NCBI GenBank assembly: GCA_026770705.1
Contig: JANJGN010000034.1
Location: 5,332,001 to 5,396,000 of the forward strand
Direction: 5' to 3'
DNA: 64,000 nt
From: Isurus oxyrinchus
Lineage: Eukaryota
The translations under genes and the position numbers were made by a program. Under the pieces are notes generated by a model. The model had not been told where the DNA came from, did not search any database, and worked only from the letters and a program-made list of their open reading frames with translations. Positions 1-64,000 of the stretch are shown here, one piece after another; the stretch's first letter is position 1, and every line of letters begins with the position of its first letter.

Positions 1-2889
1 TTGTTTGCCAGGTCTTTGCATTTTGAAATCTTGTTGGAGAAGGCTGGGTAAGTTGTTGAACATGTGTCTTGCATAAGATTCGCACTGCAAGATAAGATGC
101 ACATGTGATGGAGAATGTGACAATCAAGCAGATTATTATCTGGATTTTGAGGTCTACCATAAATAGTATTGTAACAGCACTCTAACCGACAGGCAAGAAA
201 TATTCAACTTCGCTCCTGATATCCGATTCCTGAATTGTGGTAAGGCTTAAGGAAAGGAAAGATCAGTCTGACACATTACAAATATTCCATTGATATGGCC
301 CAGGGTGATGTAGGTTGGACAATCAACAAAGGTAAAGTAGTTTAATGTCAGGAAGAGTTACTCTTATATCCAGTGCTCATTCCCTAGCACGTGTGTGAGG
401 CTGAATTGACCACGGCATGAAAAAAGATCGAACTCTCTGACATGGGAACTTATAGGAAGGGCCTTTTGTCGATGGCCCTTTAGGCCTGAATGTAAAATTA
501 TCAGCCCGGAAGACGCAATTTCGATTGAACAAAAAGCTGTTGGCTTGTAGAGACCATGGGCAGGGTTCTTTTTCATTTGGATGGCAGGAGGGGAGGATTC
601 TGCTGTGAAGACCGTTTTTGGGCGGAATTAGTACGGCCGCATTGCGGTGGCGGCTGTGCCGGAAAATGCAGTGATCTGTTGAAAAGTCCATGACTTTGGC
701 AGCGCCGTAAAATCCCAAAGTGGAACATGCTCTTCAGATGTCTGGGTAGCTCTCTTTCTCAAAAGGTTACCGTTGAGTTAAAGACCCAACAGAGAATCAA
801 CTGACACGGCTCTGCCTGCCAAAGTATTGTGCATTCGCGCCTTTGGCAACATATGTCTCCATAAAACAGCAAATAGTTTTAGGCTGCAATGCTACGTCTG
901 CTAGCCGCCTTGTATACTGCGATGAGACTTCGGCCAAACATACATGGAATTGCCTCGTCCTGGAGAATTTCCATTATTATTTTGTCGTTAGAATATTCAA
1001 TGCCAAATGGTAAGACAGCCGAAGAAACGTTAGAATTCTCATCAAAGCCAATTGCTCCCGCAGGATGTCTATAACCATGCAAAATCAACTGTAAAGCATG
1101 TGAATGTCAAAAAACCGGCTTCCGAAACCGACGCATTTTACAAAACTTAATGTAGGCACCAGACATTACAGAGTCCAGTGAAAACATTTTAAGGAAACAC
1201 TGAATTGCCTATTGAAAAAGTGAGTAGATATTTATGCGTCTGCAAAACTTCATGCCAGACATGTTGTTTCATGATGTTTGATCCAGCAAGTTGCAACATA
1301 GTCAGAACATGACCGCGCAAGTTCTTGTTGGAAGAAGCTCCAAGAATACCACTTCACTGGAGCAACTCTTGCCCCCTCTGCCTAGAGTCCTTCCGCTCCA
1401 CAATAGGACTGATGAGTAACCTAAACATGATCAAATCATGAAGTCTGAACGAACCCGTGTTTGGGTCAAACAGCTGAGATCGAAGTAAAGCCAGTGTGTT
1501 TATTTTTTTGATGGCCTCCTCCATTTCTGTTGCAGGACCCAGGATATTTCTTTCGTCAGAAACCCTTCATTTGTAATCATAAATGGTTAAACTAATTAGA
1601 TTTCAGAGTTCCAAACGAGATAATGAAATGTAATCCTCGACATTAATTTCTCATTCACTCGTGCGGTTTACATAATATGTGTCTTCAACATTTTGAAATG
1701 TGAAACCATATCGACAACCTTCCCGCAGGCTCACTGTTGATGAGCATTTTACCACCGATATTTACATCCACTCGTTTTCCACATGACCAAACCTGTGAAG
1801 AAAATATCAATCACTGAAACCTCGGAAGCGTAACTCATAGTTGAATTCAACCTGTTTTGTTTAAATTTAGAAATGCGTCCGTTATGTTATTTCTGTTAGT
1901 TTAATAGTCCCTAGCCGAATCAATGCGGAGAATGAATATGTATGTTACAAGAGTTTTACTACCGCTTTCAGCGCGTAGATTGACAGCTTCCATTAGATTG
2001 GTAATGTTCGGCATTGACTGATCAGTTCCTCATTGCTTACATTGGATTTGTCTATTTATAATACTAATTATGATAATATTACGTGTCGATATTTTGTACG
2101 TGAGGTTACAAATTGAGGTTGAATACTTTATAATAATTATTATATGATGATGATGATGATCGCATTGATACTTTTCTAAATTGTTAGGCAAATGGCATTT
2201 TTGAAGTTGGATGTTTTGTTGGAGACAATGCGTTCAGTAGAATTGTCAGGGACAATTAAATTTGCAGCACGCAGTCCCTTTAGTCCTTTCTTGATATCAC
2301 GTGACTGAACAAATTGACTTTATACTGGCATCAGGGATGTTTCCGGATTTAACAATAGGCCGGCATGAAGCTTGCACTCCCCACGTTGAGCAGAAAATGA
2401 TCCAGTCTTCTCATTTGCACGGATGTGTTGAAAAAATAAATAATGAAAACGGGGCTATATGTGGACAGCATCCTCTGCACATGTGCAGATTTTTAAATTG
2501 TACACAACCAGTCGCGAGTAGATCTGACTGAGAATGCAGAATTTAACTTAATCCGCTCGTTGTAGGAACAGTTAGTTCTGTCTGACAAATGATGATTCCG
2601 TTTTTCTGCATGTAAAACCTACCCCGCTGCAGCCTCACACCATTTCTGCTATTTTTATGTAAAGTGTCGATTTTGTTCTGGTGATAATATGCATTTCAGC
2701 ACACTATGTTGAACCAATGTTCATCACTTTGCTTGCTCTTAGTGGCACTGTTATATATAACTTTGCCTTCACGTTGGAACTTATGGCTGAATCGATTTGT
2801 TTCTGCTTCAAATGGATGACAATAATTAATGGATGCACAAAACTAATATCGAAGCACCCTTCAAGCCCGTGACGTATATCACATAGTTA

Positions 2890-3160
2890 TACAGCAGATG
2901 TTTGGGGCCACCACCACCTGAAATATCACTCCCAAGCGAAACAAATCGGACTGGGAACTACAATGCCATTCCTTCACTGTCGATGTGTGAACACTCTGAA
3001 ACCCCCATCCTAATAGTATTGTGTATGTATCTACACCATATGAACTGAAGATTTTATAGGTGGAGTCTCACTACTACCGTGCCAAGTGCAGTTGCGGCTA
3101 GAAAATAAGAAGGCTGGCCTCGCTAGCGACGCCGATGTCCTGTTAAAGAACATAGAATAA
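2890..3160 (+). mobile_element. 3' end fragment of the LINE family seen at 11290-14360
   Basis: Tail gctggcctcgctagcgacgccgatgtcc and the upstream segment resemble the reverse complement of ~11290-11560. Confidence 0.6.
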
Positions 3161-3699
3161 TCTGCTCTGACTCAATTCAATTTTCAATGTGGTTGTGTTA
3201 CATAATACCATGAGCCGTGGTCGTATTCTCAGTGTGAATACAAAACATTGTCTTTGATCGCTGGTAACTGTTATGGTTCTTGTCACAGGACCATTATTTT
3301 CAATTCCAGACTTTCTTAAACTTTTAAATTAATTATTAAATTACAACTGAAATCCTGACAGATGCAATGGCAGGATTGGAACGCCTATACACAGCAACCC
3401 CAATTAACTCATCACTACGGGGCTGTATTCGCTTACTGCAGTAATCTGGAAAATGTTTGAGTTAATATGGACAGATAACGTAAATGAGCCCGAAGATTTC
3501 AGATGGAGAACATTCTGGGTGAATTATGAAATTAAGGAAAGAAAGACATTGATGACTTGTGGAGCATTTGCATTTTGTTACTCCGAGTGGCTTGCGAGTA
3601 CTCCTTGAAAATAAAAGTATCATTCAGAAATAACAAGCAATTAGGACATCCACGGAAATTTTGATTATTATCCTACTTGGTATCGAGTACACGAATCAG

Positions 3700-4255
3700 A
3701 AATTGCTCCGATAACTGCAGAGGACATTGTTGAGACTGCGATTTTAAAACATGCATTTGAGCCTCCATATTTAAAGATAGATATATTTGTTTTCGAGGCT
3801 GTAGAATGATGATTCACTAGATTGTTTATTTTTTCAGCGATGAGAGATTTGCCTTATGATGAGGCGATGAGTAAATTGGGATTATACAACTTGGAGAATA
3901 ACAGAATCGGATGTGATCGACTTTCTACTTGTACAATCCTGGAACTGATTTTTAGGATATACAATTAGAAGTTTTTTTTTCCACTGTCTGAGAAATAGAG
4001 AACACAGAATATCTTTGCATGAATACGTGTCGTCTACTTAGAGATTTGTTTTTGATAATAGTATATTTCTAGCCCTAAATGTTGTGAATGCTCTATTTCT
4101 AAATTGGATGATTGATATCTGACTAAATCAGTGCACATTGGGAATGGGAAGGAAAGTGGAGCTCAATTAGAATATCAACAAATATCACACAGAATGGCAG
4201 AGCAGTCGCACGGTTAAGGATGTTCTACCCCTGCTCCTCTGAATAATGGTCCTAT
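3700..4255 (+). mobile_element. CR1 LINE 3' fragment
   Basis: Relic of DI..LE.VQRRFTRL..LPYDE.MSKLGLYNLE at 3778-3897, followed by a CR1-type tail (gaatggcagagcag..cctgctcct). Confidence 0.75.
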
Positions 4256-6519
4256 CTCACTGAACTTCCAATGTAGCAACATTTTACTATTAACACGATG
4301 AAAACGATTGAACGCGCTGACTTCTTATTTTTGTTACTGGCATCAATATTTTTGTTGGTATGACATTTTGAAAACTAATTGTGCCATTTTAATCTCCTTG
4401 CCTTGGTTATTCCGTATATGAGTACAATTGACATCTCTTTGCCTTTTTTCTACAAAATGACCAGGTAATTGCTGCAAAAAGTAATGTATAATTGTCCACT
4501 TAAATCAGCAAATCGATAACTCGATCTTAACTAAAATTGCCTCCCTATACATGTGTTGTATTCCTATGTTAAATGTAGCTATGCATTCTTATATAACGTC
4601 AATGCTTCTAAACTCGTGTCTTAATATTAACGTGAGTTGGATTCACCTAAATTGCTGACAAATTCAACCAATTTCATAACGTTGAAATCACTATATGAAA
4701 ATTCGTATAGTTCATCCAGGACTACTGATGTGCAAAGCAGATGAAAGCCTTAAAACAATGCTTAATGTCCCCTCACTCGGACTTTAAGCAAACCATGGAT
4801 CTTTGATGAAAAACACCAGCGTTGTCACTGGAGTCTGAATCAGAGTTCATGGCTTAAACAATAGCATTGAAAAAAAGGTTAACTGAACATTATTGCCTTC
4901 CAGGTTTCATGTCCCTCTTGTGGGCAATTAGACAGTTGTTCACAGCTGGCTTGATCACAAATACAAAGGGGTTTGAAAATATATTTTGGGCAATTGGCTG
5001 AGGTACTGAAGGCTCTATCCAATGTCGGTTTACAGCTTATTATTGCTATCGTGTAGAATGGAAATCTATAGTCTGTGCTTAGGATGAAACTTCACGACTG
5101 CAACAATTTCACAATGCATACAAACAAAAAAGCTACCTGACGCCCTCTTTCTACGAACATGCGCTAATAATAGAGGAAATTGAAGAAGGCATATTAACGG
5201 GAAATTCGTCTTGCAGTAGGACTAGGGCAAAGGGACACATAGTCTTTCCTGCTGTTGTATTTCCCGTCATCAAACCAGTGTTCCTCAATATAATTTGATC
5301 GGCGAATGTTGGTTCTCTTTCTGACAATTCAGTAGTATGATAAAAACGGCTTCACGACTCTTCTCCCTCTGTAGTATATATGACCAACCAGGCACAGTGT
5401 GATGCGGCAGAGGAGATTCTTTCATTCATCTTGCTGCACAGCTCTTTAGCTGATGTCTCCATCAGTTCTGAAAGCGTCACTGTTATTTCCGCACAGTGAA
5501 TGGGTGTATTTCTCTCACAAAATCATTGGATTCTCTTTTTAAATGTTTTGTTCAAACTGCTTCTGCCACACTTGTAGATATTCGTTTTCATCTAATATCG
5601 ACTCACGGCATATAATTAAATTGTTCCCTTGTAAATTTCATTACATTGTTATCACTATTTTTTCATGCTAAGAACCACCACACAATTATTTAAAATTTCT
5701 TTAAAATGACTCTTGGATCAGAAAGGAATTGGATCCGTCAGCGTGAATGACAAAAAGATTTGCAATATAATTCAATAGCATAGAGGTGATGCAGAACTTT
5801 GTGATTTATATGATTTGTAACAATCATAATTTCTCGGTAAACTGGGGCTCTCCTCTGCTCATGACAAACATGTGATCATTGGTAGTTAGAAACTAATGTA
5901 ATCTTCTGTCGGTGGGAAGTAATGGCCCCGTCGCTGTAACTGAATAATTGAATGGATATCCACATTTTCTTCCAAACAGCCCCTCCCACACCACCACCCC
6001 CCCCCCACCCCGTCCCAGCCCACGGAGCGATGGAGCCGCAGAACTCTGCCTGCCTACAGTGATCCTGATCCCTAGAACTCTGAAATGAAAATTTCTGGCC
6101 ACAACTTTCATGGAGTGCCAATCACAGACGAAATTACGTCCAAAGTAATTTTAGTTACTTGGGAGCTGCACATTTCTAGCCTGACTTTCCAACTCCAACC
6201 TCTCAGGAAAAGTGCCGCCTGCCATCTCTTGGGACTTGGCAGGCTCAACAGCAGCATTTGACCTTGTAAAACGACGCCTCCTTCCCGAAGCAGCAGATGC
6301 CACGAAGCCAAACTTATGAGGCGAGTGTGCAAGAAAATAGAGAAGGTAGGTTTGGGCGAATCAGGCTTGCAAGAATACTCAGGAGGATAACAAGATCCTA
6401 TGGTAGGTAGCCCTACAGGGCTATCAGTCGGTCGGGCATTCCAGTGCGCAGGTTTAGGTTTGCATTCTGGAGGCCCACAAGGGGACAAGGAGGTTGAGAC
6501 TTATCATTACCCAAAGGGC

Positions 6520-7250
6520 AGAAATGGCTTTGATGGCACGTACATTCTAGACTATTGGCGACTGACTAAGATGGCCTCTCATTCCCTCCTCCATTAGCTG
6601 GAAATCCAGTCGTTCCCCTCTTGATTTACCATTCTCCTTTGGTCGAGTGATTTTCGTACTGCTTCGTGAATTCCAAGGGGCATTCTGACCAGGGTTGCAG
6701 CGTGAGAGTTTAGAAGCAAACGACAGTATTGATGACACTATCTCTGTAAAGCAGTTCAGTTTATAGTTCCAGCTGCTTTACGTAGCTAAGTGGAAGTTAG
6801 CTTTTTAAAGACAGTTGGGCAGGACTCAGGAGCGGGTGGTGAGTATGACGAGTCAAAATTGTTTGTTGCTTATGCGGGGTTGGGTGGCCCGTTAAGTGTT
6901 GTGGACACTGGGTGGAGTAGGAGAGTAAATGAGCATACTGAATTAAAGGAGGTTGTTGGTCTGTGGGGTATTCAGGTGGACATTTACAGTGGTCAGATCG
7001 AGGGAAGGGCCCCTGGCAACGTCATGTTTTGTGCAGCACTTTCAGGGGCTGGGTTGTTACCATGGTCTTGCGAGAGCAAATGGGGATGCTGAGGTCAGGC
7101 GGGAGCGTGGGGGACAGATTCGAGGTGTGCGCAAGCATTTCAGCTTGTTAGGTTGGATTCGGTATTGGGAGAGCAGACTAGGAAGTGCAGGTGTTGTCAT
7201 GCAGTGCAGAGGGCATGGTGTAGTGGTTGTGGTGTAGTCTAGTGCTGAAG
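6520..7250 (-). mobile_element. Decayed L2-like LINE endonuclease region
   Basis: - strand relics in the expected order: VNVHLNTP (cf. DFNIHLN), a frameshifted HPTPH..LDLVI-like motif, then a NAPW motif. Confidence 0.45.
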
Positions 7251-7931
7251 TGAGCAGTCAGTGCGATGGAGGTCTCATTCGGGGCTATCTTGGGGGCCTG
7301 TGGCAGTCGGAGGACAGTCAAGAATGCGGAAGGCAGTGATCCGGTCGCAGACGTATGGGCGAGGGCCATGAAAGATGTGAGCTTATTGCTCCGCGTTCCC
7401 CCGTGGTTCTGCGAGCCCACTAGGGGCTCTGGAGTGGGAGTCAACTCAGTCACTTGGCCTTCGGGACCTCTTGTATTGGCTAAGGCTTTCTCAGAGGGGT
7501 GCGATGTTTGTAGAGGGCCTGTGGGGTGTTGGGGGATCATGAAGTATTTCAGGTGGCCCTTGGAGTTTGGGGACGGTCCATGTTCCACTTATACAGACTT
7601 TAGGCATCTTTTTCATCTTTCGATCTTTATTTGGGTAAATAATACCACCATTAATTTCAAACGATCTGAACATTTCAAATTAAGTAACATTGAAATCCCA
7701 TTTTTGGATGAATCGCAATTAAGGGCAATTGCCCATCCTTATTTTGCACATTGCTTGGGGAGTGGCAGTGTGGGGGCGGTGGGGGTGGGTGGTTCTGGCG
7801 TCACAAGCGCATTTTGGGTGAAACGCCCACCATTATTTTCATTTTGTGGAACTCAGATATTCAGGGCAATATTTCAAATAGCCCTGCTAAATAGCCTGCT
7901 AAGTGATAACAGAAATAATATGAAGGCTGGG

Positions 7932-8690
7932 ATTCTGAAATATAACGAGGAAATGCTGGAAACTCAGACAATCTGGCAGCTTCTGCCCAGAGAGAAATCG
8001 TCTTAATATTTAGAGTCTGCGTTACCCTTCTTCAGAGCTAAAGCGAAACACGATGAATTATATAATTTGTAAGAGGGGGTGGGACAGTTGGATAAAAATA
8101 GAACATCAGGAATAGATGGGAGCTTAGGAACGATTTGCGTAGTGGTCATGGAAAAACAATGATACTCGCCTTAATGGTAGTGTTAAAGACTAATGGAGGT
8201 GCTGACAGTGCAAGAAACCTAAAAAAGCAGGATATTTTCATCGCAGAAAAAGCATCAGCTCTCCATGTAAGCACATCATAGAAATAAGTAACAGATGGCT
8301 CTTTCGGCCCCATGAGACAATCTGTCACTTGCTTCTATGTTGTGCTTTCACAGGCCAATGCCATGTTTTCTGGCATTATCAGATTCAGCTGCCTTACCTT
8401 AATGCCACTTCTTCTGCCTTCAGCAAAATCATTGCTTTTCACTTGTTTAGCGTCAATGATATCTTTGTCAGTCTCTGCTGATGTCCCAACTGTCCGTGAT
8501 GCTTAATTTTATTCTCCAAATGCCCCATCCACTCGTATAAGTTCTGAAATTACATTAAGTTTTTACCTCTCCTTATCAATGAAGAATGGTCACAATTATT
8601 CGAATGTGAACTCAGCTTCTCTCTCTGCAGATGCTGCTAGGCCGATTGAGTTTCTTTCCCCCAGCATTTTCTCTGTTATTTCTGCAAAGA
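7932..8690. mobile_element. Fold-back element of two inverted, decayed PLE pLTRs
   Basis: The left end resembles the pLTR tail on the - strand, with hammerhead relic CTGAAGA-A-GGGT..GACTC at ~8010-8037. The right end has the + strand tail (ctctctctgcagatgctgctaggccgattgagtt..ccagcattttctctgtt). Central arms 8269-8301 and 8314-8347 are reverse complements. Confidence 0.75.
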
Positions 8691-9210
8691 GAGCATGAAC
8701 CATCCGAAATCGCCATTTGAAATCGGACTGCCAGACAGTTTCCAGTGCAAGGTTACTGTCCATCGGAAGTTTGAAATTCTCCAGCAATTCCATTGCAGTC
8801 ATAGTATGCTGACCTGCGGGGGGGTCCCAAAGCACATCTTAAATGGCCCCCTGAGTATGACCCGACTGACATCGTATATTCTAGCTGTTGGACCAAATTG
8901 CATGAGGTTCTTCATGAAAGAAAGGGAACCAGACCTGCATTGCTGTTTTGTCTTCACAAAATATGCATGCCTGCTTGACTTCAAACGTCGTATAGAATAT
9001 TCTAACGTGCTATCAATTATGTAACGAAGGAATCATGCAGCCATTTTTCCACACAAGACCCAACAGATATAAATATCAAATCAAGGACAATTGAGGAATC
9101 AGTTGCGCAAGGTCTCGGTTTTTGGGGGGAACAAGCAGGATAATAGTACCAAGGAAAGTGAAATATGTTAGCTTCTTTACGCAAAGTAAATTGCAGCACT
9201 CTTCGACCCC

Positions 9211-9380
9211 NNNNNNNNNNNNNNNNNNNNNNNNNNNNNNNNNNNNNNNNNNNNNNNNNNNNNNNNNNNNNNNNNNNNNNNNNNNNNNNNNNNNNNNNNN
9301 NNNNNNNNNNNNNNNNNNNNNNNNNNNNNNNNNNNNNNNNNNNNNNNNNNNNNNNNNNNNNNNNNNNNNNNNNNNNNNNN
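9211..9380. other. Assembly gap (170 N)
   Basis: Run of N. Confidence 1.
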
Positions 9381-9519
9381 GCATTGGGCTGCAAAAAGCT
9401 ACCCTAGTTACATTAATTTCTGAAAGGGCACCTGCTAAAGTGGGAAGGAATAAGTAGAGTGGCAGTATGTTGCCACAAATGACAAAAAGGTGAAATCATA
9501 TATATTTATGTATTGGCAA

Positions 9520-10020
9520 AACCGTAGCAATGCTTCCACAACTTGTTTCACAGGACATTTATTAAGCAAACTTACACAGTGACCAAATATTCTGATGTTA
9601 GCGCAGATATTTAAAGTTGTATGATATCCAGAATGCTTACTAAAAGCCCAGAAATTGTAAATGTGACCCACAGGCCTTTCGGCTAAGGCAGGGCAATACA
9701 TGCTCATGGATCATGAAACATTCAATATAGAAGGTGCCAGAGAGGCCATTCGTAGGTGAAAAAGGCATAGGTCCGAAAATGATGTGGTTTAGTACACAGA
9801 AGGCGCTATGTATAATGCATGGTAGGTAGGAAGCCAACAAGTTGGTATGAAATAATCATGTCCACGCTTCATAATTTCTAGCAAAAAAAATAAAAGCGCA
9901 CCATTTATGTTAAAGGCCAAGTATTCAGTCATAATGGGCACCCGTGCAAAATATGCAGTATCAAATCGGTGGCACAATTTATTCTCCACTCCATATGCCT
10001 TTCTGCTGACTTTCATGGAA
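9520..10020 (-). mobile_element. Decayed Ty3/Gypsy RT fragment
   Basis: PIMTEYLAFNINGALLFFLLEIMKRGH (cf. PRI.E.L..L.GA..FS.LDL..GY), MPFSPTNGLSGTF (cf. MPFGL.NAPATF) and LQFLG, in the correct order. Confidence 0.6.
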
Positions 10021-11289
10021 CCGAATATCTAGTGCTATGTACAGCATTCAGTGAATGAGATCCCAGACGATTTACACTATAAACACAAGGTGAATTTCTG
10101 TACAATGTGTTAAGATGGAATTGGGAATGGACCAAGACAACAATAATAAAGCTGAAAAGAAGTAATCAAATTAGAAAACTGTAAAGCAAACCAGGAAGTT
10201 GAAGCAATTAATGAAATAGAGGAAAGGCTTAAGATGAAGAAACATTATAATAGGGATTTTTAAGAGAGCGTGGTCTTTTTCAGGGAAAACCAGAAAAAGA
10301 AACTTTTCATATGTGTGGATTATATGATCACGTACTGTGATGCTGGTACAGATATTCAAAGCATTATGTTTTCAGGAATGCTTCAAAAAAAACCAGATAA
10401 TCAAGTTATGCTTACCAGAGCTTACAATTTTGCCAGATCACGGCATGGTCATGAACCGTGGTGCAATAATTATAGAGGTTTCCAAGTGGCCATGCGGATA
10501 TAAACATGACACTTTAATGTGTTGAAGGGCTCGAGGACTTTAAGGCCAAGTATCAAACAAAGCATGATGATTTTAACACGGGCATGTTGATTTACTGGGG
10601 GGCAAATGTAGGTCATCGAGTAAGTGGTCATGTGTAAACAGGGCAGGGCAAATAAGGAGACAGAGGAACATTTAGGATAAGTTCAGGTTCGCTCTGTGAT
10701 GATTGCGGTGACCAGCTGCGAATTATATCATTGCTATTAGGTGTAATTACAGAGTCAGGAATGTTGGAGTCAGGAGCATTGGGGCTAAGACAGCGACAGT
10801 ACAAGATAAGGTAAAGGAAGGGAAAATAATTGCTCTTAGCGATTATGCAGTTGTGAGATCATAAACTCATTTCATGGTAAAATTTAATATTATTCTTACA
10901 ATGTTTTTAGTTATCCACAGACAGATACCATGGAGACAATTGCAGTGTTATTTACTGGCGTGGCGGAGGCCGGGAGGAAAATCTGGCGAACAGCCCAAAA
11001 GCCCCTAGAATTCTGGCTCAATTCAATGGAGTTTGGAATGGCTCGATGCATTTTATGACCCCATCCCCGCCGCGACTTTGCTATAAAATTCCGATGCATT
11101 CGCCAGTTAAAAACAGGATCTAGAACGGGACAAAAGAAAATGCTTTTAATCTCCACTCAACTTATTTCGAATAAATTTGTTATTATGCATCACTGGCTGT
11201 ATGATTAAATAATAAGTAATTCAGCGACAGTGGAAACATTTAGAAAATTGGGTTGAGTGCGGAGGTTACATTCCTTTTTTTAAAAAAAA

Positions 11290-14200
11290 ATATTCATTCA
11301 CGGATTTTGGATTCGTTGATTTGGCCAGCATTTATTTACAATCCAGATTTGCCCTTGGGAAGATAGTGGTGAGCTGCAATCTTGAACTGAAACAGTCCCT
11401 TTTGTTTCGCTACATCCTGGGTGCTGCTAGAGAGGGACTTCCAGGGATTTCACCCATTGACAGTAAAGGAAGGGTGATATGTTTCCAAGTCAGGATGCTG
11501 AGTGACTTGGGGTTGAACTTACAGGTCGTCGTGTTCCCATTTATCTGCTGCCCTTTCCCTTCTAGGTGGCTTTGGAAGTTGCTGTCTAAGGGGACTTCCT
11601 GAATTCTTGCAGTGCATATTTTACATGGTACCCACTGTCTCCATTTGGCGTCTGTGGTGGAACGATTGAAAGAGGTGTCACTAAAGTGGATAGGTTTTTT
11701 CATGGATGGTGCCCAACTTCAGTGCATCACGTCGCACTCCGAATGTGTGCCTTGCAGGTACTGGGTAGGCTTTGAGGAGTTCGGAGGTGAGTTGCTCGTC
11801 GCACTATTCTAAGCCTTGGACCTGCCCTTTTATCCATAGTATTTATATGGCTAGTCGAGTTCGGTTTTCGGTCAATGCTAACCACAAGGGCTTGATAGTG
11901 GTGGATTCATTAATCACAATGCCATTGAACATCAGGAAGCGATGGTAGGTCTTTCTTCTTGGACACTGCAATAGCCAGACACTTGTGCGGTGCGAAAGTT
12001 ACTTGGCACTTGTCAACCCAAGCCTAAATATTGTCCAGGCCTTGCTGTATTTGGACATGAACTGCTTCAGTATCTGGGAAGTCATGAAAGTTCATTTTAG
12101 GCCTTATGATGATAGGGAGGTCATTGATGAAGAAGCTGAATATGTTTGGGCCTCGGGCACTACCCTCGGGAACTCCTGCACTGATATCTTAGAGCTGAGA
12201 TGACCGACCTCCAACAGCCACAACTGTCTTCCTTTCTGCTGGACATGACTCAAAACAGCTAAGAGTTTTCCCTCTGATTCCCATTGAGTCCAGTTTTGCT
12301 CGTGCTCCACGATGGCACTCTCCGACAAATTCTGGCTTGATGTCAAGGGCAGTGGGTCTCAACTCACCACGGGGGTGCAGCTCTTTTGCCCATATTTGAA
12401 CCTAGTCAATAATGAGGTGAGGACATGAATGGCCATGGCGGGATCCATACTGAATGATTATGAGCAGGTCATTGCTAAGCAAGTTCCGCTTTATAGCACT
12501 GTTAATGACCCACTTCCATAACTTTACTGATGTTGGAGAGTAGAATGATAGAGCGGTAATTGGCCGATATGGAATTGTCCTGCTTTTTGTGTACAGGGTG
12601 TACTTGGCCAATTTTCACATATCCGAGTTGATGACAGTATTGTAGCTCTATTGGATCAGCTCGGCTAGGAGTATGGCAAGTTCTTGAGTAAAAGTATTCA
12701 GTACTATTGCCGTAATATTTCCAGGGCCAATAGACGTTTCAGTATCCACTGTCTTCAGTCGTTTCTTGATGCCATGTAGCGTGAATCGCGTACGCTGAAA
12801 CAGCATCTATGATGCTGTGTACTTCAGGATGAGGCCGAGATGAACCTTCCATTCAGCCTTCTTGGCTGAAGATTGTTGCGAAAGTTTCACCATTACTTTT
12901 TGCACTGCGGTGCTGCGTTCTTCCAGAATTGTGAATGGTGATGTTTGTGTTGCCTCCTCCTCCAAGTGAGTGGTTAAATTGTTCACAAAAATTCTAACAA
13001 GAGTGTGGCATGATGCCAGTGTTGAAATCTGAACTGTTGGTTGTGGGACGCTTAATTCTGTCTATCACTTGCTGATTATGCTGTTTGTAGCTTCACCAGG
13101 TTGTCACCACATCTTCACATGTGCCTGATGCTGCTCCAGGCATTTGGTCCTGTACTCTTCATTGAACCAGGCTTCTTTCCAAGGCTTGATCGTAACGATA
13201 GGCTAGGGGCGATGATGGGCCATGAGTTTGCTTGTTGTGTTTGAATGCAACTCTGTGCTGCCGATGACCCAAAGTGCCTCACGTGTTCCCAGTCCTGAAA
13301 AGCTTGATTGGTGCGTAATCTATCCGATTAAGCATGGTGATGGTGCCACTCAAGACGATGGAGGGTATCCTCAATGTTAAGGTGGGATGTGGTCTCCACA
13401 ATGACAGTGCAATAGTCAGTCCTACAGGTGCTGTAATGGATAGATGAATCTCTGGTTGACAGTTTGGTAAGGATAAAGTCAACCTTATTCTGCCTTTTGT
13501 TAGTTCGCTCACAAACTGCTGCAGATGCTGTCTAGTAGCTATGGGAATTAGGACTCTGATACCTCGGTCAATAGTGGTGCTAACGAGTCAAGTCTGCCGA
13601 TGGATGTTGAAGACCCCACCAAAAGAATATACTGTGCCTTTGCCAACTCCAGTGCAACCTCCAGGTGATATCCAACATGCCAGGGCCCTGACTCAGCAGC
13701 TGAGGTAATCGGGTAAGTGACAAATAGCAGGACATTCCCTAGCCTATCTTTGACTTCATACCAGGAGACTCCACGTCTGGAGTGGATGTTGAAGGCTCCC
13801 AGGGCAACGCCCGACTGTACATCACTGCTCCACCACCGCTGCTGTGTCTGTCCTGCCGGTGGGACAGGACGTACCCAGGGCAGGTGATGGTGGAGATTGA
13901 TACATTATCTTTAGTGTATGATTCCGTATTATTGATAGGCTGATGCTTCACTATTCAGTGGGATAGCGTCCTCACTTTTGGCACTATCCACCATATTTTA
14001 GTACAGATGACTTTGCAGATTCAACAGCGCTGTGATTGCCATTTCCGGTGTCGATGCCGGGACATACTTCCGGTTTCATTGCTTTTGTATATGCATTTGT
14101 AGTGGCTTGTCAATACTGATTGGCTTGCTCGGTCATTTCAGAGCACATTTAGGTTTCGAATACGTTGCTATCATTCTGGAGTTGCTTGGAGGACAGGCCA

Positions 14201-14360
14201 GGTTAGGACGACAGATTTCCTTCCCTAAAGCATGCTAATGACTGAGACGGGTTGTGACAACAATCAGTAACGGTTTATTGGAATTTTAATTGCATATTAT
14301 TTATTGAATTCAAATTCCTGCCGAGGCGGGATTCGAACCCTGAGCCTCGATTAATATACC
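11290..14360 (-). mobile_element. Near-full-length decayed CR1/L2-group LINE (APE + RT) with a tRNA-like 5' head
   Basis: APE relic ITCPGYVLSHRQDRHSSGGGAVMY (ORF 13739-13951). RT relics PYRPITALS and IQYGSRHGHSCPHLI (ORF 12402-12611). 3' tail at ~11290-11340. B-box GGTTCGAATCC at 14332-14342 on the - strand. Confidence 0.82.
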
Positions 14361-14884
14361 AGCTCGGCATCTCCTCCTCATCACTCCATTTGCACGACAC
14401 AAACTCTATTGCTCAGAATGTTGACATTAAGTATCTGGAAGAAATTGCAGCAACAGGAATAAGGAACCTGTGTCAAGTGTGACCCTACCGACTTTAATTA
14501 GCCAAAAATGGAATCAGGTGACTTACCTTCCACACGGCAGGATGATCAGTAAAAGATTTGCATCACCATGGTGCCTTCAATCATGTGTAAGATTGCCAAG
14601 TACTGTTTTTGTGCGAGATTGCTATTGAATTCTATTGAAAAATAACTGACAAAGCGAACTTATTAGAAAAATAAAACAGTTGTGCTTCAAGTTCTTACGT
14701 CAGCAGAGCTGGGTCAGTTGTTTTCAAAGAACCTGAGGTCATATAATGATTTAAATTAGGAACAAATAAGATAACACCATCATATCCCACAGGGACTGAC
14801 AAATTGAATTGTTATCCTCTTGATCAAAAGTACATGAGTCACTCGCCTCCTTAAATAATGGCGAGACAGTGTTATCTCAAAGGA

Positions 14885-17800
14885 TCATAATATTAGACAA
14901 ATTAGTAGCATCATTAGGCCAATCAGCCCATCCAGCCTGCTCTGCCATCCAACACGATCATGGTTGATCTGACTGAACCTTCATACCACTGCCTACCCTG
15001 ATCACGTTTCACCAATGTGCTTACCGAGATTCGATCTAGCACCGCAGTAACGATATTCAAGGTCTCTGCATTAACCACCCTTTCAGAAAATTAGCCTCGC
15101 ACACAGCTGAGAGGCAAAAAGCATTTTCATATGTTCTAAATGGAGAAACACTTATTTTGAAACACTTGCCCCTCGTTTTTGTCATTCCCACACTTGAAAA
15201 CACCCTTGTCTACATTCGCCCCTTCAAGTCCGCCCAGGATCTTGTATGTTTCGGTCAAGTCACGTCTTACTCAAGTGCATGGAGGCCTAGCTGTCCAGCC
15301 TCTCCTCAATGGTAACGAACGCATTCCAAGTATTAATAGAGTAAACTTTATCTGACTGCTTCTAATGCCTTTTCATATATCCTGAAATAAGTAGCCTGAT
15401 ACTATATACGGTAATCCAGATGAGGTCTCACAAATGTTCAGAATAACTGAAGCATAAAGTTCATACTCTTGTATTTAACTATCCTCGCAGTAAACAATGA
15501 CATCCTACTAGCTTTGCTAATTGCTGCACGTGCATCCTAAACAGTTGCAATTCATAGACGAGGCAGGCCAGATCCCTCTGCCCCTCAGAGCGCAGTTTAG
15601 TTCATTTGCCTGTTTCTAATTCGCCCAACCCCGAAAAAAACCTTTATTTTTTTCCTATATTATACTTCAATTATCGGATGTTACCCACTCACGTAAGCTA
15701 CATATACGGCATCAATGGTAATGAATGCATTCCAAGTATTAATAGTGTAAACTTTCAGTGACTGCTTCTAATGCCTTTACAAATATCCTGAAATAAGTAG
15801 GCTGATACTATATACAGTAATCCTGATTGGGTCTCACAAATGCTCTGAATAACTGAAGCATAAAGTTCATACTCTTGTATTTAACTATCCTCGCAATAAA
15901 CAATAACATCCAACTAGCTTTGCTGATTGTCCTGTGGACTCTGCACATCTTAAGTTTCCACGTAACGTTGTGTTATCAAAAGAATTAGTAACCAAACTTC
16001 GATATTTAATCAATTTTAATCAAATCATTTATGTCAATCAGAAAGAGCTCAGGCCCAAGCACTGACCCCTGCAGCACACCACTCGTCATATTGGGCCAAC
16101 CAGAAAGTGAGCTATGTATGCCAAATCACTATTTGCTGTGAGATATCCAATCATCTAGCGATGCTATTATGTTACCCGGACACTTTGAACGTTTCTGTAA
16201 GCAATATTTTTTTGTGGCTCCTTATCAAATGCCTTATTTGCAGCCATTTCAGGGATGCTACTTGAATTCTCTATTAAGAATACGGATGCAATACATCCAT
16301 TCATTTAATCAGTTATTTCCTTATTCCTTATTCTAATTCAAAAGGCTTTTTTTTAATAGGGGCAACGCTCATGATGTTAGCTTTCTTTCTTTTTTTTCAA
16401 ATATCTATAGGAACACTAAATGCCTGATTTTATGCGTCTAGCTAACATTCTCTGGTTACTAAATGATCTCCACACTCTTATTAAGACATTAGTCATTTCT
16501 GATGATTTGTTAAAAACTTTCTCTCCAATCTTCTCTCCTACCATTTGTCTTTTGACAAGTATAAAATATATATTTTTTTATTCTATTTGTTGCTATCCTT
16601 AGCCGTTTTCGTTATTCAGCGAGTGGGTCCTCCCCTTGGGAATCTTACTTCTTTTTTTAACCTTTCAGTTCTGTGTATTCTGATTTATCCCCTTAAGCGT
16701 ATTCCAGTTGATATCTATTGACCTATCCCTTAGCCTAAAACGCCATTTCTTTTTCTCTGGCTGTGCTTTCATGCCCTTGGCATTGCACTAAGTTAAGTTC
16801 AAATTATTCTTCTTATTCCCAGTCTTCTCTCACTCAAACTGAATGTAAAGTCAATCATATTATGATCACAGTAAACTGGAGGCACCTTCACTTTGAGTTC
16901 ACTAATGAAATCCTTTCTCTTTGCCAAATGCCAGGATCAGTGCAATGACCTCCGTGGTAGGCTCCATAGCGTGCTATTATCAGAAATTATCCGTAAAACA
17001 TTTTATAAATTCGCTATCTATGCTCTCCGTGCCCATTTCTTTTTTCCAGTCCATATGCAGAACAAAATCGCTCATGACTTTCTGAAAAGGTCCCACAAAT
17101 CCTTCTTTGATACCCTGTGCTACAGTGGGATAAACATTAGGAGGCCGGTATACACTTCCACAAGCGACTTCTCGTGTTTCCCATTCCTCATCTCTACCAA
17201 AATCGCTTCTATACGCTGCTTCCCTTTACTTGGACCAACTCTGTCTATTGCTTTTAGGTGGCCTTTAATTAATTGAGCCAGCTCTCCACCTTTTCCAAAC
17301 TCCATATCTTGCTTCAAAGTCACATAACTTCAAATGTCCAGGACCCAACCAATTCCACCCTCTAGTGATGTACCTCTAATGGCTTTTAGGTAGTATTTAT
17401 TTATCGTTATTTGCAGTTTTTCTGTTTGGTGACAAATGACTCGTGCACTCAGTTGCCGAGTCTTACGTAATGTATTTTAGTATTATGTAAACTTACCTAT
17501 TGGCTTACAGTTAGAAGTGCACTCTCTGACCCTTCTGTCGTGGTCTGTTCACCTCTCAATTTGATACCTTTCTCTCTGACCTGATCTCTACTCCTTAAGG
17601 TACCAAATATTAATGCATTGCATCCTTTGTCGCTACTATTTAGTATAAAATTCTATCTACTTCTTTAATAATGAGATTCACAAGAACATTCGCCACAGCT
17701 TGCTTGAGACACAGACCTTCCCATTGGTGCAGTCCTCATTTTGCTCATCATTGATCCCACTGCCGCACGATTCGGCACCAAGATCTACAACAAATGTTAC

Positions 17801-18540
17801 GCTTTCAGCTTTCCATTTTTATTTTTCCTTTGACAATCTGACCGTTGCTCAGGTAATATTCCACAGAATGTTAGCTTTGAGGCTCTGGTTCTAATTAAGT
17901 ACCTAACTGCTGGTATTGATTATGCAAAACCCCTTTCGTTACCTTGCCAATGTCTCTGGTGACTGCATGAATCACGAGAATTGAAAGCTCCTGTTACCAG
18001 TGCAAAATTGTTGCTAGACTTGAGCAGATATTCCAAAACATGGCACTGACAAGCAACACCGCCTTCTGTTCTCTCACCTTCCTGTGCAGATAAAATTGCC
18101 AATCTTCTTCATTGTTCTGCCACCCACTGCAACAAAATCACTGCTTGCTCCCTCACTTGATTTTGTTCCTGTATCATGGTGCCATATCATCCCAGTTGTA
18201 GTCCTCACTTTTGTTCAAGCAGGTTTTGAGCATTCCAAATCTCTTTGACAAATACAAAACATGAGGTTCCTGTGCGGCTGTGGGCTAGCTCTATTTACCT
18301 GCCTCAATCAGACCACATCCCTACTGACTGCTGAGCAAAACTTAAAACGTATTCTAGGAGTGTCCATGCATTGCTCACCCACCTTTATGTTGCGCAATGC
18401 CTGCAGATCGACTTACCAATCAATACCCATGATGTAGATTCCATCTAGTTGCTTACAGTTCCTCCGGAATTGTGCACCCTGGGTCACCTTCACATCGAAA
18501 AGCTTCCACATTCCAGAGCATCGACGCAACACCTAAGCTG
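14885..18540 (-). mobile_element. Long decayed CR1 (HER1-like) LINE
   Basis: CR1-type 3' UTR at ~14900-14970 (aggccaatcagcccatccagcctgctctgccat..gatcatgg). APE relic IEAILVEMRNGKHEKSLVEVY (ORF 17120-17323). Possible ORF1 remnants to ~18500. Confidence 0.75.
15307..15929 (+). repeat. Direct duplication of ~217 bp (15307-15523 and 15713-15929)
   Basis: Both copies run caatggtaa..gcattccaagtattaatag..ctagctttgct.attg; about 90% identical by eye; 406-bp spacing. Confidence 0.93.
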
Positions 18541-19439
18541 TCAGTGCTATATATGCTCTTCAGTTAATTTAATTAATTTTTTTTTTTAAATTAACTTGCA
18601 GAATTTCCTATGCATGCTACAGTCACCTGTGCTTATCAAAACCTGGTGCCATTGACCACTGAAAGATACACATTTCTTAACAGCACTGGATTGCGTGATT
18701 AATGTAATTACATTAATTTAATTTTAAAGTTTTACTCTTGTTTTGTCTCTGCACGTACATTAATTCCTGAGTGAATTGCTGACTATTAGAACACTCTCCC
18801 TAACATTACCTACTTGCGGGGCAGTTAGCTTAAATTCTACTTCCAAAAGTGCAGTGTCTATACAACTTTAAACACTAGAAACAGGGACAAACCTTCAAAC
18901 CTCACGAGATGCTCCTCAGGAATTCACCAAACAGCTAGCTTCCTCTTCAAACAATTACTTTGCTTCCTTGCTGTGATATCACTATTTCTTTCTTGCACTG
19001 TTTTCAAAATCTCAGCTGCTTCTAAACACGTTCTGTTGACAAATTCGCGGCTGACTCTCCAGTCTCGGTCCTTTCCAACTGCCAATTTCGGTGTTGTGCA
19101 AGGAATTAGAAACAAAAATCCGAGAAAGAGCTACTAAACCCTTGGCCAATGTTTCATTGAATATGGACAGCTTGCAGATGTAGTTAAGCACAATTGGATA
19201 TAGGTAACTTAACACAGTTTTCCGATAAGGTAAGGCAAACTGTACATTCTGATTATTATGGTACAAATGAAAAACCAAATCTAAAGTTTAATAAAGCGAG
19301 GCATTACTTAATTTCCATCGAAATTAATCTCTATAAAATGAGTATTGAGAAGTGCCGGCGCACATACAATTTTACACAGTGACAATTAGCATGGGCTGTT
19401 CTCTTTATTTGTAATATAAATACATATATGCTGTGGTTC

Positions 19440-19980
19440 CAACAAGGGGATGGCATAAGGCCATTATTTTTCTTATTCGTAAAATGATGTTAAGCTTTCG
19501 TTGAGATATTGCTGCGCTTTAAGAGAGCATAACATATTTTGTATAGATGGCTGATAGACAATAAATGAAATTTAATGCAAAGAACTGTAAACTGATACAT
19601 TTGCAGAGAAAGAAGTAGGGAAGTAAATTAAATCCAATTAATCAAATTAGCAAAATTCCAAAAGAATGATTAGGCCGCGGGCCTGAAGTTGAACGGCACA
19701 AATCGCTGGAACTGATCGGTTAGTTTGGAGAAGTTGCTTAGATTGTATCTCAGATTCTGTATCTTATAAATGGAAGCATCGAACACAAACAAAAACATTC
19801 ATGTCAATCACTTGTGAGAGATTGTTTGGTCCTTATCTGGATCCGTAGTTCTAATTGTCTAAATCTACGTTTAGGAAGAATGAAAATATTTAATGAAAAA
19901 ATTCTGCTCCAGTAGAGAGAAACTTGTATTACATTTATAGATCGCCTGAGCCAGCCCTGTTCATTTTTAGAAATGAGAAG
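19440..19980 (+). mobile_element. Decayed CR1 RT fragment
   Basis: tggctgatagacaataaatgaaatttaatgcaaagaactgtaaactgatacattt corresponds to the CR1 motif WA..WQMKFNA.KCK.IHF. Confidence 0.65.
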
Positions 19981-20929
19981 AGACGATTCAGAGTAATCTT
20001 TATTTTAAGTATTTCATATCTCTGCGTTGATACGTTGGCACTGAAGCAGACCTTTCAGGCCCAGCCATCTAGCATTTAAGTTCCACATCAGCCTCCTTGG
20101 TTCTCTACCAAAAACTCCAATTCTCGGCATTCAACAGCAGTTGTGATGAGGTCAGTGTGAACAGTGGCGATGATTTGGGAGGGGAAATTGGCGGTATTGG
20201 TGATGGGGCAGTTTTCAGAGGTTATTTCCTCTGTTTTTTTATAGACTTCCAACGGAACTAAGTTCATGTAACGCCCTTTGATCGAAACTGCCATTTCGTT
20301 ACATTGTTAAGTTGATGGACAGCTTCCACACTATTGTCCCTATCCCCTTCTGCTTCATTTTTCGTTTAAAGTCTTTCTGTCCTGTTTGACATGTACACTG
20401 TGCCATCATTGGCTGACAATACGTTATTACTTCATCTATGTCACTGTTAAGTAAAGCTACAACGTAATGAATGCAACCCACATCTATATTATGTGAGTTA
20501 GGCCTTTGTAATCGTAATGTCCACATCGTAGTTCTACCTCTGTCTGAATTGTCCATTAGGCCTAGCCTCAATATCATGGGTTTACTTCCAATGCTACGCT
20601 TTGATTTTGGCAATCATAACTAGTGACAATTTATCGTGTTCTCATAGGGCATATCGTTGTAAAATAATCCAGATGCCCAGACCATTGCTTTCAACAAGCT
20701 TTTCAAAACATTGCCAGACTAGTTAGCAGAATTGATTTTCGAGCAGACAGTGAACCTGTGATTCTGAGATAGATTGAGTAAAAAACTATAGCATTGTCCT
20801 TAAAAAAAAAATCACTTCCCCATTCCTATGGGTAATGAATGCATTATTCGGCATGCTGTTCCATGCAAGTGATTTCAGGCCCAATGCCATTCACTTGACT
20901 GCTGAGTATTTTCTAAAGTTGTCTAACAA

Positions 20930-21200
20930 CTCAATTACCTGTCAACCGCTTACAAAATCTATAAAAATGTCCAAAATGCATTGGAAATGCAGGGATCACC
21001 AAGAACCGATAGTGGCATTAAAAGCGATAGCAAGGGCCCGGTCACACCCTCTTCACCAACAGTTCGGAGTGTGCACCAAATTGGCAAATCTGTTCACACA
21101 GTAGCCCAGCAAAACCATTAAAAATCGTAAGCAAAGGGTCATATTTTATACACAATAGCCAAGCTATGGCATTACCATTACTGGCCATACCCTATTACAG
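20930..21200 (+). mobile_element. 5' ORF2 fragment of the 11290-14360 LINE family
   Basis: ccaaattgg..ttcacacag and attaccattactggccataccct parallel the reverse complement of ~13860-14010. Confidence 0.45.
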
Positions 21201-23279
21201 TGGCAACTTTTTGTATTTTTGAATGGTTTAGATGGTAGCCCTCGGCGTTCAGTACATTTTGTTTCTTGACATTAAATTAATGATTGGCAACGAGACCTCC
21301 TCCTGAACATCTCCTCCCCTCGCCTAATGAATTAGCACTATTTCAACACAAAAAGAAAAAAAAGTGAAACAATTATATGCACCGAATAGGCTCGATTGGT
21401 TAAACGAAATGTCGAACACAAAGATCAGTGGATTTGCGTGTGTCTGAGTTCTGAAGGATAGCGCTACAATATCTCCTTGAGGCCAATCATGAGTAGCGTT
21501 AAGCGGATGGGCAGGGACTGGGAATATATCTGACCCAGTTTCCGCCAAAATAATTGTGAATTCTGCAAATTTCAAACGCATAAATCACCGCATTTCTCAG
21601 CGCATTGGCCTTGTTAAAGCAATGTCCTATTTTCACAGGTCGGGGAACACACATTGTTTTGCGTGGCACTTGCATCACTCTCAATGAGACAGATTCAGAT
21701 CAGATATAGGCTCTCAAAGCTATTCATCCATGACAAATACTGTCCTCGAACAGCAACAGGATTGTATTCAACCGCCATCTATAACTTACTTACGAGACAT
21801 ACCCATCGCTGTTCCATTCACAAGTCTGTCTATTCCACCAAATAAGTGTGCAGGAGGACCTGCTTTCAGTGGCATAAGGAATAGTTAAGAAGGAAGTGCA
21901 ACAGCAAAGATAAACAGTCATGTTTTAAGCAGCAGAAACATGCCACCGAGTGAGCTAGTTGTCCCAGAGTCAATTGATAACATCTATGTTTTGCAGAACT
22001 GCCGCATTCACTCGAGAAAAGTGTTAGATAAGTAAAAATGTGATTGTTGGAGGCAGTTTCTGAAATATCCCCTTCCCCAAAATTAATGGGGTTCACTGCT
22101 TCTGTGTGAAATGCAATGCTGGATCATTATGTCCTCAACGTCACAAGCGCCTACATTCTGTCACATCCATTTGCTCCACATGATTTCAAAAAGCTGCCAA
22201 AGTCATTTGAATGAACATTAGCTACAGGCACGGATTAGCGCCTCACAACAAGCAAAACCCGTCACCAAAATGTATCAGCTGCAAGAGCGCCCATTACCCG
22301 GCAATGTGTAAAAGTTGCAGCATTGCCATTTTCACAAAAGACAGGAAAATTCCTTGAGGACCCATCAAATGACTCCTGAACGTCAAAAAAGTGACACAAG
22401 CAGCTGTCGATAGAATTAGTAATCAATTAGAAGGCTATAAACCTTCCATCGATGCAACTTTTATGCCTCAACAGTGCCTCTCATGTCCTGATGTCACCAT
22501 GGCCTAGGTCCAGCATGGAAAAAATTTGCAAAATCAAATGTAGAATATTGAGTTAATGCCCTTGGCATGCTCATGGTTTACCATTAAACATAACCTTAAC
22601 TCCAACAGCCATAAAATACAGTGGCTAAAACATTGGCTAATATAAAATTTCAAAAAGCTTGATGGTGAGGGATTCAGGGATGATAATGCCTTTTCATGTT
22701 AATGGGGAATAGTTGGGTTTGCACTTGCTGCACATTGTTGCCAGCGTAAACTAGGAGAAATGATAAAATTTAATCTGGTGGATATAATCCCAATCTCGAG
22801 GCTGCAGTATTCTAGGGGATGTCCAGGTCTCTGTATGTTACTGGGACAGCAATCATTCAGCCAAGTCGACGACATCCGATTACAATCACGATTTATGTGT
22901 CGTTGCTTATAATGCTGAAGAACAGCACGGCCTAGCCACCCTCAGTTGCATTTTCAAAGCTAGATACCTCCAACAGCTAGAAGGAGAAGTGCAGTAAATG
23001 CAAAAGACAAAACCTGAGGCAATTTCCACTCCAAACGACAACGCACCATGACAATAATTGCATTGTCATGTGTTTCACAGTTGCTGAATGAAAACCCTGT
23101 AACTCCATCTCTATCAGCACTGTGTGAATTGCAACAGAAGGTGGAACTTAGCAGTCCAAGAAGACGGCTCATCAGCACCATCACATGTGCAAATGGGAAA
23201 GGCAGAAACTGCTGGCCTGAAATAATAAAAGAACATTTGAGTTATGGAAGTGCTCATGAAAATGCCCATAGCATTACTT

Positions 23280-24010
23280 AAAGCAATATCATTGGAAAGT
23301 TTTTTGAATTTCTTTGATTGGAGTTAATTGGTGATTAAAATGCATGTTAGCTGGTGCCCATCTTTACAAAGAAGCTCTTGACGTCATTCCAGAACAGTCA
23401 CTTGCCCACAGCAAACATGAGGGGAAACGATCTATAATGGTATATTGTTCTTTGCGCACTCAAGCGCAATAATTCTTTGGCACCGTCATTTCCACAATCC
23501 GTAAATTGTGAAAAAAAGAGAATGATCATAGTGACAGCAGGTGAATTTACCTTATGTATATCGCTCCACACATGGGTTGGAGATCATTTGTCGGTATATT
23601 GCAAATTTATTTGTTACTATTATTTCCGTTAAAATTATTTTGCTCACATATACAATTTTCACCATTGCAATCTTGAATCCGACATCCAGAAATGATTCCT
23701 GAGAAGAAATGCATTGCCAGTGAAGGCTGGGTTTTGGACACAGGTTTTTCTTTTGCCCTAACACTGGGAACACTTAGTCGCCTTTTTCTAATTTTTTGCT
23801 CCCCTTATCAGTGGTACGGATTACCCAACCGCTTCTAGGGTGCATGGTGTTATCTTTAATCAAATCCCCACCAGGAAGGTAGAATTGCTTCTGCTGGCAT
23901 TCAGAAATATCACCATGTTTAATTATGTTCTCCGTTGCTTTGGCCTTACCTGAGCGGTACTGTATCTTGCCCTTGTCTGGAAGCAATGAAATTAGGTTCA
24001 CCAGATAAAA
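23280..24010 (-). mobile_element. Decayed Gypsy pol fragment (end of RNase H to integrase)
   Basis: KIQYRSGKAKA (cf. IQYRPGKAN.NAD), followed downstream by YTIIDRF (integrase core). Confidence 0.5.
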
Positions 24011-26799
24011 CCAAGCAACGTCATTCGGATGCCATATGACCATTTACCACGAATTTCGGTGTAATTATTTGTGTCTATACAGTTAGCAATCGGAGTTGAT
24101 ATTGAACCCAGAGTGGCACCCAGAATTGATTTAAGAAATATACACAGTGCTAAAGTAAATGCCTCGATATTGAAACGTGTTTATGTCTATCATTGGATGT
24201 CAGTTGTCCAAAAGCAGACATAAGAGCGCAGAGTTATGCGCAATATGCCGTAAAACAGTTGTTCAGCCCATGCTCTATATCCTCTGCAAGAGCCTTCTTT
24301 AACTCCAGTTCGTCTAAATCACATTCTTCTGCTCTATATATTTATCATTTGTGTTCTTGTCTATATTGATACTAAAATACCTGCTTTCTGGCTCAACTTT
24401 CTATGTGATGAGGAGTTCTGTATTTTTACAGGCCTCTCTCTTGCAATAGATTTTCTTGAATTATCGAGTGGAGTCGTTGGTTACCATGTTTATCTATATT
24501 CATGAAAACTAAGCGTCAAATGAACTTGAGACAACTGTGGTCCGCTTCGCTTCAAGGCTCACAAATCAATGTGGGATAATTGCTTAACAGAGACGAATGT
24601 AATTACAGCACGTTTGAAGTAGCAGTTCAGATAATAGTCAAGAGCAAATACTGATAAAAGGTCTCTGAGGGGAACAGTTTGGTCTGAGGTTAATCTGAAG
24701 TACATTTTCTGCAATTAAATCAGGAATAATTGCAATAGCTCACGAAATAAACATTCATTTTGGTCTGACAGAAATAAATCATTCTGTTCTCCCAGATTTA
24801 GATGAATGCCGGAAGAAACTCAAAGCTCTCGGTGAGAAAAATAAGTCCCTCTTGGAATGTCATAAATATATTGCTGTCGACTGTAAGGCCTCCTTTTACT
24901 TCAGTGGAATTTTCATACGGTGGTGTTGTTAAATATTCCTGTGTGGGTTCGAATAAATGTGAAAGAGAAAGCCACCTGTATTTCCGTCATCACCAGGATT
25001 GTGGAAATGGGAAAAAAGAGTACTTCAAGAGGCCTACGTTTTGTTGTTATACATAACATGTTTTTTTTTTCTCGAACTATGAAATTAAGATTGAACTGCG
25101 GCTGTAAGAATCTACAGTAGCTGCAATTAAAATAAAATGTTCCCTGAATCTGAAAGATGAATTCCACAATGTTGTTATTAGTTGGAAAAGTGTTCCCCAG
25201 GTTGGGCGATTGTACCGGAACAAACATGGTTTAAGAAACAATTGTCTAGCAACGGCGTTTGATTGGCTGCTGACCAGGTGACCAGCGTTTTGTGATAGCT
25301 GTAGCTTCCAGAAGGACCCCAACCTGCCAATCCAAAAGACCTAAAAAAACCTATCTACTATATCGTTGATAAAACTCAAGTATTACTGCCAGAGTAATAG
25401 TCTGGCTATCCCTCACATCTTGGAATCCAGTTTTCTTTTAGAAACCCCTGTCTGGAGAAAAGGAGAGACATTATGGGTAGAGAAAATAACATCAGATTTT
25501 TAACCACTGTACGACAGATTGGGGAAGCATTGTTAGAATTTGGAATGCGACTGTTATAGTCGGCAACTTGATATATATTGGAGGAAACTACAAACCGTTG
25601 AAACATTTGTTGAGTTCAATGTTTCGTCAGGCAATTATAAAATAAAAAAAATAATCGCCAATGGCACTTTGTTTTGTTATAATTTTCAACAGAAATCATG
25701 TTGAAAGATTGCCAAAAAGGTAATCCAAATAGAACTGAGTTTTTATTTGAACGTTACTTGATGGGTTTCAAGAAAATTCTAATCTTAGAACCCTTCATCA
25801 TAGATGTGAACTCGTTTCTCTTACTCCATTCATCATTTGTTCAGTCTCTGTACAAATGCAATTTTTCCCACTTCCAGGTTAAATCTTTTCCGCATTGAAA
25901 CAATCTACCTGTTCATCCTCAAGAGCCAATTAAGCCATTCTACTCAGGAATAAACACCTTTGGGTAAATAAAAAATAAAACACCATTTGCTGTATTGAAC
26001 AACTACCGTTCATTCTGTCCTTTGATACCCCAACCTATGCCTCTGAAAACCGTTGCCCACTGTTTGGTTTACCTAAACAATACATGTAACTGGAACTCTG
26101 TTCCATCGTTCTTCATTTTATCTTGCTCATCTTGGTCATCATAAGTTGCTGTACGGCAGGAGGTCCTGAGGTCAGTGGCTCTGCTGATCATAGTCTCGTA
26201 CCAATTTTCCACTAGAATTTCTATGAACATGACACAAATTTACGTTGCTATAATTATTGAATAGAGATGGAGGGCGATAACTCTAGGTGTAATCGCAAAA
26301 GTGCTGATATTGAATTAGGCAGAGATAATACAGTGTAACCTATGATTTGTGCATTGAATTCAACGGAATTTAATAATGTTCGTCGGATATATTGCGTAGT
26401 CCATGTAAATTCTCTCTACTTTCTGCAAAATTTCACCTGAATTTCTGAACATGGTTTCTTGTCTTCAAGGAAAATATATAACGCCTATTTCAACAAAATG
26501 GCTAGAAAAGAGTTGGACAAGCAATGTAGTGCGTTTTAAAAGCCTGGTCAAACTTGTAGTGTAAGACACGCATAACGCAAATGGTGCACAGCAACGTACT
26601 ACCTAAATGCAAAGTGACACTAAGTTACTTGGCAATCTGCTTTATTGACGTCTCTTGATGGATTAACTGATAGCATGTTTTAACCCGGGAAATAACCGAT
26701 GTTCTTAACTTTGTCCTGAATTAGGTTTTTAATATATCTGATAGTACATGTTGATAAAACGTTTCCCCTACAATTATATCTTAGTTTTGGACTTTCTTT

Positions 26800-26990
26800 T
26801 CACCACATAATGGAAGAGTTTCGGGAATGCAACACTCTCTCAGTAGTCCACTGGTTTTCTTATACATCAGACTGCAGGTCTTTGGAATGAGGCTTATATC
26901 CACGGCATTTTGCCCAGAGGACATTGAACTATGTGCAGGGCCAAGTTTGGCAGTTTTTGATGAAAACACTTCCTTGAAGTATCAATTCTA
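26800..26990 (-). mobile_element. Decayed Gypsy integrase fragment
   Basis: LHIVQCPLGKMPWI, PHSK and LLRECCIPETL, compared with LHIDFAGPF.GKMFLI..AHSKW..LR..FG.PETL. Confidence 0.45.
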
Positions 26991-27294
26991 GTGTTGCACT
27001 CAAAGCTGCCTGTTAGGGCTATAGTTTTGGCTTGGTGCTGTTCCACTCCGTTGTAGGACATTATTTCAAATAAAATCATCGTTGCCTATCAAACGGAAAT
27101 GCAGTGTCTCCAGATACAATTGGGTTTCGCATATTGCATTGGAAAGAATTGCATCCAGGAAAATACCCACTATCTCCCCAATAACCCCAAGGTCTGGTAA
27201 CTCTCTTCTAACTCTCTGGTTAACACTGCTTAAGATTCAGTTTCATGATGGAAATGTAATTGTAAACAATTGAAAAATGACAAATCGAAACGTA

Positions 27295-27660
27295 GTAGAA
27301 CCCAATGCAAGGCTTGTGGAAATGTACAAGTCAGGAGGGAAAAAGTTGTAACTTGTCAGTGTTTCAAGGCCAGCCTTCTGTATAAATTCACTCGATAGTT
27401 TACCATTCCCATTGGCCTTGAATAATGATTTCCGTTGTTGAATCATTGCTTTTGATTTCCATCCCACAGAGGACATATTCCTCATTTTGTTTTTGCCCCA
27501 GCCCTCCATTTTAACATGTTTGAAGCCCATGTCATTTCTAACGTTTCTGACTTCTGATCAATGATATTCGAGCTGAAAATTGACATGGATTCTCACTCAA
27601 CATAAATTGCATCACATGCTGAGCATTCGTCCCCCCAAATCCCTTCTTTCATTCCATATG
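27295..27660 (+). mobile_element. Decayed PLE 3' end / pLTR
   Basis: cccaatgcaaggcttgtggaa and cagccttctg resemble the end of the endonuclease. ttctgatcaatga..ctgaaaattgac..catgctgagcatt resembles the hammerhead and tail. Confidence 0.4.
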
Positions 27661-30349
27661 AGATATGCAGTGCCGATATAGTTACCTCTTTTTTTGGCTG
27701 AGCAAAACCGATGAAAAAATTGGGGCGGCTAGAGCTATGTCAAACCCCAAGGTTCAATATGTTCAACATCTGGGAATTTGCATATCAGCCGTGGAAAAAT
27801 ACTCGGCAGAACCGGCACTTTCACCTACAAATTATTACCAATATTTAGCGTGAGTCCAGGCATGGAGTGGGATGGGTAATGATGGTTATCACATCAGTGT
27901 ACTAAATTGTTTATGTTTTTTTTTTTGCTAATGCATTTCCTCAAATAACTGTGGAAGTGGGCACCATCTTCGGTTGCAATGGGGAAAATTGTGCACATAT
28001 ACAAAGAATGAACAGGGCTGTCGTACCAGTTAGATATCTCAATTTTTGCGCTGGGGGAAAGAAATTTAAAAACTGCCACCCTCACCTCACTCTTCTGTTT
28101 CACTCAATAATTCAGCAAACTTTTATTGTAACTGTGAAATTTCACTTAGCAATTGGTGATGTGAAACTTTAACATATAAACATAGTTTTTAATGAACCTG
28201 CACTTTACAGATAAGGACCAACTTTTTCACGATACAGGTAATTTTCTAATAATTAGGCAGTAGTCAAAGCGACAGCGCGCATTTTAAAATGGCTGTACAG
28301 GCGATTTTCTAATACAGGCTTCAGCAGTTCCATTAAATCTCAAATGGGGAAGGTTTTTTTTTGGAATACAGAAAATTATGACATAACACAGAATCGCATT
28401 GTTGCTCTGAATTCAAAAATCCACTTTTGCACAATACATTTGTTTCTTGTGTGTCTCAATTACAGTGAAGAAATGCATGAATGCAGAGGCAGGTATGTCG
28501 AAACGATTATTGGTTAAACACTTAAACAAACAAAGTTGAATAGACCTTTCATATGAGGTGAACATGAGGAAAGTAGACAAGAATTGATTGACGTTGTGCT
28601 GCTCGGATTAGAGTTTGTTCATCAGGGTGATTTCTTTTTTACATTACCACAAACCTGGAAACATAACCGAGACAGGACAATAGCGGAACAGAATATGATA
28701 CAATCTATTTTGTTTTGCCTGAAACATAAAAGTGTTTATTGATTCATTGACAATTGATATTCTGTTATTTGTGTTGCTGGTGTATATGAAAATTGGCTTA
28801 TGAACAAAAGCTTACTTTTATTTAAGTAAAGTTACGCAGGCTTTCACATGTGCTGTATGAATTAAGCTCAAACGATGGTCATGCATTCATTTATGTCATT
28901 ATGCATACTGTCCTTCCTATTTTTCTCATGGAAGTGGGGTGACAGATTGAATGAATGAATGAACAAAGTACTTTATTAGCTAAATACTTAATTATAATTA
29001 GATAATTAACGAATTCATTGTTGAATGACCGAACGTATGCATAAATGAATCAATGAATAAATGATCAAATAAATAAATACAAGCATAGGGATTTCTAAAT
29101 GGACTTCAACATTTAGTGTCCGATTTAATGGGAGGCAGGCAATTTCCCTGGATACCAGCCCTTCAACCTGTCAATTAATCTCCTTGTGAGGATAAATAAT
29201 GGCCATTTGATCAGTACTTGCCATCTGGAAAGAGATTTGCTGGCGTCATCATGGAAACATTGATAGGAAGACTGACAAGTGAGCCTCCATGGAAAGGGAA
29301 AGTGAGAGCAGGTATACATAATGAGTTTCGTTTTCTGATCAAAGGTCGGGCCAAACTTGTGCTTCAAGCCTCGGTTTACCCTTTCAATTGCATTAATCAT
29401 CATAGCCAAACTTGCCCTTCATCGCCTCCTATGGACGCCATCCACCGCCTCCCATCCTGGTCCGACTGGGAGCTATTCCTCAGCTCATGTCTTTTATCCT
29501 CCACCCCAATCTTTTACTCCGTACACACACACCTTGTCCGGCTCCTAACTCTTCCTCTTCGGCTGATGTAACAACGGCCGGTCAACGTGCTGCTCTGGGG
29601 TCCTTACCAATTCAATCAAGAGTGAAAATCCCGGCGTCGTATACCGCTGCTGCATTGGCGATTTTTAGAGTGATTTTATTTTGTCAGCGGAGGTGGAAAG
29701 CATGGCACTCCAGAAATGCTGCCTGATATGTGGTGCATCTTTTTTTCTAATCTTCTATGTACAAAGATCAGCATTTTCCTTGTCGCCCTGCTTAGTCCCT
29801 GTATATTTTCATAGTATTTCAATGCAATACATTCCTGGGTGACAAGCTCTCTTTGCAAATCGATTATGCTGAAATTTCGATTGTATTTAATTCCCTCATT
29901 CATTTTATCACCTTAGGGTAAGACGTTGCATTTTCTAATATTCAAAGTCGTTTTCCTCATTTCACATCATAATTTTACACACCAATCCTTACTTTGCTTG
30001 TTGCCCTTCTATGTACATTGCTGACAATTCTGACCATTTCTGTCTCTTTGACATATTTGTATCTGTGGATTCTAAATTTCCTCCCAGTGATGATGAAACG
30101 AGGCACTTCAACGCAATATTTATGAAAAAAAAAATAAATTGGATACCCAGAAAACACAGATTACAGCTATGACAAAGAAGCCAGAAGGGAATGCATCACT
30201 TTTGTGCAACACTTCGCAACCAACTGGAATTCATTACTTGGAAGTTAGATGGAAGCTAATTCAATAGCAGCATCCGATATCAGGTGCCTAAATATTTCAA
30301 GGACAGTTAGCTACACAGCTAAAAGAGGAAGCAGGCATAATAAAATCGG

Positions 30350-31630
30350 CCATGCTGCATTTCTCGTCGAAAGAACTGGTAGTGGCAAACTGCTCCACAT
30401 GCTTACTGCGTGTTTTAAGGGAACTCTTTCTCTGCAAAAAGAAAAGTCATAAACTTGTATCAAATAGATAATTATATTCCTTATGTTTCACAACCTCAAA
30501 TAACATATTTCAAAATTCCAGTAGTTCAACCAAAAAAATTGGGCAAAAATAACAAGTAATATTAGCTAAGAATAAACACTATTTAAATTTTCAAGGCTCG
30601 ATGGTTCTAGATGTTTTCCTTTTCCCAGTTATTCCTGGCTATTTCGTCAAGACAGAACATCTCATTTAAGTCAATTTCCCAATCATTGTCCTTTTCGTTA
30701 AGCGTCACTGTACTTCCATCGGTCAACTCAATTCCCAAACGCAATTGTGATAAATTCACATTTTGAAACAATAATGAAAAAATTACATCTTTTGCTGTAA
30801 CCTATTACTCCTCTACTCAAAATCTCGTTTTGCCATTTCATTGATGTTGTTGATTTGTTGTTGCGTTCATAAGATAGGTTTTCAAACTCAAGTTTGGTCT
30901 GTTCTTTGAAGATTTTAATATATTGTATTTTCTCCTGACCCCACTTCAAACGGGTCTTCTTAAATTCATTTCCTTGGAACAACATTAGACACCTCATTCT
31001 TCTGGAGCCCATTGGTTCATTCAAGTAGATTACCGCTGTTACATCATTCAGAAAACACTTCACTTTCTAACTCTATAAAATTGTAAATGTTATTTCGTAA
31101 AATCTCCACCTGCGCCTTGTACCCTGCGTGTCAAGACCCGGAAGCACTGATGAATACATGTCTCTTCTCATTGAGTCTTCGAGACCATTTTGCGGTTTCA
31201 GTCCTTCCCATTGCTACTTATTAATTCTCCAATCTGCAGGCACTTCAGTTGTTTCTGTACTATTCCTGAGTGATGTTGGTGCATCAATAGTCTTTTTTTT
31301 CCCCTCAATTCGATTAAGTGGGTCATAATTGGGCAACAGATTTTTTTCATATGGAAAAACCTCCCATGTGGCATTCCACCCCAGGCTGTGCAAACTAATA
31401 ATAAAATATATGCTGCTCAATGTATCGTTTCATTGAGAAAAATCTACCCCTTCAATAGGAGAGGAAAGAACGATTACTGCAGTGAAAAAAATTTCACCTA
31501 GTGATTATTTTTAATTCACAATACAAATGGGAAGACATTTGATCAATTGCATGAATATCTTTGTTAATATATTTCACTTCACCAAGCTACGTGGAGTACA
31601 TATAACATCATCACAAACCATCAGCAATGA
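30350..31630 (-). mobile_element. Decayed Gypsy-like pol fragment
   Basis: VCDDVI (YxDD-like) near 31610; YLIQVYDFSFCRERVPLK (integrase-like) near 30420-30470. Heavily degenerate. Confidence 0.4.
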
Positions 31631-32859
31631 AATGACTCAGTATCTTTCAATTCCAAATGTGTTTGTTGATTAATTTGGAGGGGTAATGGAACAAATCTCC
31701 TTTTGTGACAAAATATCTAAACCTTCCAGTAGCGTGACTGCCCTTCGCTGTAGCAGAGGAAGAATTATCTTAGCTATCCTCAGCCATAGCGCCATTCCAA
31801 GTGGGATCTGTGGGAGCACGATTAGAAACCCCACTTACTTCTGGTTACGTTTTTTCGTGACGATTTCTTAAGCATTCCCACTCCCACAAAATTTATCCTA
31901 AATACTTTACAGCAATTAGCTTTACATTGTCAAGTTTTGTAGCAATTGATGCATACTATTTTCTTGACAACACACTTTAGGCTATAGATCGTTTTGTTCA
32001 TTATATTTTTTGCGGCCATCCATCTGTTCCCTAGGACATGTTCTTTTTCAATCAGCATGTACGCTAGTCCTCTGATTTCCCTGTTGATTCACATAGAAGC
32101 ATTACCTCGCACGTATACTTTTCTGTAACCTGTCACAGGTACCTAGTCAAAACTGACTTGCGGGGCTGTTGAAAAATGATGCTCATCTAAATAACTATTA
32201 ATGGTTATTGGAATGCTCTTGCTGAATTCGTCATAAATTCCCACACATTCTTAATTAAGTTTGCTAATTTCAGTAACCAAATCCACTGATCCACAGCATT
32301 AGCGGAATTTTACGCTTCAAGGTCACGAGCTTTTCTTGATTTGTGTAGGGTTTTATGGGGCGCAATGACGTTGGGCGCATTTTACAACCTCATGACACCA
32401 GTTTTCGGTAATACCGCATGTGATCAGTCTTAAAGTTGGGAACCTGCTCGCGTTAACTAAATATAATTTAAAGCCATTTCAGCTAATTATTTAATTGTTT
32501 CACCGCAATACTTTGGCCAGAAGTCAAAAGCGGGACTTCACGGTTAGATTTACAACAGATGTGGAATCATTTTTTTCTTGAGGAGAATGCTTTATCAGCG
32601 TATGTTATAATGACATATGAGAGCAAAGTTTCAGCTTTGCAGTGCAAACACTGTTGACAACAAGGACTGGTTATTTGGGTTTACAAAATAAACTATTGGA
32701 TATACTTTGTCAAAAAAAATGAATCTCCTCTGATTCAGCAGGCTCTTTTTATGGCATATTTCCTATCCATTACTTGGGATTTGTGGTAAAAATTGTTTGA
32801 CACAGATGGGGATTGTTGTCTAAGTTGGAAACTCAGCTTCCAGGGAGGAGGAGCAAAAG

Positions 32860-33040
32860 GTTCGGTGAAGGAAGAGGGGAATGGTGAGCGAAAGAAGGGA
32901 ACAGAGCAGCACCAGATGCGGAAGTGCAGGAGGAATCCAAGAAACCTCAGAGGAGGTGCAAACGAACTTATGCCACTCCAAGGGTATAACGCAGAAATCT
33001 AGCTACCTGCAAATGATCTAATGCGGTCACTGAGCGGCTT
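32860..33040 (+). mobile_element. Possible Harbinger/PIF transposase N-terminal relic
   Basis: Arg/Glu-rich stretch, then TPRV* and QKSSYLQM (cf. PRVYR.R.SYL.MSE); frameshifted. Confidence 0.3.
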
Positions 33041-33404
33041 TGGTGGAACTGGAACAAATGTTCATCACGACGTCTAAAGTGTTCACCTCGTCGACCACCT
33101 CCTCCCTTGCAGCATGAATCTGCCCGGCCCATTTCTTCCTCACCGTTCTTGGATCCATTTAGTGCCTTTTTAAAAAATGCTGCATACATGAGGGCCCCAA
33201 GGACGCTGAATATGGAGGCAGTTTTGTACCTTCTAGAACGCCTTGCCTCTCGCTCTGATGGCACAAACGTCTATGCGCAGGCATATGCTATAAATTGAGA
33301 ACTGCTGAAGGCACCGAAGGTGGCAGAATTTCTAAAGATAAAGATAGCTTCCAATTAAGAAGCTTCACATCGTTTTCAAATATTAACTCAAAATTAAAAT
33401 TAAA

Positions 33405-34340
33405 ACAGTTTATGCAGTGGAATATTCAGCTGGCCAGGAAGCATCTTTGGAGAGAGTGACAGAGTTAACGTTTTGATTTCATATGACTCTTCTTTAGCTC
33501 TGAAGACATCTACATATGTCAGTAGTTTCATACTGTGGAAGGGCGGGAATGAACCAAGTAGTGCGAAGTAGAAGATCGGGGTAGCTGGGAGCTCAGGAGA
33601 GATTTGAGCAGCAAGCCATAGCAACAAGATGCAGTAGGTGGTAATGATGTTTTAAAAGAGTAAGAAATATCCTAAACGTTGCTGAAAGATCAGATGGCAG
33701 AATATGTTAATGGCAAAACAATGACTAACTGCCTCTGAGAGCAAACTATAAATTATTTTCTTGTTCTGTTGAAGGAGGTGGTTGGAAAACAAATAAGGCG
33801 GGGGCAGAATTCATGGCTTTAACTTGTTGAAATTATTAATTGTGGAAGCCTGTAAAGTTCCTAATGGAAGGACGAGGTGCCGTTGCTCTAGTTGGAACTT
33901 CTTTACAGCCTTTAAGCCTCAGTATTCTTATCCTTCATTCAACGTTCTCCTACCACAGAGCCGATGTCTGACTGCTTCTTATGTTTTGATTTCAGATAGA
34001 ACTGACGGTGAATCTGTCATTAACATATTCTGCTGTCTCATTTATATGTCAGCATTAGCATCCCCCTTAATCTTGAAATGTCTAATTTCCACTCCCTTTG
34101 TCGTGTATTCATGATAAATTGGCAAATATTTATTGATGTTGCACATTTGCCCGCTCTTTTATTTTGATTCACAACCTTACCACCTCTCTCCAACACTGAT
34201 AATCACATAGGATTTCAGCTACCCTTCAATTCTGAAGAAGTGGGAAGGACGGAAACGATGGCTCTATTTAACTCTCCACAAGGGCTTTCAGAGTAGCTGA
34301 GATTTGTACATTTTTTGGTTCCTTTTTTCATATTTTCAGT
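33405..34340. mobile_element. Decayed PLE with inverted pLTR pair
   Basis: - strand tail and hammerhead relic at 33420-33500. GIY-YIG 3' end at 33835-33895 (ggaagcctgtaaagttcctaatggaaggacgaggtg, compare 52937-52975). + strand relic CTGAAGAAG..GAAACG at 34232-34257 followed by the tail. Confidence 0.7.
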
Positions 34341-34724
34341 ATCAACAGAATTTCAGTTTTATTTAAGCAAACATCTAAATTTACTTCCCAGAGCAGAGAT
34401 TAAGATGAACAAACCTTCACCAACTACAGCAAAGGCAATCGATTGGCGTCGAAAGGCATCTGCTTGGCAACTTGAAATTTTCAAGTTACAGAGGGTCCAT
34501 TCAAACGCTGGCCATTGCCTTGTTCAGGGTGTGTTCAGAGACCGAGACTGGATATCCCGCCATCCAGCGCTCTAGGGGCGGGATAACGGGCTAAAAGCCA
34601 CGTTTGCCCCTAAATTGCGACAATCAATGCATCGCTGTGTTTTACACACAGGGGTCTCCGGCATTTCGACTCTCGGTGCAGGAATGCCCGGGGATTTCAG
34701 TGAACGCAAACAACCATTGGCGAG

Positions 34725-35200
34725 CGGCCGTTTTATTCAGCACATTATCACTTTCACTTGCAAATTCACGATATTTCTGATTAGTTCTTCACCACACCGA
34801 AGTGTCCTAAACTTTAATTGATAAACTTCATGGAAAGGTTCACATGAATTTAGTATTCCTCTTTTAGCCATTTCATCTGATGGAAATTATGTCCCCGTCA
34901 CAAACTGGAGGACCATAAAATGTGGCGTGCCATTCTAGATCCCATTGATTTCGGCGGGTCTGTGAAATCCTGCCTGAATAAAACTCCATCTCTTGCTTGT
35001 GATTAATCTTCTGACAGATTCCTCTATAAGTTCATACCTATGCCTGATAGGATAGCTTTTAGTATTAAGGCCAAACCTCCTCTCGCCACTTGAACGGAAT
35101 AGTTACCCTTTCATGTTTTGAAATATGTTCCACATCCATCCTCAGTGAATTCAGGCACTGGACCAAGGTTTTGAGTGAAGTAAATATTATCAGTGGAATT
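34725..35200 (-). mobile_element. Decayed Gypsy gag (capsid region)
   Basis: Relics PEFTEDG..YF..KWREEVWP and EVYQLKFRTL..NQKYREFASE match the recalled vertebrate Gypsy gag pattern VPPF.E.DV..YF..FE..KWP..VW..YELVPEAYRQKFR..QTYVEFAREK. Confidence 0.65.
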
Positions 35201-35975
35201 ACAATCATCCGAAGAACCAACCAGATATTCCTTTTTAAGCTTTTCTCTAATTAGTTCATGCAGCATGCTGTATATCCATTTCCTTATTTCACTCCTCCTT
35301 CACTAACTTCTCCTTCTGGAGTACGAGTCAAAGCTTTCACATTTCCTTTTCGGTTTCACCCTTTTCTAATTCGAAGTATTTGGCTTTAATATATTTCATT
35401 TTTTCCTTCTTTCTTGACTTTTTCTAATCCTTTTCACAATATCTTATCTTTATTTTGCTTTCTCCTCAAATTATTGATTTTTCTCCACTCCACTTTCTAT
35501 CTCAATTCATTTCATTGACAACTGAATCTTAGCGGTGATACGGCGTTTTCAGGTTCTCTTTAGTTTTGCTCTAAATGTTTGGTAATTTAATTAATCATAC
35601 TATCTTTGAAAAAAAAACGAATTAATTTCTACTTTCAATTGACCTGCTAATTCTTGTTCTGCAATCGTGGTTTGCAATTTCGTGTAATGTACTGTTACAT
35701 TGTCTACTTCCAGAAAATTCTTAGAAGCACTGAAAATTATGTTTACGTTCCAACCAGTGTAATATAATACACATCAGGCCGTGCTCCTATACACAGCACC
35801 TCCGCGTGCTTGTTTTTCCAATGATTCACTGGTCCCTCTTAAATACAAGTGCTCCAAAGTGGGATGATCCCAACTAATCTTAGTACTGGCGAAGTCAGAT
35901 CCAAAAGGTAAACCTGATTTGGTCGATTCTAAGTTTTTTTTTAGAAAGCCCATTTTTATTTCGACATGGCTTTAG

Positions 35976-36290
35976 GAGATGCAGTGGAATGGTTTTGATG
36001 TAACTGGACTTTTAATCAAAAAACCAAGATAATGCTTGTGGGAAACGATTTGAATCCTCCCATGGCAAATTCAGTACAAAAGTGGAATGAAGTATCAAGA
36101 TAGCAATGCAAGAATTGGTGGGTTTGTTTAAAACACCGTTGTTTAACTAATGTGCTTTAGAAAAGGAAATCTGCTCTCCTTCCAAACATGCGACTCCACG
36201 TCAGTTATGAAGCTTAAATTAAATAAGGAATTGACAATAATTGTTGGCCTAGCCAGCGTTGCCCACATACCATAGCGAATAAAAAAAAAT
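35976..36290 (+). mobile_element. tRNA-headed SINE with a LINE-derived tail
   Basis: Head (gcagtggaatgg..actggact..taatc..gatttgaatcctcccatggca), body (actaatgtgctttagaaaaggaaatctgc), tail (ttggcctagccagcgttgcccacatacc..A-rich). Confidence 0.7.
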
Positions 36291-37239
36291 ACAAAGGCAA
36301 GAAGATGGTTCACATATTGACTACCTTTCAACCCAGCGAAATATTTAAGGTATATACGCATTTAGAAAGAAAAAAAAACAATTTACACACCTTATTTTAT
36401 ATCCTAATGTTCAGCCTAACTGTATTCAGGGGCAAGTGAAAAGTGCATGCGAAATAGTCTGTGGTCAGACACTGCAAAGTAAATGTGAACAAAAGGGTTT
36501 CAATGGATTTCTCCACCCCCACACATACAATTCTAATATTGTTAGCCAACCAGTCTCACTGAAACTTTAATCTTATCACGAGGGTAGCCAAACTCTGCAT
36601 TTGAAGAACACACCTCGAACTCGCTTAAAAGATTGTCCAGACCGAAACGACTTCAGCAAGGAACCACCTTCAGTGCATCAATCTCTCCTTCGAAGATCAG
36701 TACCTCCTGATTCTCCAGATGTACTCGAACACACCTTCCAAGAACAATTTCAGGCCTGTCGTCCAATCAAAACTCTATTTCCTCAAAGGTGTACTCTAGC
36801 CGGTAGGCCTAATGGTCGGAGTGATGAACCTGCAATTGCCTTCTCGGATCTCCAGGACTTCTTTAAAGCCAATTTTCCTTCAAGTCTACTCCTTGCCAAT
36901 CTATTTAACCCGGAAATCATTATTGTGCTTTTTCTGTTCCGTGACTTTGCCCATGTCTGTGAGCTCCCCCGATCCGCAACTTGTGTCCTCTTTGCAGCGG
37001 GATAATCATTACAATGGAGCTCCATTATCTTGTCACGTGACCTGCTTTTCGAGACGTTCCAAAAATTTGCCTATGCGTGTGCAGGGCTGTTCCTTGAAAA
37101 AAATATGACATTATAAACTGCGCAAGTGCACATTTTCCCAGCATGTGCATGCACGAAATCCCATGGCTCACAGCGAATTGGGTTTTGCAGCCTCCAATGC
37201 TAATTTCTGGCTTCGATAACAACAACGATCTTGTATATT

Positions 37240-37512
37240 TTTTAATAATCCCATGTCGCGCTGGCCAGGCCAGAATTTATTTTGTTACATTAAGGGTCAA
37301 ACGCATTGTGCAGAGTTTGGAGTCACATGTACAACTGACCAGGTAAGATACCAGTAGATTTCCTGCCATTACATTAGTGACCTAGGTGGGAGTTCCTGTT
37401 AATAGCTGTCATGAAAATTCAAATTCCACTAGCTTTAATGGGTTTCGAAGGCTGGTCCTGGGGTTTCCGACTTATTAATCAGGTAATTAAAACTTTAAGC
37501 CTTCGCTACCCT
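37240..37512 (-). mobile_element. Same SINE family, reverse orientation
   Basis: Tail cccatgtcgcgctggccaggccagaatttatt, body ggagtcacatgta..accaggtaag..agatttcc, head aattcaaattcc..gggtttcgaa. Confidence 0.7.
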
Positions 37513-38599
37513 TTGCATGTAATATTGGTTTCAGTTAGCTTTGCAAATTGATTTTATTTGATGATTCCCTTTTTCCCCCTTAAGAACAGTGTCTGCATCT
37601 CCTATATATATTATTGATTGCAGGGACACGGCTGGTAGTTCTGAATGCCTCTATGTAAATGTCTTCTCATTCCCTCCAGAAAGAACTGCTCTCAAGAAGG
37701 AACTGGATGTTTTAAGTAAGCAGTACTATTTACATATTCCTTTTGCACGGAAATGTTGTAATTTGACATGCGTTTATTAATTTTCAGAATCATTCTCTGT
37801 GTAACGTTCACAATTTATAACATGTGGAATATAATTAATTTCAGATACTTTCATTTTATCGAACTTCCATTTCTAAATTTCATTTTTGAGATTTCTGTTT
37901 TCGTATTAGGCCATGAGCTCAAGGAATGTAGCTTGGTTTTTGCCTGGCTGCAGACCATGTCTGCTGCGATTCATCTTGCAGGTTATAACTCAAGCTCGGC
38001 AACAAATCTTGCAAATTGGCCTCTGCCATTTGACGGTTTCGTTTAATCTTCCCGCCAAAATTCGTCACTTCTTGTTGCATAGTAATGCCTTTAACATACT
38101 TAACCAATGCTAAAACTTTGGAAGGCTCATGTAATATATTTTTTTTTGGTGCGTGAGGATTGGAATCTAAGTTTTTCGCAAATTTTAACTCCCAGTTTCC
38201 ATATGCACATTCAAAATAAAGGAACGATTTCTTCAAACAAATATTTCAGGGATGTGGTACTCTCTGCCAGTTGAACACAGCTCATGCTACCTCAAATACT
38301 TTTAAAGGAAATGAGCTGTCCTTTTATCTTAAGCCTTGGTAATCATCGGATATGGGAAAGATGGGCTTCATTATGTGAAGATAGAGATGTACCTCAGTCA
38401 CACACAATAGCGGGATTAACTGGATGTTCTGAATTGCAACGTTCACTCAGAGATGCCCTTGTCATTTTAGATTGTGGATGTTATCGTTGCTATCATGTTA
38501 AAAGACAAGCATGGCAGCATCTGAGGATCTGAGGATCTGTGGGCCATTCACGAAAATTGATAAACTGTTTGTTCCATACGTCGCCTCTGCTGTCCAATA

Positions 38600-39400
38600 C
38601 ATTTAAGAAGCCTCTTTATTTTCACTCCATGTAAGTTCCTTTGCCACAAATCCTTTACATTAACCATATTTAGCAAAAGGCATAACATACGCAGATTAAA
38701 TAACAATGTTACTTGAGCAAGTATCAATTTCCTTTGTGTGGAAGAGCGTTCCACATGTTCTCCAAGATTACATTGTAAAAGTCTTCCCTTACGGTTGCAT
38801 TGAAATACCTGGCCCAGAATAGTAATGTTTTTCCTTCCCCTTGCTTCTCCAAAGGCGAAGACAATTCTTCCTTCATGGTTTCCATCAATCGCTTTCAAAA
38901 TCATAAACAAATCTCACTGAAATCATGCTTAACCTCTTATACCGAGAAATGCTAAGTTGTTTATTGTAAATTGTCCTCATAATCTAAACATAGACGCATG
39001 AATTGAAGTTTTCTGAGTACGAAATGCAATACATCCAAGCCTAACGGATGTTCAAAAAAGGCAAGATTCGCAATAATGGCGCACGAAACACTGAACACTG
39101 CAGCAAAACGTCGCCTAATTTATCTCAAAACGATGCAGTTATGAAGGCAAGCATTCCGTTCGATGTTTAGGTCTTTAATTTATATAATTGCGCTAATAAT
39201 GATTTGTGTAGATGGTCCGCTAAATCTGGAGGTTCAATTTGTAAAAAAATTTATGCTATTTAGAAATATTTGGATCATATATTTATTAATTCAAAGTCGA
39301 CAAATATGGTTACACTTAACTCTTTAGTTTGAATTGTTCTTGGTTCAACATACATTTAATATCGTATTTGTATTTCACCATACTAACCTTATTTCTTTCC
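38600..39400 (-). mobile_element. Decayed CR1 RT fragments
   Basis: - strand relics of FNV.KC..LH.G near 38630 and LNYED..KLSI near 38950-38990. Confidence 0.45.
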
Positions 39401-41249
39401 ACTTCATATCCACTTGGATTCATTTTAAGAAAAACAACTGGCCGACGTGTTAAAGGGTAAAATATATTTCACTTAATTTGCCTTTCGCTTGATATAAGAA
39501 CTTAACGTCTTCACACATTTGGCATATGTGTGCAGAAACTATTTCAGTGTACTGTATGTTAAAAATAAGATTTCGTGATAAACTGTTTTTCAAGGAGGTA
39601 CTTGACCAAGCTGTTATAAAATGACGCCAATTAATACACGTGCAAATGAAGGCCATGCATTTCTGCTGGTATGCAGCGGGCGATTTCGGATGAAATACTG
39701 AATGAAGCCACTGTAAGCCCTCTGAGCTACATGCAAAAACTCAAAAGTGTGCAAAGTGCTTTTTGTGTTTGTTTGTTGCAGTGAGTTTTATTTTAGGCCA
39801 CGATAGATGCTGGCATATGTATTTTAATGTTTCAATTGAATCGCTTTGCAGCGTTAGCTATGTACTTGCAAGGGAACATTCTGCCTGAACTGTCTGCTGA
39901 AAAGTACAGGATGATTCAGTTGCCTGACTACCTACTACATGAGTATACTGCCATCAATACGCAACTGAAGAGCAAAAAAAAAATGGCTTGAAAACTACTT
40001 GTTTAATAATTTGAATGTAAATGCCCGGCTTGTGATGTTGCAGGGTGCCTTCTATTTTGACAGCTTATTGTCCTTGGAGTTTAAATGTTCATCTTCCCAT
40101 ATGTGTTCTCAGAAAACCTGGGCAGTACAAGTTGAGATGCAAAATTGTAGACTAATCAGAATGAGGAGTTTTGTTATTTATGATGTAGACTGGGAAAGCA
40201 CAAGATTAATAGGCAGAACAGGGGAATAGTTTATAAAGCGTGTTTAGGAGGAAGTGCTGATATCACAATGTTTCAGGAACAAGGAAGGAGACACTGATCA
40301 GGTTCGGAAAAATGAAATATTGCACTGTTTTGGCAAACGTATGCTTGAAAATAAAAGTAAGTTGAGATATAGTATAGCAGAACATAGCATTAGGTTGTAT
40401 TGATTTGCATTTCAGAGCTTAAAAAGTGTAAAGATAACAAGAAAGACGCAGGTAAGGTGAAATAAGTGGACACCCATGATTCCGTTAACTTGACAGAACT
40501 TGTAATTTCATTGAAATAGTTGCAGAATATTGTGCGAGTGCTAGAAGGTCACCCGATTATATTCCAGTTATAACTAAATGCGGACAAATTGGAAGGAAGT
40601 TAAAATTATAAAGCAAAATACTTTGCAGAAACTGAAAAACTGAAAGAAAAATGCTTCAAGGGGGCGAAAGCAGTAGAGTTATCATTTTAAGTTGTTGAGC
40701 TTTACTTTGAACTGGTAAAAGGTAGAAATGAAATAGCTTTAGTAAAAGAAAAGTAAGTAGAATGGATGAGATCCATAGTAACGGCTTTGGAAAAGGGAGT
40801 CAGCAGAGATTAAGTTGATGATCAACGGTCAGAGGTAGTGGTAATGAGACAAAAGATGAAGAAATGATGCTCCGAGATAAATAGCGAAAGAGTAATGAAC
40901 AAATGCCTTCTACAAGAAAAGGGCAGGAGATATATAAGACAAGTTAAATATGTAAAAACTAACAAATATGTGGGCTTGCATACTTACACAGCCATGTTGC
41001 AATATTATATGTGTCATAACTCAATGCTGGATCAAAAATTGCAATGCTTGAGCACTGGATTTTCCTGGATAGAAGGCATTCAGGAAATAAATGGGAAGAC
41101 ACGTAAAGAAACGAAAATAACAATATTAATTTAGTCAAACAACATATTACCGGGGAGAAAGAACGTCTTAAGGATGTCACTGGCACAAATACTTTTGTGT
41201 GAACAAAGAAAAGAAATGAAGTTCCTTTTATATCAGCGTTTATTATATA

Positions 41250-42130
41250 CACCACATGAAGAACAAGTCAGAAATAGAAGACCCAGGTTGCAAATACGTT
41301 ACCGGAAGGTTCAAGCAAAAAACGTTTGTCTTAATGGGGAATATTAATAGTCAGTGAATAGACTAGGAAAATTAATGCGTACAAAGTACAGCGGGCGAAT
41401 CATTCAGGAGAAATTGCTAAAATCAGAATGTTTCAGGCACAACAAGGATGTGGGGATTGATCAGGTTCTCAGAAATGATATGTCTCTTTTTATTTACTGG
41501 CAGTCACGGGAATTGTATGGGACAGGGAACTATGTGTTATACGGTTTCGGCTCGCTATGGGAAAGGAGGAGGACCAATTCAGAATGAAAAAAAAAATTAT
41601 GGATGGGACAACCTCTCTGGGGTTAGCACAGCTGGTCCACCTTATCTCTCATCAAAGGTTTTAAGGCAAAATACAGCATTCAAACAGTGTATGATTGCAC
41701 TATTTTGCTAGGCACAAAGGGAGGATAAACAAACTCAGAATTTCCCTAGTGAAATGAGTAATATGGAGCAACAAAGAGCAGTAACTTGTGCATCTGGCAT
41801 ATGCCAGGCTGTTAATTCCTTTAAGAAGCAGGCTTATTGCAGAAACACGATTGCTATCGATAGAACATTGTACCAGAATTGCATTTAACAAACCACGAAT
41901 ACAAACATATTCTAATGGTATTAAACTTTTAAAATGAAGATATAACTAGGAGAGGAAAAGTGTTAGAAAAACATTTATGCACGGAGATACGGACATGCAG
42001 AGAGCATTAATGAATATTTCACAACTGTATTTACCAAGGATAACTGTGTTTCCAAAGCTATAGTGAAATAATAGATCCTCAAGATACTGCCTCGGCTAAA
42101 GGCGATATGTCCTTGATATTTGCTAGCCTA
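41250..42130 (+). mobile_element. Decayed CR1 ORF2 fragment (probably continues an APE relic at ~40100-40420)
   Basis: LNEYFTTVFTKD-like motif at ~42007-42042 (cf. LNEYFASVFTKE). Confidence 0.6.
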
Positions 42131-42499
42131 GTTGAATATCTAGGGATATAGCACCATAGAAGGTTGACATTTTACCACAGTTGCTGGGGCAAGAAAAAAG
42201 TGGACCTTGTGGAGGCAATGGTGATGGGGCCGGGAATCAGTTTCTGTACCACGCGCTTGACCAAAAAAAAAGGAAAACATATACAAATGCTGGAATAGAA
42301 GTCGTGCGTGCATCACAGATCCGAGCAGGGTAGGGAATCTCGGAACATGAAATGCAGTCCTTCCAAAAAGCAATGCTAGTGGACTGTTGTCGTCGAGATA
42401 TTTGTGGAAGGCAGTGCCGACATGCTAAAGATATTTTCACACAAATAACCAGGAATGAAGTCGAGCAAAGAGATGGATGGGCTAGAGAAAAAATAAAAA

Positions 42500-43330
42500 T
42501 AAACAGGCTAAGGTGAGGGGAATGTGGAATTGCAATCAACGTTTATAATGCTTGAGGAGGGAATGAAAAATAGGCATTGATACAGTCGCAACAAATCAAT
42601 AAATGGTTGAAGGATGCGGCCCAAATAATCTGAAATATGGAATGTGCCACATATGCCAGCAATATGCCGTCTAAGCTGACAGCCATGCCAATATGCATTG
42701 TTACAACTTTAACCAGGAGACAGTGGCTGACTTAAGGGAGAACATATCAGATGTAAGGACACGTCCAGAAAGAAGGAGTATATTTGTCTTTGATGTAGGT
42801 AACATGGGTTCCTGCTCAAGGAAGAAGTGCAGAGCCCCACCACCCTCCTGTTAGAGGTGTGGGGAGAAAAATCATCCATGGTATGTAGAAGCTTAGAGAT
42901 ATTGGAAGTTAAGGGACTGACAGATAGTTTCTGAATGACAACTGTTGTACGGGAGGAAGACCGAGAAAAAAAGTTAGAAAACGCAGTCTCACTATAGGAA
43001 ACCCTTTACTGGTGGTGGAGCAGGCATGAAGATAACTTACAATACAATTTCTTCCTGAGGACCTTGGGTACGTGATATTAGCCAGCTGCTCCGGGATGGA
43101 GATTAATGAGTTGGGGGGCATATAGGCCGGGAGACAGAGAGGATAAGGGCATTTTATCTGTATACACAGCTTGGACATCAAGAATATACTCGGGAGGGAG
43201 CGAAAAAGAAATATTGCGATTTGAAGTTCGGCTTCTGGTAGGTAGGACTTTTAGAGGAGGAAGAAACAGCACCAATATTGTCAACAATGTTAGACTTCGA
43301 CATTGAGGCCGTAGCATACTCACGGTTTGA
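42500..43330 (-). mobile_element. Highly decayed PLE RT fragment
   Basis: Ordered motif relics on the - strand: LDVQAVYT (cf. MDVQSLYT), KGFPI (cf. KGVAM), LLHTMDDF (cf. FLRYIDDYF). Confidence 0.5.
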
Positions 43331-46240
43331 AGAGAGACAAGTTATATTCTTAAACAAGAAGTAAAAAAAAAAAACACCACGATTGTGGTATGCTGGCACA
43401 TTTTTTTTAAATGAATGAATCGATCAACAGAAGATTGGAGGGCAGAAGATATTGGCAGAAAACAATTCAGGGTGGGTAATCGTCTCACTGTATTACTGGC
43501 TGGGGTGTGCGGGCTGTCTTTTGCCAAAGAAGAAGTGGGCATAGATGCAAATGTGGCAAATTAAGAGTTCAACATCGTTCCTTGTTTCAAGTTCATTCTG
43601 TTGGGTGCAAAGTGGAATGAATCTCTGACCCATCCTATCAAATGATCAATCAGGGTTAGGAATGGGAATCGTGAAAGCCACCTTAAACGCCAGGAAAATG
43701 TTCGGGTTTGGGGGGAATTAATTTGTTTAGATGGAAAGTAGCATTGTCTTCAGCCGCATAGTCCCCCAACAATGATCAAATCCTTTTTTTTATGTTTAAC
43801 AGGTTGTGGTTACGAGTATTTGGTTTCATCAATAGATCCACAGACATGCAACCAAGCCTTTCGCCCTGCAACCGCCAACACCCTGACCGCCCCCAGCACG
43901 CAATGACCTACAAAAGCATGCACACACACAAACACACACACACAAATAGACACACACGACAGAGAAGACGACGATTATCGCAATTATTTTACAGCATGGA
44001 TATATCCTCCACTTCTTTTGGATTTCCAAAATTCTTGCTCGTATTGGGAGGGTTTGAATGTTGAGGTTTGCCTTTCACCGCCATTTGAACAAAATCCTAT
44101 AAAGTATTTATATTACTCTGTGTCTTTATAACCTTATGATTATATAACACTATTTCCGTGACACTATGTTTAGATGATGCGGTGAATCTGTTTTTATTTT
44201 ATGATCCTATCATTTCAATGGTTCTTTGCAGATCTAGCGAAATGCAAACGTGACCTGGATGCCAAAGGTAAGAAATCATTACCAAATATCAAATGGCTTG
44301 CTTTTGACGTAACAAATAAAAACAGAGTATGTAGGAATGAGATTGCAGACTGATAGGCAAGGCAAGAGGTATTCCTTCTGAGCCTCTGGGCATCTTTAAT
44401 GTACGCAACAGATGGCCCGGTTCCATTTGTGAATTCCTCTGAGTGAAGCACGCTGCTTGCGTATGCAAGACCCACACATATATTCTGTTTTGAAAGTGGT
44501 ATCCATAAGACGCACACCAATTTGTGTTGAATTCAGCCTTGAGCTCTGCCTTAACTCCAGTCACTGAATGATTTCATTGTGGACAAGTTATGCACAAACC
44601 TCTGCATGTCAGTAACGATATGTGAAGTTGTACGCCTTTGAGATAAATGATTCACAAAGGTGGTGGAAAAAAGGAACATCTTCCGTGGTCACTGAAAGCT
44701 GTCTGCATTTGTCCTCTGTGCATGTACCTGTCCCATCCGCTCTCGCGGCAGTCATTGATGAAAAAGGTAGTGTTAGTTTTCTTTTGCCAAACAAGGATAT
44801 CACATCATCCATTACCATGTATCACATCGCATTCCACTTAAGGCAATGAACGAAGAAATATGATGTGTGAGTTGTGTGGGGTGGAGGGTTGTTGGTAGGG
44901 TGCTGGGGATGGCTGAATGAACAAGGGTTTGGCGAGTTATGTAGCTGCTTTTCTCCATCACCTAAAGTCAAGGACATCGTGTATAGAGCAGAATCTAGGG
45001 TAATTTTACTCGTCATACCCTTCATTAATCATGCTTCAATGCCTGTAAAAACTGAAGAATCATATATAAATCTAAATTGTTCCCATTTATAGCACTCGAA
45101 CTGGCTGCTAAAGACGAAGGTTAGTTTCATAGAAATATCACCTCTTGACAGTTTCACATTTTACACCTTCAGCGATGCAACACGAATTCAGCATGATGTT
45201 GCCAGGATTAGAAAAGCTCACTTGAGTGAATTCGGGAGAGACATCAAGCTATTTACCTTTGGAGACAATAAGATATGCAGTTTTGTCATTCTGTTCCAAT
45301 CCATAATGGTTTTGATGGAATAAATAGAAAGAGCAATGTCTTTATTATCGTTCACCAAAGACTGCAACATAAAGAGCATTTGGCAAAGGGGGAACAGATT
45401 AAATGGAGGTAAAAAAAAAATCACAGCGAGTTATTATGATCAATCATGCATTGCCAGGCAAGTTGCTGTGCCACGCACAATACTATTTGTTTAAAACGGC
45501 AGCTGATTAATGAAAGAAAGCTGAAATATTTGCAGAGATCTGAAGAAACAAATCAATAAAGTTTAATAAGCCGCCAGGGAAGGACGAAATAGAAATGATT
45601 GTTCAGTTGCTGTAATGTTAAACAAGATGGCGAGTTGTGTGAACTGTGCTTTTTTCAGGAATAAACTTAAGGCCAATGATTGCATTTTTGTTGTCAAGCC
45701 GGTACATAGGTTTCCTTTTCAAGTCAATCCATTTTCTGTTTTTTGCTAATGTTATTAACCGCCTGATAAGGGCGTGCACTGGAAATTATTTGAGCATATG
45801 GAAGAAAAATGTCATACAATTATACCAATAAGAGCCAACATATATGTCATGCTCTATGTATCCCGGAGGCACGAGTCACTCTTGTGTAATTGCAATCATC
45901 TTGCTATCATAACGGATTGCTTGATTAATCAGTTTTGTTTTGTTTTTTGTGCTTGATTAATCAGTTGTTCTTCATTGGAGTCAGACGGGTCATTTAGCAT
46001 CAGTCTAGTTGTATAGTTAGAATCCAACAGGGCTCTGTGAATGGTGAAGCTTCACATGTAGTACCAAATTGGAAAAATAAAGAGTTGGCGTTCCAAATAG
46101 TCGTAGGGGAAGCATTCGTTTCTCTTTAACATTGTACTGAAGCAAATAGTTCCACCTTAGTTATGCATTTTTATGTTTGTACTTCAGTGCCAGAGCCACT
46201 AAATCTTTTCTCTCAAATCCACACCTTATCTCCCTCTTCA

Positions 46241-46370
46241 NNNNNNNNNNNNNNNNNNNNNNNNNNNNNNNNNNNNNNNNNNNNNNNNNNNNNNNNNNNN
46301 NNNNNNNNNNNNNNNNNNNNNNNNNNNNNNNNNNNNNNNNNNNNNNNNNNNNNNNNNNNNNNNNNNNNNN
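46241..46370. other. Assembly gap (130 N)
   Basis: Run of N. Confidence 1.
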
Positions 46371-46939
46371 CTTTTTCCGCTCGCCCATACTTAGGTCTTC
46401 CTCAATAGTTCACATTGACACTGTGTTCTCATTTAGGCTCACGTAGCAGGCTGGTGGGGAAGAATGTCCTGCAGCTGAAACTATAAATCCTAGAGGAAAC
46501 CACGCCATTACCTGAGGAAACAAAGAACACAAACTATCTGTCATGCTGAAGATGCTTATGATCCACGATTTAAAATTCATGAAATCGACTGTTAGCTTTC
46601 AAGTGCTTCCAGCACTTATTTAACATACACGTGCAATTGCAGCTAATCGAAGTACACACTGCCTTGACTTTGTCTCTTGCTTTTGCTGTTTTAAATTTCC
46701 ACAACGATTCCTGCAATTCACAAGTATTTTTGATCCACCTCGAGATGCTGATCAATGTCATGGTGTTCTTTTGAGTTCATAATAGAACATTGAAAAGGTT
46801 CCGACAATCTGTGTTTCAAGTTAATTGCAATATTCAATTAGTCCATAGCTGAAATGCCACATATTATGCAGCTACCTATCTTGGTTTCCGATGATCTAAT
46901 AATCTTGCTTAACAGAAAAAATATCTAACCTATACTAAT

Positions 46940-47082
46940 AAGCACTCATGTCAATAAAAACTTTCTTCAGGGAAGGAAATATGACTTTCCTATCTTGTCT
47001 GGCCTACATATGACACTAGACCACGAGCAATTTGGTGATTCGGAATTGCACTTTGAAATGGACTTGCAAGCCAATTAGTTAA
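46940..47082 (+). mobile_element. Partial body of the same SINE/LINE 5' region
   Basis: cttcagggaaggaaat..tctggcctacatatgacactagacc..tgaaatgg..gcaagcca matches the reverse complement of 14118-14228. Confidence 0.7.
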
Positions 47083-48854
47083 TGTGAAACAAATGGTGGA
47101 TGTGGCAGCAACACCCACATCACATGAAAAAAACTGTTTTCTGAAAGTCATGATATATACAATTGAGTGAGACTGATCCACCTTTTGTTGAAGAGGCTAC
47201 TAAATTACTATCTCTGTCGTGTGAAGGACCATTGGGTGACATAATCTTTTTACGATCTAGATTGAATATTAAGGGAGTGCTGGTACTTCGCACTGGCTAC
47301 TGTGAATAAAGCGTTATTTTCGTAATGACCTCTCGATTTCTTGAAAAACGCTACCCATTAGAACTGAAAGACAAGGATTGCTTTCTGCCAGTCGCAGTTG
47401 CACCCACCATGATGCGTTGGCCTGGACTTTATTTTGAATGTCAAAATATGACAGTCCTTCTGGTTTGCAGTGAGGATTTAGTGGTTAATCACGTAATGTG
47501 GTGAATCAGGAATGCTTTGAGAACATGGTAGCTAATCTGGCCATTATTGAATGATTATATAGTGACAGAAAGTGGAATGTAAAACGTGAGGTAGAAAAGT
47601 CATTTGCAAAACAATTTTTTGCTAATTAATGTACATGTTCTCATTTAGAGCTTGGTCAGGCGGAGGATAGGATAAAATCATTAGGTAAGTAGAAGCTAAT
47701 CTCCAATATGCTGTTGGCAGGTGTTGTTTGTAACTGTCAAATTTTTCAACGTCGACAATTGCCTGGAGCATATGAATAGCCTGAACAAATTGCATTCTAT
47801 GCAATCTCCTGTTTTTCAACGTTTTCCTCATTTTGCAAGTTACCAATTCTTTGTATTTTAGTTCAAGCCTTAGCTGATTTCATTAATCTGCAATTAGTGG
47901 TACTGAATTCATTATCTATCCTTAGCAGCTGGTCAGCTTTATAAATTATTTATTCACATCGGAATCCATCTTTACTGCCTTCAAAATTATATTTTGCGCA
48001 AAATTTGGCATGCAGAAGGAGCCAAAATAGGTAACATCATTTTGCTTCTGGTTCTACAACAGGCCAATTCTTCAGGCCTAAAAATTTCAATGGTTCTCCA
48101 TATCAGATGGACGGTATCACAAGTGACCACTGCATGGCTGCTCACCTTAAACCAATGGTATCCTTCCCGACAACAAATATGTTCTCCGCCCATTATCTTA
48201 TATTAGCAAATGCCTGGAGAAATCGAAAGGACCTGTATTTTTGGGATTATTTACGTTATCTGGGCTCATTAATATCCAAAAGATACTCTTCTATTAAACA
48301 TACCGAGGCTATGCCTTTTTCTTGCCTCCACCTTGTGACTCATTCATGGCTAAGTTTGGCAACTCTCTTTCATCTGCTTGAGCACTTGCTGGATCCCACT
48401 CCAACCGAAATGATTGCAGAGGGAAATGCAGAAAGATAGCTCTGTTGGAAAATGAAGCATTTGCTGAATAAATGGAGATGCCGTATTTTGTCTGGCCTTT
48501 GAATCCTATGGGCGTGGCTCAATTTCGCGCAAAAAACAAAATTAACTGACATGCCCTGGATGGAATGCATTTCACAATGCTCATTCCCAGAAGAGATGGA
48601 CTGATTGCAATGTCAATTCCTCTTTGATGTATTTCACTATGCACAAATTGACAGCGGTGCTTCCTTCGCTCCAAAAGTAATTATATTTAACTTGGTCAAC
48701 AGCTATTTGTGACGTAATGAATGTGATCTTATTATTGCAAACTCTGTTTTTTCGTTATTCGTGTGGAATCTTGATGCAGGTGGGAAAATCTCTCTGCTAG
48801 TGGAACTTAACATGAGATTCATCGCATTTTATGGGGCACCTTATAATTAAAACA

Positions 48855-49250
48855 GAGTTTTCTTTGCATCTGTATTGCACAAATCACAACCGTATAATGT
48901 CCCAAAGTTCTTCAGGGTGCATTACATCCTGCTAAATAGCAAGCATTGTTGTCATGTTGGAAACATAAACGCACTTCTGATGTTAAATTGGTCAGAGCAA
49001 TAAACCATGATTTAGTAATATTTGTGAAATACTTACTGGGGGACAATTACTAGCGAGGATATCGAGAAAACTTTAAAATTCTTAGAAATGTAGCACTGCG
49101 TGAAAGATTGTGTCCACATATGTAAACTAGGAGACTAGTGCTTTGATGCAACATTGGGGCCGACAGATTTGTACAGCGCGCAGGCAGAGCTGTGTCTTTG
49201 CGGGTGCTGCACTCCATTGGTACAGTTTCTACAACATTGCGGCTCTTCCT
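48855..49250 (-). mobile_element. SacSINE1-like Deu-domain SINE relic
   Basis: - strand ggagtgcagcac..gtggacac..tttccaacatgacaaca..tttgggacatt..gttgtga..gcaatacagatgcaa follows the Deu-SINE body and tail as I recall them. Confidence 0.55.
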
Positions 49251-51068
49251 CACTGCTAACTTTTGACACCATTTGTATGCATTTTCACTAATGACCCTGT
49301 AAGTGTTGTACTCTCCAAAAATACTGTCCTTCCAACAGCAAAGGAATCAATTATCGCTGTTGCTCCAACTGTGCTCCTTTGCAGTTCCAGAATTTATGAT
49401 ATGTCTAAGTGTGTAAAGGGTGGAAAGGAAGACCAAGACTATTTTGGGTTCGGCGTAAGGTGGTGGGAGTTGGGGGGAGAGGTAGTTGTTGGGCGGGGGG
49501 AGGGGAATGGTGGTGGGGTTGGTGGTGGTGACGGGTGGTGTGGAACAGAGAGAGATCCTGTGGAATCAGTGCTATCTCATAAATTCTCACCACTTTTCAT
49601 CAAATTAATATGGTGTTTTCCCTTCCACAGAAAGGCAGCTAAACGACTTGATCACAAGTAAAACATTTATTTTTTTTTTGTGTTTTTCCAAAATATCACA
49701 CGGACATGTTTTTTTGTGATTATCGTTAGATTCTGAATGTACATTTTTATCATGCCTACCCTAATAACGCCTGATCAGATTTTTTTTCAAACCTATTTCT
49801 ACTAGAGCTGAAAAATAAATGTGGAGACAAAGGTAATCTTTCTCTGGTGTGAAAAGAGAATAAAGGTTGCTTTTCAGGAGATTTGAATAAATAAATCAAT
49901 CAGAGATAATCACGGTAATGCTTCCATATGTAACCATAGGCACCTTTAGGTGCGTAATCATTTCTGTACTAATATTGAAGAAAATATGCTGATATCCAAT
50001 TGTCATTAATCTGCAAAGATTATTAGGATTTATTCCTGTTGAGTTTAGTGACAGATCCGTGTTTTAGGCAGAACATAATATGAGGATATTGAGTGAGTTT
50101 TCAATATTCGCTTCCACTTCAAACAAATGCTGACAGACAGGTGAAGAGGCCGCTGAACAATATAAGCATTTGAGATGAACATTCCAGGGTATTAAGGTGG
50201 TTAAAGTCCAACATGTGCATGGAAAAAATCAAGTCTACCTATTTGTTGCGTAATGCATTTTGGAGAACTATTGGCCATGTAAATGATTTACTTATGGCTA
50301 TTGTCTACATTAAAGTAGATGGTTTAGGTGAAACCAAAGCATAAAAAAGGCCAAGCTTTCTGAGTCACTGGGGCACAAGTCCAACACAAGGCAGACAAAA
50401 AGTAAAAGGATGGGATTTGATGAAAAATAAATTATACACAATGCAGATTGTACTTCCAATTGAACTTTATGGTGGGAACACTTTGCTCCCTGCAATTACG
50501 TGGCATTTTTTTAAAATGGATTAGGTTACAAGAACGCCAAGATACTCTGCCACACAAGTCTTCTGATTACTACCGCAAACAGCACTTCACCTTACCCCCA
50601 TGTAAATTTATCATATTGCGAACTAGATCAGGAAAGGACATGTGATCGGTGTATGGACTTCAGAGCATTGTCTTGGAATTTTAGTGGACATGTCGTACGC
50701 GCTTATCGATATGCTCACACACCATTGGAATTCTGAATTTTTAATTACATTATAACATTTCTTGAAAAGTATATCCGCAAACTTCATCACAGTGACAGAT
50801 TTCCTTTAACATTGTCCACCAACTGCCATGTAATAAAAACCCTGGTCCTACGTCTGCAGTTGAATGTGCAATATGGTCCCTGTTGCAAGCTGAAGAGAAG
50901 TCATGCATCGTCCAAACATTGCACAGAAGTACTGTTCAATCAACAATTATGATTTTAAAATAGCTCTTAGATGTGATTCATAATTGAGTTTGTTTTTCGT
51001 GTGTTTGAAGATTAAACATGTGTAGCGTTATTCTTATCAATCTTGCAAAATGAACACGAATTTGAAAA

Positions 51069-51654
51069 AAAAAACAGAATTACCTGGAAAAAAACTCAGC
51101 AAGTCTGGCAGCATTGGCGGAGAGGATCAAAGTTGACGTTTTGAGTCCTCATGACCCTTCAAAACAACTGAGTAAAAATAGGAGAGGGGTGAAATATAAG
51201 CTGGTTTAAGGTGGTGGGTGGGAGGGAGAGAGTTGGGGGGGGTGTGGTGTGGGTGGCTGCAGGGAAAAGCAAGCAGTGATAGGAGCTGATAATCAAAAGA
51301 TGTCACAGGCAACACAACAAAGAGCTGTTGAAGGTAGTGATATTATCTAAAAGAATGTGCTAATTAAGAATAGATTGCAGGACACACAAGGAACAGCTCG
51401 AGTGGGGGTGAGGTGAAATAATACTAACAGGGAATAAAAGGTATAGATTTGAAATAATGGAAATAGGTGGGAAAAGAAAAAAAATCGATATAATTTATTG
51501 GAAAAAACCAAAAGGGAGTGGGAAGAAAGGAAAGGGTGTGGGGATGCAGGAGGGACTTCAAGATGTAAAGTTTTTGAATGCAATATTCAGTCCGGAAGGC
51601 TGTAAAATGCCTGGTCGGAAGATGAGGTTCTGTTCCTCCAGTTCCAGTTTCCAG
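51069..51654 (-). mobile_element. Older 5'-truncated PLE insertion (end of GIY-YIG + pLTR with decayed hammerhead at 51131-51169)
   Basis: Colinear with 52356-52990. Encodes LEEQNLIFRPGILQPSGLNIAF. Candidate TSD TTGAAAA at 51062-51068 and 51655-51661. Confidence 0.9.
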
Positions 51655-52341
51655 TTGAAAATGTTTGTTAAACGGTTTTGTCCCGCTGTGCAGCTTAAGA
51701 ATTCTTCGATTATGAAAAGAATCACTGATGAAATAGTGATATAGAACGCCACTGAAACTCGTACTGACAGATACCAAGCAAAAAATAAAACACACCTTCC
51801 TACTTTCCATCCAGGTTTCTCCTTCATGTACACCACTATAACCGAATACCTGACAGGGCTTGTAAACTGCTGCCAGTGGAGCAACACCCGGCGCAAGTTT
51901 TTTTCCAATTGCCGACTAATCTGTTTTTTTTTCATGACAATGGTTTATTGTTGAACACTTTGACTGACATCATAATGGCATGTATATATAATCGGATATG
52001 GTACTGGTCTCATGCACTGTTAGGTTAGAAATCAAATAGGTAGCATTTAACGTGAATATCCAGTAAAAATTATCACAAGGAGAAAACAGAAATCAACTTG
52101 TGACCCGTTTAACAATTCCTTATCTGTTAACTAGTTGCCAAATCTTAAACTCTCAAAGGTCTGGTTGCTGTTACTCGATAGAAATGACAGCTGTTTGCAT
52201 TATTTGAGCAAATGCGTCTTTTTATTCTCCAGGACCTGCTGATGACTATCTGAAACAGAAAGAAGGTAAAGTCATAAAAAAACCTAATTTTGTTTTGGTT
52301 TGTACCAGAACTGAAATGCATTTGATCTCCAGTAGATTGGG

Positions 52342-52355
52342 ATCAATAGAGTAAA
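52342..52355 (+). repeat. Target-site duplication, left copy
   Basis: ATCAATAGAGTAAA, identical to 57288-57301. Confidence 0.92.
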
Positions 52356-52416
52356 ACAAAAACAGAATTACCTGGAAAAACTCTGCAGGTCTGGCAGCAT
52401 CGGCGGAGAAGAAAAG

Positions 52417-52455
52417 AGTTGACGTTTCGAGTCCTCATGACCCTTCGACAGAACT
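52417..52455 (-). ncRNA. Minimal type I hammerhead ribozyme fold (variant core), pLTR copy 1
   Basis: Minus strand reads AGTT-CTGTCGA-A-GGGTC-ATGAG-GACTC-GAAA-C-GTC-AACT: stem I AGUU/AACU, stem II GGGUC/GACUC, GAAA box, GUC cleavage triplet. Minimal hammerheads are established in PLE pLTRs. Confidence 0.8.
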
Positions 52456-52498
52456 TGATTTTGAGTCCAAGAAAGAGTTGAAATTTCAGCTGGTTTAA

Positions 52499-52597
52499 GG
52501 TGTGTGTGTGTGTGGTGTGTGGGGGGGGGGGGGGGGGGGGGGGGGGGTGGGGGTGGTGGGGGGTGGGGGGGGGCGGAGAGATAGAGAGAGAGAGAGG
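52499..52597. repeat. (TG)n / G-run / (GA)n low-complexity block inside the pLTR (also at ~55856-55929 and, inverted, ~57020-57108)
   Basis: Read directly; lengths differ among the three copies. Confidence 0.95.
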
Positions 52598-52901
52598 TGC
52601 TTGTGTAGACAAACAAGCAGTGATAGAAGGAGATCATCAAAAGATGTCAGCGACAATGGTACAAAAGAACACATAGGTGTTAAAGTTAAAGTTGGTGATA
52701 TTATCTAAACGAATGTGCTAATTAAGAATGGATGGTAGGGCACTCAAGGTACAGCTCTAGTGGGGGTGGGGGGAGCGTAAAAGATTTTAAAATATTTAAA
52801 AATAGTGGAAATAGGTGGGAAAAGATAAATCTATAAAATTTATAGGGAAAAAAAAGGAAAAAAGGGGGAAACAGAAAGGGGGTGGGGATGGGGGAGGGAG
52901 C

Positions 52902-55638
52902 TCACGACCTAAAGTTGTTGAATTCAATATTCAGACCGGAAGGCTGTAAGGTGCCTAGTCGGAAGATGAGGTGTTGTTCCTCCAGTTTGCGTTGGGCTTC
53001 ACTGCAACAATGCAGTAAGCCAAGGACAGACATGTGGGCAAGAGAGCAGGGTGGAGTGTTAAAATGGCAAGCGACAGGGAGGTTTGGGTCATTCTTGCGG
53101 ACAGACCGCAGGTGTTCTGCAAAGCGGTCACCCAGTTTACGTTTGGTCTCTCCAATGTAGAGGAGACCACATTGGGAGCAACGAATGCAGTAGACTAAGT
53201 TGGGGGAAATGCAAGTGAAATGCTGCTTCACTTGAAAGGAGTGTTTGGGCCCTTGGACGGTGAGGAGAGAGGAAGTGAAGGGGCAGGTGTTACATCTTTT
53301 GCGTGGGCATGGGGTGGTGCCATAGGAGGGGGGTTGAGGAGTAGGGGGTGATGGAGGAGTGGACCAGGGTGTCCCGGAGGGAGCGATCCCTACAGAATGC
53401 CGATAAGGGGTTGAAGGGAAGATGTGTTTGGTGGTGGCATCATGCTGGAGTTGGCGGAAATGGCGGAAGATGATCCTTTGAATGCGGAGGCTGGTGGGGT
53501 TATAAGTGAGGACAAGGGGGGGCCCTATCATGTTTCTGGGAGGGAGGAGAAGGCGTGAGGGCGGATGCATGGGAGATGGGCCGGACACGGTTGAGGGCCC
53601 TGTCAACGATCGTCGGTGGAAAACCTCGGTTAAGGAAGAAGGAGGACATGTCAGAGGAACCGTTTTTGAAGGTAGCGTCATCGGAACAGATGCGACGAAG
53701 GCGAAGGAACTGGGAGAATGGGATGGAGTCCTTACAGGAAGCAGGGTGTGAGGAGCTGTAGTCGAGGTAGCTGTGGGAGTCAGTGGGTTTGTAATGGATA
53801 ATGGTGGACAGTCTATCACCAGAGATTGAGACAGCGAGGTCAAGGAAGGGAAGGGAAGTGTCAGAGATGGACCACGTGAAAATGATGGAGGGGTGGAGAT
53901 TGGAAGCAAAATTAATAAATTTTTCCAAGTCCCGACGAGAGCATGAAGCGGCACCGAAGTAATCATCGATGCACCGGAGAAAAAGTTGTGGAAGGGGGCC
54001 GGAGTAGGACTGCAACAAGGAATGTTCCACATAGCTGGGGCCCATGCGGGTACCCATAGCCACACCTTTTATTTTGAGAAAGTGAGAGGAGTTGAAGGAG
54101 AAATTGTTCAACGTGAGAACAAGTTCAGCCAGACGGAGGAGATTAGTGGTGGATGGGGATTGTTCGGGCCTCTGTTCGAGGAAGAAGCTAAGGGCCCTCA
54201 GACCATCCTGGTGGGGGATGGAGGTGTAGAGGGATTGGACGTCCATGGTGAAGAGGAAGCGGTTGGAGCCAGGGAACTGGAAATTGTTGATGTGACGTAA
54301 GGTGTCAGAGGAATCACGGATGTAGTTGGGAAGGGACTGGACAAGGGGAGAGAGAGGGGAGTCAGGATAACGAGAAATGAGTTCTGTGGGGCAGGAGCAA
54401 GCTGAGACGATCGATCTACCGGCGCAGTTCTGTTTGTGGATTTTGGGTAGGAGATAGAAGCAGGCCGTCCGAGGTTGGGCGACTATCAGGTTGGAAGCTG
54501 TGGGAGGGAGATTCCCAGAGGAGATGAGGTCAGTGACAGTCGTGGAAACAATGGCTTGATGTTCAGTGGTGGGGTCATGGTCCAGGGAGAGGTAGGAGGA
54601 AGTGTCTGCGAGTTGACGCTCAGCCTCCGCGAGGTAGAGGTCAGTGCGCCAGACAACAACAGCACCACCTTTGTCAGCGGGTTTGATGACAATGTCATGG
54701 TTGGACCTGAGAGAATGGAGTGCAGTAAGTTCAGAGAGAGACAGGTTAGAATGGGTGAGAGGAGCAGAGAAATTGAGACGACTAATGTCGCGCCGACAGT
54801 TCTCAATGAAAAGATCAAGAGAAGGTAAGAATCCAGAGGGAGGAGTCCAGGTGGAGGGAGAATATTGGAAATGGGTAAAAGGATCCGTTGAACTGGGAGA
54901 GGACTCCTGCCCAAAGAAGTGAGCCCGGAGACGAAGACGGCGAAAGAAGAGTTCAGTATCATGCCGAGCCCGAAATTCATTGAGGTGAGGGCGTAAGGGT
55001 ATGAAACTAAATCCTTTGCTGAGCACTGAACCTTCAGCATCGGAGAGGGGAAGGTCAGGGGGTATAGTGAATACACAGCTGGGGCTGGGATTGGAAGATG
55101 GGGTGGGGACGGAGGGACAGGCTGGGGTGGAGGGTACTAGATGGGTGTTGGTGTCGATGAGTTGTTGGAGCTTGCGTTTCTTCGCAGTTGAGAGAAAGAG
55201 AAAAAGTTTCTTGTTGAGGCGTCGGATGAGCCGAAGGATAAAATGAAACTGGGGGCACGCGCAGCTTTGAAAAAGGGTACGGCGGTGCTGCTGGAGGGAG
55301 AGGTCGAGTGTGTTCATATGGCGGCGCATGGCACTGAGTGTGGATTTCAGAATGTGACGGGAACAGCAGTCTGAGAAACGTTTTATGTCCCGGAGATACT
55401 GGTAATCCTGGGTGGGTTCGAAAGATGAGGGGTGGAATTTCAGTTGAAATCCACGTGGGGTAAGTCGGAGACGGAGACAGTCACTGAGAAAGGAGATATG
55501 GCTGTGAAAGCGGGTTTTAGTAAACACCTTGTCAAACACCAGGAGGGAAATGGAAAGCAAAGAAGGTGAACAAGGCAACAGAGAGATATGGAAATCTTGT
55601 CGAAGAGAGGAACAGAACTTCTTCAAGGAGGTAGGCAT
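52902..55638 (-). pseudogene. PLE polyprotein (N-terminal domain, reverse transcriptase, Cys-rich linker, GIY-YIG endonuclease), frameshifted; ~911 aa if the indels are repaired
   Basis: ORFs 53500-55638 and 52902-54065 join. Motifs: HISFLSDC..TPRGFQLK, LSKGFSFIP, IVIKPADKGGAVVV, FYLLPKIHK, TMDVQSLYTSIP, GVAMGTRMGPSY, RCIDD, LPFLDL, YKPTDSHSYL, linker CPRKRCNTC, endonuclease NLVYCIRCSQCGLLYIGET..R..EH..HFN..EQHLIFRLGTLQPSGLN. Three 1-bp indels near 53330, 53408 and 53518. Confidence 0.95.
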
Positions 55639-55773
55639 TTCTTGAAGAGCAGTGGCAGTCAGTTAAACACAGAGATGAAAACAAAGAAAACTGCAGATGC
55701 TGGAAATCCAAAACAAAAACAGAATTACCTGGAAAAACTCAGCAGGTCTGGCAGCATCGGCGGAGAAGAAAAG

Positions 55774-55812
55774 AGTTGACGTTTCGAGTCCTCATGACCC
55801 TTCGACAGAACT
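55774..55812 (-). ncRNA. Minimal type I hammerhead ribozyme fold (variant core), pLTR copy 2
   Basis: Identical 39-nt motif to copy 1; lies about 135 nt upstream of the ORF ATG at 55638. Confidence 0.8.
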
Positions 55813-56242
55813 TGATTTCGAGTCCAAGAAAGAGTTGAAATATTAGCTGGTTTAAGGTGTGTGTGTGTGTGTTGGGGGGTGGGGGTGGGGGGGGGGGGGG
55901 GGCTGGCGGAGAGATAGAGAGAGAGAGAGGTGCTTGTGTAGACAAACAAGCAGTGATAGAAGCAGATCATCAAAAGATGTCAGCGACAATGGTACAAAAA
56001 AACACATAGGTGTTAAAGTTAAAGTTGGTGATATTTATAAACGAATGTGCTAATTAAGAATGGATGGTAGGGCACTCAATGACTCAATGTACAGCTCTAG
56101 TGGGGGTGAGGGGAGCATAAAAGATTTTAAAATATTTAAAAATAATGGAAATAGGTGGGTAAAGAAAAATCTATAAAATTTATAGGGGAAAAAAAAAGGA
56201 AAAAGGGGGAAAAAGAAAGGGGGTGGGGATGGGGGAGGGAGC

Positions 56243-56979
56243 TCACGACCTAAAGTTGTTGAATTCAATATTCAGACCGGAAGGCTGTAAGGTGCCTCGT
56301 CGGAAGATGAGGTGTTGTTCCTCCAGTTTGCGTTGGGCTTCACTGGAACAATGCAGTAAGACAAGGACAGACATGTGGGCAAGAGAGCAGGGTGGAGTGT
56401 TAAAATGGCAAGCGACAGGGAAGTTTGGGTCATTCTTGCGGACAGATCGCAGGTGTTCTGCAAAGCGGTCACCCAGTTTACGTTTGGTCTCTCCAATGTA
56501 GAGGAGACCACATTGGGAGCAACGAATGCAGTCGACTAAGTTGGGGGAAATGCAAGTGAAATGCTGCTTCACTTGAAAGAGGTGTTTGGGCCCTTGGACG
56601 GTGAGGAGAGAGGAAGTGAAGGGGCAGGTGTTACATCTTTTGCGTGGGCATGGGGTGGTGCCATAGGAGGGGGTTGAGGAGTAGGGGGTGATGGAGGAGT
56701 GGACCAGGGTGTCCCGGAGGGAGCGATCCCTACGGAATGCCGATAAGGGGGGTGAAGGGAAGATGTGTTTGGTGGTGGCATCATGCTGGAGTTGGCGGAA
56801 ATGGCGGAGGATGATCCTTTGAATGCGGAGGCTGGTGGGGTTATAAGTGAGGACAAGGGGGGCCCTATCATGTTTCTGGGAGGGAGGAGACGGCGTGAGG
56901 GCGGATGCGCAGGAGATGGGCCGGACACGGTTGAGGGCCCTGTCAACGACCGTCGGTGGAAAACCTCGGTTAAGGAAGA
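56243..56979 (-). pseudogene. 5'-truncated second copy of the PLE ORF (RT thumb, linker, GIY-YIG); reading frame open throughout
   Basis: Manual translation gives FLNRGFPPTVVDRAL..HDRAPLVLTYNP..KHIFPSPPLSAFRRDRSLRDTLVHS..CPRKRCNTC..GLNIEFNNFRS with no stop. Roughly 2% diverged from the first copy by eye. Confidence 0.92.
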
Positions 56980-57072
56980 TGATCTGCTTCTATCACTGCT
57001 TGTTTGTCTACACAAGCACCTCTCTCTCTCTCTATCTCTCCGCCCACCCCCCCACCCCCCCACCCCCCCCCC

Positions 57073-57103
<31 letters not shown>

Positions 57104-57287
57104 ACACCTTAAACCAGCTTATATTTCAACTCTTTCTTGGACTCGAAATCAAGTTCTGTCGAAGGGTCATGAGGACTCGAAACGTCAACTCTTTTCTTCT
57201 CCGCCGATGCTGCCAGACCTGCTGAGTTTTGCCAGGTAATTCTGTTTTTGTTTTGGATTTCCAGCATCCGCAGTTTTCTTTGTTTTT
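56978..57287 (+). repeat. Inverted pLTR fragment of the PLE
   Basis: Reverse complement of ~55677-55971. The junction with the ORF fragment shares a 2-nt GA microhomology (56978-56979). Confidence 0.95.
57152..57190 (+). ncRNA. Minimal type I hammerhead ribozyme fold (variant core), inverted pLTR copy 3
   Basis: agttctgtcgaagggtcatgaggactcgaaacgtcaact read directly on the + strand; predicted cleavage after 57186. Confidence 0.8.
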
Positions 57288-57301
57288 ATCAATAGAGTAA
57301 A
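57288..57301 (+). repeat. Target-site duplication, right copy
   Basis: ATCAATAGAGTAAA, identical to 52342-52355. Confidence 0.92.
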
Positions 57302-59639
57302 TCCGACTTGGTGAACGAGAAGCTGGAGGGACTGAAATGGAAAACTCATACATTACATGAAAGTTGAATCGAAATTTGGTGTCCGGTCAATACTGCGCCC
57401 TATATGAAGGAACCTGTATTGTTAAATTCCCTCTGTGTATTTAGAAGCAATTGTGAATGAGTCAACACCAACTGCCAGCGTTTCGGGTTCTCCGGCTGCA
57501 GCTCTAACATCGGCAGCGGGGCAGGCAGTCTTTTCGATCCCAGGTTTCCTTTGACAGCTGTCCCCGAGATGCTAGGAGTTGTGAGACACAATTTATTTTG
57601 TTTTATGCAGGGAGCCTGAGAACTTCGCTCACACACCTCGGTTTCCGTGGCCATTGGGGAACATTGACCTGCAAGACCTGCATCTCTATGGAGCCCTACG
57701 TTTTTGGAGATATATGCCATTGCGTTTCCCTGGAAATATTGCGTGTGGACACGCTGCTCTTTCAGGCTGCTCTTCAGCGAGCTCAACATTAGTGTTTATT
57801 ACAGGCAGACGAAGCTTGGCCTGAGGTAGAGTGCAGCCGCAGGAGCAGCGGGAGTGCGAGGATGAAGTACAGGTGTCAGTTCACTGCCTTTGGAAGCCCT
57901 GGAAATGGATGAAGTATGTGTGCAGCAGACAGCACCTCAGTCAATCTTAAGACGTTGTCTGATCTGTGCACATATAATACTAGGGTACGAGGAAAGTAAG
58001 GGAACAAAGACCTCCTAATTAAGGCACCCAAAGTGCTGGATTCGTGCCGGTGGCTACGTGCTGAAGTGCAGCCTTTCGACACTCCTAGTGCACAGCCATA
58101 AGCAAAGAAATGAAGTACCTGAGAGTTAAGCATTAGTTTGGGACTTTTGAATTTAGACTCCATTTCACTGTAAATGTTCACAAGCGGAAGGATAGAGAGG
58201 ATCTCCAGGCTTATTTGTTGCTGGTGTTGAAGGTAATTCAAAGGGTAAATTATTGAAGGGATGGTGCTGAATTGACGAGTGTGGTGGGGGGAATTTGACC
58301 GATTTTTTTTGTTACTCTTAATGATACCAGACCTCTTCGTAGGCTCTAAAGAAAGTATGTGGGATCAATTGTTAGTGTTTGTCTTTCAGTATGCGGTTAG
58401 TGCTCAGTATTGGACAGGAAATTCATGCCTTACTGGGTGATTTCGGACAATTGGATATTGGAAAATATATATTGCTCCTTTGCTTCATTGAATATTCTGC
58501 CTTATCAATTATTCTGTCTGTCATATATGGTTGCATGGAATGCCTGGGATTTGAAATTTCGAACACAAAGAAATGGTAACATAACATTGTAAAAAAGGGT
58601 GCGCACTTTCCAGTATCTCAAATCCACATGAAGACATACCTGTTTCGATTTCCCAAAGATAGGTATTGCATGGTCTCACTGTGGATATTATGATACTCAC
58701 CGAAATGAAAGATGCTTTTCTCAATTTTTTTGTTTATTCTGGAAAGGGAAGTATTATCCTTGAGTGACACGCAACTATTAACCAAATACTTGGCAAATAC
58801 ATCAATATACGATTTGAGTAAACTGTTGTGTCTTAAAGTTGAATTACAGATTCAGGTAATATCACAATATCAGGGAATGGAAGAATGAGAGCCTCACCAC
58901 GTCACAACACAGCTGGAGCTGTTTGGATTTCATTTGCAGTTAAGGCAGCGTGAAATACACTTGAACTTGAATAGGATACAGGCAGAGGCAAGCGAAGGCT
59001 TGACTTTGAACTCAAGAGACAAAAGTTACCTAGGGAATAAGGAGATAAGGAAGGTGAAAAACAGAAAAAGAGTAAAATCTGGCTAAATAAAAACTTAGAT
59101 TACAGAGTGAAAGAGAGGCCAATAGTTCGGAGGATGCATCGACTCCTATTCCAAAATTTAAGAAGAATTTATTCCGGTCATATCATGTTATATATTTGCA
59201 TGACCTGACGTGTAGCTGTTTGAACGAACTCAATATTGGATGCTGTATTTTCATAGAGTTATCTTAGCAAGAAGTTGGGGTTCAATATTTCCCAACCATA
59301 TCCTGCATCGTAATCTGTTAGTGAACATTTATGGATGGAGTGGCATACAGATAGCAGCTTAGAGTATATGCTATTTTATCTTAGTCAACAGTGCAGATTA
59401 GGGGAAAAAATGACCTCAAACGATTTCAGTCTGTTGATGCCTGTAAATGAAGCCAGGAAGGCAACCAGCTGACATTCTGATATTGCATTTCAGACCTCGA
59501 CAATATGTTCAAGAAAATGAAAAAACAGGGTAAGCAAACAAAAAACCTTGTTTATTAATTTATGTTCTTGAGAGTAGCTATTTTAAGACACATATGTAAT
59601 GGGCGAAACGTCTGTCTCCTTTAAGGCATGACGAATCAT

Positions 59640-60015
59640 TATGAAAAATGTTACATTATATTATCATTGTCCATTGTAGTTTAGAAGGGATAAAGGTGAT
59701 TTAATTGAAAAAAAATATGAGATCCTGAGGAGTCTTGACAGGGTTAATGTGGGCATATTTTTTCGTCCTGCGAGGTAATCTACAACAAGTTGTCACAGTT
59801 TAAGACCTAAATTAGGAGACTGTATCTCTCACTAACGGTCGTCTGTCTTAGTAACACTCTTCATCATTAGTTGTTGGAAGCAGGTTGTTTTGTTTTTTTT
59901 CAGCAGAGGTGCAAAGATTCTTTGGAATCAATAGTTGAAATGTTATAGTGGGTAAGAGGCAATGTGCAAACATTAGAGCAGGTTCAAGGGGCCAAGCCTA
60001 CTTCTCCAACTCCTA
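59640..60015 (+). mobile_element. CR1 LINE 3' end
   Basis: KGDLIE..YEILRSLDRVNV at 59690-59752; tail agagcaggttcaaggggccaagcctacttctccaactccta. Confidence 0.75.
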
Positions 60016-62369
60016 ATGCGTATGACTGTATCTATCAATTGTGCTACATGCATAGCAGTTAAGCATGGCATTATTTTTACCTCACAACTGGAGACACCTA
60101 GAGTGTTCTCCGTTCTCCTCGGGGCAGACAAAATTAAACGGATAATTAATAGAGATGAAAACATATATCTTCAAAGACAGCAAGGGAGAGGTGGGGAGAG
60201 AGGGAGAGACAACAGTAAATTAAATCTGAATGCTAACTGGTGAGCTGCCAAAGTACATAGATTTGATAAATCTGGTGACATATGTCAATTAGTTATCTGG
60301 TGAATGCTTTTGTGCTAAGAGTTTATACAAATGCTAATATAGCAGAAACTAATTGAATAGTACATTTTAAAAGGGAGTTGAGCAATTTTAATAAACCAGA
60401 AAAGAAACAGAACAATTAGGAATGACAGCCGATTTTGAAATAATTTGACATTTCCCTACAAAATGCAAGCACAGTCCTCATTGAAGTGTTCACACGAATC
60501 AGCACAGTGGTCTGCCACCTTGATGAGAATTCTAACAGATAATTGAATTTCAAGATTTTGCTTTGGTCTCTTGACGCCTTGTCTTCGCTGTGTCGGAAGA
60601 TGATATGTTAGAGGGCCAGAACTTCCTCTACAACATGTAATTCTGTTCATTGTTAGCATACGGCCACTTGAGTAGGGTTACATCTGATGTGTTGAGTATT
60701 TGGTGACGCAGTAAAATGAAGCCTCATATTGTCTCCATTTAATTAGGGCCAAGCTTTTCATAGCAAAATATTCCATGAAGTCATCCGAATGTAAAAGTCG
60801 CAATGGAGGAAAAACAAAACTGGCATTTTTGCATGGCGATGATAATGCGACCTTTTCTGCATCCACCTATAGAAGAGAACTGAAAGTAAACTGCGGATAA
60901 TTAATATATTGCAGTTTCTATGAATGGCTATATAATCAATACACCAGAAAATAATTGGCATAGGCTTCACATAAAAGTGGCTTGTTTAATTATGCTGCCA
61001 ATATTGAATTAACACACACGATTTAGTGGAAATATGGGACTCATCCCCAAAAATGAAGTGAATGAAGAGGGATACATTTAAATTTACAAATTAGTGTTAG
61101 TTTTGTGTTGGATTGCAAGGGCATCAATGACATTGAACAAGTGTGTGTACTTGCGGTTATGATGCAAATCAGTCATTACCTACTTTCTTCTTTTAATGCA
61201 GCCAAGGCCATTCAATATTTTTGTATTTATTTATAGGCGATCAGTTACTGAAAAAAGCTAAAGGTAAAAAATAAAAAAAAACATTATTAAGCCTCACAAA
61301 AAATTGACTGTTCCTAATCAGAAAGGAAAAATAAATCCTTTGGCAAATGAGATTTTCTAATAGGTATTCCAAAAATATTATTTTTTTCATGACGCTGATC
61401 TTGTCAGGCATCGTTCACTGTATGGAATATTAATATCCGCTGAGAAAGCTGCTTTGAAAGGAGAAATCTGAAACATGTTGGCGGAAACTAAGTAACATTA
61501 CTGGCAAATGATGTTTAACCAATAGCCCATCAGACATCGTAAACCCCGTCAAGAAAGGACGATTTCTTAGTTGAGATTAAGAATCTTCCAGAGGGTCAAT
61601 CAACATTGATCCCAAAAATAAATATTATCTACAAGCAGTTGAAATAATATGTGAAGTTTGAATTTTAGAAAATGCTAATTGGCCCAACTGGTCTTCGCTG
61701 ATTGATGCCTGCTTCATACGAATCTCACTCCGCCTCTAAACCCTGACACAGAACCATCAATTACGGGATGCCATGGATCAGAATGCTGTTCTATTCGGCT
61801 TGTTACCTATCTAACTTTACATGAAAGGTCTCGATGAAATTTCCTTTTGACGCACCAAGAGAATTAAGTTTAATATTAAGTGGATGAGTTCTCCTTTTTC
61901 AGGAAAGGAAAATGTTTGTGTGTCATATCACCAAGTTATTTATCATTTAAAAATTAAACTGGAACACCCTGTCATTTTTTTGCACTAGAATTTAGCATAA
62001 GCTGCAGATAACTTCAAAGCGCCTTCTTTATTGGCCAGATGAGCGGTAAATTTGAGTCAAAATCCTGATATTTGTGCCCATACTCTGTTCTGACACTTTA
62101 GTAGAGGGAATAAGGCAAGAGGGAATAAGGCAACATCGTATTTTAGATGGGACATTGACACTACACCTGATCCCCCATCATACATGGCAGCAACAAAAAA
62201 GAGCGTGTTAGCGTTTCTAACACAACAACAGCAATGTCGACTCGAAAATGAAAGGCTCTTTTTCAAGAATGGTGACGATGAAATTATCGAGTTTTCACAA
62301 GAAAATTAAGCACTTCATATTTAGGAGCCAAGTTGAACTATTTATCCTTGTTTCTGCATCGCCAGAGGC

Positions 62370-63560
62370 GCAAGCAAGGACAATATTTGTTTGGCATCCC
62401 TAATTGACCTTGAGGAAGTGGACATGAGCCATTTGCTTGTTGCACCGAGTGCAGCATAATCCCCAGTGCTATTAGAAAATACTTTCAAATATGTGATCCA
62501 TTGCCAGCGAAGGAAAGGTAAGACAGTTCCAAGTCAAAGTGTTTTTTGCATTGCATGAGAGCTTGGAGGATGTTTTGTTCCCATGCATCCACTGCTGTTG
62601 ACGTTCAAGGTGGTAATGATCTCGTGTTTGAATTATCGTGTTGATGGAACCTTCAAGGGGCTCCCTGAAGTGTGTCTTGTGTATGATATCGACTGCTGTC
62701 ACTGTGGGTTGGTGATGGAGTAAATTAATATTCAAAATAGTGGATGGTCTACCTTTCAAGGCAGTTGCCCATTCCTTTGTGGTGCAGAGCTTCCGGAATG
62801 CTACTGGAGACTCCTTCATTTAAACAGGCAGAATTACATCATATTCATGATTTTGGCCTTATCCATCAATAGCAGAATTCAGAGACAGGGGCTGAGTTAC
62901 TCGCAGCAGAATTCCCGGGCACTCTTCAGATATTGCAACAGAGTTACATTTCTCGTGAATGGCTGTCCACAACATGCTATTTGTGGAGATGCAAGGAAGG
63001 CTATGGCGCTGAATGTCAAGTGTAGATGGGTAGAGTTCTCCCGCTGGAGATAGTCAACGCCTAGCACTTGTGTGGCATAATAGTTACTTGGCAATTAACA
63101 GCCCAGTGTTAAAAGTTGCCCAGGTATTGTTACATATGGACAGCAGGCTTCTTCAATATATAGTTCCAATAAATTATACTGACACTTCATCATGCGGTCA
63201 TAAACAAACATTTGCGCCTTTGACATTATGATAGAAGATTGATTATTGATGAATCAGCTGAGGATGACTGGGCCGAGAACATTACATTGAAGAGCTCTTG
63301 CAATCATGTCGGCAGACTGTCATAATTGGCCTGCAACTACTAGTAGCATATTCATGTGTTATGTGTGACTACAACAGTGGAGGGTATACCGACACCCCTG
63401 CCCTATTTTACAATGTCATCAATTTTGACAGCACTACTTAATGCCACACATGATTGCATGTTGCTTTGATATCAAAGGTAAATTCCGGCAAATCATCACT
63501 TATGCTTTGTGTTTTATAGACGTTTAGGCAGCACTCTGAAGATGACAGGAGCATGGTGGC
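62370..63560 (-). mobile_element. 3' half of a decayed LINE of the 11290-14360 family
   Basis: caatatttgtttggcatccctaattgaccttgag.., cagttccaagtca.. and gctttgatatcaaaggta are colinear with 11325-12350. Confidence 0.7.
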
Positions 63561-64000
63561 TGTTGAAGAAGACAAGCTGAACAACCCCCATATACACTTT
63601 TGCTGTTTAATATTGTTTAAAGTTTAATTTTAATGTGCGCTTGATCACAGTACAGGAGGAATGCACAAGACAACCATTCCAAACGCCTTAGTATCACATT
63701 ATTTCGTGGGTTGTGGGTTTTGCTGCCGAGGCTAGCATTTGTTGACCATCCAATATTGCCTTTGAACTGAATGACTTGCTATGCCATTTCAGACAGAAGG
63801 CACATTTTGCAGCTTTACACGATTGGCAACTCTTCATTCTATCTCTGTCGGGTTCAGGTCCTGGGCTTCTAACTGGCTTTCTGAAACGAACCAGAATGTA
63901 TCCATTCATTGTTTACCAAAGGCATTTAAAGGGGTTCGCCAGAGCAAGACTTCACAAAGTGTGTTTAAGTAACATGATGGCACAATGTGTTTCGATATTG

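Follow-up and report, generated by a model that had tools for sequence, protein, structure and literature searches.

Hammerhead motifs in the window

The window, a 64-kb stretch of Isurus oxyrinchus DNA, contains an exact 39-mer three times, against a chance expectation of zero (100 shuffles). The 39-mer has the layout of a minimal type-I hammerhead ribozyme, with a 4-bp stem I (AGUU/AACU), a 5-bp stem II (GGGUC/GACUC), a bulged A after A9, the sequence GAAA, the palindrome ACGU and the cleavage-site triplet GUC. Core position 6, which is 57159 in the motif at 57152-57190, reads U. The features at the locus are as follows.

57152..57190, + strand: minimal type-I hammerhead motif with U6 at 57159, in the inverted pLTR arm; predicted cut at 57186/57187; fits the minimal hammerhead (min-HHR) consensus except at position 6
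55774..55812, - strand: motif of identical sequence, with U6 at 55805, in the pLTR upstream of the ORF; from 5′-end mapping, it likely makes up the transcript's first 39 nt
52417..52455, - strand: same motif, in the 3′ pLTR; U6 at 52448
57120..57126, + strand: TATA-like box, 32 nt before the first base of the motif; probable promoter element
57191..57287, + strand: stretch that follows the motif and runs to the longer tail end; copies stop at about +100 or +136
52902..55638, - strand: Penelope-like ORF (RT, CX4CX2C linker, GIY-YIG), broken by a 21-nt deletion and 1-nt indels
56978..57287, + strand: inverted 5′-truncated pLTR arm
52342..52355, + strand: left target-site duplication, 14 bp
57288..57301, + strand: right target-site duplication, 14 bp
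51067..51643, - strand: decayed remnant of an older copy from the same lineage, comprising the ORF end and pLTR; its motif at 51131-51169 has U6, C3G and G5U

An initial annotation had reported the identical motif at 52417, 55774 and 57152, with paired stems and intact GAAA, GUC and ACGU, and all of this is borne out, two of the copies being on the minus strand. It had placed the motif in three pLTRs of a young element. All three copies do lie in pLTRs, but they belong to one composite insertion (52356-57287) between the 14-bp target-site duplications, in which a minus-strand partial tandem of 1.3 units is combined with the inverted arm, and the element itself is not intact. Compared to a unit of the array described below, it has 95 substitutions in 3,380 aligned columns, the 21-nt deletion and 1-nt indels. 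Because the three copies share one insertion they are not independent, and with the ORF broken the window alone could not separate a family trait from a private change.

Older relatives are also present. The relative at 51131-51169 was said to carry U6, and it does, but it is decayed and also has C3G and G5U. Three further old and decayed ends, all of this lineage, were found at 8630-8650 (+), 7963-8035 (-) and 33425-33497 (-). A relic described as reading CUGAAGA at ~8029-8035 does so (8006-8035, -) and has the tail of the U6 Penelope family. The second such relic, at 34232-34238, also reads CUGAAGA but has neither the stem II nor the tail of this family; the stretch 34232-34260 (+), CTGAAGA then GGAAAC, lacks the family's stems and may be another hammerhead family or chance. 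Runs of N (9211-9380 and 46241-46370, 300 bases in total) are distant from the motif copies. An Rfam scan of the window gave no matches to E 1, which says little, as Rfam may also miss the A6 minimal form of this family. The earlier statement that motif searches miss U6 is true by construction for a CUGANGA descriptor, while the Rfam blank is uninformative about it.

The element is of the Neptune type

A copy elsewhere in the genome (L306) has an intact 918-aa ORF downstream of a U6 motif. It contains DKG, YIDD and, at its C terminus, GIY-YIG, i.e., a single RT and EN ORF, with a CX4CX2C linker at residues 784-792 of the CX2-5CxxC form given for Neptune-type elements (PMC8557442). The Pfam match to GIY-YIG (E 4e-4) is below the Pfam cut-off. 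A Pfam search returned no match for the RT part, and a PDB sequence search with this part returned two chance hits only. The partial tandem, the inverted 5′-truncated arm and a 30-40 bp tail are present. Neptune-type EN+ Penelope-like elements (PLEs) share the RT and C-terminal GIY-YIG ORF, the linker, and the arrangement of partial tandem, inverted arm and tail, and the available parts of their description point to no architectural difference (Craig, 2021; PMC8557442). By ORF architecture and linker, the element is a Neptune-type PLE (Neptune/Nematis type). A non-LTR retrozyme is ruled out, since the unit is 3,323 nt long and encodes RT-EN instead of being a small non-coding tandem.

The young family is recent: units of a head-to-tail array differ by 4-13 of 3,323 nt. 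This array (C1149:4800-31915, L299-L304) contains at least eight units that are nearly identical and recur every 3,323 nt. None of the units examined has a full-length ORF, the longest ORF being 528 aa.

The min-HHRs of PLEs (Cervera and de la Pena, 2014; PMC4209133) share with the motif described here the location in the pLTR, a 4-bp stem I (stem II is likewise present here), the bulged base 9/10.1 after A9, G10.1-C11.1, GAAA, a palindromic stem III without loop 3 (15.1-16.1), an NUH triplet and massive dispersed copies. The two differ at the core. The min-HHRs in the available part of Fig. S3 of that paper are all A6, the descriptor used there required A6 (CUGANGA), and the only core variant named in the parts available is U3-A8. 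The U6 motif also differs in its place at the inferred transcript start. A6 is found here only in the ancestral subfamilies. The U6 motif is a variant descended from min-HHR members, not a conforming member.

U6 is fixed in the young family

Position 6 was counted genome-wide as exact pattern matches in an assembly of 4.98 Gb. A 31-base pattern of the young family that leaves positions 6 and 7 open is matched exactly 78,939 times; the first 100 matches listed comprise 98 U6, two C6 and no A6. The initial annotation would have been refuted by a majority of A6 among young copies, and this is not seen: A6 in the young background has 138 matches vs. the 78,939 for the young pattern. When the loop is left free, U6 has 91,153 matches vs. 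1,655 for A6. Matches to the older form of stem II number 10,797 and are mixed (56 U6 and 44 A6 among the first 100 listed). Old, decayed families are under-represented among exact matches, and these U6/A6 ratios therefore overstate the shift in abundance. The counts rule out U6 as a private mutation or decay; it is a family-wide trait, fixed in the young family. The proposal that U6 goes back to the source elements and does not reflect post-insertion decay agrees with both these counts and the subfamily majorities below.

C6 is also more common than a control change. Genome-wide it has 1,655 matches, whereas a T-to-C substitution in stem II, used as the control, has 240, and U7 accompanies 88 of 100 C6 copies vs. 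49 of 100 control copies (the first 100 matches listed in each case). The excess and the U7 enrichment together imply that some C6 templates amplified. A single discrete C6 subfamily is not supported, as 30 C6 loci have flanks of several subfamilies and only five share one type.

Parts of the element occur in assembled contigs from public runs of four organisms, and one contig from one of these organisms matches 57149-57230 without difference. These data are assembled contigs whose RNA status is mostly guessed, with no start, end or strand readable. The public-run table has no variant row at 57159, a weak negative given that known C/T variation at 57160 is likewise omitted.

U6 arose in an ancestral source element

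We clustered copies on their flanks alone, using 186 distinct copies that extend from the TATA-like box to the tail (from 290 loci and the window). Subfamily majorities exclude two G6 copies and copies picked for A6 in the young background. The majorities of S1, S2 and S3a have A6, and those of S3b to S8 have U6. Divergence from the subfamily's own majority is 9.7% in S1 and 1.3% in S8; because the groups were sampled by different patterns, such values give a rough age order only. Distances between 3′ UTR majorities are 5.9% (S2-S3a), 3.4% (S3a-S3b), 2.5% (S3b-S4), 6.8% (S4-S5), 4.1% (S5-S6), 4.1% (S6-S7), 5.0% (S7-S8) and 14.0% (S3b-S8), S1 being left out for having too few long copies. The tabulation of position 6 against copy age that had been suggested thus puts A6 at the old end and U6 at the younger end. 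With the A6 groups at the old end of the ladder, the ancestral state is A6, and the sampled ladder has a single origin of U6, in an ancestral source element from which all later sampled subfamilies inherited it.

The last A6 and first U6 majorities (S3a and S3b) differ at 4 of ~130 positions around the motif. A second core change accompanying U6 was not found among the subfamily majorities, and a U6-specific compensatory core change is therefore rejected. An A6 branch with U7 and C17 also amplified (one flank cluster).

Constraint on the motif after the change

Within the 39-mer, the six U6 majorities differ at positions 9, 14, 20, 21 and 35 only. These correspond to N7, a stem-II base whose pair goes from A-U to G·U, two bases of loop II, and H17 (U/C). 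Changes thus affect 4 of 7 free positions vs. 1 of 31 constrained positions, with the pair kept in that one case (Fisher p 0.002), and the unpaired catalytic positions are unchanged. Neighboring sequence has changed more freely: S3b and S8 differ at 44 of 315 positions in the 3′ UTR and at 10 of 56 third positions in the ORF, and 8 of the next 58 positions downstream of the motif vary among the U6 majorities. Against a neutral change of 14%, zero disruptive changes at 31 sites has p ~0.01, and at most one change has p ~0.06. These values make the case for constraint on the motif after U6 only moderate.

Pairing was scored in 52 of 71 copies, picked as closest to the majorities, a choice that favors pairing. 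In this alignment, 95.2% of cells are paired, and stem II is 98.8% paired (49 distinct rows). Double-sided pair changes are absent from the 52 copies, a lineage that spans little divergence, and the structure score is no better than in the shuffle control. Pair changes are one-sided only, namely A-U/G·U at 10.2 and a C·A to U-A change in stem I before U6. The RNAalifold consensus retains stem II alone of the motif. The stems, on whose conservation or covariation the initial annotation had staked its case, and the remaining core are conserved after U6, but without double-sided covariation. Judged from these alignments, the pattern is one of hammerhead-like conservation, not covariation.

Copy 5′ ends and the transcript start

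Copies for mapping 5′ ends were chosen by sequence downstream of the motif, which avoids selecting for the whole motif. We used 40 of 45 planned stretches; for one anchor 6 of the 100 matches listed were omitted on purpose, and for another 30 of the 100 listed were entered as loci. The search gave 148 hits, all from the start of contig C1, with the arms of inverted pairs counted separately. The tail filter retained 146, comprising 63 copies that extend to the TATA-like box and 83 that are 5′-truncated, and setting aside four copies that end within the anchor left 142. None of the 142 ends within +33 to +39, around the cut site at +35/+36. Ends within -3 to +3 make up 33 of the 114 copies at risk, with a mode at +1, vs. 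6 of 81 within -10 to -4 (p 2e-4). A similar result was obtained for 80 older copies (35 A6, 18 U6, 5 other and 22 unread), in which a doubtful end at +37 is the only one around the cut site. A genomic footprint of cleavage, i.e., copies beginning right after GUC, was thus sought and is absent in both the U6 and the A6 groups. Since the A6 ancestors likewise lack such ends, this footprint cannot show that U6 changed anything. Inserted copies are templated on RNA that is uncut at GUC.

A TATA-like box is found at -28 to -32 in all eight subfamily majorities, though the spacer varies. The simplest reading of the ends at +1 is run-off at the 5′ end of the RNA, with the motif as the first 39 nt of the transcript, and we infer that transcription starts at the A of AGUU under the TATA-like box at about -30. 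The tail ends at +100 and +136 appear, by analogy, to resemble the two start sites of reverse transcription in Anolis PAc (PMC11167929).

Several other observations concern this region. A possible 88-nt intron is predicted from sequence in the 5′ UTR (unit +85 to +172, within 55812-55638 on the minus strand of the window), with AG|GTAA at +83, a TTGAC that looks like a branch site at +151 and an AG just ahead of the main ATG (+175), and it resembles the 5′ UTR intron of D. virilis Penelope. Loop II of the young family has gained an ATG (+18), which opens an 18-codon upstream ORF (57169-57225, +). The spacer preceding the motif (57140-57149, +) now repeats, in the youngest subfamily, the 3′ strand of stem II and GAAA, and could compete for stem II in read-through transcripts. 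Many insertions are head-to-head pairs of 200-300 bp with both arms stopping at or inside the motif (L129, L130, L139, L142, L143, L145, L162-L165, L187 and L188), a pattern that priming of both cut target strands on the tail would produce.

Predicted folds

In the 39-mer alone, stem II is predicted with a probability of 0.98 and stem I with 0.2-0.5. In contexts of 64-140 nt, ViennaRNA mostly favors other folds, and stem I falls below 0.1 for the young U6 sequence. Cofolding two 39-mers gives a different predicted fold as the minimum (MFE -18.2), with a partial hammerhead dimer at -11.9. In a natural A6 copy in the young background (L032), UGACG is predicted to pair fully with CGUCA, which would form an inactive helix between core and cut site; the L032 39-mer with this helix has -11.3 kcal/mol, vs. 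-7.3 kcal/mol for the U6 39-mer of the window, where U6 would break the helix. Every sampled subfamily is also predicted to form a long 5′ hairpin between about +1-16 and +42-60; in S3b-S5, the probability of a U6-G52 pair is 0.6-0.9. Along the U6 lineage the hairpin becomes less stable, its predicted energy going from -15.8 to -9.4 kcal/mol. We rejected the hairpin as a conserved fold, as it is predicted for each sequence and absent from the RNAalifold consensus, and we retain it as a rival to the hammerhead.

Possible functions of the U6 motif

Our preferred reading, with a probability of about 0.5, is that the U6 motif is a slowed, dimer- or protein-assisted ribozyme at the 5′ end of the transcript that would be dispensable for insertion. 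In this reading, the capped 5′ end of the element RNA would consist of the motif. Reverse transcription would begin in the tail (+100 or +136), read through the uncut motif and often run off the 5′ end at +1. The U6 ribozyme would cut only late, as a dimer, aided by the protein of the element. Fast cutting would strip the mRNA of its cap and deprive the template of its tail, so that slowing of the core would cost the element nothing or would help it. Residual cutting would occur between two motifs 3,323 nt apart, paired via their ACGU palindromes. It would keep C3-G8, G12, GAAA, A15.1-U16.1 and a non-G position 17, and would perhaps free unit-length RNA from tandem read-through.

A close experimental parallel is PAc, a Poseidon element of Anolis carolinensis (Frangieh, 2024; PMC11167929). 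It shares the position of the pLTR hammerhead, just upstream of the tail, the use of unprocessed RNA as template and the absence of RNA ends at the cut site. Its hammerhead needs protein, dead mutants still insert in vitro, and the tail is where reverse transcription begins. The positions tested in PAc are C3 and G8, and the parts of the paper available name no position-6 variant. The PAc ORF begins in stem II, in contrast to the main ATG at +175 here, and the element described here has the Neptune-type cysteine linker.

A natural change at the same core position is known from the phage Bcep176 hammerhead, which has A6C (Perreault, 2011, PMC3088659; Naghdi, 2020, PMC7151607). That is a single phage motif tested as a monomer, with low but detectable activity in Mg2+ and good activity in Mn2+ (PMC7151607). 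The motif here is U6, lacks stem III, is fixed in ~10^5 retroelement copies and is known from sequence alone. Mutants of the CUGA turn have low activity (PMC9901934), and the passages on position-6 mutants available from these three papers give no rate for A6U. The minimal hammerhead is already weak and, with a CUGA-turn mutation, may be practically dead.

The natural A6C is thus published; A6U was not found in the literature searched, which consisted mostly of titles and the beginnings of abstracts and covers the field incompletely. Small hammerhead variants of PLEs were reportedly the subject of work by Lunse et al. in 2017, which may bear on novelty. The available part of a 2026 retrozyme preprint contains no passage on hammerhead cores.

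A second reading, which we hold as tentative and on balance doubt, is that the motif is non-catalytic and is kept as a structure or sequence signal: a start site or internal promoter, a protein-binding stem II, or the 5′ hairpin with its U6-G52 pair. Because the motif overlaps the probable start site, promoter function or protein binding could explain its conservation. D. virilis Penelope has an internal promoter just past its start site (PMC2377424), and Naiads proliferate without canonical hammerheads (PMC8557442). The lack of copy ends at the cut site, the consensus fold with stem II alone, the hairpin predicted in every sampled subfamily, and the change of position 6 to C in amplified copies all agree with such a signal. 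However, changes in the motif are confined to places that a hammerhead tolerates (N7, H17 as U/C, loop II and the wobble pair), the unpaired catalytic positions are constant among majorities, and the hairpin weakens along the lineage and is missing from the consensus.

It is improbable that U6 is compensated, with activity near that of the A6 ancestor in the real setting, i.e., in a protein-bound dimer or with another metal ion, and with the inactive helix broken. The stronger predicted helix with A6 in the young background and the Mn2+ activity of A6C are in keeping with this, but no second core change came with U6, and the A6 branch with U7 and C17 amplified even though it is able to form the inactive helix. 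In addition, pairwise mutagenesis of another hammerhead rescued the CUGA turn only by a C3-G8 swap (PMC9901934). Also unlikely is a functionless relic, in which U6 hitchhiked on a successful source element with too little time for decay: few source lineages, a single event, no covariation and a PAc hammerhead whose function is dispensable in vitro (PMC11167929) would suit it, but changes cluster in free positions (as above) while neighboring sequence diverged by ~14%.

A wider extension of the slowed-ribozyme reading is speculative, and we consider it more doubtful than that reading itself. Shark-like Neptune elements may have repeatedly tuned down the 5′-end ribozyme by changing A6 (to U here and to C in side branches), giving a protein-gated slow switch between translation and insertion of uncut RNA and the release of unit-length RNA; this de-tuning would have helped the family to reach ~10^5 copies.

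Implications

Why PLEs carry hammerheads is still an open question (PMC8557442, PMC11167929). Descriptors based on CUGANGA would miss most copies of the U6 Penelope family in the Isurus oxyrinchus genome. In this genome, a lineage went on amplifying to ~10^5 copies after a change in a core base thought to be essential, with the fold kept. The natural series of A6, U6 and C6 is ready for cleavage and transposition assays, and would test whether these elements need self-cutting.
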